DNA of 63,563 nt. Origin: an uncultured Clostridia bacterium (GTDB taxonomy: Bacteria > Bacillota > Clostridia > TANB77 > CAG-508). The stretch is taken from the NCBI GenBank assembly GCA_934133175.1, contig CAKPAX010000006.1, forward strand, positions 1 to 63,563. Direction: 5' to 3'. Under the pieces are notes generated by a model, which was not told where the DNA came from, did not search any database, and saw only the letters and a program-made list of their open reading frames with translations. Positions within the stretch are counted from its first letter, which is position 1; each line of letters starts with the position of its first letter. The translations under genes and the position numbers were made by a program. Of this stretch, positions 1 through 63,563 are shown one piece after another.

Positions 1-258
1 GATTTATATATTATCTCTGTTTGTAATTGATTAGATACTTTTATAGGAACTTTGTTTTTTATATATTGACTTTCTATGTAATCCAATGCTACTGGGAACA
101 TATTTTGTATAAAAAATGCACTATAAGTATTTGCAATATCGCCAAAAACAATAGTATCAACGGATGGATTTTTATCTAATTTTATTTGTTTTTGAATTTT
201 GCTATCATAGTCCTTTATTTCCACTTTCTTTATTTTTCATCAATTCTGGATCATCCAT
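1..258 (-). pseudogene. unknown protein, 5' part only (runs off left edge), apparently frameshifted
   Basis: The minus-strand ATG at 258 (MDDPELMKNKE...) reaches a stop after 17 codons. The neighbouring frame is open from 224 to the window edge (VEIKDYDSKIQKQIKLDKNPSVDTIVFGDIANTYSAFF...). The break lies in an A-rich run. No family recognised. Confidence 0.3.
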
Positions 259-294
259 AATATCAAAAAATGAATCCTTTATAAAATAAAAATA

Positions 295-403
295 TCCTAC
301 ATCTATTTTTATTTTATCAAAGGCTTACCATCTCTGGTAAGCCTTGAAAATTTATACACTCTCTAATTTGTTAGTCGCTCAAAGAGGCAGCAACAAACAC
401 ATC
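295..403. repeat. intergenic repeat A, copy 1 (hairpin-containing module)
   Basis: Hand-aligns with 2073..2198. Contains a perfect 10-bp stem AAGGCTTACC/GGTAAGCCTT at 320..345. Lies just downstream of the 472-aa ORF on the minus strand. Confidence 0.8.
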
Positions 404-549
404 TATTTTATTATTAAAGGATTACTTATCTTGTATAGTTTTTTTCCATTCCAAATAAATTATTGTTTTATCCATTGAATTATACGATTTTACCATATTT
501 GAAAAATTATTTCCATTACGTTTTTTTTATAAAATCCAAAAATACATTA

Positions 550-1968
550 CTATTCATCTTCATCAAAAGGAAACGGATTAAAATGAATTTGTACATTCTG
601 TGCTTCCGCATTTTTGGTAGTTAAAATACTAAAATTATTTGATAATTCTTCTCCATTAAATTCAAATAATTCTTTTATTTTAAAATGAATACATTCATAT
701 TCGTCTGGATTAAATTCTACATCGGGAATATTCAATGCATTTGCTATTGATAATGTTGTTTTTAAACTCCATAAAATTTTTGAATTATCAATTATACCTA
801 TAGGATATTTGTTATTTAATTTTGTTTTATTATTCTTATCAATAAATTTTTTGGCATCCTCATAGTTCTCGAAAATCCATAAATAGAATGGATTAGCGTC
901 AACAACATAAGGAATCGATGTATTTTTTTGTAAATTAGCATTATTTATTGATAGAATTATATATAATTTATCTTTATTCCATAACGAAATTGCTTTTTGT
1001 TTAACTTCTTCGATAGATTCCCATTTTTTTCTTGCTCCAACCCCAATCAAAAAATCTATTGGTATACTATGTTTTTCTCCATCTATATATATAACTCTTG
1101 AATTAGAAATTAATTTTTCAAATGTTTCTACGTTTTCAACTGTATATAATTTAAATTCATGAGTTATATTATTTTTATTTCTTTTTAAGAATTTTTCTGC
1201 TTGTTTATCTGATGTAAAAAATATCGCATTATTTCTTTGTGTCATTACATAGTTTGAACCATCTGTTGCTACAAGCATAGCTAATTTTTTATCATTAACA
1301 ATCTTTTCAACTTCTTCTTCATTCAAACAATTTTCATTATATATTCTGCATGCTGCTTCTACAATATCCCAACCCGAACAATCTTTACCATCAAAGTAAC
1401 AATTTAACAAATCATTTATACAACCATTTGCAACTTTATCTAATTCAAAGAACGAACTGTATAATCCTAAATTCTCATTATTATATTGTGTTATAAACTG
1501 CTTAACTTCTGTTGTATTTGAAAAAAAACATTGTTTAAATTCTTCAGTTGGTGAAAATGCTATGTTTTCTTTTGTATAAATTGAATAAATTACATCATTA
1601 TCATTAAATCCTTTTAACCTTTCAGATACATATTCAACATTTTCAATATTTTTCTTTATAAAATTGTCTTTTTCAACAATTCCTAAATCTACTATATAAA
1701 TATATTTAAATGATATTTGATTAAAGAATCCAGAGAAAGAATATATATTTTCTATGTTACTCATTCTTGGTGTTGAAAATTCTTTCATATTTTCTGGTAA
1801 TTGCTCTACAATCGAATCAAAATATTTTTTAGCACTTTCTTGAGATATTGCTATGTATGCTGCACATTCATTACTTTTTAAAACTCCATTTCCTGCACAA
1901 ATTACAAAGAATGATTCTTTATATCTATTTATTAATTCACTAAATTGGTCTTTGGTTAAAATATTCAT
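550..1968 (-). CDS. hypothetical 472-aa protein with three loosely repeated modules (possible SseB-like fold)
   Basis: Long clean ORF with a promoter-like TTGACT-17-TATACT upstream. Recurring pattern of a hydrophobic strand followed by F(T/E)..(D/E).A.KF: FFVICAGNG...SQESAKKYF, AIFFTSDKQAEKFL, LWIFENYEDAKKFI. No catalytic motif seen. Confidence 0.6.
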   Translation of the reverse strand: MNILTKDQFSELINRYKESFFVICAGNGVLKSNECAAYIAISQESAKKYFDSIVEQLPENMKEFSTPRMSNIENIYSFSGFFNQISFKYIYIVDLGIVEKDNFIKKNIENVEYVSERLKGFNDNDVIYSIYTKENIAFSPTEEFKQCFFSNTTEVKQFITQYNNENLGLYSSFFELDKVANGCINDLLNCYFDGKDCSGWDIVEAACRIYNENCLNEEEVEKIVNDKKLAMLVATDGSNYVMTQRNNAIFFTSDKQAEKFLKRNKNNITHEFKLYTVENVETFEKLISNSRVIYIDGEKHSIPIDFLIGVGARKKWESIEEVKQKAISLWNKDKLYIILSINNANLQKNTSIPYVVDANPFYLWIFENYEDAKKFIDKNNKTKLNNKYPIGIIDNSKILWSLKTTLSIANALNIPDVEFNPDEYECIHFKIKELFEFNGEELSNNFSILTTKNAEAQNVQIHFNPFPFDEDE

Positions 1969-2005
1969 ATTTCTTATTTTCCTTTCAATTATTCATCTAA
2001 AATAT

Positions 2006-2034
2006 AGTATAATATTCATTTCATAAAAAGTCAA
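2006..2034 (-). promoter_or_regulatory. sigma-A-like promoter for the 472-aa ORF
   Basis: Minus strand reads TTGACT (2029..2034), 17 nt, TATACT (2006..2011), about 40 nt upstream of the ATG at 1968. Confidence 0.4.
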
Positions 2035-2072
2035 TATTTTGACTTTATTAATCTATCTATTTAATCATTACA

Positions 2073-2198
2073 TCCTACATCTATTTGCATAATCTTTACT
2101 CCTTATATTATCAAAGGCTTACCATTTCTGGTAAGCCCCGATTAAATTTATTCACTCTCTAATTTGTTAGTTGCTAAAAGAGGCGGCGACAAACACAT
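2073..2198. repeat. intergenic repeat A, copy 2
   Basis: Same module as 295..403, with a ~17-nt insertion and about a dozen substitutions (hand alignment). Hairpin GGCTTACC/GGTAAGCC at 2116..2137. Confidence 0.8.
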
Positions 2199-2251
2199 TT
2201 ATTAAAAACAATATTAAAAATTTTTAATTATAAATCTTAAATAAATTTTAT

Positions 2252-2367
2252 GTTATAGAAACTTTGCACAAAATTTTTCTGCATATTTTACTACAAAGAT
2301 TTATATTTAATATAAATCTACAACATCAAAAATAGTACTATCCCCCCCTACTCTACTGATTTTTTAG
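2252..2367. repeat. intergenic repeat B', promoter-like module with palindrome
   Basis: Shares AAACTTTGC(A/G)CAAAATTTTT and TCCC..TACTC.AC..ATTTTTT with 4250..4318. Carries an extra ~45-nt insert containing the perfect palindrome AGATTTATATTTAATATAAATCT. Confidence 0.65.
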
Positions 2368-2481
2368 AATTCATATTTTTTTATTTCACAATTTTTCAAT
2401 TCTCTATCTAAGAACAAACATCAATAATTATTACACTTTCTAGAGTATACTCATAATCTAACATATTATTTATCTCCAATT

Positions 2482-3418
2482 TTATTCATTATTCAAAAAA
2501 TTCATCACTAAATCTATAATTACTTCTTTTTCCTTTGGATTCGATTCAGCAATTAATAAAGTAAGAGCCGTTAATGTATTATTATCAATTACTTGTTTAC
2601 CGTTTTTATATAATATTCCGTAAAAATTTAGAAAATATATAAACAAAGTTGCTGCAATTCTTTTATTGCCATCTGCAAATACATGGTTTTTTACTATTAA
2701 ATATAAGAAATTTGCTCCTTTTTCTTCTATACTCTTGTAGATATCTTGGCCGAGCAAAACTTTGATAAATGTTACCAATAATTGATTCCAATCCTTTATC
2801 TCTTTCAACTGCAAAAAGAGAACTTTCTTCGTTAAATCTTAATTTATTGATTATATTTATACATTCTTGATATTCAATTTTTCTATCATCTATATTTCCT
2901 TTAATTTTCTTTAATGTTCTATGATCATAATCATCTAATAAATCTAATGCTTTTGAATATCCTCCAATTACCTTTAATATTTCTTTTGCATCATTTCCTT
3001 CTAGTCTTTCATCAATGCGGTTTGCAATATCTATTAATTTTATAGTTTTTTCCAAATATTCTAATCTTTTTTGATTTACAGCATATCCTTTTATCATATA
3101 ATCTTTCAAAATATTTGTTGCCCATTTCCTAAATAAAATACCTTGTTTGCTATTTACTCTATATCCAACAGAAATAATCATATCTAAATTATAATATTGC
3201 ACATTATATTTTTTACCATCTTTTGCAGTATGCTCAAAAAATGAGCATACTGAACTTTCAGATAATTCTTCATCTTTATAAATATTTTGAATATGTCGAG
3301 TGATTGTTCTTCTATCTTTGCCAAATAATTCTGCCATTTGTTTTTGTGTAAGCCACACAGTTTCATCTTTTAAGTTTACTTCTAATTTTACTCCTTGATT
3401 TTCAAATAAAATAATTTC
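2482..3418 (-). pseudogene. RhuM-family N-terminal domain + Fic/DOC domain protein, frameshifted
   Basis: RhuM-type segment ILFENQGVKLEVNLKDETVWLTQKQMAELFGKDRRTITRHIQNIY...GYRVNSKQGILFRKWATNIL. The Fic motif HVFADGNKRIAA lies in the overlapping ORF 2482..2814. The frames join only if 1 nt is changed near 2748..2760. Confidence 0.75.
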
Positions 3419-3991
3419 ATTTATTTTTCCTTGACCAAATGGTGCATATCCCATTTGAGCAATGTTGTATTTATTTAACCAGTCATTTGCTTCTATTTGT
3501 TGATTTACAATATTAGTTTCTATTTGGTTTAGTGCAGGTTTTATTTCATTGTAATGTGCTAGATCAATAATTCTGTCTGGTTCAAAATTAGAAACTCCTA
3601 TTGCTTTTATTTTTACATTCTTATAAAAATCCTCTAAAACTCTATATGCTTCATAATAATTTGCAAAAGGCCAGTGCAATAACACTAAATCTATATAGTC
3701 TGTTTGTAAATTTTCTAAAGATTGCTCCAATGTTTTTATAGCACTTTCTTTTTCATAATTTTTGTAATTTAATTTAGTAACAATATATATTTCTTCTCTT
3801 GCAACTCCTGATTTTTTTATTGCATTTCCAACTTCTTTTTCATTACCATAAGCCTCTGCTGTATCTATTAGTCTATATCCATTCTTTATTGCGTTTATTA
3901 CTGCATTTTCACATTCTGTTCCATTTAATAAAAAAGTTCCAAAACCAACTAATAGCATTTTCTTTCCTTGATTTAATTTTAAATATTCCAT
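3419..3991 (-). pseudogene. aldo/keto reductase, N-terminal ~190 aa only, fused in frame to the RhuM-Fic ORF
   Basis: AKR hallmarks: GYRLIDTAEAYGNEKEVG, IYIVTKL, DYIDLVLLHWP, AIGVSNF, GYAPFGQG. The usual C-terminal ~80 aa are absent and the ORF continues directly into RhuM sequence. Confidence 0.7.
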
Positions 3992-4249
3992 TTTATCAAT
4001 CCTTTCTTTTTTGCTATCATAATTCTTATTGTTTAATTTTTGATTAAAGAAAGGTTAAAATTAGGTTAAAAAAATAATGAGTATGGAAAACTCATTTTCT
4101 GTTTTAAAAACTTCTATTTTTTTATTTTCAAAAGTAAATTCTATTGTGCTATCTTTTTCTTCTACTTGTTCATCATCTACGAATAGTACTTTATCATTTA
4201 TTACTTGTAATAATATTAGTCTAGATAATTTTTATTTTGTATTATATTT

Positions 4250-4318
4250 TATAAAAACTTTGCGCAAAATTTTTCATGCTTCAGAAACATAGATATTCCC
4301 TACTCCACCTCATTTTTT
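4250..4318. repeat. intergenic repeat B (contains 10-bp perfect palindrome TTTGCGCAAA)
   Basis: Hand-aligns with 2252..2367. On the minus strand it reads TTGCGC-15 nt-TATAAT, upstream of the AKR fusion gene. Confidence 0.6.
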
Positions 4319-4321
4319 GAT

Positions 4322-4364
4322 CAAATAAAAAAGCACTCTAAAGGTTAACTACCTATTAGAGTGC
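4322..4364 (-). terminator. rho-independent terminator
   Basis: Stem GCACTCTAA/TTAGAGTGC (4333..4341 / 4356..4364), followed on the minus strand by TTTTTTATTT. Lies downstream of ORF 4427..4696. Confidence 0.7.
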
Positions 4365-4426
4365 CGGATCAATTGACAAATTACAATTTTATTTTTTAAT
4401 TACCTCTGTATAAAGATGCCTAAAAG

Positions 4427-4696
4427 TTATAATTGGTTTCTTAATATTACTGTTGTATTTCCAGCAAAATTGTTTTTTTCAATAGAATAATTAGAATAGC
4501 CAACAGCATCTAAAACAAATGATATATCTGCTATAGAATCTACTTTTTTTATAACGAGCATATGTGGCTGTTGATATCCTGCAATAGAACCAAAATAATG
4601 ATCCATAATATCTTGAAGTATAAAAAAATAAATTGAATCTTTATCTTCTTCCTTCCATTTTCTTGCTAAGTTAAAAAACCGACTTCCATTAAACAT
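4427..4696 (-). CDS. hypothetical protein (89 aa)
   Basis: ORF followed by a good terminator. No recognisable motif. Confidence 0.45.
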   Translation of the reverse strand: MFNGSRFFNLARKWKEEDKDSIYFFILQDIMDHYFGSIAGYQQPHMLVIKKVDSIADISFVLDAVGYSNYSIEKNNFAGNTTVILRNQL

Positions 4697-4819
4697 ATTT
4701 TACCTCCTTAAATAATTATTTTTAGGATAACACTATATATTTTTTAAGCTAATGCTTAATTTTACTGTATTATATCATAGTTATATTTAAAAATACAAGA
4801 GATAAATTTAATTCTAAAT

Positions 4820-5431
4820 CTATAATAATTTTTCTAGTGCTTTTATTATACTTTCATAATTATCAGGTTCAACCTTTTTTGAAATAATTCCCATTAAATT
4901 ACCTGTAGCAATATTCTTTTCATTATCATCAATAAAAATACATTCGTTTGGTAATAATTTATATCTTTCTAATAAAACATTATATATTGCTTTATATGGT
5001 TTCACTTTATGTTCTTTATATGATAACACATATCCATCTACCAAATTAAATAAATCACTTTTATTAACAAACTCAAATGTATATGGATTTATATTTGATA
5101 ATAAATATATTTTGTAATTATTATCTTTTAATTTTCGTATTAGACTTAATACCATTTCATCTACTTGTGCAAAATCATTATAATTTTTCCAAAAATCAAC
5201 TATTAATTTATCATTACAATGATTAGTTCTATCTTTTACGATTTCTATAGCATCTTCTCTTGATATATAACCCGTATCAATTAAAGCATTTCCTAGCCAC
5301 TCTGGAGAATTAATTATATTTTCTAATATAAATTTTTGTTCTTCTTTGTTAGTTGTAAACTTTGGTAAAACTTCATTAATATTAAAATTCAAAATTACAT
5401 TTCCTATATCAAATATTATATTTTTAATCAT
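4820..5431 (-). CDS. HAD-superfamily hydrolase (subfamily IA-like)
   Basis: N-terminal IIFDIGNVIL (DxG/DxD-type motif I), LLSN (motif II) and C-terminal IFIDDNEKN (motif IV). Confidence 0.75.
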   Translation of the reverse strand: MIKNIIFDIGNVILNFNINEVLPKFTTNKEEQKFILENIINSPEWLGNALIDTGYISREDAIEIVKDRTNHCNDKLIVDFWKNYNDFAQVDEMVLSLIRKLKDNNYKIYLLSNINPYTFEFVNKSDLFNLVDGYVLSYKEHKVKPYKAIYNVLLERYKLLPNECIFIDDNEKNIATGNLMGIISKKVEPDNYESIIKALEKLL

Positions 5432-5472
5432 TTATACTTTTCTCCTATACTTTTTTAAAGATTTCAATAAAA

Positions 5473-6039
5473 TTATCTTTCTATGTCTGTCTTATCTTTA
5501 TAATCTAAATGTTCAATGTTGCTATTTATATCCTTTTGATTTATATTATCTGTAGTATTACTTACTGATAAACTATCTATAAACATTTTTCTTTTTTCTT
5601 TAAAATTGCTTTTGTTATCAACTTGATTTTCATAATTTTTTCCCTCAGGTAATAGTTTTGTATCTTTTTTTCTAAATTTTTCTATAACTAATTTTATCCA
5701 ATGAATTGGATTCATTTTTTGTCTAATGTTTTTTACTTTTTTATTTATAATATCTACTTTTTGCTCTATTTTTTTTGATACTCTTTCAACTTCATCATTG
5801 TAGTTAAAAGTAGGGTCTTCTATATAGTCAAAAAGAGAGTTGTTATTATATAACTGATTTTCATTATTATTTTGCTTTTCTGATTTTTTTTCTGATATAG
5901 CATTAGGAAGTTTGTAAATTGCATGTTTAATCGTCTTAAATCCAACAATAAATTTTGCATAATCATTATATGATTTTTTATTATAATTTTGTTGAAAAGT
6001 TTTATATTTATTTTTTATTTTTTGCATTTTATTTTCCAT
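5473..6039 (-). CDS. hypothetical K/N-rich protein
   Basis: Uninterrupted 188-aa ORF in the operon direction. Low-complexity sequence, no motif. Confidence 0.45.
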   Translation of the reverse strand: MENKMQKIKNKYKTFQQNYNKKSYNDYAKFIVGFKTIKHAIYKLPNAISEKKSEKQNNNENQLYNNNSLFDYIEDPTFNYNDEVERVSKKIEQKVDIINKKVKNIRQKMNPIHWIKLVIEKFRKKDTKLLPEGKNYENQVDNKSNFKEKRKMFIDSLSVSNTTDNINQKDINSNIEHLDYKDKTDIER

Positions 6040-6090
6040 AATTTATATTCCTTTACAAAGTAAGTTTATTTTTTGATTATATTACAAATT

Positions 6091-6483
6091 TTAAATTTCA
6101 TTTTCATCTTCTTCATTAATCATAAATTCACGACTTGATACTCTTTTTTTATTTCTTTGAGCTTCTATTTGATCAGATAATATATCTTTTATTTTTTCTG
6201 ATTGTTTAATATTTTTAATATCAAATTCTGGCGTACTCTTATCTGCAGAACAACAATGTATTGTTCCTAATCCCCATATTCTTTGTCCTATTTTTCTGCT
6301 TAATGTTACATCCATTATTCTATACAAGCGAACCTCTTCTTGTTTTATATTAAAAAATCCTGTTTGAATAATTAATTTTTCTTCTGTTAATTTGTATTTT
6401 GTAAATGACCATGGTAAACCAAATAATGTTCTCTTTCTATCTTTCCATAAAATATTTTCACTCATAATAAAAAATCCTTTCAT
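6091..6483 (-). CDS. bacterial PH-domain (bPH_2 / YdbS-YdbT-like) protein
   Basis: ILWKDRKRTLFGLPWSFTKYKLTEEKLIIQTGFFNIKQEEVRLYRIMDVTL is typical of the membrane-flanked PH domain. The second ATG at 6465 has the better RBS (AAAGGA). Confidence 0.65.
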   Translation of the reverse strand: MKGFFIMSENILWKDRKRTLFGLPWSFTKYKLTEEKLIIQTGFFNIKQEEVRLYRIMDVTLSRKIGQRIWGLGTIHCCSADKSTPEFDIKNIKQSEKIKDILSDQIEAQRNKKRVSSREFMINEEDENEI

Positions 6484-6635
6484 ATTTATTTAATTCATTA
6501 TATCTTTGTTTTAAGATAACTTATATTATAATATCATAATAATTATAATTTATCTACATTTTTTATTTCATAAAAAAATTAATTTTGTTATCTTAATATA
6601 TTTATTGTTTATAATAAAATCAAGATATATATAAT

Positions 6636-6663
6636 AAAAGAGAGTTTATACTACACTCTCTCG
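6636..6663 (-). terminator. rho-independent terminator after rho
   Basis: Stem AGAGAGT/ACTCTCT (6639..6645 / 6655..6661), followed by TTTTATTAT on the minus strand. Confidence 0.6.
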
Positions 6664-6664
6664 A

Positions 6665-8017
6665 CTATTTAAATCTTCTTAAATACAAATCTATTTTATC
6701 TAAAAATTCATCATTATTTTTAGTTTGAACCATCTGGTTGATAATCTGCTCTGTTACATCTGCAACTGGTAAACTATTTAATGCTTTTCTTAAAGCAAAT
6801 ACTGTTTCTAACTCTTTTTTTGATAATAATAAATCTTCTCTTCTAGTACCAGATTTATTTATATCAATTGCTGGGAAAATACGTTTTTCTGATAGTTTTC
6901 TGTCTAAATGTACCTCCATATTTCCAGTACCTTTGAATTCTTCAAAGATAACATCATCCATTCTACTTCCAGTTTCTATTAATGAAGTAGCAAGAATAGT
7001 TAAACTTCCTCCATTTTCTATGTTTCTAGCAGCACCAAAAAATTTCTTTGGCTTGTGTAATGCACTTGGGTCAAGTCCACCTGATAATGTTCTACCTGAT
7101 GATGGAATAACAAGATTATATGCACGAGCAAGTCTTGTTATACTATCTAGTAATATTACAACATCTTTATTTTGTTCAGTTATTCTTTTAGCTCTTTCTA
7201 ATACCATTTCTGCTACTTTTACATGATGTTCTGGTAATTCATCAAATGTTGAATATATAACTTTACCTTTTATAGAACGTTTCATATCAGTTACTTCTTC
7301 TGGTCTTTCATCTATTAATAATACTATTAATTCAACTTCTGGATTATTGGTAGATATACTATTAGCTATTTTTTTCAATAATGTTGTTTTACCAACTTTA
7401 GGTGGTGCAACAATCATTCCTCTTTGCCCTTTTCCAATTGGAGATATTAAATCAATCATTCTCATTGAATATTCTTTAGAACTAGTTTCTAGCTTTAATC
7501 TCTCATTTGCATATATTGGTGTTAATTCATCAAATCTTTTTCTTTTGGCAGCTTTTTCTGGATGTTGCCCATTTACTTCACCTACAAATATTAATGAAGG
7601 AAATCTCTCGCCATCCTTTACTCTAGATATACCCTTTATCATATCACCAGTGTCTAGTCTAAATCTTCTTATTTGAATAGGTGATATATATACGTCTTTA
7701 TCACTAGATAAATAGTTTTCTCCTCTTAAAAAACCGTATCCATCAGGAAGTACTTCTAATATTCCTTCTATTATTTGATCCTCATTATTAGTAACTTTAT
7801 ATTCAATTGAGTGATCTTCTACTATATTAAAGTCTTCTAATTGATCTTTATCTTCTGAATCATATCTTAGCACTTTTTTGTTTGGGTGAGAATTTTTTTC
7901 TAAATCGTTAAGCATAGAAACAAGTTCATCTTTTTTTAATTTTGATATATTTTTAATATTTTTTTCCTTAGCTATATTTTTTAATTCTATTAATGTCATA
8001 TTTTCAAATTCTGTCAT
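6665..8017 (-). CDS. rho: transcription termination factor Rho
   Basis: N-terminal Rho_N segment ([27 protein letters not shown]), an RNA-binding OB region, Walker [19 protein letters not shown], and [16 protein letters not shown]. Confidence 0.97.
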
Positions 8018-8196
8018 ATATACCTCCTATTAATATAAATATTATAGTAATCTTTTGGAAATTTTATTTAGATTAAAATATTTTTAGAATTTTAAACAAT
8101 ATACTTATAAATAACATGGTTAAATTATACCATATTATTTTTATATTGAAAACTATTTTTAAAAAAATAATCTTTAAAACATTATTGTTTTAAAGA

Positions 8197-8472
8197 TTAC
8201 ATGCCTTTATCTTCATATACTCTTTCATTTGGTAAATACATACCTAGTTTTTCTCTAGCTACTTGTTCTATATATTCCAAAGAATTAACATTATCTTTAG
8301 TATTAGCTAATTCTTGTTTATATTCTTGTTCTTGTTTAATTTCTTTTGAAAGTTCTTTTTGACTTTGATTATAGTTATTTAATACTTTTTGTTGATTAAC
8401 AAGTGTAATTGTTACATACAACACAGCCACTATAAATAATAATTTCTTATAAATTTTCTTGTTTTTTTTCAT
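8197..8472 (-). CDS. divIC: septum formation initiator (DivIC/FtsB family)
   Basis: Single N-terminal TM segment, a coiled coil, and C-terminal YIEQVAREKLGMYLPNERVY. Follows yabP-yabQ as in B. subtilis. Confidence 0.85.
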   Translation of the reverse strand: MKKNKKIYKKLLFIVAVLYVTITLVNQQKVLNNYNQSQKELSKEIKQEQEYKQELANTKDNVNSLEYIEQVAREKLGMYLPNERVYEDKGM

Positions 8473-8561
8473 AAGTACTTCTCTCCAATTATCAATATTA
8501 AAAACCCTATAAATATATAATTCTACTTTTTTAATAAAAATCCTTCTTTTTATTACATTTT

Positions 8562-9053
8562 TTATTTATTTTTTTCAAGTATTACATTATTTTTGTTTTT
8601 TAATGTCATTTTTTTAGATATTTTCTTAATGTCTTTTTTTATATTTATGAATATAAATGAAATTGGTTTTAAAAATATTTTTTTGAAAATATTAAAAATA
8701 AACTTAAAAGGTATAACAATAATTTTTAAAATTAATTTAATACACATTTTTATTTTATTTAAAATATAAACATTTATTAATATTATATATTTGCTTAACA
8801 AAAGCATATATAGTATTATACCTATTAGAATGCCTAAAAATATATAAATACGTATTTCTCCATTATTAAATACAAATATAGAATATAATGTTACTAATCC
8901 TGTTAAAATCCAAAATAATATATCTTGGCAATATGTTAATATATCTGCAGTTTTAAAAGCTTTTCTTAATATCCTAAAAAAATCAAATAACAATCCTATT
9001 ATAAAACCATTTAAAACAAATATTAAAAATAAATATGCTTGATTTATAGCCAT
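8562..9053 (-). CDS. yabQ: spore cortex biosynthesis protein YabQ
   Basis: Multi-TM protein with the LLFDFFRILRK motif, immediately downstream of yabP. Confidence 0.8.
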   Translation of the reverse strand: MAINQAYLFLIFVLNGFIIGLLFDFFRILRKAFKTADILTYCQDILFWILTGLVTLYSIFVFNNGEIRIYIFLGILIGIILYMLLLSKYIILINVYILNKIKMCIKLILKIIVIPFKFIFNIFKKIFLKPISFIFINIKKDIKKISKKMTLKNKNNVILEKNK

Positions 9054-9070
9054 TATTTTCTCACCATCTT

Positions 9071-9370
9071 TTATTTAAAAATTTTACTAAACAAATTTCC
9101 GGCATTTTTATCTTGATTATTTTCACTATATGATAAATAAGATATTTCTCCTTCTACTACAACTTCTGATGTATCTATACTTAATTTATTTATTCTAAGA
9201 TTTTCACCTTTAAAAGTTAATAAACCTAACTCTGTTTCAACCATAACTACTTGATCATCAAAGCTAAGAACATCTAATACTCCTGATATACTTAACTTTC
9301 CTCTATTTTCTAAAACAAGATTTTGAATTACTCCTGTGTTATTTATACTTTTTCTCTCCTCTATAGTCAT
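9071..9370 (-). CDS. yabP: sporulation protein YabP
   Basis: 99 aa. LENRGKLSISGVLDVLSFDDQVVMVETELGLLTFKGENLRINKL is typical of YabP. Confidence 0.85.
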   Translation of the reverse strand: MTIEERKSINNTGVIQNLVLENRGKLSISGVLDVLSFDDQVVMVETELGLLTFKGENLRINKLSIDTSEVVVEGEISYLSYSENNQDKNAGNLFSKIFK

Positions 9371-9444
9371 AATATATACCTCCTATAAATACAGTCTAAA
9401 TTATATATATTCAAGGTTTGTCTTATTTAGAACTTTTTATTTAA

Positions 9445-9478
9445 TAAAAATACACGCTTTTATTAAAGCGTGTATTTT
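9445..9478 (-). terminator. rho-independent terminator after aspartokinase
   Basis: Stem AATACACGCTTT/AAAGCGTGTATT (9449..9460 / 9465..9476), followed by TTTTTATT on the minus strand. Confidence 0.75.
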
Positions 9479-9488
9479 CTGTAATTTA

Positions 9489-10670
9489 TTATTCTATTAT
9501 TTCCTTGTGTAATTGTTCCAATATGCTATTTGAAACTATATCTTTAAACACTATACTTATTTTATATTCAGTAACATCAATATTTAAAATATTACAATTA
9601 TTAATTTCTAGTATTTTCATCGTCCTTTTTAAAATTTTGTTATTGTTCATTATACCATGACCTATAATAGATATCCTAGATACATTATAATATGTGCAAT
9701 CTAATATATCTAAATCATTTTCTAGAAGATTAGCAAATTTATTAAACATTGTACTTTTTATATAAAAACTTATATCAAGAGAATAATTACTATTATTTAC
9801 TAAATTTTTTACAGTAATATTATTATCTATTAAAATTTTATATAATTTATTGAAAATCTCTGTACTATATTTATCAGATTTTGCATGAATAAATATTATA
9901 TCATCATTTTTTACAATACTTTTAACTGTTGTTCCCTCTATTTTATTATTTATAATAGTACCTGGTTTATTATTAAATGTAGACTTAGTTATTATAGGTA
10001 CTTTAAATCTTTCTCCAACTTCTACACATCTATTATGAAGAACTTTTGCTCCCTCACTTGCAATGTCTAACATTTCTTCATATGAAAGACTTTTCAATTT
10101 TTTTGCTACTGTAACTTTATTAGGATCTGTTGTATATACTCCATCAACATCTGAAAAAATATAACAATGTTTTGCATTTATTGCTGCTGCTATAGCCACA
10201 GCAGTTGTATCTGATCCGCCTCTTCCAAGGGTTGTTATATCCATATTTTCATTTACGCCTTGAAATCCAGCTACTATTACAATTTTACCTTTATTTAATT
10301 CATTTTCTATTCTTGATGTATCTATATTTTCTATTATAGCATTTTGATTTGTATTACTAGTAATAATACCTGCTTGCCATCCTGTTAAAGAAATTGTATT
10401 ATATCCTAATCTATTTAGCAAAATACTAAGTTTTGCCATAGACATTTGTTCGCCAGAACTAAGTAAAACATCCATTTCTCTTTCATTTGGTATTGCTGAC
10501 AATTCATTTGCCTCTTTTATTAAATTGTCAGTTGTTTTCCCTTGTGCAGAAACAACAACTACAACATTATTTTTTTGATTATATAATTCTATTATTTTTT
10601 CAGCAACAAGATTTAATCTAATATTATCTGCAACTGAACTTCCTCCAAATTTCAATACTACTGTGTCCAT
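9489..10670 (-). CDS. aspartate kinase
   Basis: MDTVVLKFGGSSVAD start (ATG at 10670; the ORF track extends 17 codons further upstream), GRGGSDTTAVAIAAA, and C-terminal ACT-like regions. Confidence 0.92.
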   Translation of the reverse strand: MDTVVLKFGGSSVADNIRLNLVAEKIIELYNQKNNVVVVVSAQGKTTDNLIKEANELSAIPNEREMDVLLSSGEQMSMAKLSILLNRLGYNTISLTGWQAGIITSNTNQNAIIENIDTSRIENELNKGKIVIVAGFQGVNENMDITTLGRGGSDTTAVAIAAAINAKHCYIFSDVDGVYTTDPNKVTVAKKLKSLSYEEMLDIASEGAKVLHNRCVEVGERFKVPIITKSTFNNKPGTIINNKIEGTTVKSIVKNDDIIFIHAKSDKYSTEIFNKLYKILIDNNITVKNLVNNSNYSLDISFYIKSTMFNKFANLLENDLDILDCTYYNVSRISIIGHGIMNNNKILKRTMKILEINNCNILNIDVTEYKISIVFKDIVSNSILEQLHKEIIE

Positions 10671-10763
10671 GTTTGGCACCTTCTTTTTATTGTATACAAA
10701 GCAATATCTAATTTTAAACATTGCTATATATTATTATATTCTAAAAGTCTAATTTATGTTATA

Positions 10764-11865
10764 TTATATATTAGCTTTTAAATATGCTTCAATAAAACCA
10801 TCAATTTCTCCATTCATTACTGATTCTACATTTCCAACTTCGTAATTAGTTCTGTTATCCTTTACAAGCGTATATGGACAAAATACATATGATCTTATTT
10901 GGTTTCCCCAAGCAATATCTTTTTGTTCTCCTTTTAAATCTTCTATTTTTTCTTTATGTTCTAATTCTTTTAAATTCAATAATTTTGATTTTAACATTTT
11001 CATTGCAATTTCTTTATTTTGAAATTGTGACCTTTCAGTTTGACAAGCAACTATAGTGTTTGTTGGGATATGTGTTAATCTTACAGCAGATGATGTTTTA
11101 TTTATATGTTGTCCACCTGCTCCAGAAGCTCTATACACATCCATTTTTATATCATCCGGATTTATAACTATTTCTATGTCATCAGTGATTTCTGGTAAAA
11201 CTTCAACAGATGCAAAAGATGTATGACGTCTTTTTCCACTATCAAATGGAGAAATCCTAACTAATCTATGAACACCCTTTTCTGATTTTAAAAAGCCATA
11301 AGCATTTTTTCCGATAACTTCAAAAGTAACACTTTTTAGTCCAGCTTCTTCTCCTTCTAAATAATCTAATTCTTTTATTTCATATAAATTTTTATTAGCC
11401 CATCTTGAATACATTCTATATAACATTTCTGCCCAATCTTGAGATTCTGTTCCTCCTGCTCCTGGATGTATTGTTATTATTGCATTATTTTTATCATATT
11501 TTCCAGACAATAAAGTTTGTAATTCAAGTTTTTCTATACATTTCTCTAGTTTTTTAGTTTTTATTAATAATTCATTTTCTAGTTCATCATCTTTTTCAAT
11601 TGTAATTAATTCATGTAGTTCTAATAATTCATCGTAATCTTCTTTAATTTTTTTAAACGGAGTATATTTAAGTTTTATATTTTTAATCTTATCTAAAACC
11701 TTTTCTGATTCTTGCTGATTATTCCAAAAATCTTTTTCTAGTGTTTTGGCTTCTAAATTTTTTAGTTGTATTTCTAAATTATCAATGTCAAAGAGATTCA
11801 CCTAAATTCTTTAATTCTTGATTTAAATTAATTAAAGTTTTTTTATTTTCGGCAATATCAATCAT
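10764..11865 (-). CDS. prfB: peptide chain release factor 2 (programmed +1 frameshift)
   Basis: GGQ motif SGAGGQHINKTSSAVR and SPF motif RISPFDS. The short upstream frame MIDIAENKKTLINLNQELKNLGESL ends at an in-frame TGA within CTT TGA C. Confidence 0.95.
11787..11795 (-). promoter_or_regulatory. prfB: prfB autoregulatory +1 frameshift site CUU UGA C
   Basis: Minus strand reads AGGTGAATCTCTTTGAC, an SD-like AGGTGA a few nt upstream of CTT TGA C. Confidence 0.9.
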
Positions 11866-11961
11866 TTAATCACATCCTTAATTTAATTATATATGAATAA
11901 TACTATAAAAAAAATAATAAATCAATATAAAAAACAAGAAATAAATTTATTCTGTAATAAT

Positions 11962-12000
11962 AAAAAAATACCACACTATAAGTTTTTCTTTATAGTGTGG
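11962..12000 (-). terminator. rho-independent terminator
   Basis: Perfect 11-bp stem CCACACTATAA/TTATAGTGTGG (11971..11981 / 11990..12000), then a T-run on the minus strand. Confidence 0.8.
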
Positions 12001-12022
12001 CAATACGAGTTACCAAAATATA

Positions 12023-12733
12023 TTATTTTTCAATATATTTTATGACAGTTTCAAGTGTCTGATCAATCAGTTGGTTAATTACAGATTCATTAAAAAATTC
12101 TGTATCATGCCACTCAAGATCAGGATTAAAATTCAAATATTTTGAAATAAACGATGCTGCATCATCATTTAATGTAGCAAACAGTAATTCTTTTACCTCA
12201 TTTATTTCATCCTCAGTTACCCCTGCCTTTTTCAATATATATTGATCTAGCATAGGATATGATGCATATAATTCCTTGCGGAATTGCTGGCCATCTATAA
12301 TCCTTCCTGTACTCCTTACTCTTATCTGATTATTCTTCTGATTAGAGACATCAAATAGAGTATTTTGCACTAATCTGTCATATTCTCTATCAGCTAAAAG
12401 ATGTATTCGAATTCCATCTTTGTATTCATCCTCTGCAAGATGAATATTTACAGCCTCAAAGAGTCTCATGTTAATCATAGGATCAACAAGATAAGATTCT
12501 TTAAAATGGCTGTCAAAGCTTTGAATTTTAATACTCTGCCGTAATTCAGATAATCTCGGCAGAACGCAACCTGCTCCTCCACAAAAATGTGAAGCTCTTC
12601 TAGAACCAGCAGCACTGTTTAGTGAATCAATCACTAAAGTTCCTATTGCTAATTCCTTTGTAAATTCTCTTCCTGTTTTTTCAGCTAACAGCCGAGAAAA
12701 ACCATAATGATAACTCTGTCCTGGCATATTCAT
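12023..12733 (-). CDS. hypothetical 236-aa protein, visibly higher G+C than its neighbours (weak resemblance to zinc-dependent phospholipase-C-like hydrolases)
   Basis: Clean ORF with a strong RBS (AAGGAGGG), its own promoter and terminator. His-containing segments YHYGFS, ASHFCGG, IHLLADREYD. The family assignment is uncertain. Confidence 0.55.
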   Translation of the reverse strand: MNMPGQSYHYGFSRLLAEKTGREFTKELAIGTLVIDSLNSAAGSRRASHFCGGAGCVLPRLSELRQSIKIQSFDSHFKESYLVDPMINMRLFEAVNIHLAEDEYKDGIRIHLLADREYDRLVQNTLFDVSNQKNNQIRVRSTGRIIDGQQFRKELYASYPMLDQYILKKAGVTEDEINEVKELLFATLNDDAASFISKYLNFNPDLEWHDTEFFNESVINQLIDQTLETVIKYIEK

Positions 12734-12753
12734 GCCCTCCTTTTAAAATATTA

Positions 12754-12804
12754 TCACTTTTTAGTGACTAATTATATAATATCACAGTTGCCAGATTATG
12801 TCAA
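12754..12804 (-). promoter_or_regulatory. promoter TTGACA-17-TATTAT plus palindromic operator TCACTttttAGTGA
   Basis: Minus strand: TTGACA (12799..12804), 17 nt, TATTAT (12776..12781). The palindrome at 12754..12767 lies between the -10 and the RBS. Confidence 0.5.
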
Positions 12805-12808
12805 CGCA

Positions 12809-12990
12809 TTATGCCGACGTTCCCATTGGGTCCCATGATTTTAATCTTATTCTTTCTGTGTTCAAGATATTCTTTTCTTCATCTGATAAATATTTTTTAT
12901 TTATTACTATTTGATAAACAAATTTAGAAAACCATGAATCAGTAGCAACATGATAACCTTTATTAGCCTTTTCATTGCCCCAACTATTTT
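12809..12990 (-). pseudogene. aminopeptidase C (PepC / bleomycin hydrolase) 3' remnant, last ~60 codons
   Basis: Translates to [60 protein letters not shown], the characteristic C1-family PepC C-terminus. It starts directly at the gpmA stop codon. Confidence 0.7.
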
Positions 12991-13680
12991 CTATTTTACA
13001 TAATAATGTTTTATTGGTTTTAAATTATCATCTAATTCATAGCAAATTGGATTTCCAGTTTGTAACTCTAATTTTATAATATCTTCATCACTTATATTAT
13101 CCAAATATTTAATTAATCCTCTTAAACTATTACCATGTGCTGCAATTATTACATTCTTTCCACTTTCAATTTCTGGTTTTATGTCAGAATTCCAATACTC
13201 TATAACTCTTTTTATTGTATCTACTAAATTTTCTGTTTTTGGTAATTCATCTTTAGTTAAATTTTTATATTTAGGATCATTTCCTGGATATCTTGGATCA
13301 TCCTCATCTAATTCTGGTGGTCTTACATTTGTACTTCTTCTCCATAACAAAACTTGTTCATCACCATATTTTTTCTTTGTTTCATCTTTATTTAGTCCTT
13401 GCAATGCACCATAATGTCTTTCGTTTAATTTCCAACTTCTTTTTATTTCTATATCTTCTTCTCCCATTTCCTTTAAAATATAGTCTAAAGTATCCTCAGC
13501 TCTTTTTAAAACTGAAGTAAAAGCTAAATCAAAATGAAATCCTTTTTCTTTTAATATTTTTCCAGCTTCTTTAGCTTCTTGTATTCCTTGTTCAGATAAT
13601 TCTACATCTGTCCATCCTGTAAATTTATTTTCTAAATTCCACATGCTTTGTCCATGTCTTACTAATACTAATTTAATCAT
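12991..13680 (-). CDS. gpmA: 2,3-bisphosphoglycerate-dependent phosphoglycerate mutase
   Basis: [39 protein letters not shown]. Confidence 0.93.
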
Positions 13681-13702
13681 TTTATACCTCCATTAATTTT
13701 TA

Positions 13703-14479
13703 TTAACCTAATGCAACATCTAAGATCATCATTATTACAAATCCGATTGCAACTCCAATTGTTCCTATATTAGAATGTTCACCTGATTGTGATTCTGGTA
13801 TCAATTCTTCTACCACAACATATATCATAGCCCCTGCAGCAAATGATAATAAATATGGTAATATTGGAACTACTGTATTGGTTAGCAATATAGTAATTAT
13901 AGCTCCTATTGGTTCTACTATTCCAGATAATGTACCATATAAAAATGCTTTTGGTTTTGACATTCCTTCACTTTTTAAGGGCATTGATATAATAGCTCCT
14001 TCTGGAAAATTTTGAATAGCAATTCCTACTGCAAGTGCAAATGCTCCAGCCATTGTTATTCCTGTGTTTCCTATAAGCGCACCAGCAAATGTAACACCTA
14101 CTGCCATTCCTTCTGGAATATTATGAAGTGTTACAGCAAATACCATCATTGTTGTCTTTTTTAACTTTGATTTTATTCCTTCTGGTTTATCATTATTTAA
14201 ATGTAAATGCGGTATAACACTATCAAGTATAAGTAAAAATACTATTCCTAATATAAATCCTATTGCTGCCGGTATCCAGGCTACTTTTCCTTGATTAGTT
14301 GCCATATCTATTGATGGAATAATTAAAGACCAAATAGATGCTGCTATCATTACACCAGATGCAAAACCTAATAAAAGTTTTTCTACTTTGGAATTCATCT
14401 TATTTTTCATAAGAAATACCATAGCAGAGCCTAAAGTAGTCCCTAAAAAAGGTATTGCCAATCCTATTATCAAATCCAT
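13703..14479 (-). CDS. ZIP-family divalent metal transporter (ZupT-like)
   Basis: Multi-TM protein with HNIPEGMAVG and IQNFPEGAI motifs. Confidence 0.88.
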   Translation of the reverse strand: MDLIIGLAIPFLGTTLGSAMVFLMKNKMNSKVEKLLLGFASGVMIAASIWSLIIPSIDMATNQGKVAWIPAAIGFILGIVFLLILDSVIPHLHLNNDKPEGIKSKLKKTTMMVFAVTLHNIPEGMAVGVTFAGALIGNTGITMAGAFALAVGIAIQNFPEGAIISMPLKSEGMSKPKAFLYGTLSGIVEPIGAIITILLTNTVVPILPYLLSFAAGAMIYVVVEELIPESQSGEHSNIGTIGVAIGFVIMMILDVALG

Positions 14480-14571
14480 AATATAATCAACTCTTTTCTG
14501 TTTATATTTTCCTATTAGTATTATAATTATATTAATTTAATAAGTCAATAAAATATGAATTTTTTATCATA

Positions 14572-14612
14572 TTTTTAAAAAATTAAAGATTTCTACATAA
14601 ATAGAAATCTTT
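14572..14612 (-). terminator. rho-independent terminator after the GLUG-repeat gene
   Basis: Stem AAAGATTTCTA/TAGAAATCTTT (14585..14595 / 14602..14612), with AATTTTTT following on the minus strand. Confidence 0.65.
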
Positions 14613-14618
14613 TTATGG

Positions 14619-17550
14619 TTATTCTAATATAGGATATCCTTTACTATCTTTTCCTGATATCCAATTTTTCAAATCTCCTTTATTAGCATTTAATTTCTCA
14701 ATAAAACTTTGTGCTTTCATATTTGCTTCTGATAATATTTCTATTCCTGAAGCTTCTGTTTCTTTTTTATATACATAACTTGCACAATTTTCTAAAGAAT
14801 ATACATTAGTAAAACTTGAATTAGAAGATGTACTAGTACATATAGATGATCCATTAGTTATTTGTCCTGCATTATATACATTTGACATATTACTATTGCC
14901 AGTTGAAATTCCTGCTACAGCATCTGAGGATTCATCTAAACTTTTTATATCCCCTATGTTAAAACAATTATTAAAATCTGCAATTCCACTACTAGTATTT
15001 CTTGCCAATAGACCAACCACATAATTTTCTGTTCCTTCTATATTCCCAATATTACCACAGTTTGTTAAAGTAATATTATTAGAATTTGAAACATTACATA
15101 TACCAGAAACATTATAAATTCCTTTAATATCACCAAAATTAATGCACTCATTTAATATATAAGGACTAGAATTTGAATATGAATTAAATCCTCCTACTAT
15201 ACCAGAAACATTATTACCCGAACTTGTTATATTACCAGAATTTCTACAATTATCTAAATCCAAATTATCTGCTGCTATTCCTACAATTCCTGCAACAAAT
15301 GATTCATTTCCTGTAATATTACCTATATTTTCACAATTGCTTATTTTGGTTGCTTTAGATGTTTTTCCTATAATTCCTCCTATTTTGGTTCCATCATTTA
15401 TATTGGCTGTATTTTTACAATTTATAATTTCTTTATCCATTTCTCCACATCCAATAATTCCTCCTATATAAAAAGGATTATCATTTGTAGTTTCTATATT
15501 ACCAGTATTTATGCAGTTTTCTATTTTTATTTTTCCTCCTGATTGATTTGCTGCCTTTCCAACTATTCCTCCTAGTCCATAACTTCCATACTCATTTTTT
15601 ACAGTATTTGTATTATTACACTTTATAATATCTATTAATGATATATTTCCAGTATCATTTACTATTCCTCCAACTGCTCCTAGTCCACTACAACTTCCTG
15701 AATTTATACAGTTAGTAATAATTAATTTTTCAGAAGAAAAAGAACTATTTTTTATACTTATAATTCCAGCAACGTAAGATAATCTCAAAGAATATGTTTC
15801 CCCGTCCAAGATTACCATAATTTTCACAATTTGAAATATTTATACTTCCTATGCTTGATGTGTTATACAACAAAACAATACCACTAGCCGAACTACTAGA
15901 GTTTATATTCATGTAATTTTTACAATTAGTAATAGTTAAACTAGAATAATTGTCATTATCGCCTACAATTCCTCCTACATTATATAAATCTGAAAAAGTA
16001 TTTTCATCTGTTACAGTCTCAGTATTTCCATTATTGCAATTATCTATAGCAGTTTCACTTCTATTAAACCCAACAATTCCTCCAAAAGCTTTAGAAACAC
16101 TTGTTACATTTGTACAATAATTATTGCAATAAGTTATTGAGCCATTAACATTAAAGCCTACAATTCCACCAACATATTGTGAATAATTTTCACTCATTTT
16201 ATTTGCATAATTTTCGCAATAGCTAACATTTCCTTGATTAAACCCAGCTATTCCACCTACATATCGAATATTTCCACATAAATCCAAATAACTATCACAT
16301 CTTTCTACTATTCCAGTTTGATTATTTGATGAAACAATTCCTCCAACATTACCGTAATATGCATTAATATTTGTAGTTCCTTTTACATTACATTTTTTGA
16401 TTTTATTATTATTCACATATGCAATTCCGCCAAAATTAGTATACCCATCTGTGTAAATATATTCTCCATTAGTTTCACAATTGTAAATTGTTCCATTATT
16501 TATACCAACAAGCACTCCTACCTTTTGATTATTATAATTAGCATTGTTATAATAATCATTAGACAATAGTTTAATATTAATTTTATCTATTTTTAAATTA
16601 CAAATATAGCCATCATTATAACCAAATATACCAGTTGATTGCCTTAGATTTTTATCTTCCATGGCTATAGCAAATATATTTATGTATACATTACTTAAAG
16701 TATGATTATTTCCGTCAAAAACTCCCTTAAACGTTTTATCTTCTGTTCTTCCTATTTGTATAAATCCCGGTGTACTTCCTAATTTTTCGTTTTCTTGTAA
16801 TTCTTTATATACAGTTTTAGTTTCTGGAATTGAATCAGTAGATGTTAGCGAATCTAATGAAATTATTTCTCCATTATATGTATAATATTGGTCTGGATTT
16901 TTATAACAAGATTTATCAGAAAAATCCAAGTCATTTTCTAAAACTATTTTTTGATTCTCGTAATTTTTTCCATTTTCAACATCCATAGCTATATCTAATA
17001 TATCTTCCACATATTGAATTTTTTTAGATGTGGGATAACTTGGTATTTCATCACCATCTGTACCTGGCGTTACATCTGTAGTATCACCATTTCCAGATAA
17101 ATATAATAAGATTTTAGAAGTATTTGATTTATCATAATATTTTAAAACATATTGTTTTGAATTTTGTTCTTCTTCATTTTCAATCACATAAACATCGCCA
17201 GCTTCTTTATTGGCTCCTTGCCCTGTTTTTATATTTTGAGCAATATTCTCTACAAGTACTCTATAATATTTTTGACCTTCAATTTTTATTATATAATTTT
17301 GGTTTACTAAATATGATATTACATCATCTGTATATCCTTCTGTATTTTTAGCAATTTGATATTGATTTGCTCCTAATATTATTTGATCTTTCACAGTACC
17401 ATGATATGTCTCAGTTGTTGCTCTTTGACTTTGATTTAAAATACCATTTTCTCCTGTTAACATACTTATTGTAACACCTGCTAATATAAGCAAAACAATA
17501 ATTGTAATGACTAAAGCGATTAATGTTATACCTTTTTGAAATTTTTTCAT
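14619..17550 (-). pseudogene. ~1000-aa prepilin-signal protein with GLUG-type repeats, split by one frameshift
   Basis: N-terminus MKKFQKGITLIALVITIIVLLILAGV is a prepilin-type cleavage/methylation signal. Many GGIVG/GGIAG/GGIIG repeats alternate with C.N motifs. ORFs 15745..17550 and 14619..15827 overlap, and the repeat pattern continues across them if 1 nt is removed near the C4 run at 15800..15803. Confidence 0.75.
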
Positions 17551-17619
17551 TTATTATTTCCCCCTTTTATTTTATACTGATTAATATTTAACAAAAGACA
17601 AAAAGATAGCATCAAAAAC

Positions 17620-17748
17620 CTATATAATTATAGGTTTTATTACTATCTTTTTATTTATTATTTTTTCATTTATTATTTTTTCATTTATTAGATTACATGC
17701 GTGTGCATGTGTGTATACTCTCGCAACGGCTACATCGATTATATCCAT
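17620..17748 (-). CDS. possible 42-aa leader/small ORF upstream of the pilin-like gene
   Basis: RBS AGAGGA 8 nt before the ATG at 17748. Encodes MDIIDVAVARVYTHAHACNLINEKIINEKIINKKIVIKPIII. The stop is embedded in hairpin AAAACCTATA/TATAGGTTTT followed by TTTTTGATG. Below the ORF-track size cut-off. Confidence 0.3.
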   Translation of the reverse strand: MDIIDVAVARVYTHAHACNLINEKIINEKIINKKIVIKPIII

Positions 17749-17933
17749 TATATTTTTTCCTCTTTTGTTTAAATACTTATATTACAATATTTCATATTAG
17801 CAGTATATTATAATTATTTAAATATCGCAATACATAAATTGAATTTTTATTACATATTTTTATTTCTAATACATTTTTCATTAAATTATTCTTTTTAAAT
17901 AATGGTATTATAATATTTTTCTTCTACAAATTT

Positions 17934-18233
17934 TTATTCTACTTTCATTAAAACTCCATCAATAGTTTTATAAACTCTTTTGGCATTTTTTTCTATTTTA
18001 TGTTTTATTTCTTCTTCTAAATTCACCCCTAATATCTCTGATAATCCCATTAGAAATATTACAACATCTGCAAGTTCTTCACCAACATCACTTTTTTTCT
18101 TTAACCATGCATCATATGCTTCTGAAAGTTCTCCATATGTTAAACAAAATTCTTTATTTATATCTGTTGTATTAAAACCTTTATCAACCTTATTTTGATA
18201 AACTTCTTTTTGTAATTTTTTAAAATCCATCAT
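17934..18233 (-). CDS. MazG-like nucleotide pyrophosphohydrolase (small, YpjD type)
   Basis: 99 aa. EFCLTYGELSEAYDAW and EELADVVIFLMGLSEILGVNLEEEI are the typical MazG helices with acidic metal ligands. Confidence 0.8.
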   Translation of the reverse strand: MMDFKKLQKEVYQNKVDKGFNTTDINKEFCLTYGELSEAYDAWLKKKSDVGEELADVVIFLMGLSEILGVNLEEEIKHKIEKNAKRVYKTIDGVLMKVE

Positions 18234-18247
18234 ATCTATACACTCCT

Positions 18248-18832
18248 TTATTGATTTTTTGCTTCTTCTATATATTTTTTTATTAAAAATTTAGATAATA
18301 TAACATCTGCATCAGCTAAATCGTAGTCTAGCAATTCTTCAATTGACACCCATTTATAATCTAAGTGAATATTTAATTTAAAGTCTCCGCTTATATAATC
18401 ACATTCATATAATTTTAAGTCTACTATATGCCCAGGATATTCGCATATACTATGAGTTATATAACTATTTATATTAGCTTTAATTCCTAGTACTTCATTA
18501 AATGCTCTATTTAAAGTTTTCTTTTCATCTTCAAGTCCTATTCTTCGCCCTCCTGGAAATTCCCATCTTCCATATAAATGATCTTCTTTTTTTCTTTGTG
18601 CTATTAAACATTTTCCATCTTTCATAATTAATGCACAAACAACATCTAATATTTTTTTCTTAGGAGATACGTTGGTTATTTCAAATGGAATGCCATTCTT
18701 TTTAACTACTTGTTTTAAAAATAAATTAATAGCAGAACTCATAGATAAACCAAGCTCGGTTAATACATCTGTTGCTTCTTTTTTTAAATTACTATCCACT
18801 TGTATATTAATTGCACTTGTTTTATTTTCCAT
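18248..18832 (-). CDS. RelB/DinJ-type ribbon-helix-helix domain fused to a Nudix domain with a degenerate Nudix box
   Basis: The N-terminus INIQVDSNLKKEATDVLTELGLSMSSAINLFLKQVVKKNGIPFE is DinJ-like. The C-terminus has a Nudix fold with GGRRIGLEDEKKTLNRAFNEVLGI, that is G-x5-E-x7-R-A-F-N-E-V-L-G instead of REUxEExG. Confidence 0.75.
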   Translation of the reverse strand: MENKTSAINIQVDSNLKKEATDVLTELGLSMSSAINLFLKQVVKKNGIPFEITNVSPKKKILDVVCALIMKDGKCLIAQRKKEDHLYGRWEFPGGRRIGLEDEKKTLNRAFNEVLGIKANINSYITHSICEYPGHIVDLKLYECDYISGDFKLNIHLDYKWVSIEELLDYDLADADVILSKFLIKKYIEEAKNQ

Positions 18833-18884
18833 TTTTCTTCACCTCAAAACACATATTATCACTAAAGAAAAAAATAGTCAACAT

Positions 18885-18915
18885 TTTTCTACAATTTTGC
18901 TACATTTTTACTACA
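18885..18915. promoter_or_regulatory. three phased direct repeats TTTT(C/G/A)CTACA upstream of the DinJ-Nudix gene
   Basis: TTTTCTACA (18885..18893), TTTTGCTACA (18895..18904), TTTTTACTACA (18905..18915). The 10-11 bp period lies 55-85 nt upstream of the start at 18832. Confidence 0.4.
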
Positions 18916-19058
18916 TTTTTAAAAATATTTTTATCCTTAAATTTTTTCATATTATTTTTCTTTTTAACAAAACGATATACATGTAACACATTAAACTGCC
19001 CACTCTATAAAACAGAGTGGGCAGAAATTTGAACAAAGATAATATATTTATACAAATT

Positions 19059-19264
19059 TTATAATTTCATCATATATGATAAATTATGAACTTTCATACC
19101 AAATTTTTCATATACTTTAATTGCTTTTTCGTTGTTTAGATTTACTGTTAAATGCATATCTGTACAGTATCCCAATTCACATGTAATTTATGTACTTGTT
19201 TTGCTAAATTGTTTATTTTAGATTGGTCTTTTATAGTTGGTTGCATTATTTTTAGTTCTTCCAT
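19059..19264 (-). pseudogene. GNAT acetyltransferase remnant (central part missing)
   Basis: Good RBS plus MEELKIMQPTIKDQSKINNLAKQVHKLHVNWDTVQICI*, then in another frame MHLTVNLNNEKAIKVYEKFGMKVHNLSYMMKL*, a typical GNAT C-terminus. The acetyl-CoA-binding core is absent. Confidence 0.55.
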
Positions 19265-19278
19265 TATATTTTCTCCTT

Positions 19279-19839
19279 TCATATATTTTTATTTCGAATA
19301 CAATCTTCTAAAAATTCTTCTGCTAAAATATCCATTTCAATGGTATCATAATATTTTCCATTTACAAATTTACATTTTCTTCTTCTACCATATTCTTTAA
19401 AGCCACATTTTTTATAACAATTTAATGCTCTCTCGTTAAATTCCATTAAATCCAGTTTAATATTTTTTAAGTTTAAATATTTAAAACCATATTCTAGTAT
19501 TAGTTTTATAGCTTCAGTACCATAACCTTTATTTCTAAATTCTTTATCACCAATAAATATTCCAAGTGTAGCACATCTATTAATATGATTTATACTTTCT
19601 AATGAAACTGTTCCAATCATTTTGTTTTCATTAATAGTTACAATTACAAAGCTTGCTTCTGCTGTAGCATTTTCTTCTAAATATTTCTTTTCATCATCTA
19701 GAGTTGTAACAATACTACTTCTTCCTAAATAATCTGTTGTTTTAAAATCATTTAGCCATTCTGTGAAAATTTCTACATCATCACTATTTCTTGGAGATAA
19801 GTAAATTCTATCTCCTACTAATTTTTTAAAATATTTCAT
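19279..19839 (-). CDS. GNAT-family N-acetyltransferase (RimJ/RimL-like)
   Basis: 186 aa. IYLSPRNSDDVEIFTEWLND, IGTVSLESINHINRCATLGIFIGDKEFRNKGYGTEAIKLILEYGF, NERALNCYKKCGFKE. Confidence 0.85.
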   Translation of the reverse strand: MKYFKKLVGDRIYLSPRNSDDVEIFTEWLNDFKTTDYLGRSSIVTTLDDEKKYLEENATAEASFVIVTINENKMIGTVSLESINHINRCATLGIFIGDKEFRNKGYGTEAIKLILEYGFKYLNLKNIKLDLMEFNERALNCYKKCGFKEYGRRRKCKFVNGKYYDTIEMDILAEEFLEDCIRNKNI

Positions 19840-19851
19840 AAACTATCACTC

Positions 19852-20121
19852 CTATAAATTAAATTTTTCTTTTATCATTTTTGCAACATTTTCTGCTGAT
19901 ATATTTGTATTATTAATCTTATAAAAATTTTTAAAAATTTCATATCTAATCAAACTATTCATTTTTGTATAAGCTTTTTTATCATAATCAAATATTAATC
20001 TAACTAATTCGATTGTCATATGATTATATAATAGTTTATATCCTGTTATTTTTGATAATTCTTGACCTACAGTCATTTTTCCAACTGCTTGTGGTCCAAT
20101 AATTTGTATAAATTTTGGCAT
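19852..20121 (-). pseudogene. P-loop kinase-like protein, internally deleted (89 aa)
   Basis: Walker A IIGPQAVGKMTVG at the N-terminus joins directly to a C-terminal tail (YKINNTNISAENVAKMIKEKFNL). Relatives of this type are about twice as long. Confidence 0.5.
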
Positions 20122-20333
20122 TATAATCTCCCCTCTCTTTTAATTTTTATAGTATCAAAAAAGTCTCACAAAGAAATCTGATCAAGACTCCTTGTAAGAC
20201 TTAAAATCTATACATGTGTAAATAACTATCTATTATAAGTTATTCTATATCGCTCAAAATTATTATTTTTAGATATACTCTTAATATATTTTTTATTTTA
20301 CCATGAATATATCATACTTGTCAAATATTTATA

Positions 20334-21236
20334 TTAATTTAAAATTGGTTCTGCCCATTTTTCTATATATTCTTTTGGAATTTTCAAACTTCCTGATCCA
20401 ATTCCTATATCATTATTTGGTTTTTTATCTCCATGAAAATCACTACCACCACTTACAAATAAATTATTGTCTTTAGCATAATTTAAAAGTATATTTATTC
20501 TATTGTCAACTTCTGCTGAAGGATGAAAACACTCAACGCCATCTAGTTTTACTTCATTTCTTAAATAATCAATAAAACCTATTGTGTTTCCAAATTTATA
20601 TTCATATGGATGAGCTAGAAAGCATAAGCCTCCGGCTTCATGTATTTTATTTGCAACATCTTTAAACATAGGCTTTGGAAAATTATCTTCTCCCATATAA
20701 AATATACTGTTAGGATTATCTAACCCATTTCTTCTAAAATCATTAAACGAATTCTTAAATTCTTTCATGATACTCATATTTTCTTGATGCTTTATAAGTT
20801 CAAAATACATATATACTACAAAAAAGTCTGTTACTGGAATATCTTTTCTTATATTGTTTAAATCATAAACCAATTTATTTTCATCACATATTTTAATAAT
20901 TTTATTTTTAGATTTCTCAAATTTTTCTTTTAATATATCATATGAGTAAAATTTATTGGACCATTCTTCTATAATTTCATCTTTTTTTATATTATATGCT
21001 AAGAATTCAATTCTTTTTCCATCATAAAGAGTTGCATTCATTTCTGCACCTTTAATTATTTTACCATTAAATATTTTTTTACTTAATGCTTTGTCTTTAT
21101 ATTGTTTACATGTATTATGATCTGTTATTGAAATATACTCTAGCTTTTTTTCTTCACATTTTTTTAGTACATATTCTAATGTCTTATCTCCATCAGAATA
21201 TAATGTATGAATATGCATATCTACCATCAAAACCAC
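20334..21236 (-). CDS. PHP-domain metal-dependent phosphoesterase
   Basis: VDMHIHTLYSDGD, ISITDHN, FLAHPYEY, ECFHPS, SGGSDFHG are the His/Asp ligand motifs of the PHP fold. Confidence 0.85.
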   Translation of the reverse strand: MVLMVDMHIHTLYSDGDKTLEYVLKKCEEKKLEYISITDHNTCKQYKDKALSKKIFNGKIIKGAEMNATLYDGKRIEFLAYNIKKDEIIEEWSNKFYSYDILKEKFEKSKNKIIKICDENKLVYDLNNIRKDIPVTDFFVVYMYFELIKHQENMSIMKEFKNSFNDFRRNGLDNPNSIFYMGEDNFPKPMFKDVANKIHEAGGLCFLAHPYEYKFGNTIGFIDYLRNEVKLDGVECFHPSAEVDNRINILLNYAKDNNLFVSGGSDFHGDKKPNNDIGIGSGSLKIPKEYIEKWAEPILN

Positions 21237-21514
21237 ACTCCAATTTATTATGAATATCTAAAATTTAATTCATAATAATATTTTTCTTAAACTTATTTTA
21301 CTAAATCTAAATTTCCATTAATAATTTTAGGTGAAAATCCACTTATCTCATCAAATAAAATCCCTTCTGGTATTTAATTCCATAGGTATATTTCCTTACC
21401 TTCCATAAATGCTTCATTATTATGTACCATTTTGCTCCACTTTAGAGCATTTTATCCTTTAATTTTGCACTTTAATGCAATCTGCTACACTTGGTTACAC
21501 TCGGCTTTTATATC

Positions 21515-21538
21515 AGAAAGTATCTAAAAACGTATCTA
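21515..21538. repeat. 24-bp site AGAAAGTATCTAAAAACGTATCTA (left copy), overlaps the ygjV-like stop codon
   Basis: Reverse complement recurs at 22616..22638 (23/24 with one A indel). Internally it is a GTATCTA direct repeat with a 12-bp period. Confidence 0.8.
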
Positions 21539-22036
21539 ATTTTTAACTAATTTAATTTGCAATAATGTTAACATATTTGCAATGATATTCATAAAATCAA
21601 ATATTGCTGATGTATATGATTTTATCACTATATCATATATAAGCCACATAAGCATTGTAAAAATAATTAACAATTTAAATTTTCTTACATCTTTTATATT
21701 CATTAACCATATATATGAAACTGTACTAATTAGCGGTAACAATCCAATATATCCCAAATTATTAAATTTAAAAGTTAAAATTATTGCTAAAATTGTTATG
21801 ATTATTTTTTCTTTTAATCCTAATTTGTTTTTATAACATAGTATATTTCTAATCATACTTAGTGCATTTATTATAGCTCCGGTTATACCGCCTAAAATGA
21901 TATTACTAATTACTGACATTCCTATTTGTACTGTCTGAAAATATAATATTTTTTTCTTTTGTTTTAGCATACCAGAGTATACCATTAATATTGAAGCAAT
22001 GAGCGCAATTATATTCCCTATTATTATACTTACCAT
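21536..22036 (-). CDS. YgjV-family small membrane protein (PnuC/SWEET-related)
   Basis: 166 aa, about 5 TM segments. IIGNIIALIASILMVYSGMLKQKKKILYFQTVQ is typical of YgjV-like proteins. Confidence 0.65.
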   Translation of the reverse strand: MVSIIIGNIIALIASILMVYSGMLKQKKKILYFQTVQIGMSVISNIILGGITGAIINALSMIRNILCYKNKLGLKEKIIITILAIILTFKFNNLGYIGLLPLISTVSYIWLMNIKDVRKFKLLIIFTMLMWLIYDIVIKSYTSAIFDFMNIIANMLTLLQIKLVKN

Positions 22037-22038
22037 TA

Positions 22039-22446
22039 CTATCTCCTAATTTTATCAACTATTTTACAACATTTATTATAAACTTCGGAATCTTCTCCAT
22101 ATCTGCTTTTAATATCTTCTAACCTTTTGTCATAACCAACATCATTACCATATTTATCTATTTGCATGTCTGCCTGATTTAAAATATCTAAATATAGAGA
22201 TTTATATTCTACATTTATTTCGCCATGATAATAAATCTCTCTCCAATGTTTAAAGTTATTCCTCAAAATTTCTCCGCCAATTGTATTATGATTATTTCCA
22301 TTTTTAGTAAATTCATACCCTATATCATGATTGTATCCTATAATAAAGCAATTTTTAATATCTTCATCACTCAAATTTTTACTTTTTGCAATCTCTACCA
22401 TTTTTCTAGCAACTGCAATTGAATGTCTTAATCTATCTTCATCCAT
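22039..22446 (-). CDS. HD-domain phosphohydrolase (small, 135 aa)
   Basis: LRHSIAVARKM ... IGYNHDIGYEF (H...HD signature). A 2-nt gap to the downstream ygjV-like gene suggests an operon. Confidence 0.75.
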   Translation of the reverse strand: MDEDRLRHSIAVARKMVEIAKSKNLSDEDIKNCFIIGYNHDIGYEFTKNGNNHNTIGGEILRNNFKHWREIYYHGEINVEYKSLYLDILNQADMQIDKYGNDVGYDKRLEDIKSRYGEDSEVYNKCCKIVDKIRR

Positions 22447-22615
22447 TTATTTTATTTTCTCATAATTATCATTTGCTGTTTCTAACATACAATATTCATT
22501 CATCACTATCACCTTTAATTATAATTATATCATTTTTACCATTATAACTATGGCAATGTTCCAAACCCCAAAAAAGCATTGAAAATACTATGTTTTTCTT
22601 ATCCATTTTTGTTTC

Positions 22616-22663
22616 TAGATACGTTTTAGATACTTTCTCGCAACGTATTTAGTAACGTATCTA
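22616..22663. repeat. 48-bp imperfect palindrome built from the same GTATCTA-type units (right copy)
   Basis: TAGATACGTTTTAGATAC tttctcgca ACGTATTTAGTAACGTATCTA. The left arm is the inverted copy of 21515..21538. Lies ~170 nt upstream of the HD gene. Confidence 0.75.
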
Positions 22664-22687
22664 AATAATATTGCCTAATTTTATGTA

Positions 22688-22715
22688 TAAAAAAGCCTTT
22701 ATTTCAAGGCTTTTA
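22688..22715 (-). terminator. rho-independent terminator (probably the original secA terminator)
   Basis: AAAAAGCCTT tatttc AAGGCTTTT lies immediately after the stop of the SEC-C remnant ORF. Confidence 0.7.
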
Positions 22716-22716
22716 A

Positions 22717-22878
22717 CTACTTTCCGCAACAATTCTTATATTTTTTGCCACTTCCACATGTTCGAGTTTTTGTAGTATTTATAATACTATAAATATTATC
22801 TGTATTACTTGTATTTACTAGTGTTGTGTTTTTTGAAATATCAATATTATTTGTATTTATTGTACTTATTTTATTCAT
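22717..22878 (-). CDS. 53-aa ORF ending in a SEC-C zinc-finger motif (displaced secA tail fused to island sequence)
   Basis: [53 protein letters not shown]. The last 38 nt match the secA 3' end 33/38 (hand count). Confidence 0.5.
   Translation of the reverse strand: MNKISTINTNNIDISKNTTLVNTSNTDNIYSIINTTKTRTCGSGKKYKNCCGK
22723..22760. repeat. direct repeat of the secA 3' coding end (candidate att core, distal)
   Basis: TCCGCAACAATTCTTATATTTTTTGCCACTTCCACATG versus secA TCCACAACAGTTCTTATACTTCTTCCCACTTCCACATG (29003..29040). 33/38 identical, including a 13-nt perfect run. Confidence 0.6.
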
Positions 22879-22893
22879 TAATATTTTGTGTTT

Positions 22894-22911
22894 GGCGACA
22901 AATTGGCGACA
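22894..22911. promoter_or_regulatory. two direct GGCGACA repeats (candidate integrase arm-type sites, distal end)
   Basis: GGCGACAAATTGGCGACA with an 11-bp period. The same heptamer occurs three times at 28859..28935. Confidence 0.45.
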
Positions 22912-23002
22912 TTGTCTACATCGTTATTTGTCTTTTATATGTTTTAAATTTTACAATATTATTCATTTTTTGTCTAGAATATTTTCGCAATTTTTGCAAA
23001 AA

Positions 23003-24104
23003 CTAATTATTATCTAACTCTTTTTTATTTTGCTGTTGTAATTCAAAAATTGTTTTTTGATTTTCTATTTCTGCTCTAAGTTCATCTTCAGTTGGTAAAT
23101 ATAATTTGTATTTTGAAGCAAAAAGTTGCTCATTTCCTTTTAAAACAGAATATTTGGCAATGTCTTCATCTGTCTCAGAACATAATACAATTCCGATTGT
23201 AGGATTATCGTCTGGTGCTTTTTTTAATTCATCATACATTCTAACATACATGTCCATTTGACCAACATCTTGATGAGTTATTTTTTTAGTTTTTAAATCA
23301 ATCAACACAAAACATTTTAATATATAATTGTAAAATACCAAATCTATATAATAATCTTCTTTTTCTGTTTGAATATGTTGTTGTCTTGCAACAAAAGCAT
23401 ATCCTTTTCCGTAATTCCATTAAAAATTTTTGTAAATTATTTATTATACTAGATTCAAGTTCTGTTTCTGTAAAACTATCATCTAAAGAATATCCTAAAA
23501 ATTCAGCTATAACAGGATTTTTTACAAATTCTAATTTATTCATTAAATATTGATTTTCATTTACTTTTTTCATTTCATCAATGACTGGCTCTTTGACTTG
23601 AGATTTCAATAATCTATAATAATACTGTGATGAAATATTTCTTTGTAATGTTCTTACACTCCAAGTTTGACTTAATGCTTCTTTTTCATACCATTCTCTT
23701 GCTTCTTTATCAAATACTTGTAATAATGTTCTATAATGACTCCAAGAAAGCAATCTATTAAATTTTGAACACAGTGTGTTCAAAATGTTTGGAAAAGTTT
23801 TGTAAAAATTCAAAAAATAATATAAATTTCTTGAATCAAATCCTTTTCCATATTCTTCCTTCAATTCTTTTGATAGCTTTTTTATTATTTCTGTACCATA
23901 ATCCGCTCTACCTTCGCCTTTTAATTCTTCTTCGGCGATTCTATATCCAATTAGCCAATTTCTTTCTACTAATGCAATATTAACAGACTGAAATGCATAA
24001 TCTCGTGCTGAATTAATTATTGAACAAATATCAGTTAAAACGTCATCTGTTTTAGAATACTTAATAATTGATGTATTATTTTTATCTATTTTTTCTAAAT
24101 TCAT
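23003..24104 (-). pseudogene. DUF1016 / YhcG-type PDDEXK nuclease-like protein, frameshifted
   Basis: NIALVERNWLIGYRIAEEE..GRADYG...LSWSHYRTLL in ORF 23298..24104. The PD-(D/E)xK core YYIDLVFYNYILKCFVLIDLKTKK continues in another frame into ORF 23003..23341. There is a single 1-nt shift near 23405..23412. Confidence 0.75.
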
Positions 24105-24164
24105 TAATTTTATTCCTCCCTTTTTAATGTTTTTTCAAATTATGAATAACTTTATATGTTTTTT

Positions 24165-26075
24165 TTATAATTCAATTGGTTCAACATCAATAACATCATT
24201 TAACTTTTCAGCATTAGAAGAATCTATATTGCATTGCTTAGAACCAACTTTAAATATTTTTCTAGTTGGTTGCATTTTAAACATATCTTGTGTAGTTGCA
24301 CATATCCATTCTTCAGGTCTATATGGCTGATTTTTTAACCAATTATCTAAATAAAATCTTGCCATAGTCATATCAAAGTTAACCCATTGTTCTTCTTCAG
24401 GTAAATATACCATACTCCATGCATGACCTGTTGTGCCAATTCCTTCAATTCTTTTATGTTTTATACCTAAATCCCCACAAACTTTACTCTCGAAATTAAC
24501 ATATTCAGAACAAACTCCATCAATTAACATTCCATTTCTGTATACTGGTTGATATCCTTTCCTACTTAATCCGTGCATATAACTATATTCTGGACTTTCA
24601 TTTATTTTGATAAAACCATTTTTAGCAGGTTTGTACGGACTATAAATTATACTATAATAGTCATCAATACATCTTTCTTTATTTCGACTTGATAATGGTC
24701 TCCCTTCCACTTTTTCAAATATTTCATCTAATTTTGAGCTAGCCTCATTTTTTGATAAAATTTGACCTGTTCGAATTGATTCTTCTATCATTTCTTTTGT
24801 AATATGTGTTCCAGTTATTCTCATTTCATCATTCAATTCTCCAATTTTTTCCATTATTTCATCATATACTTGAGCGCATTGAGAACTTGGAGAGTTAGTG
24901 TTATAGTCACTTAATTTCACTATTTGTAATTGATCATAATTATATGTTACATGCCATTTATAATATTCATATAATTTTGCTAATAATTGTCTAGTAGTTG
25001 CTCCATCTTTTTTTAATTCTCTTAAGCTTGATATAAATGCACTATAATCCATTTCTCTAGTTCTTTGATATGAATTATCTATATCTTCACAGCATCCTAT
25101 TGCTTTAGGATCAAATTGTTTATGAGTTCCGTAAAATGCAATAATTTGGTCTTTTAAGTACCTTGATGAAGGAGTTTTCACAGAATTATGAATATATCTG
25201 TGACTAGAATCACTAACTACTATTCCTTCCATATCAATTCCATATCTTTTATTAGCTTCAATTGCATTTTTATATCTTTCATTAAGTGTTTGCCCTAATA
25301 ATTTTCTTTGCTCAATTCCTACTTCTTTTGGAGTTGATACACTTCTAAATGACATATCATGCATTGGCGCAGGGATTTGCATATCTGATGTGATTCTATC
25401 CCCATTTATATCAAAGTTTCCTGCTTTTCTTGCTTCAAATTCTCCTACATAATAAGCAAATTGAATTTGTTTGTAAGCTTCTGAATCAAATTCTTTTCCA
25501 AATAGATTTTCATAATCTTGAATACCTATTGGATATTTTATTTTTCTTGTTGGAACAGGTATTGTTCCTGCTGCACCACCTATTAAAGCTCTATTTATTA
25601 TTTCTGGATATGCTAATGCAAATCTTTGAGCAAATACACCAGATGCAGAATATCCACTTAAAAATATTTTATCTTGTACTTTTTTACCAGTTATTTTCTC
25701 AATTTGAGTTCTTGCATCATCAATACATTCTTTAACTTTTTCATGTATTTGAAAATCCTTTACTGATTCTACTGACATTTGTTGTAAATCTGGTAATCCT
25801 TTTAAATCTGGTACAATTGGAACAACAAGCGGAAAATCTGTTACAAAATCTGCATAATTTTTTTCAATTGGATTTCCTTTATCAGTCATAGCATGTTGTA
25901 CATTTTCAACATATGAATTAGCTTGTTTTCCACCTGAATTATACATTTCTACAAACATTTCAGCATTATCTTTCATTTCTTCTGGAATACCTATAATATA
26001 AGATCCGTCTTGGGTTTGACATATATGTAAATCAATCTTTTTACCACTTCTATTTATAATAGTTTTATATTTCAT
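24165..26075 (-). CDS. 636-aa fusion of an alpha/beta-hydrolase-like N-domain and a transglutaminase-like cysteine-protease C-domain
   Basis: Nucleophile-elbow-like FLSGYSASGVFAQRFA in the N-half. The C-half GVCSEYVNFESKVCGDLGIKHKRIEGIGTTGHAWSMVYLPEEEQWVNFDMT has the Cys...His...Asp spacing of the transglutaminase-like core. No signal peptide. Confidence 0.6.
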   Translation of the reverse strand: MKYKTIINRSGKKIDLHICQTQDGSYIIGIPEEMKDNAEMFVEMYNSGGKQANSYVENVQHAMTDKGNPIEKNYADFVTDFPLVVPIVPDLKGLPDLQQMSVESVKDFQIHEKVKECIDDARTQIEKITGKKVQDKIFLSGYSASGVFAQRFALAYPEIINRALIGGAAGTIPVPTRKIKYPIGIQDYENLFGKEFDSEAYKQIQFAYYVGEFEARKAGNFDINGDRITSDMQIPAPMHDMSFRSVSTPKEVGIEQRKLLGQTLNERYKNAIEANKRYGIDMEGIVVSDSSHRYIHNSVKTPSSRYLKDQIIAFYGTHKQFDPKAIGCCEDIDNSYQRTREMDYSAFISSLRELKKDGATTRQLLAKLYEYYKWHVTYNYDQLQIVKLSDYNTNSPSSQCAQVYDEIMEKIGELNDEMRITGTHITKEMIEESIRTGQILSKNEASSKLDEIFEKVEGRPLSSRNKERCIDDYYSIIYSPYKPAKNGFIKINESPEYSYMHGLSRKGYQPVYRNGMLIDGVCSEYVNFESKVCGDLGIKHKRIEGIGTTGHAWSMVYLPEEEQWVNFDMTMARFYLDNWLKNQPYRPEEWICATTQDMFKMQPTRKIFKVGSKQCNIDSSNAEKLNDVIDVEPIEL

Positions 26076-26080
26076 AGTAC

Positions 26081-26695
26081 CTACCTCCTATTTCTTATTT
26101 CTAATAAATGATTTCTTAATAATTTGACATTTTCTATTGCTTCCACATCTTCTAAAAAATTCTCATTATTTCTTCTCGTACAAAAATTTTCTAATTCAAT
26201 AATTGCAGTATCAACATTATCTTTATTTACTTTATCTTCACAAACTTTCAAAGCAGTCTTAATATAACCACATATAGCACATGCAGTCATCGCTTTAAAA
26301 TATGACACTTCTGGAAGATTAGATTTTAAGTACAATTCAGTTGCAAAATCGTCATCTATTCTCGTTGGATTTGTTAATATTATTTTCTCTGCTATATATA
26401 TTCCATTTTCACTAACTGTTTTATATATTTTTTCATTTTCTGGAATTATAACTTCGCATAATGTATCTCCTCTGATTAACCATCTAAATATATAATCGAA
26501 TGTTGAAACACAAAAGCCTCCCATGTCTATTTGTTGTTCAGCATTAAAATTTATTTTTTTATCGGCAATTACAATTTCATCAATTGGAAATCTTCTTCCA
26601 TCTGAATACTCTTTAACCGTTTGAATTACTCTATAAAATTTAATATTTTTATCGGCTTCACATTCAAAAAATTTTCCTAACATAATTTCCTCCAA
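26081..26695 (-). CDS. hypothetical 204-aa protein
   Basis: Clean ORF 5 nt downstream of the next gene's stop. Conserved-looking GGFCVSTFDYIFRWLIRGDTLCEVIIPE segment. No family assigned. Confidence 0.5.
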   Translation of the reverse strand: MEEIMLGKFFECEADKNIKFYRVIQTVKEYSDGRRFPIDEIVIADKKINFNAEQQIDMGGFCVSTFDYIFRWLIRGDTLCEVIIPENEKIYKTVSENGIYIAEKIILTNPTRIDDDFATELYLKSNLPEVSYFKAMTACAICGYIKTALKVCEDKVNKDNVDTAIIELENFCTRRNNENFLEDVEAIENVKLLRNHLLEIRNRR

Positions 26696-26700
26696 CTTAT

Positions 26701-27270
26701 TTATATTTCAAATTCAACAACTTCGCAATTTTCTAGTCCTTTAATTTTTTCTCTATCAACTAGATTCTCTAAAGGATACTTCATAAAATAACACTTTATA
26801 GGAATGGAGCTACTTCCATGAGTTACTATTAAAACATTTTCATCTTTATATTTTGTAGTTATTTCATCCAAACACTCATATATTCTTACACATAAATCTT
26901 GTATAGTTTCCATATTAAAAATATCTATATTCTTCAAATAATTACACGCATCATCAATTTCAGGATATTGGATTTTCCTTTCTTTTAACTCTACTTTAGT
27001 AATTCCTTCAAAATCTCCGTAGCATCTTTCCATTAACCTGTCATCTTCAACAATTTCAACATTAAATTGTTTATTAATTATTTCTGCTGTTTCTCTTGCT
27101 CTTTTTAATGGCGAAGTAATTATAATATCTATTTTTTCATCTTTGATTTTTTCACCTGTTATCAAAGCTTGTTCTTTACCAACTTCGTTTAATTCTATAT
27201 CTTTTCTACCTTGTAATCTTCCAAGTGAATTCCATTCAGTTTGACCATGTCTTGTTATAAAAACCTTCAT
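26701..27270 (-). CDS. histidine phosphatase (phosphoglycerate-mutase-like) family protein
   Basis: VFITRHGQTEWNSLGRLQG, SPLKRARETAE, IVTHGSS. Confidence 0.85.
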   Translation of the reverse strand: MKVFITRHGQTEWNSLGRLQGRKDIELNEVGKEQALITGEKIKDEKIDIIITSPLKRARETAEIINKQFNVEIVEDDRLMERCYGDFEGITKVELKERKIQYPEIDDACNYLKNIDIFNMETIQDLCVRIYECLDEITTKYKDENVLIVTHGSSSIPIKCYFMKYPLENLVDREKIKGLENCEVVEFEI

Positions 27271-27453
27271 AATATATCTTTCCTTTTCTATGTTTTATTC
27301 AATTTAAATACATACAATGATTAGCTATCTCTTGATAGGTATTATATCAAAAAATTTACATTCTTACAACAAAACATCATTCATTTAAAAACTTTTTAGA
27401 GAGCTAATTATGCCAACCAGCTCTCTAATTCTAGTAAAATTTTATATTAATAT

Positions 27454-28758
27454 TTAGATAGAAATTTTATATTCTATAATTTCTTCAATAACATCTAAAT
27501 TTATAGCATTTTCATAAGAATCCGTTGCATTTTTTCTTGTTTCATCTGTGCTTGAAATATAATAATTTTTTGTAGTTTCTATATCTTTATGTCCTAACAC
27601 ATCTGCTACATCTCTTATTTCTACTCCATTTCTTAAAATTGTAGTCGCATAACTTCCCCTTAAATCATAAAATCTGCAATTTTCTATCCCAAGTTCATTA
27701 TGAATTATTTTATATGGATATTTTGTACTATCAGTGCCTTCATATACTCCATTATTCTTTACAAATACAAAATCTACTTCAGGTAATGCAACATCTATCT
27801 CAGCGTATGCATTTACTATCTTTATTTCAGGTTTGTTATTATATGGATTTATAACATTTTTCTTATACTGTTTCATATATGTATCTCCATAATTTTGCTT
27901 ATGCATTTCTTGTTCTTCTTCATATCCTTTTAAAGCTTTAAGTAATGTATCACCTATTGGAACAGTCCTATAGCTTGTTTGTGTTTTACATGTTCCAAAA
28001 TACCATACAGTTGTTGAATTACCACTTAAATGTCTTCCTTTTGTTCCCCCTGCTTGATTTTTCTTTAATATGTTCTTGTTTACACTAATTGTTTTATTTT
28101 TGAAATCAATATCATTCCAAGTTAAAGCAAATACTTCTGCAATCCTTAATCCAGTGCAATATGCTGTTAAAAAGGCATAATATACACAATGATTATTTTT
28201 GAATCTATTTAATATCGTATTTATTTCTTCCGTTGTAAATATATGTGCTACATCTTTTGGTGGCTCGTCATATTTAGGTAGTTTTAAATTTGCAGCAGGA
28301 TTAACTTTTACATATTCATTATCTATTGCATAATTAAATGAACATTTTAATACTTTCCTGATATTATTCAAAAAATTTTTGCTATATGCTTTTTCAACAT
28401 ATATCTTATTTAAAAAATCTTGTAAAGTTGGTTTTGTTATTTGAGATAGTTTATAAAAGCCCAAATTAGGTTTTAAATGTGTTTTAACTATATTACTATA
28501 TGTTTCTATAATGTGATACTTTAAATTTATTTTACAATGATTATCTAGCCAATAATCTAAGAAGTCTAAATAGCTCATTTCGTTAGATACAAATTTCCTA
28601 CCAGTATTTAAGTATTCATTATAAGCTATTGTTCCTTGTTTTAGTGCTTCTGCTTTTGTTTTAAAACCTGATTTTGTAATTCGTTTTCTTTTACCCTCAA
28701 TTTTAGCAACATCAAAATTGTACTCATAAACATTTCCTATCTTTCTTACATTTACCAT
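27454..28758 (-). CDS. tyrosine site-specific integrase with N-terminal arm-binding domain
   Basis: Start MVNVRKIGNVYEYNFDVAKIEGKRKRITKSGFKTKAEAL (Tn916/phage Arm-type domain) with RBS GGAGGT. Catalytic segments GLRIAEVFALTWNDID, FYDLRGSYATT, LGHKDIETTKNYY. Confidence 0.9.
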   Translation of the reverse strand: MVNVRKIGNVYEYNFDVAKIEGKRKRITKSGFKTKAEALKQGTIAYNEYLNTGRKFVSNEMSYLDFLDYWLDNHCKINLKYHIIETYSNIVKTHLKPNLGFYKLSQITKPTLQDFLNKIYVEKAYSKNFLNNIRKVLKCSFNYAIDNEYVKVNPAANLKLPKYDEPPKDVAHIFTTEEINTILNRFKNNHCVYYAFLTAYCTGLRIAEVFALTWNDIDFKNKTISVNKNILKKNQAGGTKGRHLSGNSTTVWYFGTCKTQTSYRTVPIGDTLLKALKGYEEEQEMHKQNYGDTYMKQYKKNVINPYNNKPEIKIVNAYAEIDVALPEVDFVFVKNNGVYEGTDSTKYPYKIIHNELGIENCRFYDLRGSYATTILRNGVEIRDVADVLGHKDIETTKNYYISSTDETRKNATDSYENAINLDVIEEIIEYKISI

Positions 28759-28794
28759 TTTGTTTTTACCTCCAATCTGTAAATAACGATTGAA

Positions 28795-28828
28795 CGAAAA
28801 AAGACTGACATCTTTTACAATGTCAGTC
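28795..28828 (-). terminator. hairpin + T-run between secA and the integrase gene
   Basis: GACTGACA/TGTCAGTC (28803..28810 / 28821..28828), followed by TTTTTTCG on the minus strand. Confidence 0.55.
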
Positions 28829-28858
28829 AATATTAAACTAATTTTAATATTTTAGATT

Positions 28859-38328: not shown

Positions 38329-38460
38329 AGTTAATATATATTATTTTTCAAATGCCGCGTAGCGAACAACCGGAGCGTAAGCGAAGGGCGAATGGAGCAG
38401 CCTTCCCGAGGGATTCCGAGGACTGCGACAACAAGGCATAAAAAATAATATATATTAACT
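38329..38460. repeat. G+C-rich 82-nt conserved core (38355..38436) at the apex of an A+T hairpin, copy 2
   Basis: Same orientation as copy 1. 20-bp perfect stem 38329..38348 / 38441..38460 plus a 5-bp closing helix ATGCC/GGCAT. Confidence 0.85.
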
Positions 38461-38464
38461 AGTA

Positions 38465-38512
38465 TATAATAAAAAAGCACATAATATGATTTTTAACATC
38501 AATATTATATGC
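38465..38512 (-). terminator. rho-independent terminator of uvrA
   Basis: Minus strand: GCATATAATATTGAT gttaaaa ATCATATTATGTGC followed by TTTTTTATT. Confidence 0.7.
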
Positions 38513-38529
38513 TTTAATCTATTTAAAAA

Positions 38530-41367
38530 TTACTGTTCTAAATATTTTTTTAAAAACTTACCAGTATAACTTCTTTCATTTTTACAAATTTGTTCAGGAG
38601 TTCCTATAGCAACTACCTCTCCTCCATTGTCTCCACCTTCTGGTCCTAAATCTATTATATAATCTGCTGTTTTTATTAAATCTAAATTATGTTCTATAAC
38701 TATAATTGTGTTTCCTGTATCGACTAATCTTTGTAATATATCAATTAATTTATGAACATCTGCAATATGAAGTCCAGTAGTTGGTTCATCCAAAATATAT
38801 AAAGTCTTTCCTGTAGCTCTTTTCGATAATTCTGTAGCTAGTTTTACTCTTTGAGCTTCTCCTCCTGATAAAGTTGTTGAAGGTTGTCCTAATTTTATAT
38901 ACCCTAATCCTACGTCATTTAAAGTTTGAATTTTATTTTTTATTTTAGGAATTTTATCAAAAAATTCTAATGCTTCTTCAACTGTCATATCTAAAACATC
39001 TGCAATATTTTTTCCTTTATATTTTACTTCTAGTGTTTCATGATTATATCTTTTTCCTTTACATACTTCACAAGGTACATATATATCTGGCAAAAAATGC
39101 ATTTCTATTTTATGGACTCCATCACCATTACAAGATTCACATCTTCCCCCTGCAACATTAAAACTAAATCTTCCCTTTGAATATCCTCTAAGTTTTGCTT
39201 CATTTGTTTCGGCAAATATATCTCTTATTAAATCAAATACTCCAGTATAAGTTGCTGGATTTGAACGAGGAGTTCTTCCTATTGGTGATTGATCTATATT
39301 TATAATTTTATCAATATTTGATATTCCTTTTATTTCACTGCACTTTCCTGGCTTTTCATTTGAACCATTTAATTCTTTTGCAATTGTTTTATATAGTATT
39401 TCATTTACTAAAGTACTTTTTCCTGATCCAGATACTCCTGTAACACAATTAAATACGCCTAAAGGGAATTTTACAGATATATTTTTTAAGTTGTTTTCTG
39501 TTGCTTTACATACTTCAATACATTTATTTTTTAAAGGTTTTCTCCTTGTTTTTGGAACTGATATTTTTCTTCTTCCACTTAAATAATCGCCTGTAACAGA
39601 ATTTGGTGAAAGTTTAATTTCTTCTGCAGTTCCTTGTGCCATTACATTTCCACCATGCACACCAGCCCCTGGCCCTATATCTATAATTTGATCTGCTGCA
39701 TACATAGTATCTTCATCATGTTCTACAACAATTAAAGTATTTCCTAAATCTCTTAATTTTTTTAAAGTTGCTAATAATTTATCATTATCTCTTTGGTGTA
39801 ATCCAATACTTGGTTCATCTAAAATATATAAAACTCCTGTTAATCCAGAACCAATTTGAGTTGCCAAACGAATTCTTTGAGCTTCTCCTCCTGATAATGT
39901 TCCTGCACTTCTTGATAATGTTAAATATTCTAATCCAACATCAATTAAGAATTGTAATCTTTGATCTATTTCTTTTAAAATTAATTCAGATATCATTTTT
40001 TCTGTTTTATTTAATTTTAAATTTCTTAAAAATTCTTGCATTTTTCTAACAGACATATCTGTTAGTTCATTTATATTTACATCATTTATTTTTATAGAAA
40101 GTATTTCTTTTTTTAACCTTGCTCCATTACATGTTGGACAATGAGAATTACTCATATACATTTCATAAAAATCTCTCATACCTTGGGATTTAGTTTCATT
40201 ATGTCTTCTATCTAATGTAGGAAGCACCCCTTCAAATGGTGCTGTAAATTTTCTTATTCCAGCAGGTGATTCGTATTCAAAGTCTATTTTTTCATCACCT
40301 GTACCATATAATATTTTTTCCATAAAGTCTCTAGGTAATTTTTTAATAGGTTTACTAATATCTACTCCATAATGTCTTCCTATGCTTTCAAAATACATTT
40401 TGGCCATTGTTTCGCCCTTTTTCATTGTACTAGATCCAAAAGCTTTTACACCATCATATAATGTTTTATTTTTATCAGGTATTATTAAATCTTCATCCAT
40501 TTTCATTAAATAACCTATTCCTGTACATTCTGGACAAGCTCCAAATGGATTGTTAAAAGAAAACATTCTAGGTGTTAATTCCGGAAAACTAAACCCACAA
40601 TTAGGGCAAGCATAATTACAACTATATAATATTGGTTCTTTTCCTTGAACATCTATTAAAACTAATTTATCTGCATATTTTAAAGATAATTCCACGGATT
40701 CTGTTAGTCTGCTTCTTATTTCTGGTTTAATAACTAATCTGTCTACAACTAATTCTATATCATGTTTCTTTTTTCTATCTAGTTCTATATCATCAGAAAG
40801 TTCATATATTTGTCCATCAATTCTAACTCTTACAAAACCTTCTTTTTGATATTCTTCTAATTGTTTTTTATATTCTCCCTTTTTTCCTCTAACTACTGGT
40901 GCTAAAACTTGTATTTTTGTACCTTCTTCTAATTTTAAAACATTATCTACTATTTGATCTAATGTTTGTTTTTCTATTTTTTTATGACAATTTGGGCAAT
41001 ATGGTACACCTATTCTTGCATATAAAAGTCTTATATAATCATATATTTCTGTAACTGTTCCAACAGTTGAACGAGGATTTTTTGAAGTTGTTTTTTGATC
41101 AATTGAAATTGCAGGTGATAAACCTTCAATTGACTCTACATCTGGTTTTTCCATTAAACCTAAAAATTGTCTTGCATATGAAGATAAACTTTCTACATAT
41201 CTTCTTTGCCCTTCAGCATATAAAGTGTCAAAGGCTAATGAAGATTTTCCTGAACCAGAAAGACCTGTAATTACAACTAATTTATCTCTAGGAATTTCTA
41301 TATTTATATTTTTTAAATTGTGTTCCTTTGCACCTTTTATTATTATTTTGTCATTCATATTTTTCAC
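38530..41367 (-). CDS. uvrA: excinuclease ABC subunit A
   Basis: Two ABC modules ([14 protein letters not shown]; [13 protein letters not shown]; LSGGEAQR twice) and Cys4 zinc modules (CPNC...CPEC; CESC...CEVC). Confidence 0.98.
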
Positions 41368-41382
41368 CCCTACTGATTGTTA

Positions 41383-41422
41383 ATTATACTATATTTATTT
41401 ATACAAAACAAGAGTTTGTATA
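41383..41422 (-). promoter_or_regulatory. uvrA promoter region with palindrome TATACAAA-N7-TTTGTATA (possible SOS-type operator)
   Basis: Palindrome at 41400..41422 contains AAAC-AAGA-GTTT (a relaxed GAAC-N4-GTTC). TATAAT on the minus strand at 41383..41388. Confidence 0.3.
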
Positions 41423-41467
41423 AATATTTTTTAATAACATTTAATTAAATTATAAAAACTAAGTTTT

Positions 41468-41506
41468 ATACAAAAAGAGGTAGTTATATAAAATATAACC
41501 ACCTCT
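41468..41506 (-). terminator. rho-independent terminator
   Basis: AGAGGTAGTTATAT / ATATAACCACCTCT (one mismatch), followed by TTTTTG on the minus strand. Confidence 0.6.
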
Positions 41507-41530
41507 GCACACACTAAATTTAATGTGTAT

Positions 41531-42031
41531 TTAATATGGAAAAACTCTTTTCAGGAGAATTTTACCTCTTCTCCTAATTAATTTTCTATTTGCAATAATC
41601 ATTATCGTTCCAAAAACAAAACATGTATTTATTGCTAAAAACATTACATAGATACCTATTGCAAATTTATAAAACTGCTCATAATAGATATCCTTGAATA
41701 TATATTTTAAATACCATACATATTCACCATTGTTCTTTATAACTTGAGTAAGTTCTTGGATTTCCCCTGCCTTTTTAGAACTTATGTTTACACAATACTC
41801 ACTTTCCTTATTATCATAATTAATACTAATATTATATATTTTAGTATCAACGCCAGATAATACAATCTTATCATCTTTTACCCTTACACTAGATGATAAA
41901 ATATTTCTGAGCTCATCATTTTGTTCTTCAAAGCTCCGGGCTCCTTTAAAAAATACAAATGTAACTCCAAGTGTTACTAATGCTGTAAGAAAAATGATTA
42001 CAGCAATTATCTTTTTGTTTCTTTTTCCCAT
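41531..42031 (-). CDS. hypothetical membrane protein (N- and C-terminal TM segments)
   Basis: IIAVIIFLTALVTLGVTFVFF and FAIGIYVMFLAINTCFVFGTIMII. No motif. Confidence 0.5.
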   Translation of the reverse strand: MGKRNKKIIAVIIFLTALVTLGVTFVFFKGARSFEEQNDELRNILSSSVRVKDDKIVLSGVDTKIYNISINYDNKESEYCVNISSKKAGEIQELTQVIKNNGEYVWYLKYIFKDIYYEQFYKFAIGIYVMFLAINTCFVFGTIMIIANRKLIRRRGKILLKRVFPY

Positions 42032-42175
42032 ATTTTCTCTCCTTATTTATTCTTTTATCTTCATGTTACTATATCATAAACTCCTTTTTATAAGGAGATA
42101 ATAAAATCTTTATGTTAACAATTATAACATATAAATTAATTTTTGACAAGTATATAGATTTTATAGAATAACTTA

Positions 42176-42697
42176 TTAATGTTGTATTGTTTGCATATAT
42201 GGTATTCCAACTACAGTCACATTATCATCTACATCTTTTAAAACTACTGCATTTGCTCCAACTTTTACATTATTTCCAATTTTAATAGGTCCTAATATTT
42301 TAGCTCCTGCTCCAACCATTACATTGTTTCCTAAGTCTGGGTGTCTTTTATATTTGTCTTTTCCTGTTCCGCCAAGTGTTGCATTATGATAAATCGTACA
42401 ATCATTTCCTATTACACTAGTTTCACCTATTACAATTCCCATCCCATGATCTATAAATAATCTTCTTCCTATGGTTGCACCTGGATGTATTTCTATTCCA
42501 GTAAACCATCTTCCTATTTGAGATATTAGTCTAGCTAAAAAGAATATTTTATTTTTATATAAAAAATGTGCTAATCTATAAAATACTAATATATGAAAAC
42601 CAGGATATAAAATAATTACTTCTAGAATATTTCTAGAAGCGGGATCTTTTTGTTTTATATTTTTAGCATCTTCATATAATTCTTTAAATATTTTCAT
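42176..42697 (-). CDS. cysE: serine O-acetyltransferase
   Basis: [44 protein letters not shown] hexapeptide repeats. The ATG at 42697 follows AGGTGA (the track start is a GTG inside the RBS). Confidence 0.9.
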
Positions 42698-42883
42698 ACA
42701 AATCACCTATTATATTCTATGATTTTATTTATAGATTTGATATTTTTATAATATATGTAAAAATAAATTTTATGACTAAATTAGCTTGTTTTATAAATAA
42801 AAAGTACTATTTATTAAAAATATAAATATACTAATAAAGTAATTTTTTATTTAGTTTACTGTATTACTTAATGGAGGTTATTA

Positions 42884-43060
42884 ATGGGAACAATTAAATA
42901 TTTATACAGCAAAGTAATGTCAGCAACACACAATAAGGTTAAACTTATTGCTGATAAAGAAGAGTTGTTGTTTTTAAAACAGCATCACATCAATCACACA
43001 ATTGATGAAAATAACTATATTGTTATTGATAAAAACGATTTTTTAGAAAAAGTAGCTTAA
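42884..43060 (+). CDS. 58-aa hypothetical small protein
   Basis: RBS GGAGGT 7 nt upstream. Encodes MGTIKYLYSKVMSATHNKVKLIADKEELLFLKQHHINHTIDENNYIVIDKNDFLEKVA. Followed by a terminator. Below the ORF-track cut-off. Confidence 0.45.
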   Translation: MGTIKYLYSKVMSATHNKVKLIADKEELLFLKQHHINHTIDENNYIVIDKNDFLEKVA

Positions 43061-43091
43061 AGTTTTATTAAACAAAGTTAATACAGTAAAC

Positions 43092-43124
43092 AAAAAAGTC
43101 CTTGGTTTTTTCAAGGGCTTTTTC
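43092..43124. terminator. bidirectional terminator (uvrB / small plus-strand ORF)
   Basis: AAAAAGTCCTTG gttttttc CAAGGGCTTTTT. Confidence 0.7.
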
Positions 43125-43137
43125 ATATCTCATAATA

Positions 43138-45093
43138 TTACATTAATTTTTCTAATTCTTTAATTTTATCTCTTATTTCTGCTGCCTTTTCAAATTCCAT
43201 ATCAGCTGCAAATTTTAACATTTCATCAGTTAATTTTGTTATTATGTCTTTTATATCTTCATTTTTTTCTAATTTATACTCTACACTTATATCTTCAACC
43301 ATAGTAGCCTTTATTGTATCTCTAATAGATTTTTGTATTGTTTTTGGAGTTATTCCATGTTCATTATTATATTCTTCTTGTATTTTTCTTCTTCTATTTG
43401 TCTCTTTTATTGCTTTTTCCATAGAATCTGTAAGTTCATCTGCATACATTATTACTGTTCCTTCTGTGTTTCTTGCTGCACGTCCTATAGTTTGAATTAA
43501 TGATCTTTCAGAACGTAAAAATCCTTCTTTATCAGAATCTAATATTGCAACTAAAGATACTTCAGGTATATCAAGACCTTCTCTTAAAAGGTTTATTCCT
43601 ACTAATACATCAAATTCTCCAAGCCTCAAATTTCGAATTATTTCCATTCTTTCTAATGCTTTTATATCTGAATGCATATAATTTACTTTTATATCTAAAC
43701 TTTTTAAATATGAGGTCAAATCTTCTGCCATTTTTTTAGTCAATGTTGTAACTAATACTCTTTCTTTTTTTTCTATCCTTATTCTAATTTCTTCTAATAA
43801 ATCATCTATTTGGTTTGTTGCCGGTTTTACTATAATTTTAGGATCAAGAAGTCCAGTAGGCCTTATAATTTGTTCTACAACATTATTTTTAGAATGTTCC
43901 TTTTCATACTCAGCAGGTGTCGCACTAACAAATACAACCTGATTTAATCTTTCTTCAAACTCATTAAATTTTAAAGGTCTATTATCATATGCTGATGGTA
44001 ATCTAAAACCATAATTTACAAGAGAATCTTTTCTTGATTTGTCGCCATTATACATTGCTCTAACTTGTGGGATTGTTGCATGTGATTCATCAACTAGTAA
44101 CAAGAAATCTTTTGGAAAGTAATCAAATAATGTAAATGGAGGACTACCTGGTTTTCTCCCACTTATATGTCTAGAATAATTCTCTATTCCTTGGCAGAAT
44201 CCTGTTTCCTTCATCATTTCTATATCAAAATTAGTTCTTTCTTGTATTCTTTGCGCTTCTATTAATTTATTTTGACTTTTAAAATATTCTACTCTTTCAT
44301 CTAGTTCTTCTTCTATTGTTTTTATTGCATGTTCCATTTTATCCTGTGTTGTTACATAATGAGAATTAGGAAATATCATAACATGATTTCTTGTTGCTAT
44401 ATTTTTTCCTGTTAATGGATTTATTTCTGTTACTTTTTCTATTTCGTCTCCCCAAAATTCTACTCTTATAGCAGATTCACTTTGATCTGATGGATATATT
44501 TCTACAATATCACCTTTTGCTCTAAAAGTTCCTCTTTTAAAGTCAATTTCATTTCTTGTATATTGCATTGTTACTAATTTCTTTAATACTTCATCTCTTG
44601 ATTTTTGCATTCCTGGTCTTAAAGATATTATCATATTTTCATAATCTATTGGGTCACCAAGTCCATATATACAAGACACAGATGCAACTATTATAACATC
44701 TCTTGTTTCAAATAATGATGCTGTTGCAGAATGACGCAATTTGTCTATTTCATCATTTATTGATGCATCCTTTTCTATATATGTATCAGAAGCGGCAATA
44801 TAACTTTCTGGTTGATAATAATCATAGTAAGATACAAAATATTCAACATGGTTTTCTGGAAAAAACTCTTTAAATTCTGAATACAATTGACCTGCCAATG
44901 TTTTATTATGAGCTAATACTAATGTAGGTTTTTGTACTTTTTGTATTATATTTGCCATTGTAAATGTTTTTCCAGAACCTGTTACACCTAAAAGTGTTTG
45001 AAATTTCTTTCCTTGTTCTATTCCATTTGATAAATATTCAATTGCTTTTGGTTGATCCCCTGTTGGTTCATATGGTGAATGTAGTTTAAACAT
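43138..45093 (-). CDS. uvrB: excinuclease ABC subunit B
   Basis: [24 protein letters not shown], helicase C motifs, and the C-terminal UVR domain ([17 protein letters not shown]). Confidence 0.98.
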
Positions 45094-45105
45094 ATTACCT
45101 CCAAT

Positions 45106-47490
45106 TTATTTTAAATATTCTTTTAAAAATTCACAATTTTTATAATCTTTGTCATTTTTTATAATATCTAAAAGTTCTTCAATCATATCCTTTGTAATTT
45201 TACTATTTTTCTTTTCATAAAACTTTTTTAATGGTTTTTGCATATCCATCATTACTTTTGTAGCTTTATTAGTATTCTGTTTCTTGAACAAATTATTCAT
45301 TTTTTCTATTTGATTTTTATATATAATTTTACCTACTTTTGTATCTTTTATCTGTTCTAGTGTATTTTCATCTGTAACATTTTCTATATTCAAATGCTTC
45401 TCTGGTAATTTATATCCTAATAATCGCTCAAAATCTTCATCAGAAATATTCTGAATATTTCCATCATAATATTTTTGAGGATATCTTTTAGATATTTTTT
45501 TATCCCTAGAATTTATATATATTTCTTGCTTTAAAACAATATCTCTACTAGATTTCCCTATTTGTATTTGATATGTTCCTTCTTCAATTTTCCAAGATTT
45601 TGTTTCCGTATTATAGTACTCAAATGATTTCCTATTTAGTTTAATAGCAATTTCTTTTTCTTCATTTGGACTTAACTCTATTTTAACAAATTCTTTTAAT
45701 TCTTTATTAGGTTTATATATTTTAGGTTCTATTTGACTTATATATATTTGTGCTATTTCTTTTCCAGTTACTTTACCAATATTTTTAATTTTAAATTTTA
45801 CTTCTATTTTATCATCATATTTATTAACTTTTAAATTAGAATACTGAAATTGAGTATAACTTAATCCAAATCCAAATGGAAATAAAACTTCTTTATTTAC
45901 TTTATCATAATATCTATATCCAACATATATAGATTCTTTATATTCTGAAATCAATTCTGTACCAGGGTAATAATTATAACATGGTGTATCTGATAAATCT
46001 TTAGGATAAGACTCTGATAACTTTCCACTTGGGTTTACTTTACCAATCAAGCAATTAACAATTGCTCTTCCTCCTGCTTCTCCTCCTAAATAACCGGTAA
46101 TTATTGCTTTTACATCATCCTTCCATGGCATTGCTATTGGTGAACCATTTGATAAAACAACAATTACATTATTATTCACTTTACATATTTCTTGAATCAA
46201 CTTATTTTGATTTATAGGAATATCAATGTTTTTTCTGTCTATTCCTTCAGATTCATAATTTTCTGTAAGTCCTGCAAAGACAATAACTATTTCATTTTTT
46301 TCGGCAATTTTTATTGCTTCTTCTAATAATTTTTTATCATTTTTTAAATCAATTCTTTCATACCCTTTAGCATATTCAAATTTTATATTATTTTCTAAAA
46401 AAGTATCAAGTGCATTTTCTATTTTATATGGGTTTATTGTTGAACTTCCAGACCCTTGATACCTAGGTGACTTAGCCATATCACCTATTATAGCTATATT
46501 TTTATTTAGCTTTAATGGTAATATATTATCTTTATTTTTTAATAATACTATTGAATCTTCGGCAATTTTTAAAGCAATATTATGATGTTTTTCTTTATTA
46601 TACTCTTTCAATTCTTTATTTTTTCTTTTGCATTTTTTGGCAGTCTCTATTATTCTATCTACAACCTTATTTAGCTCATCCTCACTTATTTTCCTGTTTC
46701 TTACTGCTTCAACTATTTCATTTACTCCATTACCTCTTCCACCAGGCATTTCCAATTCGTGTGTAGCCTTTAACCCTTTTACTCTATCATTTTCTGCTCC
46801 CCAATCAGAAATAACAATTCCATTATAGTTCCATTCTTTTCTTAGTATTTCTTTTAAAAGATGCTTGTTTTCTGTACAGTATTCTCCATTTACCTTGTTA
46901 TATGCACTCATTATTGCCCATGGATTCGAATTTTTTAAAATAATTTCGAATGGTTTTAAATATATTTCTCTTAAAGTTCTTTCATCAATTATAGCATTTA
47001 TTGTTCTTCTTCTATCTTCTTGGTTATTAACTGCAAAATGTTTAACACAAGCTCCTACATTTTGACTTTGTAATCCTTTTACATATTCACTTCCAATTAT
47101 TCCAGCTAAAAATGGATCTTCTGATATATATTCAAAATTCCTACCACATAATGGGCTTCTTTTAATATTTACAGCCGGACCTAATACAATATTAACCTTT
47201 TCTTCTTTTGCTTCTTCTCCAAGTGTTTTTCCTAATAAATATGCTAATTCTTTATTCCAACTGTTTCCTATAGTAGATAATGCAGGAAAACATATAGAAA
47301 TTTCACTTTCATTTATACCTAAATTATCTACCGATTCTCTTTGAACTCTTAATCCATGTGGACCATCAGACATTTTTATATTAGGGATATCAAATCTTTC
47401 TATTTTTTTGCTATTCCAATAATCTTCTCCTACACATAAAGAAGCTTTTTCTTCTATAGACATTTCATTTATAATATTACTATTTATCAT
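45106..47490 (-). CDS. glycoside hydrolase family 3 (beta-glucosidase-like) with C-terminal Fn3-like domain
   Basis: MSDGPHGLR, KHFAVNNQE, GIVISDWGA (nucleophile Asp), and the Fn3-like segment KFKIKNIGKVTGKEIAQIY. Confidence 0.9.
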   Translation of the reverse strand: MINSNIINEMSIEEKASLCVGEDYWNSKKIERFDIPNIKMSDGPHGLRVQRESVDNLGINESEISICFPALSTIGNSWNKELAYLLGKTLGEEAKEEKVNIVLGPAVNIKRSPLCGRNFEYISEDPFLAGIIGSEYVKGLQSQNVGACVKHFAVNNQEDRRRTINAIIDERTLREIYLKPFEIILKNSNPWAIMSAYNKVNGEYCTENKHLLKEILRKEWNYNGIVISDWGAENDRVKGLKATHELEMPGGRGNGVNEIVEAVRNRKISEDELNKVVDRIIETAKKCKRKNKELKEYNKEKHHNIALKIAEDSIVLLKNKDNILPLKLNKNIAIIGDMAKSPRYQGSGSSTINPYKIENALDTFLENNIKFEYAKGYERIDLKNDKKLLEEAIKIAEKNEIVIVFAGLTENYESEGIDRKNIDIPINQNKLIQEICKVNNNVIVVLSNGSPIAMPWKDDVKAIITGYLGGEAGGRAIVNCLIGKVNPSGKLSESYPKDLSDTPCYNYYPGTELISEYKESIYVGYRYYDKVNKEVLFPFGFGLSYTQFQYSNLKVNKYDDKIEVKFKIKNIGKVTGKEIAQIYISQIEPKIYKPNKELKEFVKIELSPNEEKEIAIKLNRKSFEYYNTETKSWKIEEGTYQIQIGKSSRDIVLKQEIYINSRDKKISKRYPQKYYDGNIQNISDEDFERLLGYKLPEKHLNIENVTDENTLEQIKDTKVGKIIYKNQIEKMNNLFKKQNTNKATKVMMDMQKPLKKFYEKKNSKITKDMIEELLDIIKNDKDYKNCEFLKEYLK

Positions 47491-47674
47491 TTTTTCTCCA
47501 AATTAATATAAAACTTTATATTTTTATATCACAATTTACAACCTTATTCAACAATATTTGCTATATTTAGCAATTTTATTGACTTTATTGTTACATCATA
47601 ATATAATGAATGAGATAACTTGTAGTTATATTAGATGTTATTAAACATCTATGCGTTTTAAGGAGGTAATAGTT

Positions 47675-48541
47675 ATGTTGTTTTCAATTATTGTTCCTTG
47701 TTTTAATTGTGAAGATTCTATTCGGAGATGTCTTAATAGCATTTTAAGTCAGAGTTTTTCTGATTTTGAAATAATAGCTATTGATGACGGTTCAACAGAT
47801 GGAACTTCCAGTATTTTGGATGAATATGATTCAAAACATGAATTCATACACACTTATCACTTTAGTAACTCAGGTGTTTCTATTTCTAGAAAAAGAGGAG
47901 TAACACTGGCTTCAGGAAAGTATATTATCTTTGTTGATTCAGATGATAGCATTAATCCTGAACTTTTAGTTAATCTTTATTCAACAATCATTTATCAGGG
48001 AGATCCCGATATAATTCGGTATAAAGTACATCTTGTTGATGACGAAGATTACAAAGATCATGAAAGATACAATTTTTCTAATTCTTTGCCAGAAGGGACA
48101 TCAGTTTCTGGAATAGAAGCTCTTAAGGATTGGTCTAAACCAGATAAGAAGTATGCAGTTTATTGGCTTTTTGCCTTTAAGGCAACAGTATTTTCTAATG
48201 TCTTATTTGTAACAAATTTAAGATATTATGAAGACATAGCTCTTATACCTGTTTTAATAGCAGTATCTAAGAGTATAACCACAATTAACTATGTAGGTTA
48301 CAATTATACTTGCAACAATGCAAAAAGTCTTACAAATACTAATAGCATAGAAGCAGAAACCAATCGAGCTAAAGATTTCTATAAGGCTTATTTGTATGCA
48401 GTTGAAAATTTTACAAAACTTGCTAATATTTCTGGTATAGATATTGCATTTTTTGTAGAAGATTACACCATTAGACTTAGGAAAAAGTTTGACTCTCTTC
48501 CTGAAGAATTAAAACCAACATTTGAAAGCTGGTTCAAGTAA
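47675..48541 (+). CDS. family-2 glycosyltransferase
   Basis: FSIIVPCFNCEDSIRRCLNSILSQSFSDFEIIAIDDGSTDGT...FVDSDD. The ATG at 47675 follows AAGGAGG. Confidence 0.88.
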   Translation: MLFSIIVPCFNCEDSIRRCLNSILSQSFSDFEIIAIDDGSTDGTSSILDEYDSKHEFIHTYHFSNSGVSISRKRGVTLASGKYIIFVDSDDSINPELLVNLYSTIIYQGDPDIIRYKVHLVDDEDYKDHERYNFSNSLPEGTSVSGIEALKDWSKPDKKYAVYWLFAFKATVFSNVLFVTNLRYYEDIALIPVLIAVSKSITTINYVGYNYTCNNAKSLTNTNSIEAETNRAKDFYKAYLYAVENFTKLANISGIDIAFFVEDYTIRLRKKFDSLPEELKPTFESWFK

Positions 48542-48545
48542 CGCA

Positions 48546-48596
48546 AAAAAAGCATTTTTAGTTCTTTATTAAGAACTAAAAGTGCTTTTTTATTTT
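48546..48596 (+). terminator. rho-independent terminator
   Basis: AGCATTTTTAGTTCTT tatt AAGAACTAAAAGTGCT followed by TTTTTTATTTTTTT. Confidence 0.75.
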
Positions 48597-48723
48597 TTTA
48601 TATTATAGAAATGTTATTATTATCCATTTTTATTATAATGTATAGTCAATTTATTATTTTTTGCTTGATATATAAGTATAATAATATTATAATTACTTAT
48701 ATTATTTTAAAGGAGGATTTATT

Positions 48724-49383
48724 ATGGAAGGAAACACAAACCAAAACACACTATTATCAAAAACTTTCTTTTGGATGTTTTTAGGCCTTTTAGGTACTGG
48801 AATAATTGCATGGTACACTTATGCATCAAATTTATATATTGATATAATTACTTCAAATGGCTTTGCTATAGTATGTATATTAGAACTTGTAGTAGTTTTA
48901 TTATTTTCTTTATTTTTTAGAAAACTACCACCAACTATTGTAGGAATACTGTATTTTGTATATTCAATGATAAATGGTGTTACTTTATCTACTATTTTTG
49001 CATTATATGAACTAAATTCAATAGTTATATTATTTATTATTTCAGCTTTAATATTTGCAGCTCTAGCCTATTATGGACGTAATACAAAAAATGATTTAAG
49101 TAGTTGGAGTACCATATTATTTGCAGGATTAATTGCAGGTATAATTTTAAGTATTATAAATTTGTTTCTAGGTAATTCTATATTAGATATAATTATTGAC
49201 TGGGCAATGCTTATTGTATTCTTTGGATTCACTGCATATGATATGAACAAAATTAAAGCTTTTGAACTAGAATCAGACTTAGATCAAGATAAACTTCACA
49301 TTTATTGTGCTATGCAATTATATCTTGACTTTATAAACTTATTTATAAGAATTTTAAGTATTTTCGGGAAAAGAAGAAACTAA
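48724..49383 (+). CDS. Bax-inhibitor-1 / YccA-family membrane protein
   Basis: 219 aa, 7 TM segments, typical length and charged C-terminal tail (FGKRRN). RBS AAAGGAGG. Confidence 0.8.
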   Translation: MEGNTNQNTLLSKTFFWMFLGLLGTGIIAWYTYASNLYIDIITSNGFAIVCILELVVVLLFSLFFRKLPPTIVGILYFVYSMINGVTLSTIFALYELNSIVILFIISALIFAALAYYGRNTKNDLSSWSTILFAGLIAGIILSIINLFLGNSILDIIIDWAMLIVFFGFTAYDMNKIKAFELESDLDQDKLHIYCAMQLYLDFINLFIRILSIFGKRRN

Positions 49384-49385
49384 AT

Positions 49386-49418
49386 AAAAAAAAAACAGGT
49401 ATATACCTGTTTTTTTAT
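49386..49418. terminator. bidirectional terminator
   Basis: AAAAAAAACAGGTATATACCTGTTTTTTT between convergent genes. Confidence 0.8.
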
Positions 49419-49421
49419 TTA

Positions 49422-50372
49422 TTATAAATCATATCCGTGAGTTTCTGCAATTTTACAACTTGCTATATCATAGTCTATACTAATTATTTGGTTAGTAGCA
49501 GTAAAAGATTTATTTTTCTTTAAACCGTTTCCTAATTCTCCTTTAACTTTTTTTCCTGTTGTTGAACTAACATAATTTGCTCTCCATCCATCAAAATATG
49601 TTTTTACTATGTTTCCTTTTTTATCATAGAATACATATGTAGCATACATAGAAGTTAATTTAGCATTGTTTTTATTTGTATATTTAACTGTTGTTGAATA
49701 TCTGTTACCGTCTTTCTTTAATTTTTTTACTTTTGCAGTAATATTAGGGTTATATATAGATCTAGTAAAATATCTTCCTGAAACTGTTGTTTTATATGAT
49801 GCAACATTTGCATTTTTTCCAACATAGATTTTAACTTTAACTTTCCATTGTCCTCTTACATCCATATAATCGATGTCTCTTGATGTTTCACCTAATTTTT
49901 TTCCTTTTTTGTCATATAATGTTACTGTAATGCTTATATTCTTTAATTTTGTGTATGTTTGATTTTTAACATATCCTTCTACTACATAATACCCATCTTT
50001 ATCAAGATAAGCTTTTTTTATGTTTGCTTTTAAAGTAGGTGTTTGTGTAACTTTTACTTTACATTTATATTTTTTATTTCCTACTTTAGCTGTGATTGTA
50101 ACTTTACCTTTTTTTACTCCTGTTACAGTTCCGTTTTTGCTTACTTTTGCAATTTTTGAATTAGAAGATGACCATTTTACTTTCTTTTTATTATTTTGAA
50201 TTTTTAATTTGTATGTACTTCCAATTCCAATTGTAATATTTGTTTTGTTGATTTTTTTACTTGCTGCTTCTACTGTATAAGCATCTTCAAATACTGGTGC
50301 TACTACAGGAGCTACTAATAACAATGAGCAAGCAACTAATAATGCTATAAGCATTCTTTTAATTAATTTCAT
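49422..50372 (-). CDS. secreted Big_2 (Ig-like) domain protein with two FxLYD-type domains
   Basis: Signal peptide MKLIKRMLIALLVACSLLLVAPVVA. Big_2 segment KVKWSSSNSKIAKVSKNGTVTGVKKGKVTITAKV. VTLYDKKGKKLG and YVFYDKKGNIV motifs. Confidence 0.75.
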   Translation of the reverse strand: MKLIKRMLIALLVACSLLLVAPVVAPVFEDAYTVEAASKKINKTNITIGIGSTYKLKIQNNKKKVKWSSSNSKIAKVSKNGTVTGVKKGKVTITAKVGNKKYKCKVKVTQTPTLKANIKKAYLDKDGYYVVEGYVKNQTYTKLKNISITVTLYDKKGKKLGETSRDIDYMDVRGQWKVKVKIYVGKNANVASYKTTVSGRYFTRSIYNPNITAKVKKLKKDGNRYSTTVKYTNKNNAKLTSMYATYVFYDKKGNIVKTYFDGWRANYVSSTTGKKVKGELGNGLKKNKSFTATNQIISIDYDIASCKIAETHGYDL

Positions 50373-50460
50373 AAATTTTCCTCCTTTTATTTTTTTACAA
50401 AAAGTATTATATATTAATAAAATTTAATTGTCAATATTTAAACCCTCTAATATCTTATTT

Positions 50461-50961
50461 TTATACAAGGGCTGATGTAACGTGGAAGACATCAATTTTA
50501 TCTTTTAATAATATATTTGATTCTCTTAAAATTCTATGATCATCATCTAATAACATTACATGATTATACTCATTTAACTTTTCTTGTATTTTTAAAGGTT
50601 TTATTTTATTTCTATTTTCACTAGTATAATCCCCATTTTCTTTTGTTAGTATTATCCAATTTTCTTTTGGAATAAAACCAACATATTTAGCAAGCCATAA
50701 TTCTTTTTCATATGAAATTTTATTACTTTTAGATAATGATAAAATATATAAATCTATATTAGGTATTTTGCTAATATCTTTTAAAACATCTATAACTTCT
50801 ACTATAGGTTCTGCCTTGCAATAATTATCTCCCATTTGTTTTAAAATTTTATCATCAGAGTATACTGTATACTCATTAATAGTACCATCCATATCTATAA
50901 ACATTGCTACTTTGTTATTGTTTTCACATATTTGCTCTATTTTTCCTAAAAACTTTTTCAC
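50461..50961 (-). CDS. HAD-superfamily phosphatase (5'(3')-deoxyribonucleotidase-like)
   Basis: MFIDMDGTINEY (DxDG motif I), ILSLS (motif II), MLLDDDHRIL (motif IV). Confidence 0.6.
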   Translation of the reverse strand: MKKFLGKIEQICENNNKVAMFIDMDGTINEYTVYSDDKILKQMGDNYCKAEPIVEVIDVLKDISKIPNIDLYILSLSKSNKISYEKELWLAKYVGFIPKENWIILTKENGDYTSENRNKIKPLKIQEKLNEYNHVMLLDDDHRILRESNILLKDKIDVFHVTSALV

Positions 50962-50988
50962 TTTTATAAAAATTCCCTCCTATCAAAA

Positions 50989-51885
50989 TTATCTTGTTTG
51001 TTGTTCTTCATTAACATGTTGTTTTTCGGTTTCATATAATTCTTCCCATTCGCTTAATTTACTTAATAAATTCGGAGCTTTATTAGAAAAAATCTCACAC
51101 ACTAAATCATGTTTTGTTGCATAATCATCAACAGCATCTTTTATGTAATTTTCTCTTCCATATAATATAGCATCTATAGGGCTTTCAAATTCTTTTCCTT
51201 CAGTAGAATATATTTGATGTGGTTTCCCATTTTCATCTTTTTTTCCTCTACGATAAACTTCTGCCCTATCAAATAAATTTTGTTTTAATAATTCATTTAA
51301 AGTAACTACAAATTTATCATATGATTCATCATGAATTTCTTTTGAAACCCATCTTCCATTATTATTTTGCATCAAGTCTGTTGCATATCGCAATAATGTA
51401 GAACCATAACTTTCTAATTTAGGTACAGCCATTAAACCTAAATCTACTTCGTAATTAGCATCTTTAAATTCTTTAGCTATTTCAACAAAAACTTTAGTTC
51501 CTCTCATTGTTCCTTCATAAATCAAATTCAAATTATTATCTCTGCAATAATGTCTTAGGTCTTCATTAGCTCTGTCTGCATCTGGCAGTAATGCTAAATG
51601 AACATCTTCTGGAACTTCTCTACTTGCTTGATTAAATTTAGGATGCATAGCTCTTACCATATCATAATCAGATATTACCGCATTATATTGAAGTTTATCA
51701 TTTATAACTGGAATTAGTTTTGATTTTCCAGCACCTGCTTGTCCAGCAACAAATACCAATTTGGGATTTTCTACAGGTTTTTTACCTGTTGTAAAAAATA
51801 AGTTAACTGCTTTATAGTATTCTTCATATTCCTCTTTTGTAAGTTTATATTTTTCTTGTAATATCTTTATTGCTTCTTTATTCAT
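50989..51885 (-). CDS. zeta-toxin-family P-loop kinase
   Basis: LVFVAGQAGAGKSKL (Walker A), ISDYDMVRAMHP, IYEGTMRG. Size and layout match zeta/PezT toxins. Confidence 0.8.
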   Translation of the reverse strand: MNKEAIKILQEKYKLTKEEYEEYYKAVNLFFTTGKKPVENPKLVFVAGQAGAGKSKLIPVINDKLQYNAVISDYDMVRAMHPKFNQASREVPEDVHLALLPDADRANEDLRHYCRDNNLNLIYEGTMRGTKVFVEIAKEFKDANYEVDLGLMAVPKLESYGSTLLRYATDLMQNNNGRWVSKEIHDESYDKFVVTLNELLKQNLFDRAEVYRRGKKDENGKPHQIYSTEGKEFESPIDAILYGRENYIKDAVDDYATKHDLVCEIFSNKAPNLLSKLSEWEELYETEKQHVNEEQQTR

Positions 51886-52075
51886 TTTTTAACTCTCCTA
51901 CATATTTTTTTATTATCTCTTTATTCCCTTTATCTAATTCATCTCTATCTTTAATTAACTGTTTTATTTTTTCTTTATTATTATTATTTATAATTTCATA
52001 TTTCATTTCTTTAGCCAGGTTTTCTCTAGCAATTTCTAATCCAACCTCATTTATAATATACTCTTTTTTATCCAT
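51878..52075 (-). CDS. 65-aa helical K/E-rich protein, putative cognate antitoxin
   Basis: Overlaps the zeta gene start by 8 nt, the typical type II TA arrangement. No recognisable DNA-binding motif. Confidence 0.5.
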   Translation of the reverse strand: MDKKEYIINEVGLEIARENLAKEMKYEIINNNNKEKIKQLIKDRDELDKGNKEIIKKYVGELKNE

Positions 52076-52128
52076 CTGTGCTCCTTTCTTGGCAAATTAT
52101 AACATTTAATTATAATAAAATCATGTAA

Positions 52129-53295
52129 TTAATCTCTATTAAACAAATCCCTAGTATAAACTTTATATTCTACATCTTCTATTTCTCTATTTAAACGATT
52201 TGTAATTATTATATCACTTAAACATTTAAATTTCTCTAAATTTTTAACAATTTTTACACCATTAAAAGTTTCTTCGTTAATTGATGGCTCATACAACACA
52301 ACTTTAATATTTTCTTTTTGTATTTTTTGCATAACATTATTTATTGCGCTTGATCTAAAGTTGTCTGAATTACTTTTCATTATAAGTCTATAAATTCCAA
52401 CCGTCTTTGGTTTTTTTGATATTACTTTTTTTGCTATATAGCACTTTCTTGTTTCATTACTTTGTATTATAGCACTTATTAAATTTTGTGGTATATCTTT
52501 AAAATTTGCTTTTAATTGTTTTGTATCTTTAGGTAGGCAATAACCTCCATATCCAAAAGAAGGATTATTATAATAATTTCCTATTCTTTTATCTAAACAT
52601 ACTCCATCAATTATATCTTTAACATTTAATCCTTTAATTTCTGCATATGTATCCAACTCATTAAAAAACGCAATCCTTAAAGCTAAGTATGTATTAGAAA
52701 AAAGCTTTACTGCCTCAGCTTCTGTGCTACCCATATATTTGATTTCAACATCCTTTTTTAAACATGCATTTTTTAAGATTTCTGCAAATTGTTCTGCTTT
52801 TTCACTTTTCTCTCCTATAATAATTCTAGATGGATATAAATTATCGTATAAAGCTTTTCCTTCTCTTAAAAATTCTGGTGAAAACATAATATTATTTATT
52901 TTATATTTTTCTTTTACTTTCTCAGTAAATCCAACTGGTACAGTAGATTTTATTATCATTGTTGTATTTAATTTCATATTAGTTACTTTTTTTATTATAT
53001 CTTCCACAGATGAAGTATCAAAGGTGTTTTTTTCCTCATCATAATTAGTCGGAGTGCAAATTATAATAAATTCTGCACCTAAATATGCCTCTTTATAGTC
53101 TAAAGTTGCTTTTAAGTTCAATTTATATTTCATAAAATATTCTTCTATTTTTTCATCTTTGATTGGTGATTTTTTATTATTTATCATCTCTACTTTTTTA
53201 GGATTTATATCTAATGCAACCACTTCATATTGTTTACTTAATAAGGTTGCAAGAGATAATCCAACATAACCAATGCCAACTATTGCTATTTTCAT
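52129..53295 (-). CDS. ugd: UDP-glucose 6-dehydrogenase
   Basis: MKIAIVGIGYVGLS, EFLREGKALYD, GYGGYCLPKDTKQL (catalytic Cys). 388 aa. Confidence 0.85.
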   Translation of the reverse strand: MKIAIVGIGYVGLSLATLLSKQYEVVALDINPKKVEMINNKKSPIKDEKIEEYFMKYKLNLKATLDYKEAYLGAEFIIICTPTNYDEEKNTFDTSSVEDIIKKVTNMKLNTTMIIKSTVPVGFTEKVKEKYKINNIMFSPEFLREGKALYDNLYPSRIIIGEKSEKAEQFAEILKNACLKKDVEIKYMGSTEAEAVKLFSNTYLALRIAFFNELDTYAEIKGLNVKDIIDGVCLDKRIGNYYNNPSFGYGGYCLPKDTKQLKANFKDIPQNLISAIIQSNETRKCYIAKKVISKKPKTVGIYRLIMKSNSDNFRSSAINNVMQKIQKENIKVVLYEPSINEETFNGVKIVKNLEKFKCLSDIIITNRLNREIEDVEYKVYTRDLFNRD

Positions 53296-53350
53296 TTTTA
53301 CCTTCTTTTACATTTATTTATATTTTCAGTTTTATATTATTTTTATCATC

Positions 53351-55660
53351 TTACACATTTTCATTTAAATCTAATATTTTATTATACCAATAATTTATTT
53401 GTTCATTTTCTAAAATTATATCATTTCCAGATATTTGTGTAATTAAATTAGATATTGCCTGATTTTTTAATTTAATTCCACCTGTATCAACTTTAGAAAA
53501 ATTATCATTTTCTGTATAATACCTATAAAAGCCTTCTATATTTCTCAATACAGCATCAATATTTTGTTTTTTTAAATTTATTATAACCAAATGACTATAT
53601 TTATTTAAAATATCAAAATTATTTTTGTACTTTTCATCTTTAACATATAATGTTATATATTTTTCTAATGCGATCATATCATGCTCTTTATATGCATTTT
53701 TTATCATTTCGTATTTAAATTTATCAGAATATTTACATAAATTATATGCATTTTCATAATTTTTCTGCTTTGCTAAATAATCTGCATAACATCTTGGAAT
53801 TGTTAAAGTTAAAATAGCTGTTATTAATATTATTACAACATAATCACTAATATTTATGTTGTTTTTTTCGTCTTCTTCTATTTTTTTGTCTTTATAATTT
53901 AAAATTGCAATACTCATGTAATAAATACCTAATGTTACTAAATAATTCATATCATAATCAATTATTGCATGCACACTAAACAATAATATTCCAAATAGAA
54001 TTGAAATATCTAACACAATATTATCAATATCTTCTTTTTTACAATTTTTAATTACTTTATATAGATTATAAATTGTTATTACTAATATTAAAATATATAT
54101 TCCCAAACCAAATATACCATAATTTAATAATAAATCCAAAATATAGCTATGTGATTCTCTATTATATCCATGTACATATGTTTGATATGGCGTTATATGA
54201 TTTGAAAAAGTACAACCACCAGCACCAAATATTAAATGATTTTGAGCTAATTTCAAAGAATCTTTACAAAATGCAATTCTTTCATATATACTTACTGTTC
54301 TAAAATTTAATGTTCTAAACATTCTTATTACATCATTTGGCAAATATTTATATTTTACTATATATTCTTTATTATTTAAATAAATATGGTTAATAATAAC
54401 TTCTTCATTTTCACCTCTTAAACCAGATACACACATATACATTCTTTCAAAATCTTGATTTGTTTTAATATCAAATTCTAAGTTTTGTTTTCCTCTTTGT
54501 AAGCTAATTTCCTTAACATCTTCATATATTCTTTGACTTGTTGAACTATTTATAATCAATTTTACTTCATTATTTTCCTTTGTATTTACATTTAAATTTA
54601 TTTTTATATTATAATTTTCATTATTCTTTAATCCTAGTAATTGTATTGTTTTTCCTTGGCTTAAATTAACTGTTTCCCCTATATCTTTTACCACTATAAA
54701 ATATGTAATTAACAATAATACCATAATAAATATTACTATTAATAACTTCTTTTTATTTATTTTAAATTTAACCTTAGCCATTATTTTATTAGTTATTAAA
54801 TTTAACAAATATACTATTATTAAATTACAAGCAAATATTAACCATAAAATAAAATTACTAATTACAATTTTATTACATATTGCGTAAAATATCAAAGCAA
54901 TTATTACATTTTCTCCAATTGTTACTATAGCTTGTAATCTTTTATAATTATTATTCAAAATTAATAAATATATTATAAAAATTATAGGATACATAACCAT
55001 TAATGCTCTAGAATTTCCAAATACAAATCCTATCATTGCTATTTGTATATAACTTGAATATAATGCTTTTAAATATTTATTTTCCACGCTTAAATATCTT
55101 CCTAAAGCAAAAAAAGATAAAAGTGACATATATGCTGCAAGTGGATTGCTATAACCTATTATAGATACCATTCCATATGCATTAGATTTTGCACTATTTA
55201 TAAATTCTAAAAAATTTTCAAACACATTAAAATACAACTTATCTAATCCAAATATTATTATTAGTATTGAGGATATTAATGTTACATCTATTACTAAATT
55301 TATTTCTTTTTTAGATTTTAATAAATTTCTTGCTAATATATATATTACATATACACATAAAAATTCTATAGCGTAATTTATTGTATCATTTAAAGAATAA
55401 TAACTTTTTATTACTAACGGTATAAATGTTGTAACTACAAAAAATAGCATTGCAATATCTATTTTTCCTTTAATTATTATATTTTTTTTATTTTTAATTT
55501 TTTGTATTATTATATAAGATAATCCTATTAATAATATTATTGTTTCTAATTTTGTTTTTGGCTCTTGATGATTTGAGCCAATAAAAAGATTTAACATTGC
55601 TATTATTATACATAGTAATATTAAATATATTTTATCCATTTTATTTTTTATATTTTTCAT
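53351..55660 (-). CDS. O-antigen polymerase/ligase-like (Wzy-type) polytopic membrane protein with long extra domains
   Basis: More than 10 TM segments. Central soluble insert of about 130 aa and a ~140-aa soluble C-terminal tail. Sits inside a polysaccharide locus. Confidence 0.6.
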   Translation of the reverse strand: MKNIKNKMDKIYLILLCIIIAMLNLFIGSNHQEPKTKLETIILLIGLSYIIIQKIKNKKNIIIKGKIDIAMLFFVVTTFIPLVIKSYYSLNDTINYAIEFLCVYVIYILARNLLKSKKEINLVIDVTLISSILIIIFGLDKLYFNVFENFLEFINSAKSNAYGMVSIIGYSNPLAAYMSLLSFFALGRYLSVENKYLKALYSSYIQIAMIGFVFGNSRALMVMYPIIFIIYLLILNNNYKRLQAIVTIGENVIIALIFYAICNKIVISNFILWLIFACNLIIVYLLNLITNKIMAKVKFKINKKKLLIVIFIMVLLLITYFIVVKDIGETVNLSQGKTIQLLGLKNNENYNIKINLNVNTKENNEVKLIINSSTSQRIYEDVKEISLQRGKQNLEFDIKTNQDFERMYMCVSGLRGENEEVIINHIYLNNKEYIVKYKYLPNDVIRMFRTLNFRTVSIYERIAFCKDSLKLAQNHLIFGAGGCTFSNHITPYQTYVHGYNRESHSYILDLLLNYGIFGLGIYILILVITIYNLYKVIKNCKKEDIDNIVLDISILFGILLFSVHAIIDYDMNYLVTLGIYYMSIAILNYKDKKIEEDEKNNINISDYVVIILITAILTLTIPRCYADYLAKQKNYENAYNLCKYSDKFKYEMIKNAYKEHDMIALEKYITLYVKDEKYKNNFDILNKYSHLVIINLKKQNIDAVLRNIEGFYRYYTENDNFSKVDTGGIKLKNQAISNLITQISGNDIILENEQINYWYNKILDLNENV

Positions 55661-55692
55661 AATTTACCCCATTTATTATAATTAATTATATA

Positions 55693-56463
55693 TTATTTTA
55701 AAAAATATATTCTTTTCTTTATTGCATTAAATACATAACCAGTAAAACACCAACAAGATTTTAAAAAAGGTAATTTTTCAATTTTTCTATATAAATACCA
55801 TGTTCCTTTAACAGACTTAAATTTATTACTTGATAATGACTTACTATAACACCTGTAATAGCTTAACACCTCTGGAACTCTATAACAAAAATAACCTGAC
55901 TTTAAAATTTGGCACCAAGTTGCTGCATCTTGTCTTCTTCTTAAATTTGGCATTTCTAATAATTTTTTATTTATATATTTTGTATCTATCATAACACCAA
56001 CTGTTTGTATTATAGTATTTCTTATGTATAATTCATAATTTATTTTTTCTGGCATTTTTATAATTTTTTTCAAACTACTTCCATTTTCTTTTATTTTTTC
56101 ATAATCTGTACAAGTAAAATAATAATTGTTTTTTACCATATAATTTATTTGTTTTTCTAATTTGTCATTTTTCCATTTATCATCCGCATCTAAATATGCT
56201 ATAAATCTTCCTTTAGACATATTTAAAGCTTTATTTCTTGCAATAGCTGTTCCACTATTTTGTTCTAATTTATAATATTTTATTTTGTCATTTTCTTTTG
56301 CATATTGCTTTATTATTTCTAACGAATTATCTGTTGATTTATCATCCACCAGTATCAATTCATAATTTTGATATGTTTGTTTTTGAACACTTTCAATTGT
56401 TTGTTTTAAATATTTTTCTGCATTATATACTGGTGTAATTATTGAAACTAATTCATTTTGCAT
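55693..56463 (-). CDS. family-2 glycosyltransferase
   Basis: VSIITPVYNAEKYLKQTIESVQKQTYQNYELILVDDKSTDNS...YLDADD. Confidence 0.88.
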   Translation of the reverse strand: MQNELVSIITPVYNAEKYLKQTIESVQKQTYQNYELILVDDKSTDNSLEIIKQYAKENDKIKYYKLEQNSGTAIARNKALNMSKGRFIAYLDADDKWKNDKLEKQINYMVKNNYYFTCTDYEKIKENGSSLKKIIKMPEKINYELYIRNTIIQTVGVMIDTKYINKKLLEMPNLRRRQDAATWCQILKSGYFCYRVPEVLSYYRCYSKSLSSNKFKSVKGTWYLYRKIEKLPFLKSCWCFTGYVFNAIKKRIYFLK

Positions 56464-56489
56464 ATTTTACCTCATTTACTTTTATTTTT

Positions 56490-57389
56490 CTATTTTTTTA
56501 TCTCAAAAAATTTTTTTATTTGATATTTAAAAGATGTTATAAAGATCTTTATATATTGACATATAAAATATAAATACGCAAGCCATCTTTTTTTACACAA
56601 TTTTTTTAAATATATAATATGCAATCTAGGAATTTGATATTTTATATTATGTTTTAATTTTATCCTTTTTATTGGTGATAAACTTTCATCATTACATGTG
56701 TTTTTTTTACTATTTTGACTACAATATCCTACATATTTACTAGCTAAAAAACATTTTCCACCTAAATCTATTAATTCAAGTCCATACATATAGTCTCCTT
56801 CTTCATGAATAAATCTTTCATCAACATTTCCCACACATTTCGCAACTTCTTTATTAATAAACATACAATTACCATTTATCAAATTACACTCTTGAACCTG
56901 TGAATTAGGCTTAAGAAGAACCTTAAAATAAGTTTTAATCTTCTTTAAATTCATTTTACGTGCACCATAAGTTACTTCACCTGTTACTTTATCTTTAGTA
57001 GCACCTGTTATTAAAAAATTATCATATTTACTTTTTAAAAAATTATAATCTTTCATTAAAGTATCTAAAAAATCTTCAAAAAATTCTACATCATCATTAA
57101 CCCACAAATAATAATCAATATTATCATTTTGTAAAGCTTTTCCATAAGAAATTCTCATTCCTCCACACCAATATTGATTTCCGTCTGCCTTACTTATTAT
57201 AAATGTATAATTTTTATATTTTTCTTTTATTTCTTCTAACATTATATCAGTTCCATCTGTACTTCCATCATCTGTTATATAAAAATATAAATCAAATTTT
57301 TCTTTATTTGCTTTTATAATACTTTCAATTCCAGCTTTCGTTACATTTTTTCTATTTCTTACTGTCATTATAATTGCAATTTTTTCCAT
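56490..57389 (-). CDS. family-2-like glycosyltransferase
   Basis: IAIIMTVRNRKNVTKAGIESI...YITDDGSTDGT...WVNDDVEF. Confidence 0.75.
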   Translation of the reverse strand: MEKIAIIMTVRNRKNVTKAGIESIIKANKEKFDLYFYITDDGSTDGTDIMLEEIKEKYKNYTFIISKADGNQYWCGGMRISYGKALQNDNIDYYLWVNDDVEFFEDFLDTLMKDYNFLKSKYDNFLITGATKDKVTGEVTYGARKMNLKKIKTYFKVLLKPNSQVQECNLINGNCMFINKEVAKCVGNVDERFIHEEGDYMYGLELIDLGGKCFLASKYVGYCSQNSKKNTCNDESLSPIKRIKLKHNIKYQIPRLHIIYLKKLCKKRWLAYLYFICQYIKIFITSFKYQIKKFFEIKK

Positions 57390-57405
57390 GTTTTCTCCAA
57401 TCTTT

Positions 57406-58458
57406 TTAAAATTTTAACTTATTTAAAATTGCTTCTTGCTTTACAATTTTTCTATCATGTGTTGCCATTATGTTTATTAATTCTTCATAACTTGTCTTTT
57501 TCGGATTCCACCCTAATTCAGTAATTGCTTTTGTTGGATTTCCTAATAAATTTACAACATCTGTTGGTCTAAAGATTTTTGAATTTACACATACCATCAT
57601 TTTACCCGTTTTAACATCATATCCTTTTTCATTTAAGCCTTTTCCTTCCCAACGAATTGATATTCCATTAGCTTTAAATACTTTTTCGGTAAAATCACGT
57701 ACTGTATGCTGTTCTCCTGTTGCAATTACAAAATCATCAGGTTTTTCATGTTGTAAAATAAGCCACATACATTCAACATAGTCTTTAGCATATCCCCAAT
57801 CTCTTAAAGAATCTAAATTTCCTAATTCTAAATATTCTTGTAATCCTTCTGCTATTCTTGCTGTAGCCAATGTTATTTTACGTGTAACAAAATTTTCTCC
57901 TCTACGTTCAGATTCATGATTAAACAAAATTCCATTGCACGCAAACATATTATATGCTTCTCTATATTGTTTTACCATCCAATATCCATATTGTTTTGCT
58001 ATGGCATATGGGCTATATGGATAAAATGGTGTATTTTCATCTTGCGGACTATTTTTTACTTTTCCATATAACTCAGAAGTTGATGCCTGATAAATTTTAC
58101 AAGTTTTTTCTAATTGCAAAATACGAACTGCTTCCAATATTCTTAAAACACCCAAGGCATCTATATTAGATGTATATTCAGGAACCTCAAAACTTGTTCC
58201 AACATGACTTTGTGCTGCTAAATTATATATTTCGTCTGGATTTACTTCTTTAATAATTCTTATAATATTTATTGAATCTAACAAATCTCCTTCATGTAAT
58301 ACTATGGAATTATTTTTAATTAAATGTTCTATTCTTTCTGTATTAGATGTAGAAGCCCTTCTAATAATTCCATGAACTTCATATCCTTTTTCTAACAAAA
58401 ACTCAGCCAAATAAGATCCATCTTGTCCAGTAATTCCAGTTATTAATGCTTTTTTCAT
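57406..58458 (-). CDS. gmd: GDP-mannose 4,6-dehydratase
   Basis: [58 protein letters not shown]. Confidence 0.95.
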
Positions 58459-58541
58459 ATTTTATTTATCATATAATGAAATTCATTATATGTTCCCCCT
58501 TTCTTTAATTTCTTAATATTCAAAAATTATTTTAATTATTT

Positions 58542-59708
58542 TTATATATTATTTACTTTATCCTTTAAAACCTCTTTATAAATAGAAAAAACTTTATTAG
58601 AGTTTTTAACAGCATCAAAATTTTCTAACGCAAATTTTTCTGCATTTATGGACATTCTTTTTCTGTTTTCTATATCATCTACAAGATTTAAAAGTTTATT
58701 TTCAAAATCTGAAAAATCACTATTAAATAAATATCCTGTAACATTATCTTGTATTAATTCATTAATTCCACCAATATTAGAGCCAATAGATACCTTTCCC
58801 ATGGCACTAGTTTCTATTATACTTCTAGCAAAATGAGGTTTAATAAATGGAACGATATTAATATCAGATGATGAAATTATTTCAGGTACATCACTTCTAA
58901 ATGGAATTATATGTATATTTTTATATTTTTTTGAAATTCCCACAACATTTTTAACATATTTATTAGTATTATTTTTTAATCCTACTATACAAAAATGAAT
59001 ATCATTTCTAGTTTCAAGTATTTTTTTTGCATTATTAATTAATTCTATAGTTCCATTTTCTTTGCTAATTCTTGCCAAATAAAGACATATTACATCATTT
59101 TCGCTAATATTTAATTCCTTCCTTAAAACTAAAGATTTTATTGTAGAATTATATTTTTTTAAATCAACAAAATTATATATTATATCAATTTTCTTATTTG
59201 TTTTCATAGATTCTGCATCATATTTATCTATTGCAATATATCTATTAACATATTTATTATTATTTTTTCTAAGAATATTACCCCAAAATCCATCTAATAA
59301 CGGTTCTCTTACATGACAAATAATAGGAATATCTTTATTACATTTTCTTATTGCTTTTGCACACATAAATAAACATGTACTATTAAGATGGACAATATCA
59401 GGTTTTATTTTATTATAAACTTTTTTTGTAATAAAATAAGTACTAAAACGATATATTAAATTACGTATTATTTTTTTTAAAGATATTCCTGAAACAGTAC
59501 TTCCATGCCAAGCACCTAAACCTCTTTCATAAATTACATTTGCCCCAACACTTCCAAACAACTTAGAACAACCATCATAATCTTGACCCACTAAAACATA
59601 TGGTTCATATTTATTTTTATCTAATTTTTCAATTAAAAAAGCTAAGCTTCGTGGTGATCCAGCTAATGCACCAGAATGATGAATATACAATATTTTTATT
59701 TTTTTCAT
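58542..59708 (-). CDS. family-4 (GT-B) glycosyltransferase
   Basis: ILYIHHSGALAGSPRS N-terminus. C-terminal E-x7-E-type region ETSAMGKVSIGSNIGGINELIQDNVTGYL. Confidence 0.8.
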   Translation of the reverse strand: MKKIKILYIHHSGALAGSPRSLAFLIEKLDKNKYEPYVLVGQDYDGCSKLFGSVGANVIYERGLGAWHGSTVSGISLKKIIRNLIYRFSTYFITKKVYNKIKPDIVHLNSTCLFMCAKAIRKCNKDIPIICHVREPLLDGFWGNILRKNNNKYVNRYIAIDKYDAESMKTNKKIDIIYNFVDLKKYNSTIKSLVLRKELNISENDVICLYLARISKENGTIELINNAKKILETRNDIHFCIVGLKNNTNKYVKNVVGISKKYKNIHIIPFRSDVPEIISSSDINIVPFIKPHFARSIIETSAMGKVSIGSNIGGINELIQDNVTGYLFNSDFSDFENKLLNLVDDIENRKRMSINAEKFALENFDAVKNSNKVFSIYKEVLKDKVNNI

Positions 59709-59749
59709 AAATTTTCTTCTCCGTATACTAATATTTTTACTTATATATG

Positions 59750-60748
59750 TTAATTATATTGCTCTAAATTTTCAACATATTTTTTTATATAACTAGATTG
59801 TTCTTTGTTTGTTACAATTATACCATTTTTACTTGCTGCAACAATAATATCTTCTGTACCCATACATAATATTGGAATATCAAGTTCATTTATAATATTA
59901 GTATTTTTACAGGAATCACTTCGAATACCCTTTCCTATAATATTATCTCCTATAGTTTCTACTAATGTATTCCAGGTTCCTATATCTTTCCAGTTTCCAT
60001 CAAACCTCATTACTTGAATTTGTTTTTCTTTTTCTAATACTGCATAATCAAAACTTATATTTTCCAATTTTTCAAATTTATTTTGTAAATCATAATAATC
60101 TTTAAAATTTATCATTTTATGTGCTAAATTTAATAAATATTCTATCTTAAAGGCTAAAATACCACCATTCCATAATGCACCATTTTTAATATATTCCTTA
60201 GCTTTTTCTTCTGTTGGTTTTTCTTTAAATTCTTGTACTTCCGATATTTTACATTTTATATTTTCAGGAATAATATAACCATATTTAGAACTTGGATATG
60301 TAGGAACTATCCCCATTAAATTTATATTAGCTTTACTTTTTAAAGACACTTCATATAAATCTTTTAATGCCAAAAAATATTCATCATCTACAGAAGAATC
60401 TACAGGGCATACTATAATAGTTTCACTTTTATCAATTTTTTTTACATCATATAAATATGATACAGCAAGTACAATCGCAGGGAAGGTATCCTTTTTACAA
60501 GGTTCTATTGACAAATCAACATTTTCACCAATTTGTTCTTTTATAATTGGAACTTGCTCTTTTGAAGTTGCTATTGTTATTTGCGAAATAGAATCTAGTT
60601 TTTTAATTTTATTATATATATTCTCAATCATAGATATATATTTTCCATCATTATTTTTTAATAATTTAATAAATTGTTTTGCCCTAACTCCATTTGAAAG
60701 TGGCCATAATCTTTTTCCAGATCCACCTGATAATAAAATTACATTCAT
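59750..60748 (-). CDS. manC: mannose-1-phosphate guanylyltransferase (short form, no PMI domain)
   Basis: MNVILLSGGSGKRLWPLSNGVRAKQF, typical NTP-transferase fold length. Confidence 0.85.
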   Translation of the reverse strand: MNVILLSGGSGKRLWPLSNGVRAKQFIKLLKNNDGKYISMIENIYNKIKKLDSISQITIATSKEQVPIIKEQIGENVDLSIEPCKKDTFPAIVLAVSYLYDVKKIDKSETIIVCPVDSSVDDEYFLALKDLYEVSLKSKANINLMGIVPTYPSSKYGYIIPENIKCKISEVQEFKEKPTEEKAKEYIKNGALWNGGILAFKIEYLLNLAHKMINFKDYYDLQNKFEKLENISFDYAVLEKEKQIQVMRFDGNWKDIGTWNTLVETIGDNIIGKGIRSDSCKNTNIINELDIPILCMGTEDIIVAASKNGIIVTNKEQSSYIKKYVENLEQYN

Positions 60749-60768
60749 TTAACTTTTTCACTTCCTCT

Positions 60769-63563: not shown

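What the first reader, a model, noticed from the sequence alone, without database searches (positions are those of the whole stretch)
38329..38460. Second copy of the G+C-rich apical element, between the uvrA terminator and the alarmone-synthetase promoter
This copy has the same orientation as copy 1. A 20-bp perfect A+T stem (38329..38348 with 38441..38460), a small asymmetric internal loop and the closing helix ATGCC/GGCAT carry the same core.

The two substitutions relative to copy 1 are:
- A to G in the inner tetraloop (CGAA becomes CGAG);
- G to A, creating a C-A mismatch in the GCAGCC/GGCTGC helix. This one does not support that helix, and I state that openly.

Unlike copy 1, this hairpin is not followed by a U-run on either strand. 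uvrA already has its own separate terminator at 38465..38512, so the structure is not simply a terminator.

Near-identity of the cores against divergent flanks argues for either recent spread or strong selection on the core. Both copies lie within ~10-70 nt downstream of a minus-strand gene end (ytvI, uvrA).
Basis: seen in the sequence. Interest (0 to 1): 0.7.

Follow-up and report, generated by a model that had tools for sequence, protein, structure and literature searches.

The report
Small palindromic insertion with conserved G+C core
The hairpin is real and is one copy of a previously undescribed small non-coding repeat of uncultured gut Clostridia: an inserted, dispensable, slowly decaying element whose G+C-rich centre carries a strictly conserved motif of unknown function.

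Summary
Window 38328-38461 is a 21-bp perfect A+T stalk, a closing helix ATGCC/GGCAT and an 80-nt G+C-rich core. The core differs at 2 positions from copy 1 (32509-32588).

It is not a terminator and it is not old intergenic DNA:
- Two sister species lack it at both loci.
- Within the species there are two independent deletion alleles at this locus.
- The whole copy-1 unit lies in opposite orientations in different strains.
- Related elements sit at unrelated intergenic sites in three other uncultured Clostridia MAGs.

All members share one plan: a long stalk specific to each copy; a closing helix ending in C-G; a conserved 5' module (GCGYAGCG-NN-CAA-CCGGAGCGNAAGCGAAGG-GCGAA); a variable hairpin; a junction ending YAA.

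Across 16 distinct alleles the 18-nt CCGGAGCGTAAGCGAAGG never varies, while 13 of 36 positions in the variable hairpin do.

Nothing matches in Rfam, plasmid or phage records, or papers. No transposase, reverse transcriptase or recombinase gene lies beside any copy.

My best reading is a non-autonomous mobile element whose conserved junction is a cis signal read in folded single-stranded form. A processed small RNA gene is the main rival. No expression data were available.

The parts
38305..38462 (+). Whole inserted unit of copy 2 (about 157 nt): 5' leader plus hairpin
   Evidence: Alignment with the sister-species spacer (L058) shows this stretch as an insertion between the uvrA terminator tail and the -35 box of the alarmone-synthetase promoter. 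Boundaries are good to about 3 nt.
38305..38327 (+). 5' leader AATTTTATAGTTTGTTTTTTAAT. It begins with AATTTTATA(A/G)T, as the copy-1 unit does, and contains a -10-like TATAGT (38310-38315)
   Evidence: Absent from the sister species. Copy 1 carries a matching leader that inverts together with its hairpin. The promoter-like match TTAATA-18-TATAGT at 38286-38315 is no more than expected in A+T-rich DNA (6 sites found, 4.0 expected).
38328..38348 (+). 5' arm of the stalk (21 nt)
   Evidence: Perfect complement of 38441-38461.
38441..38461 (+). 3' arm of the stalk (21 nt)
38352..38356 (+). Closing helix, 5' strand ATGCC. It pairs with GGCAT 38435-38439, and the innermost pair is C-G in every family member
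   Evidence: Six different closing-helix sequences, all paired.
38357..38369 (+). Junction strand J1/2, GCGTAGCGAACAA (family consensus GCGYAGCG-NN-CAA)
   Evidence: Alignment A2. 4 of 13 positions vary among alleles.
38370..38387 (+). Invariant 18-nt CCGGAGCGTAAGCGAAGG. Proposed hairpin P2: CC/GG, then a GGA:GAA purine loop, then GC/GC, then a GUAA loop
   Evidence: 0 of 18 positions vary in 16 alleles. It is identical in 4 MAG species apart from GUAA>GCAA in L017 and L019. A shortened but isosteric version occurs in L013b. An alternative pairing is not excluded.
38388..38393 (+). Junction strand J2/3, GCGAAT
38394..38429 (+). Variable hairpin P3 (GGA-GCAGCCTTC...GAGGACTGC-GAC). In this copy it carries the C-A mismatch at 38422
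   Evidence: 13 of 36 positions vary among alleles. In other species the sequence at this position is completely different but paired (5 different base helices).
38430..38434 (+). End of junction strand J3/1 (AACAA). The family ends this strand in YAA before the closing G
   Evidence: Invariant among alleles.
38471..38512 (-). uvrA intrinsic terminator. It is separate from the element
   Evidence: Fold -17.8 kcal/mol, z = -5.1, followed by U6. An equivalent hairpin with a different sequence is kept in the sister species that lacks the element.
38277..38306 (-). Alarmone-synthetase promoter TTCACA-18-TATATT. It is not supplied by the element
   Evidence: Scanner match. The same boxes and spacing are conserved in the sister species without the element.
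32445..32612 (+). Copy 1 unit (leader 32449-32481, stalk 32482-32503 and 32591-32612, core 32509-32588)
   Evidence: This stretch is inverted as a block relative to its flanking genes in strain L015 and in L022-L024, at 96.5% identity. It is absent from sister species L069-L071, whose spacer is 27 nt.

Best explanation
Copy 2 is an insertion of a small, non-autonomous, low-copy mobile element. It is one of a family of palindromic intergenic repeats in uncultured gut Clostridia.

The element folds as a single strand into a three-way junction on a long A+T stalk. The parts held constant are the junction strands and the 18-nt CCGGAGCGNAAGCGAAGG. I take these to be the cis-acting signal read by an enzyme encoded elsewhere in the genome. 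The stalk, the closing helix and the variable hairpin only need to pair.

Once inserted, a copy does nothing essential for its neighbours. It decays by G/C-to-A/T transitions in its unconstrained hairpin and by deletions favoured by the palindrome.

Shown here:
- insertion relative to sister species;
- other copies at unrelated sites;
- deletion alleles and opposite-orientation alleles;
- conserved architecture with helices that covary;
- uneven constraint along the core;
- independence from the uvrA terminator and from the alarmone-synthetase promoter.

Inferred, not shown:
- that spread is by transposition rather than by repeated horizontal acquisition;
- that a trans-acting enzyme exists;
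- that the intermediate is single-stranded (DNA or RNA).
For: Insertion
- Sister species with 72-75% identical alarmone synthetase have a uvrA-to-synthetase spacer that keeps the terminator and the TTCACA-18-TATATT promoter but lacks the 157 nt.
- Sister species have only a 27-nt terminator hairpin where copy 1 lies.

Instability and dispensability
- L005 lacks 128 bp between two TATATA direct repeats (window 38335-38462). It is nested among filled strains, not an outgroup.
- L065 has an independent deletion of about 92 nt that removes the 5' arm and the conserved module.

Mobility or rearrangement
- The copy-1 unit lies in opposite orientations in different strains, with the same unit ends.

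Family
- Nine loci in four MAG species lie between housekeeping genes with no shared neighbour.
- Only two copies exist in the window (covariance model, filters off). The species' representative genome has two exact matches.

Architecture
- Six different closing helices and five different P3 base helices are all paired. The closing pair is always C-G and J3/1 always ends in YAA.

Constraint
- P2 varies at 0 of 18 positions against 13 of 36 in P3 (Fisher p = 0.0024).
- 10 of 17 substitutions are G/C-to-A/T transitions.

Not a known RNA family or replicon sequence
- Rfam gives nothing, even at E <= 10. Plasmid and phage records give only chance 21-mers. No paper holds the motif.
Against: - No transposase, recombinase or reverse transcriptase gene lies within about 3 kb of any copy. 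None could be looked for genome-wide.
- There are no recognisable target-site duplications.
- There are only 2 to 4 copies per genome.
- The two copies in this genome have cores 97.5% identical but stalks only about 75-80% alike in the inner 20 bp and unrelated further out. A simple recent copy-and-paste of the whole unit does not explain that.
- The L005 empty allele is a slippage deletion, not a precise excision.
- Conserved unpaired junction strands and G-A-rich loops are what one would expect of a functional RNA.
Confidence: 0.5

Rival explanations
1. It is a small structured RNA gene that has spread horizontally. It is transcribed in the + sense, from the -10-like box in its own leader or by read-through. 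The core is released by RNase III cutting the 21-25-bp A-U stalk. The conserved three-way junction would then be the working part: protein binding, or possibly catalysis.
For: - A three-way junction with conserved, purine-rich unpaired strands and helices that covary.
- An invariant 18-nt motif with tandem G-A potential and a GNRA-type loop, GUAA or GCAA.
- The + strand folds more stably than the - strand in 6 of 7 members.
- The leader travels with the hairpin at both loci, and both leaders start with AATTTTATA(A/G)T.
- A stalk of more than 20 bp is the usual RNase III substrate length (established knowledge).
- A near-identical hairpin lies in the sense strand between cistrons in G+C-rich phage contigs.
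Against: - No expression data could be obtained.
- Loci are not syntenic between species, sister species lack the element, and deletion alleles including loss of the conserved module survive in the population.
- Copy 1 is tolerated in either orientation.
- The core alone is not more stable than shuffles.
- The promoter-like matches are at chance level.
- Substitutions in P3 give G-U in the + sense and in the - sense about equally.
Confidence: 0.27
2. It is a DNA site for a site-specific recombinase (an att-like or inversion/resolution site). The 18-nt motif would be the imperfectly symmetric crossover region.
For: - The copy-1 unit is found in both orientations.
- One contig (L079) joins ytvI to the synthetase gene through a hybrid of copy 1 and copy 2.
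- The same hairpin lies directly upstream of a serine recombinase gene in two phage contigs.
Against: - The inverted block includes the leader and both arms. It is not a segment lying between two sites.
- The two orientation alleles differ by 3.5%, about as much as their flanks, so this is not rapid switching.
- L079 may be an assembly chimera across an 80-nt repeat.
- No recombinase gene lies near any copy.
- Covariation in P3 and in the closing helix is not needed for a duplex site.
Confidence: 0.08
3. It is an orphan retron-like msr-msd RNA used by a reverse transcriptase encoded elsewhere.
For: It has the general retron RNA plan: complementary 5' and 3' ends, a short conserved stem-loop region, then one variable long hairpin (PMC8632793). 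An invariant G follows the closing stem directly.
Against: No reverse transcriptase gene lies next to any of nine copies. The stalk is far longer than retron a1/a2 repeats. Nothing explains why the whole unit is inserted at new sites.
Confidence: 0.04
4. It is a local regulatory or termination structure for uvrA or the alarmone-synthetase gene, or it is ordinary spacer DNA.
For: It lies between a terminator and a promoter. Copy 1, flanked by an A-run and a T-run, probably now acts as the bidirectional terminator of its convergent genes.
Against: - Copy 2 has no T-run on either strand.
- uvrA keeps its own terminator, and the synthetase promoter is intact and conserved without the element.
- Strains without the element exist.
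- The same core occurs in unrelated contexts.
Confidence: 0.04

Closest known systems
REPINs / REP sequences with RAYT transposases (PMC3116915)
   Same: Short, non-coding, hairpin-forming repeats in intergenic DNA. They are non-autonomous and are thought to be moved by a single-copy enzyme that reads folded single-stranded DNA. They persist over long periods.
   Different: In a REPIN the two arms (the REPs) are the conserved part and the loop is free. Here the apex is conserved and the stalk is specific to each copy. REPINs number tens to hundreds per genome, against 2-4 here. REPINs are known mainly from Proteobacteria. No RAYT gene could be looked for.
Bacterial MITE-like repeats (Neisseria Correia elements, pneumococcal BOX and RUP; own knowledge)
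   Same: Elements of 100-200 bp that fold into long stem-loops when transcribed. They show presence/absence polymorphism between strains. BOX is modular with a variable middle. Correia transcripts are cut by RNase III.
   Different: Those have conserved terminal inverted repeats and target-site duplications (TA for Correia and RUP) and high copy number. None of these features is seen here.
Retron msr-msd non-coding RNA (PMC8632793)
   Same: The 5' and 3' ends pair. A short conserved structured region is followed by one variable long hairpin. A conserved G lies at the foot of the terminal stem.
   Different: Retron RNA genes lie beside their reverse transcriptase gene. None is present at nine loci.
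G+C clusters of yeast mitochondrial genomes (own knowledge)
   Same: Short G+C-rich palindromic mobile elements scattered in very A+T-rich spacers, with polymorphism between strains.
   Different: A different kingdom and a different sequence. Those are 30-50 bp without a long A+T stalk, and there are hundreds of copies.
Hairpin motif at cistron junctions of G+C-rich phage contigs
   Same: They share GCGAAC-NN-CCGGAGCGNAAGCGAAGGGC, 26 of 28 positions, with the same helix / GGA:GAA loop / GC:GC / GNAA layout.
   Different: There it lies in the sense strand between terminase subunit genes or just before a serine recombinase gene. It is preceded by two other hairpins, has no stalk, and occurs in 63-70% G+C DNA. 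Homology versus convergence is open.

Membership tests
Intrinsic (Rho-independent) terminator | G+C-containing hairpin followed directly by a T-run on the transcribed strand | tested here: not met
   No T-run follows the copy-2 hairpin on either strand. uvrA has a separate hairpin plus U6.
Any described RNA family (Rfam 15) | Score at or above the family threshold, or any match at E <= 10 | tested here: not met
   No match in the whole window at gathering thresholds, and none in 38250-38550 at E <= 10.
MITE | Terminal inverted repeats conserved between copies | tested here: not met
   The outer stalks of copy 1 and copy 2 are unrelated and the inner 20 bp are about 75-80% alike. Stalks are conserved only between L013a and L013b, and the inner arms only among the chicken-type copies.
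MITE | Target-site duplication flanking the element | tested here: not met
   No direct repeat lies at the unit boundaries as defined by the sister-species alignment and by the inversion. The TATATA repeat around the L005 deletion lies partly inside the stalk.
MITE | A related autonomous element with a transposase in the same genome | not testable with these tools
   Whole genomes of the carriers could not be read. No transposase lies within about 3 kb of any copy.
REPIN/REP | Two conserved REP arms in inverted orientation around a variable spacer | tested here: not met
   The pattern is the reverse: a conserved apex on variable arms.
REPIN/REP | A RAYT gene in the genome, usually flanked by REPs | not testable with these tools
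   No genome-wide gene search was possible for these MAGs.
Retron | Non-coding RNA with paired ends, a conserved msr stem-loop and a variable msd hairpin | tested here: inconclusive
   The plan is compatible (PMC8632793), but it is generic.
Retron | Reverse transcriptase gene adjacent to the RNA gene | tested here: not met
   Neighbours are housekeeping genes at all loci.
Invertible promoter switch (inverton) | Both orientations with otherwise identical sequence, flanking inverted repeats at the break points, and an invertase gene | tested here: not met
   Both orientations exist, but in different samples, with 3.5% divergence and different flank lengths. No invertase gene was recognised by inspecting the window's ORF list; those proteins were not run against Pfam.
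Protein-coding small ORF | Conserved reading frame with a start codon and ribosome-binding site | tested here: not met
   Read directly from the sequences: the ATG after GAAGGGCGA opens frames of 3 to 33 codons with unrelated products in different members, and L013a has no start there.

The most novel reading that the evidence does not exclude
The conserved three-way junction could be a new class of functional RNA, for example a self-cleaving ribozyme or the RNA partner of a nuclease, reverse transcriptase or recombinase. It would be carried on an RNase III processing stalk so that it is released from whatever transcript it lands in. Its CCGGAGC-GNAA-GCGAAGG hairpin would be the same module that lies between terminase or recombinase cistrons in G+C-rich phages.
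Probability: 0.18. Interest if true: 0.8.

Novelty: new variant of a known kind. Interest (0 to 1): 0.5.

Why it matters
Small non-coding repeats are well studied in Proteobacteria, Neisseria and streptococci. They are hardly studied at all in the uncultured, very A+T-rich Clostridia of animal guts.

This family reverses the usual layout: the apex is conserved and the arms are free. It persists at only a few copies per genome across hosts in human, chicken, rabbit and rumen samples, and it keeps an 18-nt motif unchanged against strong G/C-to-A/T mutation pressure. Something therefore reads that motif.

In practical terms:
- The element breaks short-read assemblies (Logan contigs end inside the core).
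- It may create chimeric joins.
- It is a handy strain marker for this species.

Tried and rejected
**Database and literature searches with no result**
- Rfam at curated thresholds and at E <= 10: nothing.
- blastn of three family members against PLSDB plasmids and of the window core against INPHARED phages: only chance 21-26-mers inside coding genes.
- Literature search for the motif as a string and for descriptive terms: nothing relevant.

**Ideas tested and dropped**
- Stalk arms as inverted copies of the target flank. The L005 empty allele keeps part of one arm, which suggested this. I rejected it because the sister species lacks both arms and the leader and because L005 is nested among filled strains. 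L005 is therefore a slippage deletion between TATATA repeats.
- Insertion of the core into a pre-existing terminator hairpin. The sister-species hairpin at the copy-1 site is unrelated to the stalk.
- Strand of action from G-U pairs. Substitutions give wobble pairs in either sense about equally.
- GUAA>GCAA as proof of a GNRA loop. The same change also fits an alternative helix GCGY/GCGY predicted by the energy model, so the fold of the 5' module stays open.
- Frequent gene conversion between the two copies. Alleles of copy 1 and copy 2 on the same contigs do not co-vary.
- A small ORF in the core. The frames are not conserved.
- The extra DNA in the synthetase-to-cmk spacer of some strains. 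It is an unrelated small gene.
- A search for further long hairpins in the window: only these two have large structured loops.

Full report
**1. Observation**

- TAGTTAATATATATTATTTTT (38328-38348) is the perfect complement of 38441-38461.
- An asymmetric loop (CAA against A) leads to ATGCC/GGCAT.
- That helix encloses an 80-nt core of 58% G+C in a genome of about 25% G+C.
- The 151-nt stretch folds at -49.8 kcal/mol, z = -6.6.

The stability comes from the stalk. The core alone is not more stable than its shuffles.

A 46-nt exact repeat of the core lies at 32509-32554 on the same strand, against none expected by chance. The two cores differ at 38410 and 38422 only, and the closing helix differs by one compensated pair.

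No T-run follows the hairpin. uvrA has its own hairpin plus U6 on the minus strand.

**2. Organism and population**

The flanking alarmone-synthetase protein is found in many human-gut metagenome contigs. The species' representative genome is an uncultured Clostridia MAG (L014 and L015).

Across about 45 contigs the element is present at this locus in nearly all strains. There are two exceptions.
- L005 lacks 128 bp between two TATATA direct repeats, equivalent to window 38335-38462. It keeps the outer part of one arm. Its flanks place it inside the diversity of filled strains. It is therefore a deletion, not an ancestral empty site.
- L065 has a different deletion of about 92 nt. It removes the 5' arm and the conserved module.

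**3. Sister species**

- Copy-2 locus. Contigs whose synthetase is 72-75% identical (L057, L058) keep the uvrA terminator and the synthetase promoter TTCACA-18-TATATT. They have nothing where window 38305-38462 lies. The inserted unit is therefore about 157 nt: a 23-nt leader plus the hairpin.
- Copy-1 locus. One sister species has only a 27-nt terminator hairpin between the convergent genes. Another has a different 124-nt spacer with its own G+C-rich hairpins.

**4. Copy 1 occurs in both orientations**

Window 32445-32612 (leader plus hairpin) is inverted as a block in L015 and L022-L024 relative to the same flanking genes. Identity is 96.5%, similar to the flanks.

In both orientations the unit starts with AATTTTATAAT and ends with GACAATT. 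The copy-2 unit starts with AATTTTATAGT.

The flanks differ slightly in length between the two forms. Independent insertions and an old imprecise inversion are both possible.

**5. The family**

| Source | Scan | Loci |
|---|---|---|
| Chicken, rabbit and rumen MAGs | Species-representative genomes, invariant 21-mer | L011, L016; L012; L013 |
| One JGI metagenome | Looser pattern | L017-L019 |
| Rumen MAG contig | Covariance model of the 5' module | L013b, a diverged second copy |
| Window | Same model, filters off | Only the two known copies |

Neighbouring genes are housekeeping genes with nothing in common, and the elements lie in either sense relative to them.

**6. Common plan**

- A long stalk of A+T whose sequence is specific to the copy or to the species.
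- A closing helix: six different sequences, all paired, always ending in C-G.
- J1/2: GCGYAGCG-NN-CAA.
- The motif CCGGAGCGNAAGCGAAGG.
- J2/3: GCGAA(U).
- A variable hairpin P3. Its base helix has five unrelated sequences, all paired. Its length runs from 30 to about 110 nt.
- J3/1 ending in YAA.

In L013b the motif is shortened to C-GA-GC-AUA-GC-GA-G. This keeps the layout helix / G-A mismatches / GC:GC / small loop.

The energy model prefers a different pairing of the 5' module (GCGY with GCGY). That pairing is also compatible with the U/C variation seen. I therefore treat the stalk, the closing helix and P3 as established, and the fold of the module as open.

**7. Constraint**

Over 16 distinct cores, 19 of 80 positions vary:

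| Part | Variable positions |
|---|---|
| 18-nt motif (P2) | 0 of 18 |
| End of J3/1 plus the closing GG | 0 of 7 |
| J1/2 | 4 of 13 |
| J2/3 | 2 of 6 |
| P3 | 13 of 36 |

The contrast between the motif and P3 gives Fisher p = 0.0024.

Ten of 17 substitutions are G/C-to-A/T transitions, with G>A outnumbering C>T by 8 to 2. This fits mutation pressure in an A+T-rich genome acting on an unconstrained G+C-rich hairpin.

The motif is thus under purifying selection while much of the rest of this copy drifts.

**8. What it is not**

- Not a terminator at this locus.
- Not part of the synthetase promoter.
- Not in Rfam.
- Not in plasmid or phage records.
- Not found in papers.
- Not coding.
- Not next to any transposase, recombinase or reverse transcriptase gene.

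**9. Interpretation**

The following fit a dispensable, mobile or horizontally spreading element better than a host RNA gene:
- gain relative to sister species;
- non-syntenic relatives;
- tolerance of either orientation;
- surviving deletion alleles.

Long-term conservation of the junction and motif across members whose stalks and P3 are unrelated means those bases are read by something. I favour a cis signal for a trans-acting enzyme acting on a folded single strand (confidence about 0.5).

The main rival (about 0.27) is a small RNA released from the stalk by RNase III. It would explain the conserved unpaired purine-rich strands and the leader with a -10-like box that travels with the hairpin. 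It cannot be tested here, because no read data were available.

One puzzle remains under both readings. The two copies in one genome have nearly identical cores but clearly diverged stalks.

**10. An unexplained lead**

The motif and its 5' neighbour (GCGAAC-NN-CCGGAGCGNAAGCGAAGGGC, 26 of 28 positions) recur in G+C-rich phage contigs. There the motif lies in the sense strand at the junction of the terminase subunit genes, and in two contigs directly before a serine recombinase gene. It sits next to two other hairpins that covary.

The 18-mer alone would be expected by chance about 19 times in that collection. The extra matches at fixed offsets would not be. Whether this is a shared structural module or convergence is open.

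**11. Verdict**

This is a real and previously undescribed family. It is related in kind to bacterial palindromic intergenic repeats but has an inverted conservation pattern. Copy 2 is a passenger insertion in decay. Interest is moderate. It would be high if the core proves to be a functional RNA.

Noticed in passing
L079 (Hadza gut contig), upstream of the synthetase gene: ytvI is joined to the synthetase gene through a hybrid element: the copy-1 3' arm side plus a copy-1-like core plus the copy-2 5' arm side. This is either recombination between the two direct copies 5.8 kb apart (a tandem duplication or a circle junction) or an assembly chimera across the 80-nt repeat.
   Followed up: partly
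L022-L031, L066-L068, L075, L076, L080, L085 (Logan contigs): Short-read contigs end inside the core at both loci. This is expected if the near-identical 80-nt core is a repeat that the assembler cannot bridge.
   Followed up: partly
L072 2047-2170 (a sister species, at the copy-1 site): A different 124-nt spacer occupies the same intergenic site. It has two adjacent G+C-rich hairpins (GTGGC-TTC-GCCAC and GGGCGATT-AAA-ATCGCCC) enclosed by the stem GAAAAGTG/CACTTC. It is unrelated in sequence to the element studied. The site may be a hot spot for small structured insertions.
   Followed up: no
L032, L033, L037-L039, L041, L042, L044, L045, L047, L048, L050-L055 (IMG/VR contigs, 63-70% G+C): A conserved run of three hairpins, two of which covary, lies at the junction of the small and large terminase subunit genes. 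Its last hairpin also appears just before a serine recombinase gene that follows a gene ending ...ITGTRWNGWVFFGL. There is no Rfam match. It shares 26 of 28 positions with the Clostridial module.
   Followed up: partly
L036 12836-12853 (-), phage contig of 43% G+C: CAGCGAG-CCGGAGCGTAAGCGAAGG-CGAG lies in a region of about 1 kb that appears non-coding. This is a longer match to the module than the 18-mer used to find it.
   Followed up: no
Window 37269-37548 (spacer between the synthetase gene and cmk) and the same place in L060-L063, L065, L067, L077-L079: Some strains carry an extra gene of 72-88 codons here, with its own TTGACA-type promoter and terminator. The window strain lacks it. All strains have a short antisense ORF encoding a lysine/asparagine-rich peptide (MSEKNSKKNNKGNKNN...).
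   Followed up: partly
L013 1376-1394, 2195-2239, 2440-2457: A second repeat, GTTAC(A/C)GGTTAATGGTTT, lies about 20 nt outside each of the two element copies that flank a PrsW-family protease gene. It also forms a palindrome of its own after L013b.
   Followed up: no
Window 32474-32481 and 32613-32622: Copy 1 is flanked by an A-run on one side and a T-run on the other. It replaces the simple 27-nt bidirectional terminator of the sister species, so it probably now terminates both convergent genes.
   Followed up: partly
Core alleles at both loci (window 38357-38436 and 32509-32588): Substitutions on the + strand are strongly skewed: G>A 8 against C>T 2, and four of the G>A changes are in CGA contexts. 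This is consistent with cytosine deamination on the minus strand, which is the G-rich and presumably leading strand here.
   Followed up: no
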